Origin: Eledone cirrhosa
Taxonomy: Eukaryota
Assembly (NCBI GenBank): GCA_964016885.1
Contig: OZ024742.1
Location: forward strand, 324,384,001-324,448,000
DNA length: 64,000 nt
Direction of reading: 5' to 3'
Shown: piece by piece, positions 1-64,000 of the stretch
Layout: the number at the start of each line of letters is the position of its first letter
Numbering within the stretch: the first letter of the stretch is position 1
Made by a program: the position numbers and the translations under genes
Notes under the pieces: model-generated
Told to the model about the DNA's origin: nothing
The model's input: the letters and a program-made list of their open reading frames with translations, nothing else
The model's database searches: none

Positions 1-1843
1 GTGGTTACTGTTGTTACTGTAGTTACTGTTGTTACTGTTGTTACTGTGGTTACTGTTGTTACTGTTGTTACTGTTGTTACTGTGGTTACCGTTGTTACTG
101 TTGTTACTGTTGTTACTGTTGTTACTGTTGTTACTGTTGTTACTGTTGTTACTGTTGTTACTGTTGTTACTGTTGTTACTGTGGTTACTGTTGTTACCGT
201 TGTTACTGTTGTTACCGTTGTTACTGTTGTTACCGTTGTTACTGTTGTTACTGTTGTTACTGTTGTTACTGTGGTTACTGTGGTTACTGTTGTTACTGTG
301 GTTACTGTTGTTACTGTTGTTACTGTGGTTACTGTTGTTACTGTTGTTACTGTTGTTACCGTTGTTACTGTTGTTACCGTTGTTACTGTTGTTACTGTTG
401 TTACTGTTGTTACTGTTGTTACTGTTGTTACTGTTGTTACTGTTGTTACTGTGGTTACTGTTGTTACTGTTGTTACTGTTGTTACTGTTGTTACTGTTGT
501 TACTGTTGTTACTGTGGTTACTGTTGTTACTGTTGTTACTGTTGTTACTTTTGTTACTTTTGTTACTGTTGTTACCGTTGTTACTGTTGTTACCGTTGTT
601 ACTGTTGTTACTGTTGTTACTGTTGTTACTGTTGTTACTGTTGTTACTGTTGTTACTGTTGTTACTGTGGTCACTGTTGTTACTGTTGTTACTGTTGTTA
701 CTGTTGTTACTGTGGTTACTGTTGTTACTGTTGTTACTGTTGTTACTGTGGTTACTGTTGTTACTGTTGTTACTGTTGTTACTGTTGTTACTGTTGTTAC
801 TGTGGTTACTGTTGTTACTGTTGTTACTGTTGTTTCTGTTTTTACTGTTGTTACTGTTGTTACTGTGGTTACTGTTGTTACTGTTGTTACTGTTGTTACT
901 GTTGTTACTGTTGTTACTGTTGTTACTGTGGTTACTGTTGTTACTGTTGTTACTGTTGTTACTGTTGTTACTGTTGTTACTGTTGTTACTGTGGTTACTG
1001 TTGTTACTGTTGTTACTGTTGTTACTTTTGTTACTTTTGTTACCGTTGTTACCGTTGTTACTGTTGTTACTGTTGTTACTGTTGTTACTGTTGTTACTGT
1101 TGTTACTGTTGTTACTGTTGTTACTGTGGTTACTGTTGTTACTGTTGTTACTGTTGTTACTGTTGTTACTGTTGTTACTGTTGTTACTGTTGTTACTGTT
1201 GTTACCGTTGTTACTGTTGTTACTGTTGTTACTGTTGTTACTGTTGTTACTGTTGTTACTGTTGTTACTGTTGTTACCGTTGTTACTGTTGTTACTGTTG
1301 TTACTGTTGTTACTGTTGTTACAGTTGTTACTGTTGTTACTGTTGTTACAGTTGTTACTGTTGTTACTGTGGTTACTGTTGCTACTGTTGTTACTGTGGT
1401 TACTGTGGTTACTGTTGTTACTGTTGTTACTGTTGTTACAGTTGTTACTGTTGTTACAGTTGTTACTGTTGTTACTGTTGTTACTGTTGTTACTGTTGTT
1501 ACTGTTGAAACTGTGGTTACTGTTGTTACTGTTGTTACTGTTGTTACTGTTGTTACTGTTCTTACTGTTCTTACTGTTGTTACTGTTGTTACTGTTGTTA
1601 CTGTTGAAACTGTGGTTACTGTTGTTACTGTTGTTACAGTTGTTACTGTTGTTACTGTTGTTACTGTTGTTACTGTTGTTACTGTTGTTACTGTGGTTAC
1701 TGTGGTTACTGTTGTTACTGTTGTTACTGTTGTTACTGTTGTTACTGTTGTTACTGTTGAAACTGTTGTTACTGTTGTTACCGTTGTTACCGTTGTTACT
1801 GTGGTTACCGTTGTTACTGTTGTTACTGTTGTTACTGTTGTTA
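1..1843. repeat. 9-bp satellite (GTTGTTACT)n, runs off window start
   Basis: Near-perfect 9-mer array with sporadic GTG/ACC/ACA variants. Confidence 0.97.
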
Positions 1844-1941
1844 TTAAGCTTGTTGATGGAGGTTCTGGTAGTGGTAGTAGTAGCAGTGTTGTTGCTACTG
1901 ACGTGGCGGTGGTACTGCTGTTGCCGCTGTTGTTATTATTG

Positions 1942-2142
1942 AGGGCGGTGGATTGACAGTATCGGTAGAGGGAGGACGCCATGCCTTGCGGCATAGAGTT
2001 GCGGCACTTTACGGTCTGAGTTCAAATCCCGCCGAGGTGAGTTTTGAATTTTGCCTTTCATCCTTACGAGGTCGATAAAATAAAGTACCAGTAATGTACT
2101 AGGATAATTGCTGGCCTTGTGCCAAAAGTAGAAACAATTATT
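1942..2142 (+). mobile_element. tRNA-derived SINE
   Basis: A-box-like head, B box GAGTTCAAATCC and core GCCTTTCATCCTTACGAGGTCGATAAAATAAAGTACCAG (resembles a MetaSINE-type core); many copies in the window. Confidence 0.85.
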
Positions 2143-2149
2143 GATGGGC

Positions 2150-3020
2150 TTTGTGGTAGAGGTGCTGGTTATGTTAGTAATGTTGTTGGTGGTTGTCGCT
2201 TTGTTGCTGCAGCTGAGTGCTGTTGCTGTTGTTGTTGTTGGTGGCGGTTGCCGCTTTGTTGTTGTAGTTGAGTGTTGTTGTTGCTGGTGGTTGTTGTTGT
2301 TGGTGGTGCTGTCGTGGTTGTCGTATTGTTGCTGTAGTTGAGTGTTGTTGTTGGTGGTGGTGGGCGTTGTTGGTGGTGGTGCTGTCGTTGTTGTCGTATT
2401 GTTGCTGTAGTTGAGTGTTGTTGTTGGTGGTGGTGGGGGTTGTTGGTGGTGGTGCTGTCGTTGTTGTCGTATTGTTGCTGTAGTTGAGTGTTGTTGTTGC
2501 TGGTGGTTGTTGTTGTTGGTGGTGGTGCTGTCGTGGTTGTCGTATTGTTGCTGTAGTTGAGTGTTGTTGTTGGTGGTGCTGTCGTGGTTGTCGTATTGTT
2601 GCTGTAGTTGAGTGTTGTTGTTGGTGGTGGTTGTCGTTTTGTTGCTGTAGTTGAGTGTTGTTGTTGTTGGTGGTTGTCGTATTGTTGCTGTAGTTGAGTG
2701 TTGTTGTTGTTGTTGGTGGTGTAGTTGAGTGTTGTTGTTGTTGTTGTTGGTGGTGGTGGTGATGGTGGGAGTCGCGATGGTGGTGCTGGTGGTAATGTTT
2801 TCCTTCTTGTTGAAACTTGTGGTGGTGATAGTATTAGTGTTGGTGTTGACGTTGTTTGTGGTATTTCGATATTATTGTTATTGGTAGTATTCTGCTTGCT
2901 GTTGTCAGTGTTACCGTTACTGCAGTAAACATTTTGTTGTTGTTGGTGGTGTGGTAGCATTGTTGTAATTGGTACAGTGTTGTTGTTTTTGTTGTTGTTA
3001 GTAATTTTCATGTAGTTCAA
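2150..3020. repeat. GTT/GGT-rich complex tandem repeat
   Basis: Recurring unit GTCGTATTGTTGCTGTAGTTGAGTGTTGTTG embedded in triplet repeats. Confidence 0.85.
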
Positions 3021-4989
3021 CAGAAAGTCCGTCGTAAGCGAACAAAGATGCTGCAGTTATGATCATCACGTCATTCTTTTGAGCATTGTGTATCTGGGAC
3101 TACATTATCTGACATGTTCCTTTTTAAAGACAATATTGTTATGTTTGTTGTTGTTGTTGATAGTAATGGTAGTGGAAGTAGTGTTATTGTCGTTATTGGT
3201 TTGTACCGTTTAGATGAAGGAAGGAAGAGCATTGCCTATAACTATTTTTTCTGGGACTCCGAGACTGGCATGAGGAAGTGAAAGTTATGCTCAAACCGGG
3301 ACCCAACCCGAATGCTTCTAACAAAGTGAACTCCTCTAAAGGTACTCAAAAGTTATGTGTTGGTGTTAAGCCCAGTGAAGACTGATTTAGTACACCTACT
3401 AAGAACTCAGAATGCAAAGAACTGGGACAAATAGCACAATGCATCGTCCGAGGCCATAACAATTCAGTCCATCGACTTCCATGCACTGGTACCTAGTTTT
3501 ATCGACCCAGAAGAGATGAAAGTCAAAGTTGATCTCGGTAAGATTTAAATTTAGAGTGCAGTTGTGACTCTCCAAATTCGCCTGTATTTGTTTTTTTTTG
3601 CATATTTTTGGCAGCCATTTTCTATTTTTTTTTCAATTGTTGATATTGTTGTTGATGTTACAGATTTTATAGTTATTGTTCGAATTGTTTATATGTTTAA
3701 TTCTTCTTCTTCATATTGCGGTGTTTTTATTTATTGTTGTCGATACTGTAATTAACTAACACATCTGTATGGTCATGTTGTTGTTGTCGTTGGGCGTATG
3801 TTTGTTCGTTATTGTTGTAGTCGATGTGGTTTTGTACAGCTTGTTGTTGATGTCTTTTTCTTTTGTAGCTCTTCCTGTTGCTATTTCTACTGTTGTTGTT
3901 GACGTTGTTATTGTTGTTGTTGCTGTTATCATTACCGAAGAAGCATTTGTGTTGCTTTTGTTTCACTGTTGTTATTGTGGGACCAGAACCACATACACTG
4001 ACACTACCACCACCAACAGCGACAACAACACACAGGGAATTTAAGGGCAGCACCCCACATGACCACAGTTCTCGGTTGGCACTTTATTCTATTGATCCGA
4101 AAGGATAACAGGCAAAGTTGACATCAGGAGGATTTGAACTCAGAGAGCAGAGAGTCGGAACAAATATACAAATATTTCTGAGTGTTGCATCTGACAAATA
4201 CCATTCACCACCATAAGCCATAGATGACTAAAATTACCAAACCGTGCAAGATGTCCACAGTTGGATCGAACACAGCAACACGTGGTTACGAAACGAACTT
4301 CTTAACTACACAGCCACGCTGGCATCAGGCAGAGTCTATGTATCTTCTGGAAGAAAATATTTTTATTTTATTCAACGAGGACCTAACCGCAATTAATAAC
4401 CGCGAGAAACTTAAAATAACAGAATTTATTGCGACCCCAGAGACCTAGTTTTGAATGACCTGAGTGATGTAGTCATAAATAGTTGATAATAATCTATCGT
4501 CGTTGAATTAATTGGATGTATTCCACCATCACCACAACTAAAAAAGTTAAACAAACAAACAAAACAGACAAACGACACTTGGCCATATTCTTCTTCCACC
4601 AAGCCAATCATCATTCTTGTTAACTGTGTTATTGATTTTATTATTGTTGTTGATGTGGTTGTTGTCGTTGTCGTTGTTGTTGTTGCTGGTGGTGTTGACG
4701 ACGACGACCACGACGATGACGATGATGATGATGACGATAACGATTGCTGTTACTGTTACCTCGCCTCGGGACAGTACTGAGCGAGAAGATACACGATCAA
4801 AGACGTTCTATTCAGCATCATCTTGTTTATTTCGATTGAGTTATAGTGTAACTAGAACTAAATTATCAAATGATGATGATGATGATGATGATGAAGATGC
4901 TGATGACGACGAGGATGGTGATGATGATTTCTTTTTTTATCCCATCGTTGCAACATTTTCATGTATTATTTATTGTATTCCCAGTTCTG

Positions 4990-5125
4990 TGAATCGGGAC
5001 GTAGCAACACTGATGAGGAAAGACGAGAACAAGAGGGACGTGTTAGATAATTTCAGGCCCATAATGCTGCTAAATACAGTTTAAAATTTGGGCCAAGGTG
5101 TTAGCAAAAAGGTTGGTGTTTGTCG
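4990..5125 (+). pseudogene. Small non-LTR RT fragment
   Basis: Peptide LMRKDENKRDVLDNFRPIMLLNT matches the RT N-terminal RPI-LLN motif. Confidence 0.5.
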
Positions 5126-5295
5126 TCTCCTGCTCGTACTCTCCTATAACATTTCTTCCTTATCTTCTCAGTATCCTCTCGCATTTCAAACGCAACTGGT
5201 CTTACACACTCCTATACCATTCCATCCTTATTTTCTCACGTGTCAAACAGTCATCAAACAATATTCATGTCTTTTGATATGGCTACGTCAATGAG

Positions 5296-6480
5296 TTGAC
5301 AGTATTTGTCTTTCTTGTTCAATACGACAATGTCCAGGCGGTGATGCTCAATTACTCTATCAGTCTGAAAATCCCAATCTCAGAATATCATTACTTTCAT
5401 CCTGCATTACTTTACAAGGAACATTCTCAAGCCAATTCTCTATTAATTTATATTGGTATTTACGACATAACAGAAAATGAAGGTACAAACAGACTTTATC
5501 ATTTCGGTGCTTGTGTTCTTTTTGCGCAAGGCTCTCACATCCAGTTACCAAGTGGGTTACATTATGCACATTCTTTTCACAGAGTCTGCATTTCTGGGTG
5601 TCAGAAGTTTTGTAGATGTTATACTTCACCGAATTTTGTAGCAAGAACCTGGCCTTGCGTTGCAACCATAAGGCCTTCAGTGGTACGCTTCAAATTGTCT
5701 TGCTTAGCCCATACCTCTGATATTGTTTTATCCTTGAAATCCTGTGTATTTCTTTCAAACTGCCCGTGCATTCTCATTTCCAGAATATCCTCTTTTCTCT
5801 TGTCTTCAACTCCTTGGCTAAACTCCTCCTTACCAACCATTTCATCTGCATTTATACTCATATCTTCTACTCCATATAGCCAAAAGGCTTCGCCACTGTT
5901 TACCAAAAATTCTGCAAACGTTCTCCTTTCACTTCATATATAATGGTTTCTTATATAGACACAAGGCCAGCAATTTGGGGGTAGGGAAAGTCGATTAAAT
6001 CGTCCCCAGTGCGTGACTGATATTTTATTTTATCGACCCCGTAAGGATGAAAGGCAAAGTTAACCTCGGCGGGATTTGAACTCAACTCGTAAAGGGCCGT
6101 AACTCAATGCTGCAAAGAATGGCGTCCGACTCTCTACCGATACTGCCAATCCACCGCCCTTTCACTTCATATATAATAATTCACACCAATGAGACCTCTA
6201 CCACCATTCTTTATCTTCATATACAATCCGTTTATATTTGCTTTAGTGTGTAAAGCTTCGTACAATGTCATTAACTTTCTCGTTTTTCTAACCAACCTCA
6301 CTATTTCTTCTGTAGTCAACCAGAGAATGGACGCACGATATCTAGCCACTGCGAATGCCTGGTATTCCTTGCAGTGACTAGATTTTTCACATTCAGGTTG
6401 GATTTAAAGATTATTTTTAATGATTTAAACATGTCTCTCTGAGCTTTTCTTTCAGTGTCATGCTGAATCCTCCTCGAGAA
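5296..6480 (-). mobile_element. Degraded RLE-type (R4/Dong-like) LINE fragment interrupted by a SINE
   Basis: LYMKIKNGGRGL, CRLC..THLVTGC..LAQKEHKHRNDKV (CCHC knuckle region); frameshifted. Confidence 0.75.
5945..6160 (-). mobile_element. tRNA-derived SINE
   Basis: Reverse complement of the 1942-2142 family. Confidence 0.85.
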
Positions 6481-6602
6481 CTACGTTAAAGGTACATATG
6501 TCTGTGGAATGGTCAGCCATTTGCACGTTAATTTCACGAGCAGGTTTTCTGTTGTCCAAACAACTGGAAGGTTTGTCTTCGTAATCGGCGGAGGTCCAGC
6601 AA

Positions 6603-6678
<76 letters not shown>

Positions 6679-6718
6679 TCCACCACCACCGCCACCACCA
6701 CCACCACCTCTACCTCCC

Positions 6719-6791
<73 letters not shown>

Positions 6792-7386
6792 GACTTGTTA
6801 TCATTGTAGTTGTATTGCTGTAGCTGTGCTGCTTTGCTTTGTTTTGTTCTTAAACTAACAGATCAAAGCTGTTGTTTGATCGAAAGAAATATCGGGTTCA
6901 CAACGCATATATATAACTCATATATATAACTCATATATATAACTCATATATATTCCATATATATTCCAAGAAATAAGTTAAAAATGAAATATAAAACAAG
7001 AATATATGTAGACTAAAGAATCCGCTCTCCCTACCAATAACAAAACCAAAAAAAAACAAAATATTAAACATCTCACGTGATCCTAAAATATAACATTTAC
7101 CATCTCAAACCCATTGATCATTGTGAATAGATATGTACCTACTAACTACAACATAGCAGGACCCCTGTCGAAACCCCAGCATATACATAGTATTACATGA
7201 AATCCATTAAACCCAAACGTGTACACATGTACACACATAAATAGTTATATATATATATGTATATGCGTATGGGTTATATTGAACATTAATAATAATATTC
7301 GATCCGTTTCCAGCAAACAGCCCGATAAATCTGTGTTGTGCCAATGACCAATCGTCATCTGTTTGTTCAACACTGGCATCGAGGAA

Positions 7387-7421
7387 CAATCAACATGTTT
7401 CTGGGTCATTACCCTTCATCT

Positions 7422-7422
<1 letters not shown>
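7387..7422 (-). ncRNA. Truncated minimal hammerhead-like motif
   Basis: rc: CAGATGA-a-ggg-taatga-ccc-a-GAAA-catg-TT-gattg; the 5' strand of stem I is replaced by (TA)n. Confidence 0.5.
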
Positions 7423-7466
<44 letters not shown>

Positions 7467-7509
7467 TATACCCCCCATATACATATATATATATATATAT
7501 GAACATTTT

Positions 7510-7603
7510 TGACCCCGACGGCAGAGTTCAAGCCGTTTCGACGGCTATTTCCAGAAATAGCCGTCGAAACGGCTTGAGCTCTGCCGTCGGGGTCATACTT
7601 TTT

Positions 7604-7605
<2 letters not shown>
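7510..7605. repeat. Hairpin of the TATGACCCCGACGGC family, next to (TA)n
   Basis: Near-perfect palindrome centred near 7552; related copies at 29200-29260, 35580-35830, 38975-39030 and 40759-40802. Confidence 0.9.
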
Positions 7606-7656
<51 letters not shown>

Positions 7657-7670
<14 letters not shown>

Positions 7671-8085
7671 AAATAAGGAATAAAACAATGAAACAGTTCC
7701 TTATATTAAACAAAAAAAGTTCATTATTTAACGATTGTTTCTAGGATATATATGTGTTAGAATTGGCATGCATATTCAACAGATCTATGTACAAAATTAT
7801 ACAAAATTATACAAACTATCAAAATTAAATATACATACCAACACATATATATGCCGTCTTCAGAAATAATGTATATTTCTGAAGACGGCATATATATGTG
7901 TTGGTATGTATATTTAATTTTGATAGTTTGTATAATTTTGTATAATTTTGTACATAGATCTGTTGAATATGCATGCCAATTCTAACACATATATATCCTA
8001 GAAACGATCGTTAAATAATGAACTTTTTTTGTTTAATATAAGGAACTGTTTCATTGTTTTATTCATTATTTTTTTAATATTTTAT
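7657..8085. repeat. Foldback element with ~210-bp arms
   Basis: 7657-7868 is the reverse complement of 7874-8085. Confidence 0.92.
7874..8017 (+). ncRNA. Type I hammerhead ribozyme with long stem II (mirror copy 7725-7868, minus)
   Basis: tattt-CTGAAGA-[atatatatgtgtt...aacacatatatat]-GAAA-cgatcg-TT-aaata. Confidence 0.7.
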
Positions 8086-8453
8086 CTTGACTCTGTATTC
8101 CGTTTATCTTTCACCGAAAGTGATTTTTCATTGCATCTCTTCTTTCCATGATATCCGGATTACATTGAGTTCTTCATACGGATTGGACACTACCGTAAAC
8201 TCTTGGTAGATTTATCTACATATATATATATATATATATATTCGGCCGGGCGCACCGAAAACGATAAATGGAATAGAATGAAACGAAATTTCATTTCTCA
8301 CTCTTAGTACGGCAGTTATTTAAATGTAAGTATGTATGTATGTATTGTATATCGACTAAACTCATTCGATATGCAAATTAGGCTGCTCAGCCGTTAATAT
8401 ACATAAGGAAAGTATATACTTTCAGACGTTCAACTATCTGGCAGGAAGGTATA

Positions 8454-8487
8454 CGATGCTGACCATAAGCTTGAAACTAGTACATCG
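8454..8487 (+). ncRNA. Minimal hammerhead (mutated core); sister copy 29545-29584 minus
   Basis: cgatg-CTGACCA-taagctt-GAAA-ctag-TA-catcg; the sister reads TTGACGA, so the consensus is CTGACGA. Confidence 0.65.
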
Positions 8488-9474
8488 TGCCCGTGTCAGT
8501 GTTGAACAAAAAGGTGACGTGGTTGCCTAAACTCTGAACGGCGTAATTCGGGCTGTTTGTTTGTTTACAAACAAACCGAACATTATAATAAATGTTCGGT
8601 AAACCCATACGTACACATATATATGTGTGCATGTATGTATATATATGCATACTACTGTACGTCTGTATACATATATTCATACATTCTTATATATATATAT
8701 ATATACATATATATAATCAATTTATTATTTAATTTATATAACAGATTAGAAGCACTCAATAGTTTTCTTCTGTAGTATAATATTAATGATATTAATAAAT
8801 GGAAACTATCTTTATAAAACCATATTTATTTTATTATATATATTTCAAGGGTTATATATATATATTTATGTATGTATTTATATTTATATAAAGTATATGT
8901 AACATACAATCTATATTGTAAAAAGAAGTATATTGATAAAAATAAAGTAATATATTTTAAAAGAATCGGTAGAGCGACAGGTATATTATGCTTTGCCATA
9001 TTCAAGTTAAGGATTTTTGCATTCTGAATCGAATTCCTGCCGAGGTAAACATTCCTTTTCATCATTCCGGATCAATAATTCAAGCAACTGCTCGATTTAA
9101 TCAGCTGTTTCTTTCCCACAAATTCCTGGCTTTGGGCCTATGTTTGAAATTATTTTTATTATACTGGATTATAGCAACGATACTGTTACGTCCCTTTAGG
9201 TTTTAATTTTAAATCTGTCGGAATCGATGCCAGAATCAATTGAATCGATCCACGCCCAAACAAATTTGTGCTCTTCGAACATAAAGTGTTATATTATTGA
9301 TTCTTTTACATCTCCACAAAGTGGTGGGCAGGGTGTGGTCAATTTAATGGACTCCATTTCAGTAATATTTCATTGACCTATAATCAAAAGATGAAAAACA
9401 ATGTCGACCTCAGCAGTCTTTGAACTCAAACTAGTGATATTGCTTTTCTTTCTTGCCATGTGCAGTTTAGTAGT

Positions 9475-9537
<63 letters not shown>

Positions 9538-11885
9538 GCAGAGAAAAAGAGGCAGATAGAGAGAGAAAGATAAGAAGAAACTGAGGAAGAGAGAGAGAAA
9601 AGGGAAAGTTGGAGAAATCAACCCCAAAAGATGAAAAGTGAAGTTGACGTTTGCGGGATTTGAACTCAGAGCGCAGAAATCCGGAATAAACACATCAAAG
9701 CCTTTTATCCGACGCTCTAAGGATTCTAAGAGTTCGTCACCTGACTAGTGACCAAACATTTTTCCGTCATAATATTTTCGGAGACTTTATCTTAGAGTCA
9801 GGTGGATATTGGAAGAGTCATTTGAGCGTCGGATTAAATGTTTCTCAGTTTTTGTTTTGGCTTTCTAAGCATTGAATTTAAACCCTGCCAAAGTTTACAT
9901 GGCCTTTCATCCTTTCCAGATCGAGGGCGGATAAGATACCAGATGTGACATTTCATGGCATTTGTTCCAGTCCTTTATTTTCTGAGTTCGTCCGTGAAGT
10001 CACTCGTGTCAAGCTGAATTAACTCTTGCCTTTCACATGAACAATATCGGTGGCATAAGAAGGGGAAATTGCAAAGAAAGATGACTGCTGGTATTCCCCC
10101 AAATCATTAATCAGGCCTACGGCTTGGAGAAGAACTTTTCCAAGTGCAGAACCATGGCCTTACAGAAATAACGTTGCCCTAGATATCTTGGACTACATTA
10201 TCCTATTTGTATTTCCTTCATTTTCAAACTGCAATTCATCATTTGAAAGAGAATTGGTTGCTATGTGCATCAAATTGTATGACCATGTAGAATCTCTCTC
10301 ATTATGTATTTTTATGTACATTAGAATGCAGTGTGTTTATAGTTGGATTTTGTATCTCAGCAGTATATTTGTAGTGCTGTAGAAAGTGAGGTAAATCCAT
10401 AGTGAAACGAGAATGTGAAGTGGGCTCATTCTTCGATTGAAGCAATATTTATTTTATGTAGGTTGTTAATGTCTGAAAGGTACGAAGGAACCATCCTATT
10501 TAACTTTTCTTTCAGCATATTACGTCACTGAAGCTTAGATACTTGCAGTGGCTTCTCTTTGGAAACCTGGTCTGAATGCTTGCAACATATATGTCACTAA
10601 TGTCTGTGGGAAAACATGAAGGTCACCACACAATCATACTTAACTTGTCTTTTTACAAGTCAAATTGACCTTTCCTCCTTTTGGGGTCGATTAATAAAGT
10701 GCAAGTCCTGGAATAGAGTTAGGAACAACAGGCGGTATTAACGATGGAAAGACCAATTCATATGTAGTTCCCTTGGTTCGACCTTACGATCAGCTTCATT
10801 CAGTTTTTTTAACAACGTCGCCATTACTGAAGCTAAGTTAGGTGCGGTGTGCTTCCGGCACATTTTTGGCAATCAACAATAGATTACACACTTCATTTAT
10901 TGAAGTTAGACTTTGCCAGATGAACAAAAGAATAGATACATGATGGCTTTCTTTGTTGGAGAGTATAGAAGACATTAAAGGTGACAGATTTGAACAGGCC
11001 AAAGAAAATGTAAGGGAAATAAAAAGACATTCATGACTAGAAAATGAAAGAGTTAAAAGATGATTAAATGAAGAAAAGGTGTTCGGGAAAGAAAACAAAT
11101 GAAAAAAGAAAGATACGATACTGATCATACTGATCATAAAGGTACTGGCGGTTATGATGGTGATGATGATGACGATGATGATGACGATGGCGGCTGCTGC
11201 TGATGATGGTGATGACGGTGACGATGTTAATAAAGGTGATGACGAAGATGACGATGCTAATGCTAATGCTGATAACGATGATGATGATAAAAGTGACGTA
11301 AAGAACAAGGATGATGATGTTGTTGTTGTTTAACATTAGGTTAGATCTGATCAATTCAATCTAAAATAAAAAATACATTCCAGTCGTAACCATCCTATCA
11401 TTTTCTTGTGTAGAGGGAACCTAACTACACATTATCTATTGTTTCTTTTCCAAGGATGTGATTCAAGAGAGTTTTGGCTGCTATTTCTAGCAGGTTGGGC
11501 GACCACTTAGAAGTATTCTCATTAACAATAGAATGAAGGTGTGAATGATAATAATGTTAATTGATCTTAGTGATAACAATGATGGTGATTGTGATGACGA
11601 TAATGACGGTTATAATGCAGAAGATGCTGGTTAAATGACGGTTATAATGCAGAAGATGCTGAAAAAGATAATGATGATGATAATGATGATGATGAAGATG
11701 ATGACAGTGAGGTTGATTATGATGTTGATAATGATGATACTGTTGATGATGAAGATTATGATGATTAAGATGTTGATAATGATGATACTGCTGATGAAAA
11801 TAACGATGAGGATGATATATATTGTATGTAAGTCTATATGTATGTAGGTGTGTATGTATGCATGTTTGTATGTATGTATGCATGC

Positions 11886-12670
11886 ATGTTGCCTTGTTCT
11901 TCTTTTTGGCAAACATCATCTTGGTTAAGAGAGTGGGACTGGCTTTGTGCAGTGCCTTTGCTCACTATAAAAGCTTCACGGCACAGGCATTGCTTTATAT
12001 CTGGAGATCTCTCTGCACTTGTCGTCACATGGTGCCATGGGCCCAGCACTATGTGTCAATATTTGTCACAAGTCTAGTGTTTGTACCAGAGTTTTCATGT
12101 CGCTGGCTGGACTAAAAAGTCACACTCGTTCAGCGCATCGGTAGGGGTTCCCCTACATGGATATAAAGTAGTGGCCGTACTCGAAAACGAGTTGGCAGCC
12201 ACCATGTATGTATGTATGTATGTATGTATGTATGTATGTATGTATGTATGTATGTATGTATCCGGGAGAGATGACCCCTTAGCCTTTGTCAAGGCAGAAT
12301 TCTAGGAGAAGGAAAACTCTGATATAACACCTGCAACCCTGATGGTATCCAATGATGTTGACTTGTTCTTCTTTTTGGTAAATATCATCTTGGTTAAGAG
12401 AGTGGGACTGGCTTTGTGCAGTGCCTTTGCTCACTATAAAAGCTTCACGGCACAGGCATTGCTTTATATCTGGAGATCTCTCTGCACTTGCCGTCACATG
12501 GTACCATGGGCCCAGCACTGTGTCAATAATTGTCACAAGTGTAGTGTTTGTACCAGAGTTTTCAAGTCGCTGGCTGGACTAAAAATTCACACTCGTTCAG
12601 CGCATCGGTAGGAGTTCTCCTACATGGATATAAAGTAGTGGCCGTACTCGAAAACGAGTTGGCAGCCACC
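11886..12670 (+). mobile_element. Two tandem non-autonomous RTE-like units, each ending in (ATGT)n
   Basis: 11886-12203 duplicates 12355-12670; C2H2 finger [23 protein letters not shown] at the 3' end; RTE-like 5' motif CTAGGAGAAGGAAAACTCTGA. Confidence 0.6.
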
Positions 12671-12927
12671 ATGTATGTATGTATGTATGTATGTATGTAT
12701 GTATGTATGTATGTATGTATGTATGTATGTATGTATGTACGTATGTATGTATTTATGTATGTACGTGCGTATGTATGTATGTACGTACGTATGTATGTAC
12801 GTGCGTATGTATGTACGTACGTATGTATGTATGTACGTATGTATGTATATATGTATGCATATATGTATGTATATATATATATGTATGTATATATGTATGT
12901 ACGTATGGACGTATGTATATATGCATG

Positions 12928-12960
<33 letters not shown>

Positions 12961-12989
12961 GTATGTACGTATGGATGTATGTATATATG

Positions 12990-13041
<52 letters not shown>

Positions 13042-13107
13042 TGTATGTATGTATGTATGTATGTATGTACGTATGTATGTATGTATATATGTATGTATGT
13101 ATATATG

Positions 13108-13160
<53 letters not shown>

Positions 13161-13548
13161 ATATGTATGTACGTATGGATGTATTTATGTATGTATGTAA
13201 GAAGATGATGTTGATAACGACGAAAATGATGGTGATGAAGATGGTGATGATGATTTGATAATGATGAAGATGTCGATTACGATGATGATGATGTCAAGGG
13301 TGATGCTGCTGACGATCATTACGATGATATGAAATGTGATAATGATGATGATTAATTACCTGCAGTTTCAGAAGATTATTAATGGTTTCCTTGAAGAGGA
13401 GTAAATGAGTTATAAATAACGAGCCATGAAGAGAGATCACATTGGAGAAACTGTATGTATGTATGTATGTATGTATGTATGTATGTATGTATGTATGTAT
13501 GTATGTATGTATGTATGTATGTATGTATGTATGTATGTATGTATGTAT

Positions 13549-14235
13549 GTTGTTATCTCTTTCTCTTAATTTCGAGTATATTCTTTTGACCAGCCACCTT
13601 CCTGGTGGCAAGGTTGTAAAAGAAAAGAAATTGTCACCCCTTGAATCGCAAGAATGTTTTGCAAATTTTGAAGGTGCCAGCTATCGCAGCCATATGTAGA
13701 CTATGAATTAGGGAGCTGCGCTCTTTGTCCGCAAATCTAAGTTCAGTCATACTTTGGTCCAAGCGGGTTGGTATATAACCCGTAGCTCCAATAATGATGG
13801 GTATGAAGCTAAAGGTGTATCTTGGATACTGGATTTGTAAACTCCTCATCAATGGTCCGTAGATGTCCTCCTTCTCCTGTATTTTTCTGACAACGTTTAC
13901 ATCAAGTGGGCAGCTGATCTCCACAACAGAACACGTTTTCAATGTGTGGTCCTAAACAACAATATCAGGCCGGTTGTGCTTTAATTTGGTGGCAGTTTTT
14001 ATTTTCAGGTTCCACCAGTATTCCTTAGTGCCATCTGTCTCAATATATTCTTCCTCGTTTGTTGTTAATTTTGTTTTCCGAAGTGCGTTCCAGATGGTTC
14101 TAGCTATCCCATCGTGTCCCATGGGGAGGTAGTAGCGAGATGACATTCTTTCGCAGCTGGCAACAATGTGGCTTACATCCTCGATCTTTGTTTTATATAG
14201 CCTACATTTATTGTCAGCTGATGGCCCTCCCCTTT
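13549..14235 (-). mobile_element. 3' fragment of an RLE-type LINE flanked by (TATG)n
   Basis: CRL..VSHIVASC..HD, WWN..RPDIVV..VEISCP..KE..Y..IPIIIGATG (PD-(D/E)xK nuclease). Confidence 0.8.
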
Positions 14236-14626
14236 TGTATGTATGTATGTATGTATGTATGTATGTATGTATGTATGTATGTTTGTATGTATGTATGTAT
14301 GTATGTATGTATGTATGTATGTATGTATGTATGTATGCATGCGTGTATGTGTGTATGTATGTATGGTTGTTTGTATGTATGTATGTATGTATGTATGTAT
14401 GTATGTATGTATGTATGTATGTATGTATGTATGTATGTATGTGTCTATGTATGTATTCATGGATGCATGTATGTTGTTTGTTTGTATGTATGCATGCGTG
14501 TATGTATGTGTGTATGTATGTATGCATGTATGATGCATGTATGTATATATGTATGATGCATGTATGTATATATGTATGTATATTCATGTATGTATGTACG
14601 TATGTATGTGAGTGCGCGTAAGTATG

Positions 14627-14875
14627 CATATGCGTGTGTACGCGTATGTATCTATGGATGTGTCTGTATTTGTATGAGAGAGAGACTAAGATAGAAAGAA
14701 AGAGAGAGAGAGAAATAAATAAATAAATAAAGAGAGGGATATATATATATGTATATATAATATCCCTCTCTTTATTTCTATATTTCTTTCTCTCTCTCTC
14801 TCTTTCTTTCTATCTTAGTCTCTCTCTCTCTCTTATACACACACAGACACATACATAAATACGTACGCGCATATA
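14627..14875. repeat. Imperfect foldback around a TA core
   Basis: gagagactaagatagaaagaa...ttctttctatcttagtctctc. Confidence 0.75.
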
Positions 14876-14965
14876 TATATATATATATGTATATAATCAA
14901 GGTTTAGCAAATAAGATAAAGTTTCAAAATAAATTTTAAAAAATTAACTTTACTTACTATGGTTA

Positions 14966-15047
14966 CCTTTACCGAGTCGGTTTCGATCCTCAAAAATAAA
15001 CGGAGTCCATACGGCCTTCGTTGCAAAGAAAGAATCTCGTCAGAAGG
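14966..15047 (-). ncRNA. Type I hammerhead ribozyme; sister copy 35168-35252 minus
   Basis: rc: cctt-CTGACGA-gattct...aggatc-GAAA-ccgactcgg-TA-aagg; compensatory stem II change in the sister. Confidence 0.8.
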
Positions 15048-15339
15048 ATCTTTTCATTCGGAGAATATCAAATTCTCGAATTCAAATTACGAACTGGCGC
15101 TATTCAAAATTGTTCCCGAGATGAGAGTAAATGAAGTGGAATCAATTTTTTCAAGGGCCGAGTGTAAAGATAGAGGCAGAGGCAGGGAGGTCAGTTGGCT
15201 ACTGCTATAACTAGCAGCAGTCAGAACGACCAAATTTTTCTCAACATAGAGAAGGATAGTAATAATAGGATATGTGTTCCTACACGCACAAAGCGCTAAG
15301 GGACACATGTATTGTCCAACCATATGCCAATGTGGTTCA

Positions 15340-16322
15340 TATATACATAATGAAAATAAAAGTTACGGCGAAAGAGGGTAATATTCATCGTCAGTTGTCT
15401 GCTAGGAATCATAGGTATTTCTTTGCGTTAGAGACATGATACCTCAGCCATGGGCGAGCAATAACTAAAATAAGTTATTGGGATATAAAGAAAGGGGGTG
15501 GGGGTAGTCAGACACGAAGGGTGAAGCAATGTAAAGAGAGGAAAAATATCAAGTCAACAACTCATTTCGAACATAAGTTCTGTCCAGTTTGACGAGAGAA
15601 AAAAGACACGTCTTAACTATAGCCGTCTTCACTCACTCCGTCTCTGCTAGTCACCCTCTCTCCGCTAGCTCACTTCCTCCCTCGTCCGCCACTATAAGCA
15701 GTCTCCTCTCTCGCTCACACGGCTACAGTGAAGACGTGTCTAACAATACAGCACGCCCTTTTTCATTCCTATATGCTTTCCCCTTCGCCGTGACCTGTCT
15801 TTTCCTCTTCCCTTACTGCTATCCTCTTTCTCTCTTCCCCTTCTCTCTCCTCCTCCCTCTTACTTTCATTCATCCCCTCTGCTAGTCACCCTCTCTCGGC
15901 TAGCCTCTTCCTCACACTTTCACTCACTCACTCTCTGCTACTCACCCCCTCTCTCACTTCCCCCCATCATCCCACATCGTGCGTAATTCTTTCCTCGCTT
16001 ACTTTCGCATGGTTGGGATATGTCTCTCGTCTTCTCGTCAATATTCGCAAGTTCTTATGTTCGAATGAATCATTGACTTGATTTTCTCATTTTTTCCTCT
16101 CTTTACGTTGCCTCACCATTCATGTTTGTTTACCTGTCTCTCTTTCTCCACCCAATTCTTTTTATCCCAATAACTTATTTTAGTTATTCGCGCTAGCCTG
16201 AGGTATCTGCTAAGAAATACCTACGATGGTAGTAGATCACTGATGATGGATAGTGCTATTTCTAATTCTTCATTTTAATTTGTATATCACATTTGCAACA
16301 ACACAGCACGCCATTTTTCATC

Positions 16323-16325
<3 letters not shown>
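15340..16325. repeat. Diverged inverted-repeat element, same family as the tandem units at 17661-18498
   Basis: aaaataagttattgggata / tatcccaataacttatttt and shared CATGGCGTGCTG end. Confidence 0.7.
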
Positions 16326-16385
<60 letters not shown>

Positions 16386-16640
16386 TTGTTGTAAGGATGC
16401 AATAAATGCGTCCGTAGGCGGTATGCCGTTTGAGCACTCGATGCTCGCGCAGGGCAGAGTATATTATTATAGAGTCAGGTTCGATCTGTAACCGTTCCTG
16501 CCCTAAGCTGATCGTCGGAGAGATAAATGTATTATGTTAATAAATTGTGTTTTGATTTATCACTGATTCTTCGTTATCTATAATATATATATATATATAT
16601 ATATATGTGAGAAAAACCACAGACCCTCCATCTCAACTCA

Positions 16641-16678
16641 CCTTTTGAAAAGCAGAAGAACTGCGAAACCGGTAAAGG
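16641..16678 (+). ncRNA. Minimal hammerhead with U3-A8 core; sister copy 32496-32533 minus
   Basis: cctt-TTGAAAA-gcag-aagaa-ctgc-GAAA-ccgg-TA-aagg. Confidence 0.75.
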
Positions 16679-16747
16679 AACCAAATAAATATATATATTT
16701 TTTAAAAAAATAAGACTTCAGTTGCATTTTCAATTTCATCCCTTTTT

Positions 16748-16822
<75 letters not shown>

Positions 16823-16829
<7 letters not shown>

Positions 16830-17629
16830 ATAATAATAAAATTGAAGACTAAAATCCAAAGAGGGCTCGATAAGGATAAATATATATCAAATATATAAGA
16901 ACCGTAGAGCAAATATTTATTAAAATAACAGATTAAAGTTTAAGCAAAGAATCGCTGCTTTCACCCTTAACGGGATCTTCTGAAACTAACAAAGTCAATC
17001 TGTAAACGCAGAACTGGATATTTCAAAAAACGTTGCAACCGGAGGAAGACAGGAAGACGATACTTTGGTTCGTGGAAACGTTCGCTGGCAAAGAACGGGA
17101 AAAAACGAATAATACGTCATTAAAAGGAGCGGTGAAAAACAATTACGCGCAAAGACAGAACCACGTTTAGGTATAAAAGAGGTCGTAGACTAATGTTCTC
17201 TTATTTTAGTCTCTTATTTTAGTCTACAACTTCTGCTATACGATTTACGTGGTTTTGTCTTTGCGTGCTATTGTTCTCCACGCTCTACATATGACTTATT
17301 ATCTTCGTGTTTTCGTTCATTGCCAAAGAACCTCTCTATGCACCACCTAAGAGAACATTAGTCTACGACCTCTTTTATACCTAAACGTGGTTCTGTCTTT
17401 GCGCGTAATTGTTTTTCACCGCTCCCTTTAATGACGTATTATTCGTTTTTTCCCGTTCTTTGCCAGCGAACGTTTCCACGAACCAAAGTATCGTCTTCCT
17501 GTCTTCCTCCGGTTGCAACGTTTTTTGAAATATCCAGTTCTGCGTTTACAGATTGACTTGTTAGTTTCAGAAGATCCCGTTAAGGGTGAAAGCAGCGATT
17601 CTTTGCTTAAACTTTAATCTGTTATTTTA

Positions 17630-17637
<8 letters not shown>
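16823..17637. mobile_element. Foldback made from the 3' terminal region of the PLE at 27135-29165
   Basis: 16915-17198 is the reverse complement of 17351-17637; it matches 28880-29165, and 16823-16895 matches 27135-27212. Confidence 0.8.
17563..17613 (+). ncRNA. Hammerhead-like motif with CAGAAGA core (also 16937-16987 minus and 29103-29153 plus)
   Basis: agttt-CAGAAGA-t-ccc-gttaa-ggg-t-GAAA-gca...tgc-TT-aaact. Confidence 0.6.
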
Positions 17638-18677
<1,040 letters not shown>

Positions 18678-18747
18678 TAATGAGGAATCAGTGATACATT
18701 AAAACACAATTTATTAACATATTACATATGTTTATATATATATATAT

Positions 18748-19085
18748 TAATAAGAGGAATTCTAACTTTGTCTGATTTACTCGTTTTATTTACAATCCTT
18801 TAAAATGTATAATGGTATTAGAATGAAATAGTATGGTAGAATATTAAATGTTAAGTGTTAATTGAACAAGTACTTTCATGCTTTCGCAGGTTCATATTCC
18901 GTGGTAACAGTCAAGTTTGCACAGAATTTGAACCTGAAGATTGCGAAAGCATGAAAGTACTTGTTCAATTAACACTTAACATTTAATATTCTATCATACT
19001 ATTTCATTCTAATACCATTATACATTTTAAAGGATTGTAAATAAAACAAGTAAATCAGACAAAGTTGGAATTCCTTTTATTAATA
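18748..19085. repeat. Foldback element with ~150-bp arms
   Basis: 18748-18893 is the reverse complement of 18929-19085. Confidence 0.92.
18928..18968 (+). ncRNA. Canonical minimal type I hammerhead ribozyme
   Basis: ttgaac-CTGAAGA-t-tgc-gaaa-gca-t-GAAA-gtac-TT-gttcaa. Confidence 0.85.
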
Positions 19086-19123
19086 TAATCTTCTATACAC
19101 AATCATACACACCCGTGTATATT

Positions 19124-19157
<34 letters not shown>

Positions 19158-19350
19158 CACATATATATGCACACACACAAACACACATAGGTAGGTAACA
19201 AGTAAAAGTGAAAAAGCACAGGGGTATATTTGATGATTATTCTTTCTTTAATCCGACTGAATGAATACGTTTATTTAAACCCTGAAATAACTTGAACTCT
19301 TGACACAATAGAACTCTATCTAAATGCACACACGCACACACACACACACA

Positions 19351-19397
<47 letters not shown>

Positions 19398-19489
19398 CCC
19401 CCCCACACACTACAGAATTACAAAATGACATTTGGACAATTATTATGCATTTTCCATTTAAATCAAGATCATTTTTCTAGTGAATTCTA

Positions 19490-19744
19490 CTTAGAATGTT
19501 TCAGGAAAGAACGCTGAACAGATTTTACGAGCAAAACCAACCGGCAAGAGACCCAGGGGTAGACCCCGTTCAAGATGGTTTGATAACATCCACGAATTTG
19601 GCTGGTCACGCTTGGGGATCCATCCGGATCTGGTTGGAAACTGTTTCTTCTGACAGGACTCGAGAGAAAGAATGTTTGAGGCCTCTTCCCATACGACCCT
19701 CTCAAGAAGAAGAAGAAGAAGAAGAAGAAGAAGAAGAAGAAGAA
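19490..19744 (+). mobile_element. 3' end of an RTE-clade LINE/SINE with (GAA)n tail
   Basis: RPRGRPRSRW-like coding remnant followed by (GAA)n; related minus copy near 45805-46010. Confidence 0.6.
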
Positions 19745-20152
19745 TCCTGATCTGTTGAACTCCATTTCCACCATCACCAGTTCATCTTCATAAACAACAT
19801 ATATAGGAAGTAATTTTGACAGACAATTCACATATGTTCTAACTGCCAACATAACATGAGAATAAATATTTTAAATATTTGATAATCGAAACCGGTAATA
19901 TTTGGCAACATTTAAATCCATTTAATGTAACAATTATAACAATATTCATTCATAGGATTAAAGAAAAAAAAAATTAATCTTTAAATATTGCTCTGCGCTC
20001 TTTCACTTTTAATTTTTACCTATAATCTTCGATATACCTCCTTTTTGAACTATACACATATACACACACACACTAACACACACACTCACACACATACACA
20101 CAGCAGGCACACACAGACACACACATATATATATATATGGATATATATATAT

Positions 20153-20205
20153 ATAAATGTCTGATGATCCTCTGAGTACACAGCTGAAACTCCAGAGTAA
20201 TTATA
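20153..20205 (+). ncRNA. Degenerate hammerhead motif
   Basis: CTGATGA...GAAA-ctccagag-TA; stems I and II weak; TA-flanked. Confidence 0.45.
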
Positions 20206-20212
20206 AAGAATG

Positions 20213-20317
<105 letters not shown>

Positions 20318-20474
20318 TAGGTATAGGATTATCCTAGATGTAGTAATGGTTAATTACTACACTGGATATGGTTGACGTACGGTGAGAGGTTACTCAACGA
20401 GTTATGGAAGGATTGTTGAAGAAACTTAGTTCCTGATCCTTCTGTATTCCGGAGTGTAGATAAAGAATGAATAA

Positions 20475-21150
20475 TAACAGGTAGCCATCATAAAAAGGTA
20501 ATTTATTCCGTGTGCTTACAAATGTTTCCATGGTGGTAATACAGCCTAGTTATGCTATGTGCAAATTTACAACTATTTGCAGAACTCAATATCAAATGCT
20601 GTGACCATTGTATCATCAGAGCAGAATGGTTAAAATGTACAATGTAAATACCCTTAAGTGAGGTTATTGGAGAAGATAGAGTAGAAAAGGAAGAGAGAAA
20701 AGTAGGGGAGAGGGAGAGAGAGAGAAAGATATGCAGGGGTTGGAGAAATAGGAGAGAGTGATTTATAGATACCTTAATCAAAATGTTATGGTAGGGGTTT
20801 TATTATACTGGTTACTGTTAGAGAGATGCGTTGATAGTCAAGGTTGGAATTATTTATTGCCCCAGAGGGCAGGTTCATAGATGTGGAGAGGGAGGGAGGT
20901 AGGTCAAAGGCGAGAGAGAGAGAGTGGAATGGATATATATCCATTCCACTCTCTCTCTCTCGCCTTTGGCCTACCTCCCTCCCTCTCCACATCTATAATT
21001 CCAACCTTGACTATCAACGCATTTGATATTTGAGTTCTGCAAATAGTTGTAAATTTGCACATAGCATAACTAGGCTCTATTACTACCGTGGAAACATTTG
21101 TAAGCACACGGAATAAATTACCTTTTTATGATGTCTACCTATTATTATTC
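20475..21150. repeat. Nested foldbacks
   Basis: 20480-20600 pairs with 21020-21140; inner hairpin 20826-21022 centred near 20937. Confidence 0.85.
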
Positions 21151-21153
21151 ATT

Positions 21154-21216
<63 letters not shown>

Positions 21217-21238
21217 AAGAGACATATACATATATATA

Positions 21239-21272
<34 letters not shown>

Positions 21273-21371
21273 AATATATATATATGTAGGAGGTGAGTTT
21301 TATTGTAGTACAATAAAGCAATGCAAATATCGGATAAGAAGCACTCTACAGTTTGTAGGACTGGAGTATAC

Positions 21372-21690
21372 ATAATATATAAGAACAAAAGATGGTTAAA
21401 AGAGTTCCATGTATTTTATTATGCGCATTTCAAAAACAAATATCATCATGCAATAATATTTGTGTTTTCATCAGATAAAACAGCAAGAAGGTTAAAAAAC
21501 ACTTGTGGATAGTGCAGTTATGTTGATTTAAAACTGCACTATCCACAAGTGTTTTTTAACCTTCATATCATGTCTTCCTGTTTTATCTGATGAAAACACA
21601 AATATTATTATTGCATGATGATATTTGTTTTTGAAATGCGCATAATAAAATACATGGAACTCTTTTAACCATCTTTTGTTCTTATATATT

Positions 21691-21692
<2 letters not shown>
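21372..21692. repeat. Foldback element with ~150-bp arms
   Basis: Palindrome centred near 21524. Confidence 0.92.
21581..21650 (+). ncRNA. Type I hammerhead ribozyme (mirror copy 21414-21480, minus)
   Basis: ttttat-CTGATGA-aaacacaaatat...atatttgttttt-GAAA-tgcgca-TA-ataaaa. Confidence 0.82.
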
Positions 21693-21787
<95 letters not shown>

Positions 21788-21788
21788 C

Positions 21789-22212
<424 letters not shown>

Positions 22213-22376
22213 TTATATATTAAATATATATATGTAAGTGTTTGTGTGAGTGTGTGTGCGTATTTGTGTGTGTCTGTGTGTGTGTGTAAGAGCATATACA
22301 CACATTGTATTAGCAATATCGTTTTCCGATCGGAAATAACATCAAAACCAATAGCAGTAGCAAGTAGTTGTAGTAA

Positions 22377-22426
<50 letters not shown>

Positions 22427-22488
22427 AGTAGTAGTAGTAGTAGTAATGATAATAATAATAACTATGACGACGACGACGACGAAGATGA

Positions 22489-22520
<32 letters not shown>

Positions 22521-23042
22521 GTGGTAATAGTATCAATAATAATAACATTAGCATGAGCAATATCGACTGCTTTTGAAAGGACATGCCTCAGAGCTAATTC
22601 TGTAGCATTTCAACCATATGCCCATATGGTGATCTGTAGTATCAATCTAATTGCTTGTGGATCGTACTGAGATGCTGACGTCAAGCATTTATTCTCAAAC
22701 GAACACAGAGGCGAATATATAAACAAATATGCAAGCGAACATAGAGCGAACATAGAGCGAACATAGAGTGAACATAGAAATGGGAATACAAGTGAATATA
22801 AAAACGAACAGAGAAGCATAAACACGCACACACAAGCGTACTTATACATATCTATCTATAAATAAATATTTATATATATATATATACACATACTTCCATA
22901 TACTTTTACTAGTTTAAGTAGTGTAGTTCAAGAGAACGCAGAAACGAACACAAAAGCGAAATAGGAAACAAAACGAATAACAAAACCAACCTAACAACTC
23001 AAACGAACATGAAAGAAACACCAACCAGAGCCCCCTAATATA

Positions 23043-23112
<70 letters not shown>

Positions 23113-23119
23113 CATATAT

Positions 23120-23150
<31 letters not shown>

Positions 23151-23167
23151 CATATATATATACATAT

Positions 23168-23283
<116 letters not shown>

Positions 23284-23394
23284 ATATATATATATACATA
23301 CACACACATATATATATATATGTACGTATATATATATATATGCTTCTTTGAAAAAACTATAGTGTAGTTTTTTCAAAGAATCCCCATTCTTTGA

Positions 23395-23643
23395 ATCCAC
23401 CAGCCAGTGACCTCCACCCATCCCAATCCACCAGCCAGTGACCTCCACCCATCCCAATCCACCAGCCAGTGACCTCCACCCATCCCAATCCACCAGCCAG
23501 TGACCTCCACCCATCCCAATCCACCAGCCAGTGACCTCCAACCATCCCAATCCACCAGCCAGTGACCTCCACCCATCCCAATCCACCAGCCAGTGACCTC
23601 CACCCATCCCAATCAACGAGCCAGTGACCTCCACCCATCCCAA
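23395..23643. repeat. 31-bp minisatellite, about 8 copies
   Basis: ATCCACCAGCCAGTGACCTCCACCCATCCCA. Confidence 0.95.
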
Positions 23644-23702
23644 GCACCACCTACCCCTACCAACAGAAGATGTATAAATACCACCATATCACATTGACAG
23701 TC

Positions 23703-23752
23703 GGCTTCCTGATGTTTCCTTCCAATGAAACAGTTCTAGTCCTGTAGAAGCC
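23703..23752 (+). ncRNA. Hammerhead motif with A9 mutated; 3' half also at 60252-60285 minus
   Basis: ggcttc-CTGATGT...GAAA-cag..ctg-TA-gaagcc. Confidence 0.6.
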
Positions 23753-24073
23753 ATTTCTATATTAAATATTTATACCCTGCTATGTATTGAGTACCTTACT
23801 TACTGAGGTTACCCCGCCCCCTCTGAACCCAGGCTACACACACACACACACACACACATATATATTTATATATCCTTGAGATGAGGTGGGCTTGCCTGTT
23901 TTTTTTTAAATGCCCTAGAAACGCTGTATGTCAATATGGCGCCTGCATGTGTACCAGATGATAGGCTGAGGCCATACTGGGGCACCTATATATATATATC
24001 CATAGAACAATACGTGACAACTTTAAATTAGGTGAGAGGAGGTGAAATGGTGTGATCAAGAATGGGGCCCTAT

Positions 24074-24126
<53 letters not shown>

Positions 24127-24127
24127 G

Positions 24128-24174
<47 letters not shown>

Positions 24175-25374
24175 GATCTATCTATCTATCTATCTATCTA
24201 TCGATCTATCTATCTTTAGTTCTTTACTCTGGTTCTACTTATAATAGATCCATGGGTAGTTGACGAAGACCAGGCTGGAAACGAGAAATTAGTAAAAAAA
24301 AAAAAATCCCACAAGTCACGCATGCGTTCATTCACACATTTATACTAATATTTATCGACATACCTATATACTACACGTGTATTCAATTATATATATATAC
24401 ATACATGCATGCAAACATACCTACATACTCACAGAGAAGCACATATTTCTATACATACACAGATATTCTGGCACGAACAAGCATTAGATAATGGAGAACT
24501 AAGTAAACAACACATTCTAAGACTTATTTAAAGTTTCGCGAATGAAGTCAACCAACGAAAACGTTTGAACTTAAGAGAAGCTGTGAAATTCTTCCAAACA
24601 CTATATTATATGAATCAAAACACTTTTATCCCTCTATTACAAAGCCGTTTCTGCTTAAGGCCTTAGTGTTTGTTAGTAAAATGTCATCCATTTTTGATCT
24701 TATATGAAAATCTTTTTACATACCAGGAAACCCTTCTGTTCTACCCCCCCCCCCACCACAAGAAAAAATGAAAAAAAAACAACAAAAAACAAACGCCAAA
24801 CGGGGATAAATTGTTTGATTTTTCTATGGGTGCCTTTGACAAAGCTGAGCTGAGCTAAATTACCATTTATATATGTTGGAATTAATGCCTGGATGATTCA
24901 AGAAATCGTTGTAGTAGAGTCGCTAGAGCGTTGGAGGAATTGAAATCTCACCAATGTTCACTTTGACTTTAATTATTTCGGGGTCAAATTCGTATTATAG
25001 TTGTTCGATCAATGAAATATCCTGTTCGTAACATGCAAATGACTGAGTTTTTCACAGACACCTACGTACGTACGCACGTACATACGTATGCATGTATACA
25101 CGTATGCATATATGCACGTATGCATGTATGCATGTATGTATGTATGTATGTATGTATGTATGTATGTATGTATGTATGTATGTATGTACGTACGTACGTA
25201 TGTATGGTCCCGTAACTCCTGATAGAGTCGTATGGCACCGTATTGACAGACGGCGTTTCTTAGGCATTTAAAGCCTGGCGGAGCTCATCCCTCTTCAGTT
25301 CTGATTACAACAGATTTCTTCAAGAGAAAGATAGAAAGTGAGAGAGAGGAAATGAGAATGAGATATAGAAGAAG

Positions 25375-25535
25375 AATCGACCCCAGTACTAGACTGGTAC
25401 TTTTTTATCGACCTCGAAAGGGTGAAAGGCAAAGTTGACCTCGGTGGGATTTGAACTCAGGGAGCAGAGAGTCAGAACAAATACCATAAAGCCTTTTATC
25501 CATCGTTCTAACGATTCTGCTAATTCGCCGCCTTA
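25375..25535 (-). mobile_element. tRNA-derived SINE
   Basis: Same core as 1942-2142. Confidence 0.75.
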
Positions 25536-26774
25536 CAGACACATATACTTCTAACCAAGCTCTGAGGGAGATTCCCTGTGATGCTGTGAGACTAGTCTGC
25601 TCCGTTAAATTACGTGAACCATTCACCCGGCTGGCTTCCAACCAGTTTGAATCTACTCAATTTCTCTAAAAAGGCTTGGCTCAACCTGAAAGTATAATAA
25701 ATGGTACTTGCTCGTTATGTCACACAGTGGGATCGAGCCCAGGACATGATGATTGTGCAGTGAACTTCATAAACTTTTAATCATGCTGTATTCACATATA
25801 AATGAATCGTACAACGAGGTACAACACGGAGTGAACCAGGCAGTAGATGATTGATGAGTATTTTGTTAGCAGCAAGTCATATGTTTTTTTTTTGTAGTAA
25901 ATAAGACCACAGCTGTGTGTCTTCCAGAGGGGTGGCATCCTATAGACCACATTGCTGAAGATTCTCTATATACAGTCGGTTATGAGAGAAAGAAAAGAAA
26001 AGTTATTAACTATTTGAACAGCCGCTTAAGTTAAAGGAGGGATTACTAAATATTTGTCATATTTATGCTTTACTCAAGAGCATTATCGGATTAATTGAAA
26101 TGAATGCGCTTTAAGTGGGAATCTTAAATGCATTGTGAACTCAGATAACTAGAAGTTTATCTACAGTTTCTTTGTTCTCAAAAATATACGATATATTTCT
26201 TTCTTTCTTCTTGGATTTAGACGGTTAAGAAGTGGTTGATATATGCTTAATATGTGGTTAAAAGTTCGTTTCGCAATCACATGGTTCTGGATTCAATCCC
26301 ATTGCGCAGTTCTTTGGGTAAGTATATTCTAACATAACCTGACGTTCCTTGCTTTCCCAAATGAGAAATAAACTGATTTTAACGGAAAATGAAATATTTA
26401 CGACGGACACATCCAAATATGTAGATTGTGATGTGCTCACGATCATAAAGTCATGGGTTCGATTCCCAGGGAAAATAGGTGTTGTATTTTGAGGAATGCA
26501 CTTCATTTCAAACAACTAAAAATGAGAACCAGTAGCATCTGGAAGAGTAACTTTCCGATGTGGGTAGCTATGGATACCCTGTCGCTTAACACCACACGAG
26601 CTCCGGCTTGATGGGCCTCTAGGCTATAGAGCGGGAGTCTCCAACATAGTCGATGTCAAAATCAGGGGGCCTGATGGCATTCCCCAGTGGATACATTGAT
26701 CTTTTGGTCCAAAAGCTGGCACTAGTATAAGAAATTAAAATACATAAGATATTACAATCAATAAAAATCAGGTT

Positions 26775-26817
<43 letters not shown>

Positions 26818-26820
<3 letters not shown>

Positions 26821-27045
26821 GAATGTATGTATAGTATATTTGGCAATATGCCGTATTTTTAATTAAAAATATTTTGAAGACCATATGCTATCGGTTTTAA
26901 AGTAGTGACTATGTCACTTACTTCTTTTCGGCGAAAGAAGGGAGTGACATAGTCACTACTTTAAAACCGATAGCATATGGTCTTCAAAATATTTTAAATT
27001 AAACATACGGCATATTGCCAAATATACTATACATACATTCATGTA
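26818..27045. repeat. Foldback with ~110-bp arms, TA-flanked
   Basis: Palindrome centred near 26930. Confidence 0.9.
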
Positions 27046-27134
27046 TGTATAGTATGTATTGGTGTTATGATTGGTGTGATTTCAGAGCACCAATCATAAT
27101 ATATATATATATATATATACATAGCTTATATATA

Positions 27135-29165
<2,031 letters not shown>

Positions 29166-30151
29166 ATATATATATCTGTTATATATATATATCGAAGGAA
29201 ATTCAGAAATAGCCGTCGAAACGGCTTGAGCTCTGTCGTCGGGGTCATACCTTTTCCTATATAGATATATGGAAAAGAATGAAACGAAATTTCATTTCTT
29301 ACTCTTAGTACGGCTGATACTTAAGTTTAAGTATGTATCTATACGTACATACATATATGTATACAGACGTACAGTAGTATGTATATATATACATACATGC
29401 ACACATATATATATATGTACGTATGGGTTTACCGACCATTTATTATAATGTTCGGTTTGTTTGTAAACAAACAAACAGCTCGAATTACGCCGTACAGGGT
29501 TCAGGCAACCATCGTCGCCTTTTTGTTCAACACTGACACAGGAACGATGTACTAGTTTCAAGTTTATTAGCTATCGTCAACATCTTATACCTTCCTGTCA
29601 GATGATTGAACGTCTGAAAGTATATACTTTCCTTATGCATATTAACGGCAGAGCAACCTAATTTGCATATCAAGTGAGTTAGTCGGCCGGGCGCACCGAA
29701 AACGATAAATGGGGGAAAAATATATATATATATATATATATTGCTTATTTATTTTATATTTTGTTTATTGATTTATTTATTACTTATTTATTTTGTGTTC
29801 TATGCATGTCTGTGTTCGATGAGGAATCAAGCTTCCCTGAAAATGTCGATGGTAGAAATTTCTTAAGGGTCATTAATCTAATTTCTCCGCATGTTCACTG
29901 ATTTATCTAGTTTTGTACATTATCTGTCGACGACTGCATCAAGCGTTACCTGAAGCGGTAGGTGTTTAAAATATATTTGAGGATCCCTTTCTAGGCTCCA
30001 GAAATATTACTAAATATATATGTATTAAAAAACAAACAAACAAACTTAATGTGAGTTTATTCCATGCTATATAGTATTTATAAGCATTTAGAATACTGTA
30101 TGTTGACAGTGACGGAGAATAATGGTTCTAACAATTGGTGATATATATGTG

Positions 30152-30209
<58 letters not shown>

Positions 30210-30249
30210 CGTGGGAAAGTGAAAAATCGGAGAATAGACCGTTAAAACA

Positions 30250-31864
30250 TGTTTTTGATATAGATAGCTACTACGCCTCTATCTCCCCCATACTCTTAAA
30301 TAAGGCACTTATCTTAGCTAGATCTAACACTAGCCTCACCAAAAAAGAAATAGACATAATTCTAACGGCACGTAGAACCATTATCCAGTTCGAAGGCTCC
30401 CACTGGACCAGAACCAACCGTCCTGATAACTTCGATGTCACGATGGGGTCCAGCGACTCAGCGCAAGCAACTGACCTGGTTGGGATATACCTCCTACATA
30501 AGCTTAGGGAAGAAATACCCGCCCTACAAGGAGGTGTATATAGGGACGACGCCTTGTTTACCGTTAGGAACCATAGCCCCCGTAGGATAGAGAACCTTAA
30601 CAAACATATACACAGGTTCTTTAAGTCATACGGCCTATCCGTAACTATGGACCTCAACCACAGGGTTGTCAACTTCCTGGACGTGACCCTGGAGTTGAGT
30701 ACGGGCTTATACAAGCCATACCATAAGCCTGGAGAGTGCCTCTCTTATATTAATTATGCCTCCAACCACCCTAAGCAGACTCTCAACTCCATAGTCTATA
30801 GTATCTCACATAGAATCTCGAGACTATCCGCCAATGAGGATATCTTCAACCAAGCGGCTGATTACTACAATAGGGCCCTGATAAGCGCCGGCTTTAACCG
30901 AGGAATTTCCTACATCCCTAACGCTAGCTCTAGAAACCACCCCCTCATAAAACTAACGTTATAGTAAACCATACCTATAACCGATCACGCGGCGACCTCG
31001 TTAAAGTCGGATATAATAGAATAGATAACCGCACCAAAGATCACGTCCCCGGCGACGGTGAATACTGTAGATTACTCAAACTATTCCCCTATTACAAAAC
31101 CAACAAAGGCGACGGCCTACTACCAACGCCTTCCAACCAACATCTTCGTGTACATAAACATGGAAGTGGTAGAAAGAGTGCACCCGAGCATAAAGTGAAA
31201 GGGGCACCGAACGGGCGACAGCACATTAACACACATAAGAGCGATCGCTTAGATGGAACCACCCGTAGCAAAAGTACAAGGACACGTAATCGCCACCGTA
31301 ACGTCCTATGGTTCCACCCCCTACTCTCGAAGTGTGGCCTCCAACATACCCCGGATATTCTTCGAAGCCTTAGAGAAGAACTTCCCACCCAACCATAGGT
31401 ATAGAAAAATTCTTAATAGGAACAATATAAAAATATCCTTCTCTACTACTCCTAACCTAGCAGACATCATAGGAACAACGAACCACAGTAAGATCACCAA
31501 GACACAGCACCTCGACGCAGACGCACCTACACCTGACAATAACTGTATCGGCCTTAACAACTCCCTGACAGCATCCAATAGTGTTGGCAACGGCATCCGC
31601 AGACGCAACCAGAATGACCGCGAAGTGACTGGGGAGCATGCAAAACATGGCGTGCGGAATAACAATCGCACCATCCCGCGTGCTGTGGGTTGTAATTGTG
31701 CTAACGACAGCTGCGGTAGCGTAGGTAACAACGTAGGCAGCAACAATGATAGCCTTATCGTGGGAAATAGACGGAACAGCGACAGAAATTGCAACTGCCG
31801 CGACAGAAGACGGTGCCCCCTTAGAGGATACTGCTTGACCGATAGGGTTATATATAGATGCACT
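30250..31864 (+). pseudogene. PLE RT fragment (YRDD type) with linker and start of GIY-YIG; disrupted
   Basis: FDIDSYY, FDVTMGS, YRDDAL, NFLDVTL, SNHP, CNC..CPLRGYCL..VIY; stop and frameshift near 30964 and 31320. Confidence 0.88.
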
Positions 31865-31872
31865 CGTAATTA

Positions 31873-31910
31873 CGAGCTGAGCATCCGCTAAGGTGAAACA
31901 ATTGTTCTCG
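31873..31910 (+). ncRNA. Minimal hammerhead (G8 mutated) fused to the truncated PLE
   Basis: cgag-CTGAGCA-t-cc-gctaa-gg-t-GAAA-caattg-TT-ctcg. Confidence 0.6.
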
Positions 31911-31963
31911 GTATGGTGAACTAACTGTTGTGTAACCACTTCTATATTTATATATATATATAT

Positions 31964-32231
31964 TATTACTTCAAAATATTAATAAATATAGACATTCAAG
32001 TGATCAAATATATTTTATTAGACATATTTCAGAGGTACTGAGCTATTTCATCAGTACGTCCTCATCAGATAAAATAACACACTTGACTGAACCATCAGCA
32101 CAGTTGAGGTATGTCAGACATCAATTTATTTTATCTGATGAGGACGTACTGATGAAATAGCTCTGAAATATGTATAATAAAATATATTTGATCACATGAA
32201 TGTCTATATTTATTAATATTTTGAAGTAATA
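31964..32231. repeat. Foldback carrying two hammerheads (32011-32076 minus; 32127-32184 plus)
   Basis: tattttat-CTGATGA-gg..gtactg..cagtac-ctct-GAAA-tatgt(c/a)-TA-ataaaata; the plus copy has a stem II deletion. Confidence 0.8.
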
Positions 32232-32567
32232 TTAATAACTCCAGAAAACCTCTTTGTTGAGTGCTTCTAATCTATTGTAAAACTTTATTCATTGATTAAT
32301 CAATGAACCTTGTTAAACTTTTGGTCATATATATATATATATATTAGAAAGTGAGGTTTTTTTATTTTTTTTATTTTTACAAAATGAAAAATAACCGAGG
32401 TGTCCTACACGAGTGAAAGTATAAAGAAAAAAAGATGAAATCGAAAATGCAACTGGAGTCTTATTTAAAAAAAATATATATATATTTATTTGGTTCCTTT
32501 ACCGGTTTCGCAGTTCTTCTGCTTTTCAAAAGTAGAGTTGAGATGGAGGGTCTGTGGTTTTTCTCAC

Positions 32568-32616
<49 letters not shown>

Positions 32617-32617
32617 T

Positions 32618-32656
<39 letters not shown>

Positions 32657-32661
32657 CATAT

Positions 32662-32730
<69 letters not shown>

Positions 32731-33360
32731 CATATATAAAAAAAAAAAAAGAAAATTATTCCGACTAGTCAGTGCAATTCTCTAGATAATATACCTCCGT
32801 ATGAAATTCCTTCCTGAGCCTTGGAGCTATATTCTTACGAATAATTTTCTTTGGATAACTGCACCGAAGAGCCACTGAGGAAAGAAGAAAACATAGAAAA
32901 ATAACGAAATATTGATATCTACATTTTCGAATTATATTATATGAGCATATTGATTTAGAATAAAAATAAAATAAATAAAAGCGAAACTCGTTCAAATCAT
33001 GCTAATTTTGATGTTTGTTGATATATGTACCACACCGCCAACACCATCGCCACCACCACCATCACTGCCACCACCACCACCACAACCACCACCACCAGCA
33101 TCACATTCCACCACCACCGCCACCACCGACACCGACACCACCAGCACCAGCACCACCGCCACCACCATCACCACCTACACTGCCACCTCCACCACCACCG
33201 CCACTACCACCAACCATCACCACCACCAGCACCAGCAGCAGCAGCAGCACCACCACCACCACCACCACCACCACCACAAGCAACACCACCACCAACATCC
33301 CATTCCACCACCACCACAACTACCGACACCACAAGCACCACCGCTACCCCCCCACCAGCG

Positions 33361-33444
<84 letters not shown>

Positions 33445-33625
33445 TGAGTATGTTAGGTAAACCAATTAAAAGCCAGTTTTCGGCAGCCCTTATTTTAATT
33501 CATATTCTTTTTTCTATTCATATCCATTGTGTGTTGCTGAAAGGACTATTGAGGACACAATGGTCGCCCTTCTTCCTGGCTCTCTCACATATCAGATAGA
33601 TAGATAGATAGGTAGATAGATAGAT

Positions 33626-33692
<67 letters not shown>

Positions 33693-33708
33693 GACTGAGA
33701 GGTAAGAC

Positions 33709-33742
<34 letters not shown>

Positions 33743-34129
33743 GTATAATGAGAGGTAAGATAGAGAGAGAGAAGTAGAAAGTGAGGGGAAAGAGAAATCA
33801 ATTTTAGTGTTTGACTGGTATCTCATTCATCGATATCGAATAATGAAAAGCAAAGTTAACCCCATTCAAGGATTTCAACTCATAGCGAGATCCAGAACGA
33901 ATACAACAGAGCTCTCTATCCGACGCCCCAACGAGTCTGTAATTTCGCCGCCTTTTCTTCTTATTGAAATAACGATAGTGCCAGGTTTTTTTGTTTTTTT
34001 CAAACCCAGATGTCAACTCTATCCTGGTTACAAAAGTAGACAAAGTTGTAATCTCAAATTGAATAAAACATGCATAGCAAGTACGTAAAACCTACTTCCA
34101 CAGTCATCGCCTCCATCTCTCTCGTCCCT

Positions 34130-34390
34130 CACCATCTCTTTGTATTATGAACAAATGGGTCCCACGTGCTGACCGCCCTACGGCCTCGGCGGACAGATTG
34201 GAAAAGGCATTTCCCCGGAAGATGGTAAGAGAGATGCGCTGGAAGAGCCATTCCATCTCGTGAGGCTCACACCTACGGCTAGCCAGCTCAGCGCTTATGT
34301 TGGTAAATAGGGAGGTAGCCCTAGGACCAAGGACATCAGAAGTCTCCACTGCTAGGAGCACGACCGCAAACCTGTCGGAGAACGGCCGAT
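34130..34390 (-). pseudogene. CRE-like RLE LINE C-terminal fragment
   Basis: LAVETSDVLGPRA...LFQRISLTIFRGNA. Confidence 0.65.
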
Positions 34391-35064
34391 TTATGGTACG
34401 TTGTATCTCTGTCAATTCCGATGACGAGTGTTGCAGTGCTTGGTCAACGGAACAGACTGATCGTAAAAGTAACGTGGCACTACATTCCACAGACACATAT
34501 ACCCTTAACTTAATTCTCAAGAAAATTCAAAGTGACTCAGTATGGCCTTTTGAATTACAACTACATCATCCCTGTAGAGAGAAATAACATTTCTTGCTCC
34601 AGGGTACAACGCAACGGTGGGAATCGAAACAACAAAATTACGATCGTGAATCGAACAACCTAACCACTAAGCTATGCCCCATTACGAATAGATCAGTATC
34701 ATGGAATAAACTAACAATATAAAACAGGGAAGGATGAGATTAACATTCCGAAAATTAATTCTCATTAGTCATCGAAAAAGTTTAGACAATATAATTACAA
34801 AAAATAAAGAGAGAAAAACGCATGTTTAATGTAATATTCATTTAAATTCAATATTTTCCAGTTTAGAAAATGACACTACACAACATCATAACCCTGATAA
34901 CTTTCACCCTGTTTAAACTAAATTAAAATCAGATAATTTTAAATTAATTTGACAATCTAATATAATATTCATTAAAATATAATATTTTGTCATTGCAAGT
35001 TGACGCTAAAGAACATTCGTAATCCAACGATTATCTTTTAAAATTAACTTGTTTTAGATGAATG

Positions 35065-35099
<35 letters not shown>

Positions 35100-35470
35100 C
35101 AAGGTTTAGCAAATAAGAAAAAGTTTCAAAATAAATAAAAAAAAATTCACTGTACTCACTATGGTTACCTTTACCGAATCGGTTTCGAGTCTCAAAAATA
35201 AATGGACAGTCCTTGCGGCCTTCCATTGAAAAGATAAACTCTCGTCAGAAGGTTCTTTTCACTCGGAGAATATAAAATTCCCGAGTCCAAATTACGAACT
35301 GGCGCTATTCAAAATTGTTCCCGAGATGAGAGTGAATGATGTGGAAGCAATTCTGTCCAGTGCCGTGTGTAAATAGCAGCAGTCAGAACGACCCAATTTT
35401 ATCCACATTAGCATATGGTTGGACAATACATGTGTCCCTAGACGCTTTTTGTGTGTAGGGATATATACTT

Positions 35471-35577
<107 letters not shown>

Positions 35578-35619
35578 AACTCGGGGTCATACTTGTTCCT
35601 ATATATATATATATATGTT

Positions 35620-35687
<68 letters not shown>

Positions 35688-35904
35688 AACAAGTATGACC
35701 CCGACGGCAGAGATCAAGCCGTTTCGACGGCTAATTCTGGACTCAAGCCGTTTCGGCGGCTAATTCTCGTCCAGAATTAGCCGTCGAAACGGCTTGAGCT
35801 CTGCCGTCGGGGTCATACTTGTTCCTATTACCCACTCTACTACCCTAAGTATTGAGTACTTTGGTGCGTTATGGTCCATCTGGTTCCTTACCACATTTCC
35901 TTCG

Positions 35905-35950
<46 letters not shown>

Positions 35951-35952
<2 letters not shown>

Positions 35953-36977
35953 TAGCAGCAGTACCCAGCATTGCCTGGGTAGGTAAAATAATATCTGCTT
36001 TGATGAAAAGGTGTTGATCTTAGGGACTGCGAGTTTCTTGAAAATCGGTCGTAAGGTGCAGCAGATGGCGAAATGTTGAGTGAAATCGTATGGAATATGT
36101 GGGGTGTGGGGTGTGTGTGTGGAAAAAAAATCGTATTTTGAAGAGTTAAACGGCTGCCACGCCGTCCCTGAACAAAAAATGCAAAGTGTAAAGCTACTAT
36201 AAGATGTGCAATGATAGCTTCTATCGTAGTATAAAAGTTGAACCAAATAAATTTATTTATGTGTGAGGTGGCGCCGAAGTTTCGAATTTGAACGAAATCG
36301 GTTGAAAAATGTGGGAGCTAATGATAGGTTCTATTGTAGTATAAAAGTTGAACCAAATAAATTGATTTATGTGTAAGGTGGAGCCGAAGTTTCGAATTTG
36401 AACGAAATCGGTTGAAAAATGTGGGAGCTAGAGCCGAAAAGGTGGTATTTTCGAATATTTAAGCGGCTACCACGCCATTCCTGAACAAAAAGAAATCCAA
36501 AATGTAAAGCCACTTTACGACGTGAAATAATCAGATCTAGCATAGTGTAAAATTTGAACAAAGTAGGTTGATTAATGTGGGAGCTAGAGCCGAAAAAGTG
36601 GAAATTTGAGTATTAAAGTGGTATTTTTTGAATATTTAAGCGGCGGCCACGCCGTCCCTGAACAACAAATGCAAAATATATAGCCATTACAGGATGTGCA
36701 ATGATAAATTCTATTTTGCTTTAACATTTGAACGAAATCGGTGGTAAAATGTGGGAGCTAGAGCCAAAAATCTTATTTTTCGATACCTAAAAAAAGGTGA
36801 ACCCCTATCGATTTTTATCTGCAGAATGACCCCGGAATAAAAACACGATACGCTGATACATAGAAAACACTCCCCGATGACTAATCTATGAGCCTGTAAA
36901 GTTTCATGAAAATCGGTCGTAAGATGTAGGCCCCTATAGGTAATACACAGACACACAGACACACACATACTTAATTT

Positions 36978-36985
<8 letters not shown>
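35951..36985. mobile_element. Helentron-associated (DINE-1/HINE-like) non-autonomous element with internal tandem repeats
   Basis: Starts ACTAGC..ACCCAGCATTGCCTGGG; ends AAAGTTTCATGAAAATCGG..ACACAGACAC..TTTTATATA; internal repeats containing GAAATCGGTTGAAAAATGTGGGAGCTA. Confidence 0.65.
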
Positions 36986-37015
<30 letters not shown>

Positions 37016-37016
37016 G

Positions 37017-37690
37017 ACCGCCTCACCTCAGAAAGAATTTCTATAGAGTTTTGACTGAGGAATGCTCTCACAACTGACCAATGGGAGGAGAGGATCTTCC
37101 AAATCTTTCTAACTTTGAGATTGGTTATAACACACATTTTATTGGATTATCTTATTTTATTCTTTTATCATCTTATCCCTTCTACCATTTTATATTTTTT
37201 TGTTTACTTTTTTGTTTACCTCTTTACTTAGACTAAAATAAAATAATATAAAATAATATAATATAATATATCTTATTTCATTTTATTTTATTTTACTCTA
37301 CTTTTCTTTATTTTATTCGTATTTTTTAGTCTCTTACCTTTTCATCTCATTCTATTGTTTTTTTTATTATTTAATATTTCTTTCTTATTTTTTATTTTCT
37401 TCATCTTATTGCCTCCTATTCCTTAATATGCTTGGCACCCCCCCCCCCACTACCACGAGAAATGGTGGCAGGATAGATGCCAACACACACACACAGATCC
37501 TCCTAAAATCAACAGCAGCAGGAATTAAGTCTGACCCCAGCACCAACACCACTACCAACATAAGGGTAGAGATCAGATGTACTTAAGAATAACAAAAACA
37601 AACACTACAGATAGCCTCGCCTCAGAAAGAATTTCTATAGACTTTTGACTGAGGAATGTTCTCACAACTGACCAATGGGAGGAGAGGATG
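37017..37690. repeat. ~75-bp direct repeats about 600 bp apart, TA-flanked
   Basis: 37017-37095 matches 37612-37689. Confidence 0.85.
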
Positions 37691-37735
37691 TCATTTGACG
37701 CTGAAATTCGTTTGTTTAGATTCATTATATTAGTT

Positions 37736-37785
<50 letters not shown>

Positions 37786-37786
37786 G

Positions 37787-37903
<117 letters not shown>

Positions 37904-38063
37904 AGTAGAAGGGATATTTAATTTGTTGGAAATAAAACAAATAAATATAAATGCTTATAACTGATTCAGAGCACTCGACAGTTTTCTGGAGTAAATATTC
38001 AATGATATTAAATAAATGGAAACTATATTTATAAAACCATATTTATTCAATTATATATATTTT

Positions 38064-38855
38064 TGCCCCCTTAGAGGATACTGCTTGACTGATAGGGTTA
38101 TATATAGATGCACTATTACTAGCCACAATAGCGCTAAACATTATATAGGGGCTACCCCCGGCCCGTTCAAAATTAGGTTTCGAACACATCTCCACTCTTT
38201 CACAAATAGAAAACTAAGGCACTCCACTTCGCTCGCGGACTACATCACATCACTAAAGGACTTAAACATCAGCTTCTCCACGCACTGGGAGATTGTCGGC
38301 AGGGCTGCACCGTACAACTTCAAGAGGAAATGCGATATTTGCCTCATGGAGCTCTACCACATCATAACTGCAGCCCACGAGCTCATCAACAGCAGAGCTG
38401 AAACAGCGATAAGTTGTACACATCGCTTAAAAATATCCTTCTTCAGATGGGTTAAGGATGAAGAGTGAAACCGTACACCGGATCTCCATGCAACAAGTCT
38501 TAACACCCTGGCGGGCAGGCGCTGCAAAATAACACCCACGAAACAATCCTTGCATACCAGACCCAGCCTCAGACAAACAGCTGCGGCAAAAAAAAAAAAA
38601 AAAAATTGTCCAGGAAAGACTGCCCTAACACCGACCAGAGTTACCTCCCTTGATCTGCTGCAAAATCAAAGCAAGATATTTTTGCGAGCAATGAACCTTG
38701 ATGTGGATTTAACCCCCAAAACTCTTTCCGAGCAATATAAGGAACACTTGTGATTATTTATGCCCTTGAGAAGCCCAACTGAGCGAAACGTACGTAGGTG
38801 CTGTTTTAAATAAACATGTTTTAACGGTCTATTCTCCGATTTTTTACTTTCCCAC

Positions 38856-38860
<5 letters not shown>
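38064..38860 (+). mobile_element. PLE 3' part: GIY-YIG domain (38064-38468), 3' UTR and HHR-like motif at 38761-38801
   Basis: VIYRC..HYIG..FKIRFRTH..CDIC..E..INSRAE; gccc-TTGAGAA-gcccaactgagc-GAAA-cgtacg-TA-ggtgc. Confidence 0.85.
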
Positions 38861-38895
<35 letters not shown>

Positions 38896-39336
38896 CGAAG
38901 GAAATGTGGTAAGGAACCAGATGGACCATAACGCTCCAAAGTACTCAATACTTAGGGTAGTAGAGTGGGTAATAGAAACAAGTATGACCCCGACGGCAGA
39001 GCTCAAGCCGTTTCGACGACTAATTCTGGACTAAATAAGAATTTTTAGCCTGGTAAATACATAGCCGAACTTCTCAGGGAGTAATTCCTTATATGGAAAG
39101 AAAGTAATTGTCAAAATGATTGGTCAAAAATTTGTTGTAAAAACAGATGATTCTATCATGGCATTTAGTGGGAGGTAGGGGTGGCTGAACTTGCCAGTAG
39201 AACAAAGAGGGAGTGGGGGAAACCCAGTCAAGCGTTGAAAGTGAAATCTATACAGCCGATTCTAAGGATAGTGTATAGAAGGTCGAAAAAAGTGTACTGG
39301 AGAAGGGGAGGAAGGGGGGGGGGGGCTGAAAGAATA

Positions 39337-40758
39337 GGTAAACCGAAAGGGAGTAAAAAAAGGCCATTATAAAACTGAGGAAATAAATATATAAAAAACA
39401 ATTTCTGGTTACTACTCCATCCCCACAATCACTAAATCTCTCATTGGTATTGCTAAGCTATAGAGAAGTTTAATAGGTGGAGAAAAATACTAAATACGAG
39501 ATTGTAGTGAAATAATTTTATAAAGCCGGCTTTACAGGGGGTCTAACACCACTGCTATAGATAGTTAGTAATCAGCCAATGCTATCTTACAATGACAGGT
39601 TAATAAGTTGAGAACAAACATACTAAAATACCACTACAAAAATACTAATACGAAATATTAATTCAGAATACTAATACATAAATACTAATACAAGACTACT
39701 AATACAAAAATACCACTAAGAAATTTAGAAATCTAGGAAATAGAGCAGCAACCAAAAAGAAAACAATTTACTGGGGTCTAACACATCTGCTATAAAAAGC
39801 GTAATCGGCCAATTCTATCTTAAAATTAGGGGGGTGGGGGTACTGAAGCTACAGAGGACTGATGGGCTGCATCGGAGTGGGCGAAAAGGTGAAAAAAGAC
39901 ACGGAAGGAGATCTGGGGTGTAAGGACTAGGAAGAGATGGGGCGAAGAAGGAAATATAGAGATAAAAAAAAAAGTTACGTCTACCTTTGTAAGCAGGGGT
40001 TACCGCTTACAAAATCGGCAAGTGGGGTGTTTCAGACCTTGTTTACACCCCCGGGTCAACAAGGGCTGATACCCCCCACTTGCCGATTTTGTAAGGGGTA
40101 ACCCCTGCTTACAAAGGTAGACGTAACTTTTTTTATCTTCTTCTCTATGTTTCCTTCTTCCCTCCATTTCTTCCTAGTCCTTCCACCCCAGATCTCCTTC
40201 CTCGTCTTTTTTTTACCTTTCGCCTACCCCGATGCAGCCCATCGGTCCTCTGTAGCCTCAGTACCCCTCCCCACTAATTTTAAGATAGAATTGGCCGATT
40301 ACGATTTTTATAGCAGATGTGTTAGACCCCAGTAAATTTTTTTCTTTCTGGTTGCTGCTCCATTTCTGTGGTTTCTAAATTTCTTAGTGGTATTTTTGTA
40401 TTAGTATTTTTGAATTAGTACTTTTGTATTAATATTTTGTATTAGTATTTTTGTAGTAGTATTTTAGTATTTTTGTTCTCAACTTATTAACCTGTCATTG
40501 CAAGATAGCATTGGCTGATTACTAACTATCTATAGCAGTGGTGTTAGACCCCATGTAAAGCCGGCTTTATAAAATTCTTTCACTACAATCTCGTATTTAG
40601 TATTTTTCCCATTCTCCACCTATTAAACTTTTCTATAGCTTAGCAATACCAATGAGAGATTTGGTGATTGTGGAAATGGAGTAGTAACCAGAAATTGTTT
40701 TTATATATTTATTTCCTTATTTTTATAATGGCCTTTTTTTACTCCCTTTCGATTTACC
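39337..40758. repeat. 1.4-kb palindrome with ~690-bp arms
   Basis: 39337-40030 is the reverse complement of 40069-40758; self-pairing loop. Confidence 0.93.
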
Positions 40759-40796
40759 GAAACGGCTTTAGCTCTTCCGTCGGAGTCATACTTGTT

Positions 40797-40833
<37 letters not shown>

Positions 40834-40899
40834 CTAACCGACCAGGTATGTGCAATCTACATCTTAGTCAGTTGGCTGTGATGCAGATAATATGAAGCG

Positions 40900-41790
40900 C
40901 TCAACGACATGTATAAATTGCACAAGTTGGAGCATTATAGAGTATTAAATACATGGATTTCTGAGGTGTTCGACACCATCACGGTAACGTCGTCCGCAGA
41001 TGCCGACGCAGAATTTCCACGTCCAGAGTTCATACGGGAGGCTCTGAAACAGCTCTACCATCTGCAGTAATGGCTCGGAAGTCAGAACGTACAGATGGAA
41101 AGAGAGAATGAGAGAACATCCTCGACGAACCAAGTGAGTGATCTTGAACGGTTACATTCAAATATATGCATAGGGCTATTTTGTGGTTGAGTTCAGGAAG
41201 AGAAATTGTAGGAGAACAGATTCTGAGCGAGAAATATGTTGCAGCGGTCAGCTTTATGGTAGTCTCTGACAATCACCTAAAGCTGGGAAGAGTTACCAGT
41301 CCTCACGCCTCCGTTGTTAATCGACGTATATCTTTCGAATGGAACATCATGATGCTGTGATGGAGTATATGGTGACGAGAGAAAGTTTGAATGTGTTACC
41401 ACTTCCTAGTAAAGACAGTACACCTGAATCTCATAAGGAAACGATCATTGTTAGTTTGAAACGAGTTGTCTTGGGAAAACCCCGGTGTAACTATCCCAGG
41501 AAATGTATAGAAAAAGAATTGGCTTTATTAGTGGTCAGAAATCTGTGACTATCAGCCCATTCAATATGCAACTTGAAAAAGCACTAAACAAACATATCTC
41601 TCAAGCGTGTTACGTGGAATATGCGAAGAACTGTTTCATGTCTGCAAAACGTCGAACACCTATCGTATTCAATGAACTGAGGTGCTGTAGTGTAGATATT
41701 AATGAACTAAAGGATACTAAGTTGCTTCGATATGTCTCATTTAACAAGGTATTTGTGGAGTATATATTTTCTTTGGTGAAATATATGACC
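40900..41790 (-). pseudogene. Possible highly degraded Mutator/MULE transposase
   Basis: Remnant motifs GNTFKL and RGC..FHL in the expected order; many disruptions. Confidence 0.35.
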
Positions 41791-42641
41791 TAGACCTGCC
41801 AACCTCTAAAAACCCAAACGAGGAGTACCATAAAATAAAGTGCCATAAAATGGGGTGATTTTACATAATAAAAGCTATAATCATTTTCACAAGAAAAGAC
41901 ATCTCTCACCCACCCCAACGTCAGACGGGGAGAGTTGACAGATCTGATATTACTAGCCCAGTAAACACCTAACTATCCATCGAAATTCAAATTGGAATTG
42001 GTAAGCGTTTGTAGTTGCAGATCCCATTCATACGTACCAGATGCGGAATATATTTAACGTGTGTTTTGGCAGCATGTGGGGCTAAACATATTTTTCAGAT
42101 ACTACAGTCAGTTCAAGTGACTATATTCTTAACTCTACACAAAAATTACCTTGTTCCTAGTTAAATTCGAACTATTTTATAGGATTTTTATTCGTTGAAT
42201 ACAGAAAAAAAAGCAACAACAACGGATAATAACTAAATTATTCCTTACAATTTTGTGTGAATAATCGATATCTAAAACAAATTTCGCAATCCACCTGCAA
42301 AGAATGTTTTCTTTTAAATTTATTTTATTTATATCTATTTTGGTAGAGGATGTTTAACTAACAATGACTATAAAACTTAAAATGCAAATGGCTGAACACT
42401 ATCGATGCCATCGTCTTGCCCATTGCTAATGTATATTTAGAAATTGTAGAAACTTTTGATTCTAAATTCAGAGTTGATGTCAACGCTGACACTTAGAGAA
42501 TTAATGAAAGTAGAAAAATCATTATTTAATTTGAAAAATAAAGAAGAAATACTCACAGAAATTAAATGAAAGAGCGATAGAGAGGAGGCAAGAAGCATGA
42601 ATTTATCAAGAGAGACACGAAAAATGGAAATGTTGTGCAGA

Positions 42642-42672
<31 letters not shown>

Positions 42673-45600
42673 GTGTGAGTTACAGTAATGAAACGAGAAA
42701 GAGACGGATAAAGGGAGAAAAAAAAATGAGAAACTATGAAAAAGAGCAATTCAGGCAGACAGAATGTGGTGAAAGGACAGAAATTAAACACGTAAAAATA
42801 TACCAGTATCAGATATCTGAAAAGAAAAGAATACATTTTTAATGTGAAAATAAGTCTAGTCCATCATACTTCAGTCCATCTGTTTTGTCCATCATACTTC
42901 ACCACGCTTATAATAATACATGCAAACACTATATTAAAAAAGGAGAAACAATTTAAATTACAACCCTAAATAAATTAGCAGGGCTAGTCCTCTGTTTCCG
43001 CCACATGGTATATAAAATCTTAGTTACGTGTTTTTTCGTGGATTGTGAAAAAATAGCTAGCCTCTGAAGATGATCTCAATAAAACAACCGGAAATCGGGT
43101 CTGGGTGTTTATCTTCTTCAGTATACGGAGAAATACGTAAATAGGACATGTTTACATATTCAAATAGATAAGTGTATGTTTATGTACACATATCTCGAAG
43201 CTTTGGTTAAAACCTGGACTGTTTGTGAACAGACGTGAATTTATAATACACTTCATCTGTTTACTGCAAAATTCGATTTATAATTTAAGCTATGTTTTAT
43301 TAAATTCGATATATTTCATGCTGGAAATTCGTGGTAGCAGTTGAGATATACCATGGACGAGAAAAACATTATGAAATCAGAAGATAGTGAAGTATAATTT
43401 CGACTGTTATTGAAGCCAATCATCGCATGTAATGTGGTTTTAGTGTAATATTATTTTATCTATTATATAATGTCTCTATAGAATTCATTTGCATCGTAAC
43501 AGAACATTGTGGAGTAATAAATACTGAAATTTGTTAGGAATCATATGCTTTTAGTTTGGACTTTCAATATGAGAAATCCTTCGTGGAATATATACAGATA
43601 GAAAGGTACATACATACATACACACATATATACATAAATACACACACACTCATATACATGCATTCACACACACACTGACATATGCATACATACGTACATA
43701 CAACTATATAAAAAACACCACTTATATCACTTTCTTACACTGCTTATATTATTCATTTCTCATTTGAAAATTTTACCGACTGTTGTCGGACAAACGTAGT
43801 CGAATCTGAATCTGATTTGAATTTAGAAAATAGAGGGATGGAACTAAATAGTTAATCTAGTCCAATGTATAATTATTTTTGATGTTCTATCATTTCCAGC
43901 AAACTGTTGTAGAAATACCTTAATCAGAAATATTTCCTTTAAACCTTTCAATGTCCACGTGGGGCTTTGTGAAGCATTAGTTTAAAACAAACATTAATTT
44001 GGCAAAGAGACTAGAAGGAATTATTGAATAGCTGATACTTTGCTTTCACTTCTTATATATTTACAACGAAAGTTATTAATATTTAAACGTTGATATGTTA
44101 TTAATGTGGTTGTTTCATCTTATTTACTCGTTCTGTTTTGGCTGATGGTATTCTCGGTGGTAATGAGTTTCTTGACAGCATTTGATTGTAAATTCATTTC
44201 ATGAAATCATTGTTGTCATTCATTTCCGGAGGATAGCTAATTATACATAGGCAACGTTTGCATACATTTTCGAAGCATCTTTTATAGTATCTTTTAGTAT
44301 CTTCACGAGAAATCACATTTAGAAGATTCATGTTATTTCTTGAGGCCTATCTCTAAATATTTTCCATCTGCCAGTTTCCTTTCTAATATATCACAGAGAA
44401 TCTTTAACATTTTAAAAACTTGAACACACTTTGTTGCATTGCAGATCAATAATTTTGTAATAGAACTCCTGACGAATGATCAGATCATTTCTGAGATTAA
44501 TGCAATCTTGTATATGGTGTTATGAAGCGGGTGTTATGAAGCGAGTGTTTAAGTAAAAATCTGATATGTTTTTACCATAACACAAATGAAATTGATCAAT
44601 GTCATATTTCAAATGTGTGTTAATATTCTTTATACATTTCTGTTTCTTTCCCAACAGCTCCTTTTCCAGCCACCTTAAATATTGTCTTGTCAAGTTTCTG
44701 ACAACGTTATTTTCTTGATTGTTTCTTTCTTTGTTTCTGATACAATCCTTTTCTCTGATAACTACAATAAAGTATTGGCTAATAACATCTTTAGATATGC
44801 CAATTTACTGTTGGAAGACAATATAAAAAATAAAGTAAAACAATAGCAGCGAAGAAATTGGCAATATTTTAATAGTATCGCTTCAATAAATACATAAATA
44901 AACACGATGTGGCAGTATGCCAAGATAAGACATAAAAATGATAATAAATGATTTATTTCTCTAAGCAACATAGGCACAAGATCTGTTAACGTAAGAACGC
45001 CATCGTTTCAATCAACTTTCGAAAATATTTCTGTTATTTTTATTTATGAAAACAGTGACACATTATATTCAAATCAAACCTCTGTCCCTTGCCCCTCACC
45101 CTTCCTTTAATTACTTAATTATCTTTTTTCTTTTTCTTCTTTTTCTTTCGATTTTTGTTTAATTTAAATATCAATATATTTTAATTGTAAATATCATTGT
45201 ATGCAAAGAGAATAAAATTCTGAAATAAATATATAAACTTTTTTTAAAAGTCAAACCATATCATACTAAAAAAGGAAGAGCATATTGAACAATCTAGTTG
45301 TAGATACACTACACCTAAATAAAAGACAAGATGACTGGCAACAAAGAAACTACTATGTGGTCACTTATTCTGCTAGAAATAGGAAGTGAAATCTCTAAAA
45401 TCACACTCTACGTTTTTACAAAAATGAAGTAGTTTTAAGCAAGATCATCACGGGTGAATAAGATGGCCATGGCTAGAACGCTTTTTATCTGTTCGATTAA
45501 CAGTAAAATGGGGATAAGGAAGTTTATCCCCATTTATCCCTGTTAAATTTAAATCCAGAGCCACAACTATGCTTTAATATGTTTAGCGCTCTTATATATC

Positions 45601-46339
45601 TGTCAAAGAGAGTACCACTAAACGGTCACTTGGCCTGCTAGAAATAACAACTAAAGTTCGACCAAAACATATATACTACCGTTTTAAAAAAGAAAGGAAA
45701 CGATAAATAAATTGAATTTCTCCGAGATACAGTAAGGGCAGTGCGGACGTTTAATCGCAAGTCTCTTCAATTTGAGCTCACAAAGAGCAAAACAATAACC
45801 GGCTCTTCTTCTTCTTCTTCTTCTTCTTCTTCTTCTTCTTCTTCTTCTTCTTCTTCTTCTTCTTCTTCTTCTTCTTCTTCTTCTTCTTCTTCTTCTTCTT
45901 CTTCTTCTTCAGGATATCCACGCTGGACCAAGTGATCCCATGAACGTTATCCAACCATCTTACGCGTGGTCTACCTCTGGGGCTCCTGCCGGTTGGCTTT
46001 GCTTATAAAATCTGTCGTGATTCTTTCCTTATCCCAGCATACGAACATCTCTAATAGGAAATATAGTGGAACATTTTATAATGGTTTACTTGGCCATTGG
46101 ATTTCAACGTTTCAGTAATTGTGTCTTCCTGTGACAAGGACTAACTTCGGTGGAGGTTCTTATTTGAGCAACTCTGTTAGGGAGAGCACTGCTCACCGTG
46201 TGTGTTGGAAAGGTGCTAGAAATGGTAGTTAACATTTTCTGTCACATCAACACTGGTTAGTTCTCTGAGGCTAAGGGTGGTTCATGTCAGCAGGAGCACA
46301 AAAGACAATAGACATGCTAAGTTAATTGCGAAAGAACGA

Positions 46340-46665
46340 GTTAAACTCAACTTTTGTTGTTGAAATGTTAGAACACTTTTGAACCAGAATTTATCAAATT
46401 GACCAAAAAGAAGAATTGCACTTGTAACTAAGGAACTTCAAAGACTACCTATAGATATTGCAGATCTCTCAGAAACGCGTCTGTCAGGTGAAGATCATTT
46501 GACTGATATATCATCAGGATATACACTAATCTGGGTTGGTAAGTCTAAAGGAGAGCGTGGAGAAGGTGAGGTTAGTTTTGCTGTCAGAATAACATCGGCA
46601 AAACATTTACAGTGCCTGTCTAGCATTACAGATTGCACAATGAAGCAACGTGTTCCACTCTTTTG
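46340..46665 (+). pseudogene. RTE-clade APE endonuclease fragment
   Basis: NVRTLL..IALVTKELQRLPIDIADLSETRLSGE..GYTLIWVG..VSFAV. Confidence 0.75.
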
Positions 46666-46683
46666 AACACCATGTATGTATGT

Positions 46684-46988
46684 ATTTATGTTTCTTTTTT
46701 GCTTAATTTCGAGTACATTTTTGACAGGCCATCTTCCTGGTGGCAAGGTTGTAAAAGAAAAGAAATTGTCGTCCCTTGAATCGCAAGAATGTTTTGCAAA
46801 TTTTGAAGGTGCCAGCTGTCGCAGTCATTTGTAGTCTATGAACTAGGGAACTGTTCAGTTATACTTTGGTCCATGCGGGTTGGTATATAACCTATAGTTC
46901 CAATAAAGCTGGGTATGAAGTTGAAAGTGTATCTTGGATACTGGATCTGCAAACTCCTCATCAATTGCCCGTAGATGTCCCCCTTCTA
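46684..46988 (-). mobile_element. Second copy of the TATG-associated RLE LINE 3' end
   Basis: Matches 13549-13875; (TATG)n on both sides. Confidence 0.8.
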
Positions 46989-47622
46989 TTGTATGTATGT
47001 ATGAATGTATGTATGTGTGTATGTGTGTATGTGTGTATGTATGTGTGTATGACTGTCTGTCTGTATGAATGTATGTATGTCTCTCTGTCTGTCTGTGTGT
47101 TTGTATGCATATGCATCTGTTGATATATTGACACGAGAGTGTATTTCACGGAATATATCTCTACTATCCTCACTGGATGGCATGGCAAAGGATTAGTTGA
47201 CATTACTGAAAATGTCTCCTCAACTGCCTCGATGCAATAATAATATTCATACAACCATGGTAGTATTTTTTATTGCCTACTCTTATATTTTTGCTTCCCT
47301 GTCGATATGACATTTACTATATATATGCAAATCTCGTCCTGGCTGCAATATATTTCTTTGAGCTGCTCTCAAGGAGACCAACAGATTTTTGTTTTTTCTT
47401 CAATAGATATTTCATGTTTTATTCCTTATTTTTATTATTTTTGTTCATTTTTAATGACTTTGGTTTTCTGTATGTTTTATGTTTGTTTTATATTGTTTAT
47501 ATTTTAATCTATGTTTAGTTAATATTTTGTATTATTTGTTTTTATGAGGAAAGAAGTAAGAAGTGAGATAGAGCTAGCTAGAAAGGTGGTATATATGTAC
47601 GGTATGTATATATATGTATATA

Positions 47623-47708
<86 letters not shown>

Positions 47709-47716
47709 AATATATG

Positions 47717-47827
<111 letters not shown>

Positions 47828-48559
47828 TAAATGAGAAAAATTTCCTTTCGAAATATTATTTTTCTTGTTGCGGATGACTAGGCATAAATCATCTGTGACC
47901 GAACACATCTATGTTCAAAGACGTTCTACCCAGGATCATTCCACTATTCTTGTCGAGGTATAGTATATTTAAGCCTACGTTAGCTAATGTATTGCCTTTT
48001 ATAAAGGCTGTAATTCTAGCTGATATTTTTCACAAACGATATTAAGGTTACTCTCTCATGGGTCATCATTTGTCAAATAACAATAAACTAAAGAATTACA
48101 ACAATGAAAATTCCCCAATAGGGGGAGGACTACCTAGGGGTGACTTTGGAACACCACAAATCCTAAACCATCCGATGCTCGAAGAGCACTCTAGGAGGGC
48201 GCCCTAGTCCTCTCTGAATGCGTCAGCCTACAGGCGCATTGTTAGTGTAGGCCCATTTACACGAGCCATCTTCGACACATACACCACCATTTAACAAATG
48301 TACTTGGGGGAAGCACTTCCCGCTCCATCCTCACTTTCCTCTCCAAGTGAAACTTGAAAAAGTTGATGAGGGATCGGCCGAAGAGAAAAGTGTCTGTCTT
48401 CAGTTCTTTCAGTTTCGTCCACCACACAACCTCTTTCGCTATGGCCACCAAGCAGAGGAAAACTGCTTGCCCTTCCCAGCCAAAAGAAGGCAGTGGGGCG
48501 ATCCTCACCATGGACACATCTGATAGGCGGAGTGTTAAAGAAAAAGCAAAAAGGATACA

Positions 48560-49135
48560 GCACTCACAAAAAACACCCTGGAAGATACAAACTAAGAAAG
48601 AAACATGTTTTCTCTTTATGGTCCTTCACAGTTATATCAGGTCTGTCGGCCTTGATTGTTCTGTCAGTTATCACACAGGGAATATAAAACGAGGCATTAT
48701 AGAGTGGGGCAATATGTACACTGGATAATATGCTGCTATATGCTATAAAACAGAGGGGGAAAAGGTACAACCACCATCCAGATGCAGTCACAGTAGGTGA
48801 GAACTGACAGAACATTCAAGACCGACACACCTGATATAATTGTGAAGGACCATAAAGAGAAAACATGTTTCTTTTAACAAGAGCATTTCATCAGATCGTA
48901 ACATTTCGAAAGAGTTCCGAAAGCTCAGTAAATATAAAGATCAGACAATCGAAATCGAGAAAATGTGACATCTTAAAGCATGTACAATACCAGTAGTAAT
49001 CGGTGCACTTGGAATGATACTAGGAAACTGAAAAATATTTGGATCAGCTACCTGGAAAGCCATCTCTGCAAGAGATACAGAAAATAGTGCTGACTGGCAC
49101 TGTTCATGTCCTGAGAAATTCCTTTTCAATTTAAA
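48560..49135 (+). mobile_element. RLE LINE 3' fragment with a short 5' inversion
   Basis: PDIIVKDHKEKTCFL..KYKD..IPVVIGALG; the same PDI segment is inverted at 48595-48680. Confidence 0.7.
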
Positions 49136-49989
49136 AACCTTGCAAAGACATTTACTGATGTTTATGTCCTTATGGGCATCACTTGTATGACAATTGATTG
49201 TAAAATGTGTGTATTAAGAAATTTTACTTCAGGTGTCAGGTTGACACTTAGCAAGGAAGTTTCAAATAAAAAATAATGATAATGTAAATCGTAAATAACC
49301 GAGTAGTCATATATGATTGATTGTCATTCTGTTGTAGATATGATTTTAAGCATGATGTATATAGTTATGAAGCAAATGATATTCTTGTAACTGTGTAAAG
49401 TGCGTGACGCGAATAATCTGTTGTGTATATTGTGGTTGATAAATGTATGTAGTGAGTTTATTTGCCCTTGGTGTCGGGAAGATACTCGCCAAGAAATGGA
49501 AATAAAACTGAAGGAAGAGGAAAATCACAAATAATAATAATAGTAATATTAATGTTAGATATTAACAAATATATAGAAGCCATACCAGCGCTCATAATAT
49601 TACAGTGTCTTAAACATAGCTCTGCTAGGAACAGCCCACATCCTGCGGAAGATTATCGATTTAATAGCACAACTGAAACAGAACAATATTCACAGACAAT
49701 ACACACTAAACAATAAAGACCTAATAAACTACCAACGCAGCTGACACAACATATACTCTTTAAGATTAATACCTAATAAAATAACTCAACTCACATTCCA
49801 TATACCATACACAACAGAAAAACCCCACCAAAATTGAATCAACTAGCTCAATCCATAACAACATAGTACTAACGCAGTACATTAAAAGTAGGTATCTCTA
49901 CTTCCCCAACTCTCGCAAAAATAAGAACACACAATGCTGCAGCACACACAGCATGAAACTTACCGAAATAAGTTGCTGAGGGACATAGG

Positions 49990-50700
49990 TGGGACTGGTT
50001 GAAGAAAGGAACACTTAAAAAGCGGACAGCACAAGACCAAGCTTTGGCTGCAAATTCAAGGAGCAGTCTTAGAAATGAACAAGTGTCTCTGTTATGCTGA
50101 GTGTGTTCGACGAAACTATTGTCTATATTTTAACAGAAAGTCCTAGACTTTCCCCAAACCAGTTTAACTTGTAGATACATGATGAGGTGGCAAAGGTTCT
50201 GCATTGGAAACTGAGTGAAAAGTTTGGGTTAGAGAGAGGTAAGACATGGTACGATTACAAATTACAGAGAATGATTGAGTCAGAGACTTGCAAAATCCTG
50301 TGGGATTTCACAATTCAAACGGACCAGGTATTTGAATACAACAAACCAGACTTAGTGGTGGTTTACAAAGTAACTCATGTGTGTGTGTGATGTAATAGAC
50401 GTTCCATAGCCATTTGACTCACAAGAAGGAAGGTGAGAAAGTAGATGAGTACAATCCTCTAAATAGATAGCCTAATTGTAGATGAAAAAGGTAAACTTAG
50501 TGTTGATTGTTGTTGGGGCTTTCGGGGCAGTATCCAATTACACTGAGAGGAACATAAAGAAAATGGGAATAGCATGTCCAGTAGAGCTGTTGCATAAAGT
50601 TTGGCACGGGTAGGATTATTAGAAAAGTACTAGATAGTTGAAAAGAACAAATAGCATGGCACCGTTGATTGCAGGTAGCAAGCCCGTTACACACCCAAGA
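49990..50700 (+). mobile_element. RLE LINE 3' fragment
   Basis: HDEVAKVLHWKL..KILWDFTIQTD..NKPDLVVV. Confidence 0.75.
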
Positions 50701-50754
50701 AACCAGAAGTTCAAACAAAAACTGAAATAAAAGAAACAACAACAACAACAATAA

Positions 50755-50975
50755 TGATTTCTAGTATAGGCACAAGGCCAGTAATTTTGGGGGGGGGAGG
50801 AAAGTCGATTAAATCGACCACAGTGCGTGACTGATACTTTATTTTATCGACCCCGTAAGGAGGAAAGGCAAAGTTAACCTCGGCGGGATTTGAACTCAGA
50901 TCATAAAGGGCCGTAACTCTATGCTGCAAAGCATGGTGCCCGACCATCTACCGATACTGCCAATCCACGGCCCTA
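50755..50975 (-). mobile_element. tRNA-derived SINE, near full length
   Basis: Same family as 5945-6160. Confidence 0.85.
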
Positions 50976-51526
50976 ACAACAATAATAATAATAATAATGA
51001 TAAAATAATAAGAATTTATTAATTGAATTAGATTTTAAATTTCTCTCAAATCAGAAACTTGTGATTTGAGAAGAGTTTTGAGTATTATAGACAAATAACT
51101 ATTTTTGAAGAAAAAAAAATATTTCGAACTAATTAAAGCACATTATCAAGTAAGGTACCAAAAACATTTCATTCTCTCAAAGAGAAAGAAAGCCAGCAAT
51201 AACATGAAGTAAATTTTGTTATGAGTAATTTATACATTTTTCATTCTTCATTTAAGATTTTTCATTTATTAAGTTATATCAAAACCCGATCTTTCAGATG
51301 AATATTAATTTAAATTTAAAAATTTTTAGAAGACGGGAAGAAAGAACAAACTGCATATGAAGCTTTGATAAAACCAAAGAAAAATTGCACAAAGAGTATA
51401 TCAATTTAATTAACTATTGTCTAGAGAGACTACGAATTTATATGGTTGTAGCATAACGATTGTATGTGTATAAGTGTATATAATATATGTATATACATAT
51501 ATACGTACGTACATAAATACATGAAT

Positions 51527-51615
<89 letters not shown>

Positions 51616-51844
51616 TATATATAATAGGTGTTTCTGGTATATAATATGAATATGTACATATATATGCGAGGTTTTTGATATGAAATCGTGTGTCGAGACA
51701 AATATTGTTATACTTGGGGATATACACGCACACACACAAAAAAGAACACACACATATATACCCACATAAATACATGCACACACACAAACACACACACACA
51801 CACACACATATATATGTAATAGGCGTTTCTGGTATATAATGTGA

Positions 51845-51929
<85 letters not shown>

Positions 51930-52613
51930 TGTGCATGTAATTATGGGCGTATATATGTATATATGTATATACATATATACGCCCATAATTACATGCACTC
52001 ACACACACACACACACGCACGCGCACACACACACATAAACACACACACACACGCACACACACACAAACACAAACACACACACATATATATGATAGGTGTT
52101 TTTGGTATATAATAATGTGGATATGTATTAATAGTAGTCTTAGCAAGTATTAGGTGTATATATTCGTATATTATGCGTATATAACAGTGAAGGTATGTAT
52201 ATATACTAGTTCTGGAATGTATTCAGAATAGTGTTTCTATATACATATAGCAGTGTGCGTATATATATATATGGTAGTGTTTGAGTGAATAAAGTAGTGT
52301 TCGTGTATATACTGCGTTTACGTTTTTACAATAGTGTATGTATATGGCATTGCGCATATGTATGTATCTATGCATGCATGTTTATATGTATGTATGTATG
52401 TACACACAAACACACACACACGCAACATATATGTATATATATATATATATATAAAAAAGATGAAATCGAAAATCCAACTGGAGTCTTATTTTTAAAATGG
52501 GTCCACAGACCCTCCATCTCAACTCTTTTGCATTTTCGATTTCATCTTTTTTCTTTATACTTTCACTCGTGTAGGACACCTCGGTTATTTTTCATTTTGT
52601 AAAAAACCCTCAC

Positions 52614-52651
<38 letters not shown>

Positions 52652-52864
52652 CGTTTCTGAATTTGTTTAGCAAGATTCTTTATCTGAAATCGTGTGTTGA
52701 AACCGATATTGTTATACTTTGGGAGGGTCATGTTGCCAATAAGAAACACACGCACCAGTTGCTTTCACTTCAATTTAATTTATTATATATTTATAAATTT
52801 ACAAATTTATAAATTTCTGGTTGGTTGGTTGGTTCCACAACCAGATAGTTGTTTATATATATAT

Positions 52865-52909
52865 AGTCATAGTTCTTTCGTCACACACTCTGTGACCTCT
52901 TCAGTGACT
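52865..52909 (-). ncRNA. pLTR hammerhead ribozyme (3' copy)
   Basis: rc: agtca-CTGAAGA-g-gtcaca-gagtg-tgtgac-GAAA-gaac-TA-tgact. Confidence 0.85.
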
Positions 52910-53192
52910 GGGGATTTCTTTCTTCGTTTCTGTGCCTTTCCTTTCTTCTATCCTACGCCATTTTGTTTGTGTGTGGGTTGCGTGCTCAGTTTGCGCATGC
53001 GCCACATCCGGGTGTCTGTGTGTGTTTGTGTTCATTTTTCTATTTGTTTGTTTATTTATTTATTTATTGTTGGTTGGTTGTTTGTTCTATGTGTGTGTGT
53101 GTTTTCATTTTGTCTTGTGTGTGTTTTCATTTTGTGTGTGTTTTCAATTGTAAGTTGTTTGTTCTATGTGTGTGTGTGTTTTCATTTTGTCC

Positions 53193-56100
53193 TTAATTGT
53201 AAGTTGTGATGTTGCTGTTCCACTCATATTTTCTATTTAATTTTGGTTTTAATTCTTTTATGCTTACTGCCTCTGTAATTTGCCTAAACATTGCGTCTTT
53301 CTTGTGTGTGGATTCTATTTTTATTTCTATGCTCTCTAATTTACCCCTGTGTTCTATCTTAGCATGTTGGTAGAGCACAGATGATTCTTTATTATCTTGA
53401 AGGTCTCGCCAGTGTTCATTTATTCGTTCCCCTATACTACGAGCTGTCTCACCTATGTACACTATATTTTTGTTTCTACATTGTCCTTCAGTACATCTTA
53501 TGCTATATACTACATTTCTAGTTTTACAGTTAATATGGGGGCTTATTTTACAGGTTATACATTTCTTATCTATACATGAGGGTCTTTGGAACGGGTATGT
53601 CTTGCTAATAAGTGTTTTTACGGAGGTACCAGGTCTTTCTACTATCTTAATATTGAGATTATGTTTCTTTAGGGCCCTTCTAAATTTGTAGGCTAGTTCG
53701 CCTCTAGGGGTTGTATTGATGAACATTACACTCTGGTATTTATTGCTATCATACCATGAGTTTATTCTATTGGCCTTGTTCTTAGTTCTTTCTATTCTAT
53801 TCCAAAATTTGCTCCTATACAAGGGGCAGGTCCCATTTATGTCATTATTTACCATTTTTTCCCATTTGGTTCTGGCTCCTTTATACACTCTGATTCTATC
53901 TCTCTGATTGTAGCCAGAGAACTGCATACGGTGGATGAAGTGTTGTATGTGTCTCTCTAGTTCTTCGGGGTTGCACATGCGGGACACATTTCTCATCACC
54001 CGTACCAAATCCGCAATCAGTATGTTGATTTTGGTATGGTCCGAAATGGCCGAGTTTCGGTGGATCAGATGTTTGGAAGTCATGGGTTTGGCATAATGGG
54101 AATGGAGGATTTGTTTTTGGTTGTTAATTGTATCTAACCAGAGCTCTGTGTCTAGTACAGGTAATCGATGGTTGGGGTGTCTACTTGGGTAGTCTATAGT
54201 AACTCTAATGCTCTGGTGGTTGGAGTTTGCTATTTGCTGGATGCTTTCCATTGTGTTTTTCTCTAGTTCCTGACTGTTCTTTAGTGGGGGTGTCTTAACT
54301 ACGATGTTTATATCATCTACGTAGCGGGAGTACATTATCAGGGTTAAGCTGTCTTCTAATTGTTCATTAAGTTTTTGTTTAAGTCTACTGTCCCACCATA
54401 CCATGAATAAGTTAGCTATGTCGCCTGCAATGCTAACACCAATGGCTGCTCCTTCCTCTTGGGCATATGTTTTACCATTAAATTTGAACATATGTTCCTT
54501 AAGGGTTAATTTTATGCTGGCCCCTACCGCATGTGCAATCATTTTCTTCAGTTCATCGTGGTTTTCGGGTGTCCGTATGGCTCTGGTCCACCCGTTCCAT
54601 CTATCTGTGTGGGTTTTCTTGGCCATTGAGGTAATGGTAGGTGGTCTGCCTCTTGCTGGTCTTGTAGGGCACAGGTTGCTAAGGTCATAAGTGTCTAGGT
54701 AACTATTACTATGGGTAAGCTTAAGTAGAAGTCCCAGCTCACTGGTATCAATCCCACGGAACTCAACCTTGCTCTCGCTGATCATTTCGACGCATTTCTC
54801 CACAGCAAAATCCACGTCAATAGATGGATACAGGGACACAACATCCATACTGCCTATTATGCAGTTTGTTAGGTCCCCAGATCGGTTACCCGCGCCGATT
54901 CTGCTGAGGAGGTCCTCCGTGCTGTCACACACATCTGTGGACATCTCAATGATGGGGCGTATGATCAGGGAGAGGAAGTAGGACAGTCTGTAGTTACTAG
55001 CAATGTTAGCCCCACAGACTGGCCGTGTTGGTGGTCCCGCGACAGGGTCCCAGCCCGTTTTATGGTCTTTTCGAAGCCCATACAACGCCGGCACGTCATT
55101 GTTCCAGGCCTGGAAGTTGTTGGCAGTCCTTTTGTTGGGCTGCATTATATTTGTCCACATCACCATATGGGCATTGAGGGTTTTTTCTCTATCCTCATGC
55201 TCCTGTGGTGTTACCTCTCTTGTGTTAGTGATGTGGGGTTGCATTGCCTGGATGTAGTTTGGCAGGCTGTCAACCGACATTCTGCCAGACTTGTCTGTTG
55301 GAAAGCATGCTATCTCTGCATTACGCGAGCGCTGCATGAGCTTACGCAAGCCATTTGCAGATTCTTCTCCCAGTTGCTGGGCCTCTATTCTATTATGCTT
55401 CTTGCTATACTGTTCTATAATATTTCTAAGTTCGGATTTAGCTATACTAAATTGTGCTTCTGTTTGTTCATCGATCTGCGACGGCAACTGCGTGCGTTTG
55501 TTAAATGGCAAAGTCGTGGCGTGGACTCGTCGTAGGTCGAATGATTTATCGGAGGGGTTATAAAACGGAGAGTTCCAGGCTGCTGCTTTATGTGTACTAG
55601 TGCTATTGTTATTGTTAGTTGTGTTGTTTCTATTTCCACCAACAGCAGCAGCCTCAGCTTCATGGTTGTTTCTATGTCTCTCATAATTACTCCTGTCTCT
55701 TTCCACTGGCTCAATGTTGTTATCTACCCTATTTTGTGTGTCTGTGTGTTCGTCTTGGTTATTCTCTTTGTCCTTAGTCTCCCATCTCCTTTTCCTTTTA
55801 ATCCTATTACTTTCTCTTATTTCTCTGATTTCTGTGCTACTGTCATTACTTGTTTTCTGTGTCTGTGTGTTTGTTAAGATTGTGGTGGTGGTGAGAGGCA
55901 TTGAATGCGTGTGTGTTGTTGTTGTTGATGTGTGTTGTTGTTGATGTGTGTTGTTGTTGTCTCTGTGTGTGTGTGTGTTATCGTTGTTGTGTGTGTTGTT
56001 ATTGTTGTTTGTGTTTGCGTGTCTGTTGTTGTTGTATCTGGGTATGTTGCTATTGTTGTTGTTGTTGATGTGTGTGTTGTTGTTATTGTTGTCTCCGTGT

Positions 56101-56984
56101 GTGTTGTTATTGTTGTTTGTGTCTGCGTGTCTGTTGTATCTGGGTATGTTGCTATTGTTGTTGTTATTGTTGTTTGTGTCTGTGTGTCTGTTGTTGTTGG
56201 AATGTGTGTTGTATATGTGTGTGCGTATATTGTTGCTTTTGTTTTTGTTTTTGATGCTCCAGCGTAGTTTCGTAAATGATTTTTCTATTTCTGACAGACA
56301 ACTAATCATATTTACCTTCTTGAATGTCGCAAATTTGGGTGGCAGACGTAACACAGACATTTCATTATTATCTATTTCCGTGTTTCGATAAATGTTGGTA
56401 TTTTCATTGTTGAACTCTTCAGATAATGAGGTGTCGGCCATGTTGATACCGTCAATTTTGTCGGGATATCTATTGGTATACTCTATAGTATCCCGATTTA
56501 GCTTTGCCTGTTTAAGCCACTTTAATTTTCTGTTAAAGTGCTTATTACATTCTTGAGTAATGTACTGTTCTTCGGGGCGTATAAGGCTTATAAATGTTAG
56601 TTTTTCTGCTGGTGTGGTGATTTTAGATATTTCTTGTATTAGGTTACGCTTTAGTTTTTCTTGATGACTTAATTCTCTATAGGTCTTCTTTTTTATGTTT
56701 AGAATTAAATTTCGTTTTAGCCTATCTGCTTGTTTTTTGGTGAGTTGTAATCTTCTAACGTCGGTATTGATGGTGTTGGTGTAGATTCTAGAAGTGGTGC
56801 ACAGTTTAATGAAGCGTAGTTGTCGAGATGTTATGGTTTTTCGTAGACAACAGAACATGGTGGTTTTCAGTATCTTGTTAGCCTGGCTAAGGCTTACGAT
56901 ATTTCGTTTCTGAATTTGTTTAGCAAGATTCTTTATCTGAAATCGTGTGTTGAAACCGATATTGTTATACTTTGGGAGGGTCAT
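53193..56984 (-). CDS. Intact PLE polyprotein: RT, CxxxxCxxC linker and GIY-YIG endonuclease (Naiad-like, tentative)
   Basis: PTDKSG, YGLRKDHK, RPVC, SMDVVSLYPSI, QEEGAAIG, RYVDDI, LPVLD, VVY..YIGETAR..ER..EH..E..LN; first ATG at 56984. Confidence 0.93.
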   Translation of the reverse strand: MTLPKYNNIGFNTRFQIKNLAKQIQKRNIVSLSQANKILKTTMFCCLRKTITSRQLRFIKLCTTSRIYTNTINTDVRRLQLTKKQADRLKRNLILNIKKKTYRELSHQEKLKRNLIQEISKITTPAEKLTFISLIRPEEQYITQECNKHFNRKLKWLKQAKLNRDTIEYTNRYPDKIDGINMADTSLSEEFNNENTNIYRNTEIDNNEMSVLRLPPKFATFKKVNMISCLSEIEKSFTKLRWSIKNKNKSNNIRTHIYNTHSNNNRHTDTNNNNNNNSNIPRYNRHADTNNNNNTHGDNNNNNTHINNNNNSNIPRYNNNRHANTNNNNNTHNNDNTHTHRDNNNTHQQQHTSTTTTHTHSMPLTTTTILTNTQTQKTSNDSSTEIREIRESNRIKRKRRWETKDKENNQDEHTDTQNRVDNNIEPVERDRSNYERHRNNHEAEAAAVGGNRNNTTNNNNSTSTHKAAAWNSPFYNPSDKSFDLRRVHATTLPFNKRTQLPSQIDEQTEAQFSIAKSELRNIIEQYSKKHNRIEAQQLGEESANGLRKLMQRSRNAEIACFPTDKSGRMSVDSLPNYIQAMQPHITNTREVTPQEHEDREKTLNAHMVMWTNIMQPNKRTANNFQAWNNDVPALYGLRKDHKTGWDPVAGPPTRPVCGANIASNYRLSYFLSLIIRPIIEMSTDVCDSTEDLLSRIGAGNRSGDLTNCIIGSMDVVSLYPSIDVDFAVEKCVEMISESKVEFRGIDTSELGLLLKLTHSNSYLDTYDLSNLCPTRPARGRPPTITSMAKKTHTDRWNGWTRAIRTPENHDELKKMIAHAVGASIKLTLKEHMFKFNGKTYAQEEGAAIGVSIAGDIANLFMVWWDSRLKQKLNEQLEDSLTLIMYSRYVDDINIVVKTPPLKNSQELEKNTMESIQQIANSNHQSIRVTIDYPSRHPNHRLPVLDTELWLDTINNQKQILHSHYAKPMTSKHLIHRNSAISDHTKINILIADLVRVMRNVSRMCNPEELERHIQHFIHRMQFSGYNQRDRIRVYKGARTKWEKMVNNDINGTCPLYRSKFWNRIERTKNKANRINSWYDSNKYQSVMFINTTPRGELAYKFRRALKKHNLNIKIVERPGTSVKTLISKTYPFQRPSCIDKKCITCKISPHINCKTRNVVYSIRCTEGQCRNKNIVYIGETARSIGERINEHWRDLQDNKESSVLYQHAKIEHRGKLESIEIKIESTHKKDAMFRQITEAVSIKELKPKLNRKYEWNSNITTYN

Positions 56985-57117
56985 GTTGCCAATAAGAAAC
57001 ACACGCACCAGTTGCTTTCACTTCAATTTAATTTATTATATATTTATAAATTTACAAATTTATAAATTTCTGGTTGGTTGGTTGGTTCCACAACCAGATA
57101 GTTGTTTATATATATAT

Positions 57118-57162
57118 AGTCATAGTTCTTTCGTCACACACTCTGTGACCTCTTCAGTGACT
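57118..57162 (-). ncRNA. pLTR hammerhead ribozyme (5' copy, ~135 nt upstream of the ATG)
   Basis: Identical to 52865-52909. Confidence 0.85.
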
Positions 57163-58304
57163 GGGGATTTCTTTCTTCGTTTCTGTGCCTTTCCTTTCTT
57201 CTATCCTACGCCATTTTGTTTGTGTGTGGGTTGCGTACTCAGTTTGCGCATGCGCCACATCCGGGTGTCTGTGTGTGTTTGTGTTCATTTTTCTATTTGT
57301 TTGTTTATTTATTTATTTATTGTTGGTTGGTTGTTTGTTCTATGTGTGTGTGTGTTTTCATTTTGTCTTGTGTGTGTTTTCATTTTGTGTGTGTTTTCAA
57401 TTGTAAGTTGTTTGTTCTATGTGTGTGTGTGTTTTCATTTTGTCCTTAATTGTAAGTTGTGATGTTGCTGTTCCACTCATATTTCTATTTAATTTTGGTT
57501 TTAATTCTTTTATGCTTACTGCCTCTGTAATTTGCCTAAACATTGCGTCTTTCTTGTGTGTGGATTCTATTTTTATTTCTATGCTCTCTAATTTACCCCT
57601 GTGTTCTATCTTAGCATGTTGATAGAGCACAGATGATTCTTTATTATCTTGGAGGTCTCGCCAGTGTTCATTTATTCGTTCCCCTATACTACGAGCTGTC
57701 TCACCTATGTACACTATATTTTTGTTTCTACACTGTCCTTCAGTACATCTTATGCTATATACTACATTTCTAGTTTTACAGTTAATATGGGGGCTTATTT
57801 TACAGGTTATACATTTCTTATCTATATATGAGGGTCTTTGGAACGGGTATGTCTTGCTAATAAGTGTTTTTACGGAGGTACCAGGTCTTTCTACTATCTT
57901 AATATTGAGATTATGTTTCTTTAGGGCCCTTCTAAATTTGTAGGCTAGTTCGCCTCTAGGGGTTGTATTGATGAACATTACACTCTGGTATTTATTGCTA
58001 TCATACCATGAGTTTATTCTATTGGCCTTGTTCTTAGTTCTTTCTATTCTATTCCAAAATTTGCTCCTATACAAGGGGCAGGTCCCATTTATGTCATTAT
58101 TTACCATTTTTTCCCATTTGGTTCTGGCTCCTTTATACACTCTGATTCTATCTCTCTGATTGTAGCCAGAGAACTGCATACGGTGGATGAAGTGTTGTAT
58201 GTGTCTCTCTAGTTCTTCGGGGTTGCACATGCGGGACACATTTCTCATCACCACTAATTGATTTGACAGATGTCTTTAACACATGATACCAAATATTATT
58301 TTGA

Positions 58305-58500
58305 TCAGGGCGGTGGATTGCCAGTATCGGTAGACGGTCGGACGCTATGCTTTGCAGCATAGTTACGTCCCTTTACGAACTGAGTTCAAATCCCGCCGTG
58401 GTTAACTTTGCCTTTCATCCTTACGGGGTCGATAAAAATAAAGTACCAGTAATGCACTGGGTAATTGCTGGCCTTGTGCCAAAAGTAGAAACAATTATTT
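58305..58500 (+). mobile_element. tRNA-derived SINE
   Basis: Same family as 1942-2142. Confidence 0.85.
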
Positions 58501-58606
58501 TGATCAGTAGTTCGTGTGTAAGTATATAAATATATATATATATATATATCCTTGTGTGTCTGTGTATATATATGTATGTTTGCATGCATGAATGAATACA
58601 AATTCT

Positions 58607-60046
58607 CCACTCACACTAAGCTAAACCCATGGCCTCCAAATACCTGATACTCAAAAACTCAGCAATGTCCAGTAGTGCTAAGTTTAATATTCTGATCGCA
58701 GATTTGGTACGAGTGATGAAGAATGTGTCCAGCATGTGCGACCCAACAGAAATGGAAAGACACATCCAACACTTCATCAACCGCATGCAGTTCTCTGGCT
58801 ACAACCAAAGAGACAGAGTCAGAGTATACGAAGGAGCCATGGAAAAGTATAAGACCCTCATAGAACTGGACATGAAAGGAATTTGCCCATTATACAGGAG
58901 CAAATCATGGAATAGCTTAGATAGGGCTAGACATAAGATAGGGAAAGCCACCTCATGGTACGACAACCAGAGATAACAGAGTGTCATGTTTGTGGACGCC
59001 ATCCCTGGAGGGAAATTAGCTAACCAGTGTAGAAAGGCCCTTAGAAGGACCCACTTAAAAATAAAGGTGGTAGAAAAGCCAGGAACCACCATAAAATCCC
59101 TGATCAGCAAAACCTACCCTTTTAAGAAAACCCACTGTACCAATAGGAAATGTATCATATGTAAGGTGAACCCCCGGATAAACTGTAAAACTGGAAACGT
59201 AGTCTATAGCATAAGATGTACAGAGGGTACTTGCAGAAACATGACAACAACATACATAGGTGAGACAGCTCGTAGCATAGGCGAAAGGATAGACCAACAC
59301 TGGGGGGAACTAAAAGGACGAAAAAAGGGGTCAGTACTATACGAACATGCTAGACAACAACATGACGGTAACATAGACAACATAGAAATTAGAATAATAT
59401 CTAAACATAGAAATTACCCAGCAGATAGGCAAATCAGAGAGGCCAGTGAAATAGAAATTAGAAGACCAAAGCTAAACAGAAAGAATGAGTGGAATAACAA
59501 CAACACCCAAACAAACAACACTGACATAAGAGAAGTATAAATAAGTAAATAAAATAAGATAAATAAATACATACACAAGCACAATAACAACAAGCACATA
59601 AACACACACTAGTCACCCAGCAAACATAACACTATACACACTAGTCACACAGCAAACATAACACTATACACACACGCAAACGCATGCGCAAAGAAGACAA
59701 AATAAAATAAACAAACCAGCAAATAAATAAATAAATATATAGACAGACTGAATAAAAAATGGTGTAGACATACAACACAACAGGAGGAAAATATAACACC
59801 ACTGACGATGTTGCAGATGTGCAACGAAAGATTTATGTAAATTATGTAAACTATATATATGTGTTTGTGTCTACATTGTATCTGTATTATTTTTGACCGT
59901 CGGTCAGTCAATGGCAACATTGAGGACCGAGTAAGCTAGATTACAGATATAAAAGACAGCGAGAAGCGAAAACCAACCAAACAGTGAGTGTGTTCTGTTA
60001 TTAATTCTGGCAATATTACACAAATATGACCCTCCCCAAGTATAAC

Positions 60047-60047
<1 letters not shown>
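58607..60047 (+). mobile_element. 5'-truncated diverged sister PLE: thumb and GIY-YIG, 3' UTR, HHR (59797-59838), ORF-start tail
   Basis: Protein homologous to the C-terminus of the intact ORF, with one TAA stop at 58974; CTGACGA-t-gttgca-gatg-tgcaac-GAAA; ends ATGACCCTCCCCAAGTATAAC then (TA)n. Confidence 0.9.
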
Positions 60048-60084
<37 letters not shown>

Positions 60085-62871
60085 AGTGATTATAATGGAA
60101 TATTCCACTGTCAATTTTAGCAAGGTGTGAGAAGCTCAATGCGCGTTTCTATATATAAGCTTCTCATCTGTTTAGAAACGAGTGTTGAGATTAAAGATGG
60201 ATTTAATTTAAAAACCTTGGTTTTCGTTAATATATATATATATATATATAATATAGAAATGTCTTCTACAGGACTAGAACTGTTTATATACTCTACGATG
60301 TATTGAGTACCTTACTTACTGTGGTTATCCCCGACTGAACCCGGGACTCACACATACACATATATATATATATATATGTGTGTGAGTGTGTGTGGGTGTC
60401 TGTGTGTCTGTGTGTGTTTGTGTGTCTGTGTGTGTGTGAATGTACTGTTTTAAATGGTTAGATAAAGGAATTAGAACGATGCGGCTGTTTTAGTATCACC
60501 CCCCCCCCCCCACACAAACACAAACACAACACTAACACTCACATATACACACAACTCACATACACACATATATACACATTAACATTTTATGGCATCTAGG
60601 TTTCACTATGCAAAAAAAGAAAGAAACAGAGAAACAAAACTAAAAGAGAATATTTTTCTTTCAAACATGATGCTCTCTTAAAAACTTTAATATATAATAT
60701 TGTTATAAAATGCACCGCATACAGGAATACATACTTGAAACAACATATGGTGAAGATCGTTTTAACAGGAGAAATAACTTTAACGATGTACGAGTATTAA
60801 TGATCAAAGGTGGATATATTTTTTAAGGAAAGCACATCACATGTACATAGCCCACAGCTTAATACACAAGCACAATTATATTAATACATTGACATAACTA
60901 CATTAATACATAGTCACAACTATGCCAGAACATAGAATTCGCTATATCAATAGACATATCTATGTTAATATATAGGTATAACTATGTTAGTACATAATAC
61001 ATAGGCGGAAGAGTTGTTGGAGAGAATGTTTTATAGTATTCGTTCCGGCTTCCCGCTCTCTGAGTTCAAATCCCACCGAGGTCAACTTTGCCTTTAATCC
61101 TTTTGAGGTCAACAAAAAAAGTACCAGTCTAGTACTGTGGTCAATTCTTCGTCTATATCTCTTTCTCATTTCCTCTCTCTCACTTTCTAACTTTCTCTGG
61201 AAGAAATATGCTGTACTCAGGCCTGGAGAGGGATGGGATCCGCTTAAAAAATATCTGCTTAAAAAATCCATAGATTTTACGGCTCTGAGAAAAATACGAA
61301 AAAAGAGCTGATCGGTGTACCATCGAAAATCATGACAGAATGGAGCGGGATTTGAACTCAGAATGCACCATAACCCGATCATATACCGCAAAGTATTCCG
61401 TCTATTTCGTTAAGAATTTCCCTAATTAAATGCCCACGGACCGGATGAAAGGCAATATTGACCTCGATGAAATTTGAATCATAGCGCAGAACGCCGAAAC
61501 AAATACTGAGTGATTTAATCCAACGTCCTAACACAGTAGTCCTCAGATACACAGGTCCCATTCTGTTTTGCAATCCCAGGTTTTATACTCAATTTTGAAT
61601 TGTCCCCTAGTAAGTTTTCACCCGAGTACCATATTAACACGAACAAGCTTTTCAAAACTCATTAATTGCGTAGTTTTAAAAGAGATTAAATCTGATGCAG
61701 CAGTTTTCTGTGAACTGTTTAATTCGTGATCACCCTTATAGTTGGGCATATTGATATTTCATTTAACATACAATGTACACTACTGTTAGGATTCCTCCCC
61801 AATTTATCTTTCTTTCAATGTGCTTAGGAAAAACTCAATAAATAACCTCATGCAATACTGAAGTTAGGAACTTTTGACAGTTAAGGATGAAGACAGGCCG
61901 ATTATAACTACGAATACGAAATAAAAATAAAGGAAAATTACAGAAAAATATAAAATATCAGTGAGTGACGCTTCAGTAATTTTAGATGACTGAAACGGTC
62001 ACAATTGAAATGCTGAGAGAATTTGTAAAGCAAGCATCGTCCATTAGCGTTAACACCTGACTAAAATGCAAACTTGTAGTTGTTATTCTGTTGAGAAACG
62101 GAAATTTAGGGAAAATGCATGCAAACTAGAAAGAGAGCTGTCATGAAAAGGCATCAGAAAAATATCAATGATGCTAGAATCGTTACCGGAAGCAATAAAG
62201 AAGTGCTCTCTTTTATTCCCATAGCTTGTTTAGAGTCATCTGCACCAATGCTGCCAAATATAATTTGTTGTGGGTAATTTGCTCTAAACGTCTCATCTTT
62301 ACTGACAGCAATGGCTATGAATAATTATATCCATCCAACGGCGGCGGGTTGACAAAATAATTAGAGCTTCAACCAAAATTCTTCAGTAGTATTAATTACA
62401 ATCCCTTACATTATCAGTTAAAATCCCGCAGAGGTCAACATTACTTGTCACCCTCCCCGGGCCTGAAACAATAAAATATCTTTCATGTATTTCAATGTTT
62501 TTAATAAATTATACCTCCACTCACAATTTCTCTGACATTTTAAATGCTTTTAGAAATTATTATTTTCATCGAAAAAGCCGCGAGGTCTCAGTACTGCAAG
62601 ACAAGGAATCATCTGCTAAATGTGCAGTGCAGTTGCTACCGTCGTACCTTTCTATAACTCGATTGTGTCCATAGCCAAGACATTCAATTATCTCTTGATC
62701 AGTACACATAGATCTTCCAAAAGGTTCTTCGCCACTCCGGTCTACTACGTGGGAACTTTTCAAAGCCCCATTAGACTTCTTTGGAGGTTCTCAGCTAAAG
62801 TCTATTTGGTGATGTCTTGTGTGTGACCATCTCAAAGCTCTCCCCCTTTACTACTACTACTACTACTGCTA

Positions 62872-62924
<53 letters not shown>

Positions 62925-62927
62925 ACA

Positions 62928-63029
<102 letters not shown>

Positions 63030-63039
63030 ACTGCTGCTG

Positions 63040-63096
<57 letters not shown>

Positions 63097-63109
63097 ATTA
63101 TTATTATTA

Positions 63110-63335
63110 TTGTGGTGGATTGGCAGTATCTATAAAGCGTCGGACATCATGCTTCGTGGCATAGGGTTACGGCCCTTTACATTCTGAGTTCAAATCCCGC
63201 CGAAGTTTTATTTCCCTTTCATCCCTACGGGGTCGATAAAATAAAGCACCAATAATGCACTGGGGTCGATTTAATCGACTTTCCCCCTCACCCAAAATTA
63301 CTGGCCTTGTGCCTATAGTGGAAATCATTATTATA
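63110..63335 (+). mobile_element. tRNA-derived SINE
   Basis: Same family; more degraded copies near 3400-3560, 4070-4170, 9000-9940, 33805-33955, 61000-61530 and 62340-62530. Confidence 0.85.
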
Positions 63336-63554
63336 AATCTGGGAAACAATGAAGTCTGAATCACTTTTATTTCAAGTAAGAGTGAACAAGAAAAAGCCCC
63401 AATGATATCGACAGCTTATAACTAAAAGCTGTGCTTAGGAGGCTTCTGACTACATTCATCATCTATCAGATAAAATCAAAGACTATATATTTATGAATAA
63501 ATATCTTTATGCATTATATATATATATATATATATATAATGCACACGTAGAAAC

Positions 63555-63656
<102 letters not shown>

Positions 63657-63764
63657 GCGTGTGTATGTGTGTGTTTCTCCCTCTCTCTCTCTCTCTAAAT
63701 ATATATGTATATAGATACATAATGCTTACCCAGACACATATATATGCATATATATATGTGTATA

Positions 63765-63801
<37 letters not shown>

Positions 63802-64000
63802 TTGTATATAAAATGTTCTTCTATAGGTAGTTTAGATGTTTATTCTCTGAAGATTAATCTGATTTCAGTCTTTACAGAAGGAGAAGCAGAAGTACATTAT
63901 ATGTCGTTACTGGATTCCGCCATTGCAAATGTATTACTGTTTGAGAAACGTTGATCTATGCAGGAAAATATTTCGACATATGTAAATCCTTTAAGTTATT

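Follow-up and report, generated by a model that had tools for sequence, protein, structure and literature searches.

The reverse transcriptases (RTs) of Penelope-like elements (PLEs) are the closest relatives of telomerase, whose fingers insert is its processivity element. In structural work on telomerase, this insert is described as containing a β-hairpin wedge, with an extended β-hairpin in the TRAP, and as aiding processivity (PMC12920920). The PLE classification, in the parts drawn on here, states that canonical PLEs are without such an insertion (IFD) and assigns it only to telomerase RTs (TERTs) and to clades with an N-terminal nuclease; by our hand count from the text of its Fig. S1, the spacing between RT motifs A and B′ is about 65 residues in Penelope, about 122 in human TERT, and about 156 in Tetrahymena (PMC8557442). 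The same work sets the Naiads apart by a nuclease at the N terminus, by the motifs CxC and DKA, and by the lack of a canonical hammerhead ribozyme, and describes a Cys linker that is common to Neptune, Nematis, and Naiad (PMC8557442). A preprint of July 2026, in the portion consulted, still lists eight PLE clades (10.64898/2026.07.22.740005). With regard to mechanism, the Poseidon protein of the anole cuts and extends both DNA strands, with two internal RT start sites that define a tail (PMC11167929), and a circle made from the hammerhead-cut unit has already been proposed (PMC4209133).

Here, we analyzed a Penelope-like locus in a 64,000-nucleotide stretch of Eledone cirrhosa DNA (the window, numbered from its first letter). 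It contains a partial tandem, about 5.6 kb long, of a Penelope-like retrotransposon that is present in many copies and whose ORF ends in a GIY-YIG nuclease (Table 1). The RT belongs to a distinct lineage that is likely undescribed; this lineage probably arose within Nematis or is its sister group, and a fingers insertion of ∼70 residues is common to its members. To this account as a whole, including the insertion mechanism and the status of the window copy discussed below, we give a probability of about 0.72. As an insertion, the locus is ordinary and behaves like a canonical hammerhead-bearing PLE: a single ORF joins a telomerase-like RT to a GIY-YIG nuclease, and pseudo-LTRs (pLTRs), inverted truncated arms, and an optional tail are present, as in other EN+ PLEs. 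The preliminary description of this DNA had reported an uninterrupted RT and GIY-YIG ORF, a near-identical direct duplication of ∼1.35 kb, and a 3′ end in (TA)n, and our analysis bears out all three: the ORF is free of stops over 1263 aa, the TA tract lies where the element ends, and the two repeats (58252-56899 versus 54000-52646) align over 1354 bases with five substitutions and a single 1-base indel, which puts the upstream copy out of frame. That description was likewise right in seeing a PLE that is young, open in frame, and of autonomous type, and that has hammerheads within its pLTRs. No target-site duplication is visible at the window copy, whose 5′ flank is not TA; its 3′ end falls on the longer of two termini used across the family (ATG+86), both of which are placed to within a few bases owing to the TA run. 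The Asn-rich stretch differs in length between copies (open ORFs of 1236 to 1283 aa), and the RVT_1 and GIY-YIG profiles matched weakly, and only once the Asn-rich N terminus was left off (E values of 9.5e-5 and 4.9e-5). The whole ORF gave no significant match against Pfam or in a sequence search of the PDB, so that elements of this kind are easily overlooked. The closest named protein, from Octopus vulgaris, matches at 67%.

Table 1. Features of the element and its target in the window
Feature	Position	Strand	Description
Upstream 5′-truncated repeat of the partial tandem	56899..58252	-	Thumb end, nuclease, 3′ UTR, pLTR, first 86 nt of ORF
Candidate pLTR promoter	57205..57255	-	GCGCATGCGC and AAAATGGCG motifs; putative function
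Minimal type I hammerhead, upstream copy	57118..57162	-	Predicted cut after 57123
Single ORF	53193..56984	-	1263 aa: N-terminal helical region, Asn-rich insert, RT, thumb, Cys linker, GIY-YIG nuclease
Asn-rich low-complexity stretch	55899..56237	-	aa 250-362; Asn is 46 of 113 residues
RT core	54150..55295	-	DKS aa 564, RKDHK 638, motif A D714, motif B′ GAAIG 845, YVDD 888
Fingers insertion, about 70 aa	54549..54782	-	aa about 735-812
CX4CX2C linker preceding the nuclease	53550..53576	-	Reads CIDKKCITC
C-terminal GIY-YIG nuclease	53235..53513	-	VVY...C..C...YIG, R, H, E, N; aa 1158-1250 of 1263
Minimal type I hammerhead, downstream copy	52865..52909	-	Predicted cut after 52870
60-nt tail	52646..52706	-	Between two family-wide 3′ termini, ATG+26 and ATG+86
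(TA)n target microsatellite	52620..52649	.	The element's 3′ end lies in it

From the Asp of motif A to the last Gly of motif B′, the window protein has 135 residues. The same spacing is 132 to 141 in 107 of 121 proteins (the other 14 could not be parsed), 56 to 67 in 97 of 120 Nematis-like proteins, 65 to 67 in 118 of 120 Neptune-like proteins, and 69 to 94 in 39 of 46 Naiad/Chlamys-type ORFs. A HMMER scan returned 170 clusters at an E value of ≤1e-30, and all 61 measurable proteins among the best 150 matches, out of 1.84 billion searched, have the long spacing. Named hosts of these proteins are few (O. vulgaris and Holothuria leucospilota); rows of the ESM Atlas also mention flatworms and rotifers, which we treat as leads only. 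Within the insert, residues E749, C772, P773, R775, G779, P782, R795, and W799 are conserved, some positions being kept in more than 90% of 117 rows, and aa 770-803 form a conserved basic loop with a median net charge of +5. AlphaFold modeled the RT region with a pLDDT of 92.9 and predicts, with high confidence, that the insert folds and is mostly helical. The solved structures that best match the whole-RT model are telomerase RTs (Z of 15.7, rmsd of 4.2, 357 aligned residues), as is the case for PLEs in general. When the A-B′ segment was modeled in isolation, its best score against 48,161 chains was a Z of 3.9, with one TERT at 2.9, and Foldseek gave no match at an E value of ≤0.001; these results neither establish a new fold nor speak against a likeness to TERT.

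We placed this lineage with trees whose references were labeled by motif against the figures of PMC8557442 rather than taken from curated libraries, and which comprise one Hydra family and two Poseidon-like rows, with no Athena, Coprina, or TERT; four rows of one set and one of another were lost by parsing. In a 44-row tree built without the insert columns, the 15 long-insert rows form one group (100/100) on a stem of 1.87 changes per site. The same tree joins this group to the Nematis-like rows (94/96), as another tree also did, with a position inside them at 88/92, and long-insert and Naiad/Chlamys rows make up separate groups (100/100 and 98/96). A quick tree of 54 rows left the join of the long-insert group open, with the Nematis-like rows monophyletic, and AU tests rejected a sister grouping neither with Naiad/Chlamys (P = 0.19) nor with Neptune (P = 0.23). 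The Naiad rows were drawn from metagenome contigs because the Naiad motif pattern had no match in the element's own genome. For the nuclease, the profile scores are 74 bits with Nematis-like, 51 with Naiad, and 37 with Neptune-like proteins, and the loop between linker and nuclease core has 7 residues in 54 of 70 proteins, compared to 23 to 24 in Neptune.

On the strength of its linker and GAAIG motif, the element had at first been assigned to the Naiad clade. We reject that assignment: the nuclease is C-terminal, a DKS motif stands in place of DKA, no CxC occurs between the N terminus and the RT, and a hammerhead is present; GAAIG is absent from the text layer of the PMC8557442 supplement, which contains Naiad proteins; and the Cys linker is not diagnostic of Naiad, because Neptune and Nematis have it too. 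The RT phylogeny likewise puts the window lineage outside the Naiad/Chlamys clade, with the sister relation left standing by the AU test. Neptune membership fails on the short loop, the lack of GTAMG, and the separate RT group, and Hydra membership, judged with the single Hydra row in our trees, on the lack of a CxCX5C linker, the presence of CCHH, and a motif B′ that is not GSYDG. KDHK is common to the lineage and to Hydra. Of the Nematis characters, the C-terminal nuclease, the CX2-5CxxC linker, and the CCHH (IRC...QC; H1191 and H1207) are all present, whereas the canonical fingers spacing of 56 to 67 residues is not matched. In the PLE literature that we searched, outside Repbase, Dfam, and Arkhipova 2006 and 2017, we found no account of a long-insert clade; the lineage may already be recorded in one of those four, or among the families in Figs. 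1 and 8 of PMC8557442.

The two hammerhead cores (CTGAAGA...GAAA, beginning at 57157 and 52904) lie 4253 bp apart and are identical over the motif, as first described. Their minimum-energy fold contains stem I (5 bp) and stem II (6 bp). Taken by itself, the folding energy is not unusual (z of −1.7 and −1.25); a loose pattern scan gave seven matches in the window, two of them the pLTR hammerheads; an Rfam search returned no hammerhead at the locus, its matches being microsatellite-driven miRNA only; and co-folding of a ribozyme dimer yielded no extended helix III. Across the family, however, variation is confined to loop II, loop III, and the base at the cut, where change is tolerated, and a sister family, although weak in stem I, has two compensatory pairs in its stem II, so that the hammerhead is backed beyond chance. 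Motif and sequence variation together thus point to a minimal type I hammerhead in the pLTR. It had also been proposed that cleavage at both ribozymes releases a unit-length RNA beginning shortly before the ATG. The predicted cut lies 138 nt upstream of the ATG, but a linear cut-to-cut RNA is insufficient as template, because insertions begin 164 or 224 nt beyond its 3′ end.

The family is abundant in the 3.0-Gb genome, where a 28-nt motif of its 3′ end has 22,937 exact matches and its reversed control has none. Of 2593 RT candidate matches, the 40 that were scored are 99 to 100% identical. Among 58 stretches no longer than 10 kb, a sample picked by likeness and hence enriched, 7 contain a full open ORF (1236 to 1283 aa), and copy length reaches about two units. 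Around the first 100 motif matches listed, we mapped 102 arms at 84 loci, 93 of which end at one of two sites (50 at 56899, or ATG+86, and 43 at 56959, or ATG+26). These termini do not coincide with the ribozyme cut but follow it by 164 or 224 nt; TA-rich sequence directly follows 85 of the 102 arms, and two arms carry on into the ORF. There are 26 head-to-head pairs, of which 24 combine one long and one short end, one has two long ends, and one could not be classified; one long plus one short end thus occurs in 24 of 25 classifiable inverted pairs (P = 1.5e-6). Such pairs are expected from two RT start sites combined with two-strand priming as in the anole Poseidon (PMC11167929). Elsewhere, a single related locus was found among genome contigs, on a bacterial MAG contig and without a hammerhead by the pattern used, which is probably host contamination; viral contigs contained none.

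What served as template is constrained by 55 polymorphic sites. Within insertions, the arms differ at 3 of 401 comparisons when in tandem and at 16 of 1068 when inverted, compared to 39,679 of 165,852 (24%) between insertions; each insertion carries one haplotype. In the window, the two repeats differ at none of 17 family-polymorphic sites and all five of their substitutions are private, which shows that both derive from one template haplotype. A circle, a read-through tandem transcript, and template jumping are all compatible with the structure of the copies. In an unselected sample, 22 arms extended beyond the query start, and six apparent ends at 57367-57388 were removed because they reflect broken alignment in the simple-repeat UTR; of the 55 5′ ends that this sample has in the pLTR zone, two are no more than 5 nt from the cut, compared to an expected 1.9. 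At young loci, 3 of 15 pLTR-zone junctions fall within 8 nt of it (P of about 0.04), and two are compatible with a cDNA ending exactly at the cut, so that some cleaved template may be used, but a TA run beside the cut offers microhomology. Searching short reads for circular RNA junctions cannot work here, because religation by the hammerhead restores the genomic pLTR sequence. A cluster of 5′ ends at 57213-57231 (13 of 55 ends, from 11 insertions; scan P of 0.003 under a uniform and 0.016 under a smoothed null) coincides with the AAAATGGCG motif, which we take to be YY1-like, downstream of the GCGCATGCGC motif, presumably NRF1-like. Both motifs recur in the sister family, which has a different UTR, and full-length copies show no pile-up at 57213-57231. 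This cluster may mark a transcription start.

The window copy had also been put forward as a candidate driver of the family, a role that our data argue against. Outside simple repeats, it carries nine nearly private alleles (seven sites found in none and two in one of 36 to 103 other arms), in a comparison that took in 125 arms against ∼23,000 ends and could miss descendants of this copy. Seven of the nine are nonsynonymous, about the neutral ratio, and two hit conserved residues (a Gly kept in 45 of 51 homologues and an Ile in 99 of 101). Together with the many thousands of other 3′ ends and the existence of other open copies, this suggests that the window copy is likely a terminal product, a leaf rather than a source, some 0.5 to 0.7 million years old by a rate quoted for another species, O. 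bimaculoides (PMC13282606).

The element could be an ordinary, already catalogued Nematis family whose insert is a lineage-specific addition that the enzyme tolerates and that serves no special purpose; its C-terminal nuclease, CX2-5CxxC linker, 7-residue loop, and position among the Nematis-like rows (88/92) all speak for this, as does the fact that every structural feature of the insertions is known for canonical PLEs. We nevertheless find this reading doubtful, given that published Nematis rows have short spacing and GLAMG, that the long-insert group sits on a long stem, that its insert has a confident predicted fold and residues conserved beyond 90%, and that the July 2026 preprint still lists eight clades. 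If the insert were instead homologous to telomerase IFD/TRAP, the lineage would keep an ancestral trait that has disappeared from other canonical PLEs, in line with the shared position, a length similar to that of the human and Tetrahymena enzymes, and the whole-RT matches to TERTs. Likeness to TERT is, however, general among PLEs, the insert is predicted to be mostly helical where the TERT TRAP has its extended β-hairpin (PMC12920920), and the tree points to a derived position inside canonical PLEs; we regard such homology as improbable and, on these models, the fingers insert as having probably arisen separately from that of telomerase.

Least probable, in our estimation, is that the locus is a Naiad-clade master copy whose two hammerheads excise a unit-length RNA that is then translated and copied. 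Several of its traits are in part common to Naiads (the ORF is open, the ribozyme cores are intact, TA is targeted, and the fingers carry an insertion), the sister relation with Naiad/Chlamys is not rejected, a circle from the unit explains copies of up to about two units (PMC4209133), and the young junctions near the cut agree with cleavage of the template. Against this, domain order, DKS, and hammerhead refute Naiad membership, the unselected 5′ ends are about as frequent near the cut as expected, anole Poseidon ribozyme mutants still insert in vitro (PMC11167929), and the nearly private alleles of the window copy mark it as a leaf.

We therefore favor a distinct lineage derived from or sister to Nematis, and propose that it inserts as follows. 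The nuclease would nick both strands of a (TA)n tract, and each nick would prime reverse transcription within the RNA, one at ATG+26 and the other at ATG+86. If this RNA extends past the pLTR and into the beginning of a following ORF, either as a read-through tandem transcript or as a hammerhead-made circle, cDNA could exceed one unit and give a partial tandem, and inverted pairs, which are common, would result when the two cDNAs are joined. RNA processing would fall to the hammerhead, which does not set the insertion ends, and the insert, judging by its position and basic loop, may contact template or primer like the telomerase insert. A bolder reading, which we offer tentatively and at slightly less than even odds, is that of a ninth major PLE clade, spread across marine invertebrates, with C-terminal nuclease, hammerhead, and a telomerase-sized fingers domain that, like the insert of telomerase, would hold primer and template at internal, two-strand initiation. 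If true, this would overturn the rule that canonical PLEs are without an IFD, supply young, open-frame enzymes, and place the clade among the most successful current retroelements of the Eledone cirrhosa genome. An insert of TERT size in a lineage of canonical layout would either have evolved convergently at one structural site or be an old feature kept, and both bear on the origins of telomerase; the youth and abundance of the family make insert deletion tests and a genome-wide census of ends feasible.

Compared to the Naiad/Chlamys elements (PMC8557442), the family is alike in inserting at (TA)n, in numbering tens of thousands of copies, and in having both a Cys linker before the nuclease and extra residues at the IFD position, but its nuclease is C-terminal, it has a hammerhead and neither CxC nor DKA, and its insert is about 70 residues long rather than about 20. 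Like the Penelope ORFs of Adineta vaga (PMC3846280), the window ORF stays open across an in-frame Asn-rich stretch, which, at about 110 aa, is shorter than the inserts described there and precedes the RT, in the interval from the PxKF to the DK motif. With the Poseidon element PAc of Anolis carolinensis (PMC11167929), it has in common partial tandems, a pLTR hammerhead, AT-rich targets, and two internal RT start sites at the ORF start that define the optional tail; this tail is 60 nt in our family (ATG+26/+86) and 30 to 40 nt in PAc, the PAc ribozyme spans the ATG whereas ours lies 138 nt before it, and the window element has the linker and the fingers insert in addition. To the IFD/TRAP of telomerase RTs (PMC12920920), it is similar in that the insertion lies between motifs A and B′, has a similar length, and is set in an RT fold nearest to TERT, yet the insert is predicted to be mainly helical and, when isolated, is without a structural match. 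Nematis, as described in PMC8557442, comes closest in layout, with an RT followed by a CX2-5CxxC linker, a short linker-to-core loop, and a GIY-YIG nuclease with CCHH; the window lineage departs from it in its ∼70 extra residues between A and B′, DKS in place of DKG, RKDHK, G[GA][AP]IG in place of GLAMG, a long stem, and an ORF of 1000 to 1300 aa.

Next to the main element lies the 3' portion of a copy from a second family, which is likewise young and also belongs to the long-insert lineage. The ORF of this second family is ~70% identical to that of the main family, and the family comprises 500 candidates, with copies mutually 97-99% alike. In this second family, the spacing from the motif A Asp to the last Gly of motif B' is 135-137 residues, there are two 3' ends (~ATG+25 and ~ATG+82), and both promoter-like motifs known from the main element, NRF1-like and YY1-like, are present; its own hammerhead core lies at 59802. 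The repeat between the two PLE copies is presumably SINE-like.

Further features of the window
Feature	Position	Strand	Remarks
9-bp tandem array	1-1843		~204 copies
Hammerhead-like core	14970-15043	-
Hammerhead-like cores	21420-21644	both
Short 3'-end piece	21823-21867	-	main or sister family, within TA tract
Short 3'-end piece	21900-22140	+	main or sister family, within TA tract
Hydra-type PLE fragment	30122-31891	+	CxCX5C linker, GSSDSA motif
Hammerhead-like core	32135-32176	+
Hammerhead-like core	35172-35248	-
Hydra-type PLE fragment	38016-38468	+	CxCX5C linker, GSSDSA motif
Short 3'-end piece	51595-51720	-	main or sister family, within TA tract
Repeat, ~200 bp	58295-58508		between the two PLE copies; flanked by 14-bp direct repeats
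Second family, 3' part	58595-60050	+	young, long-insert lineage

Two among the additional hammerhead-like cores have a long stem II and share their flanks. At another locus, L185, a direct tandem, the arm that begins at the equivalent of 57225 is fused to ORF position 56767, as if the reverse transcriptase had run off at this junction and then jumped.

Some PLE proteins are filed under the names of bacterial MAGs or symbionts (locus L373; proteins P0137, P0398, P0401 and P0414), which probably reflects host contamination.

The family to which the two Hydra-type fragments belong is very abundant (43,999 candidates). Long open ORFs of Neptune-like and Nematis-like PLEs also occur in the same genome (loci L061, L063, L064, L071 and L205), and therefore its young PLE lineages number at least four.
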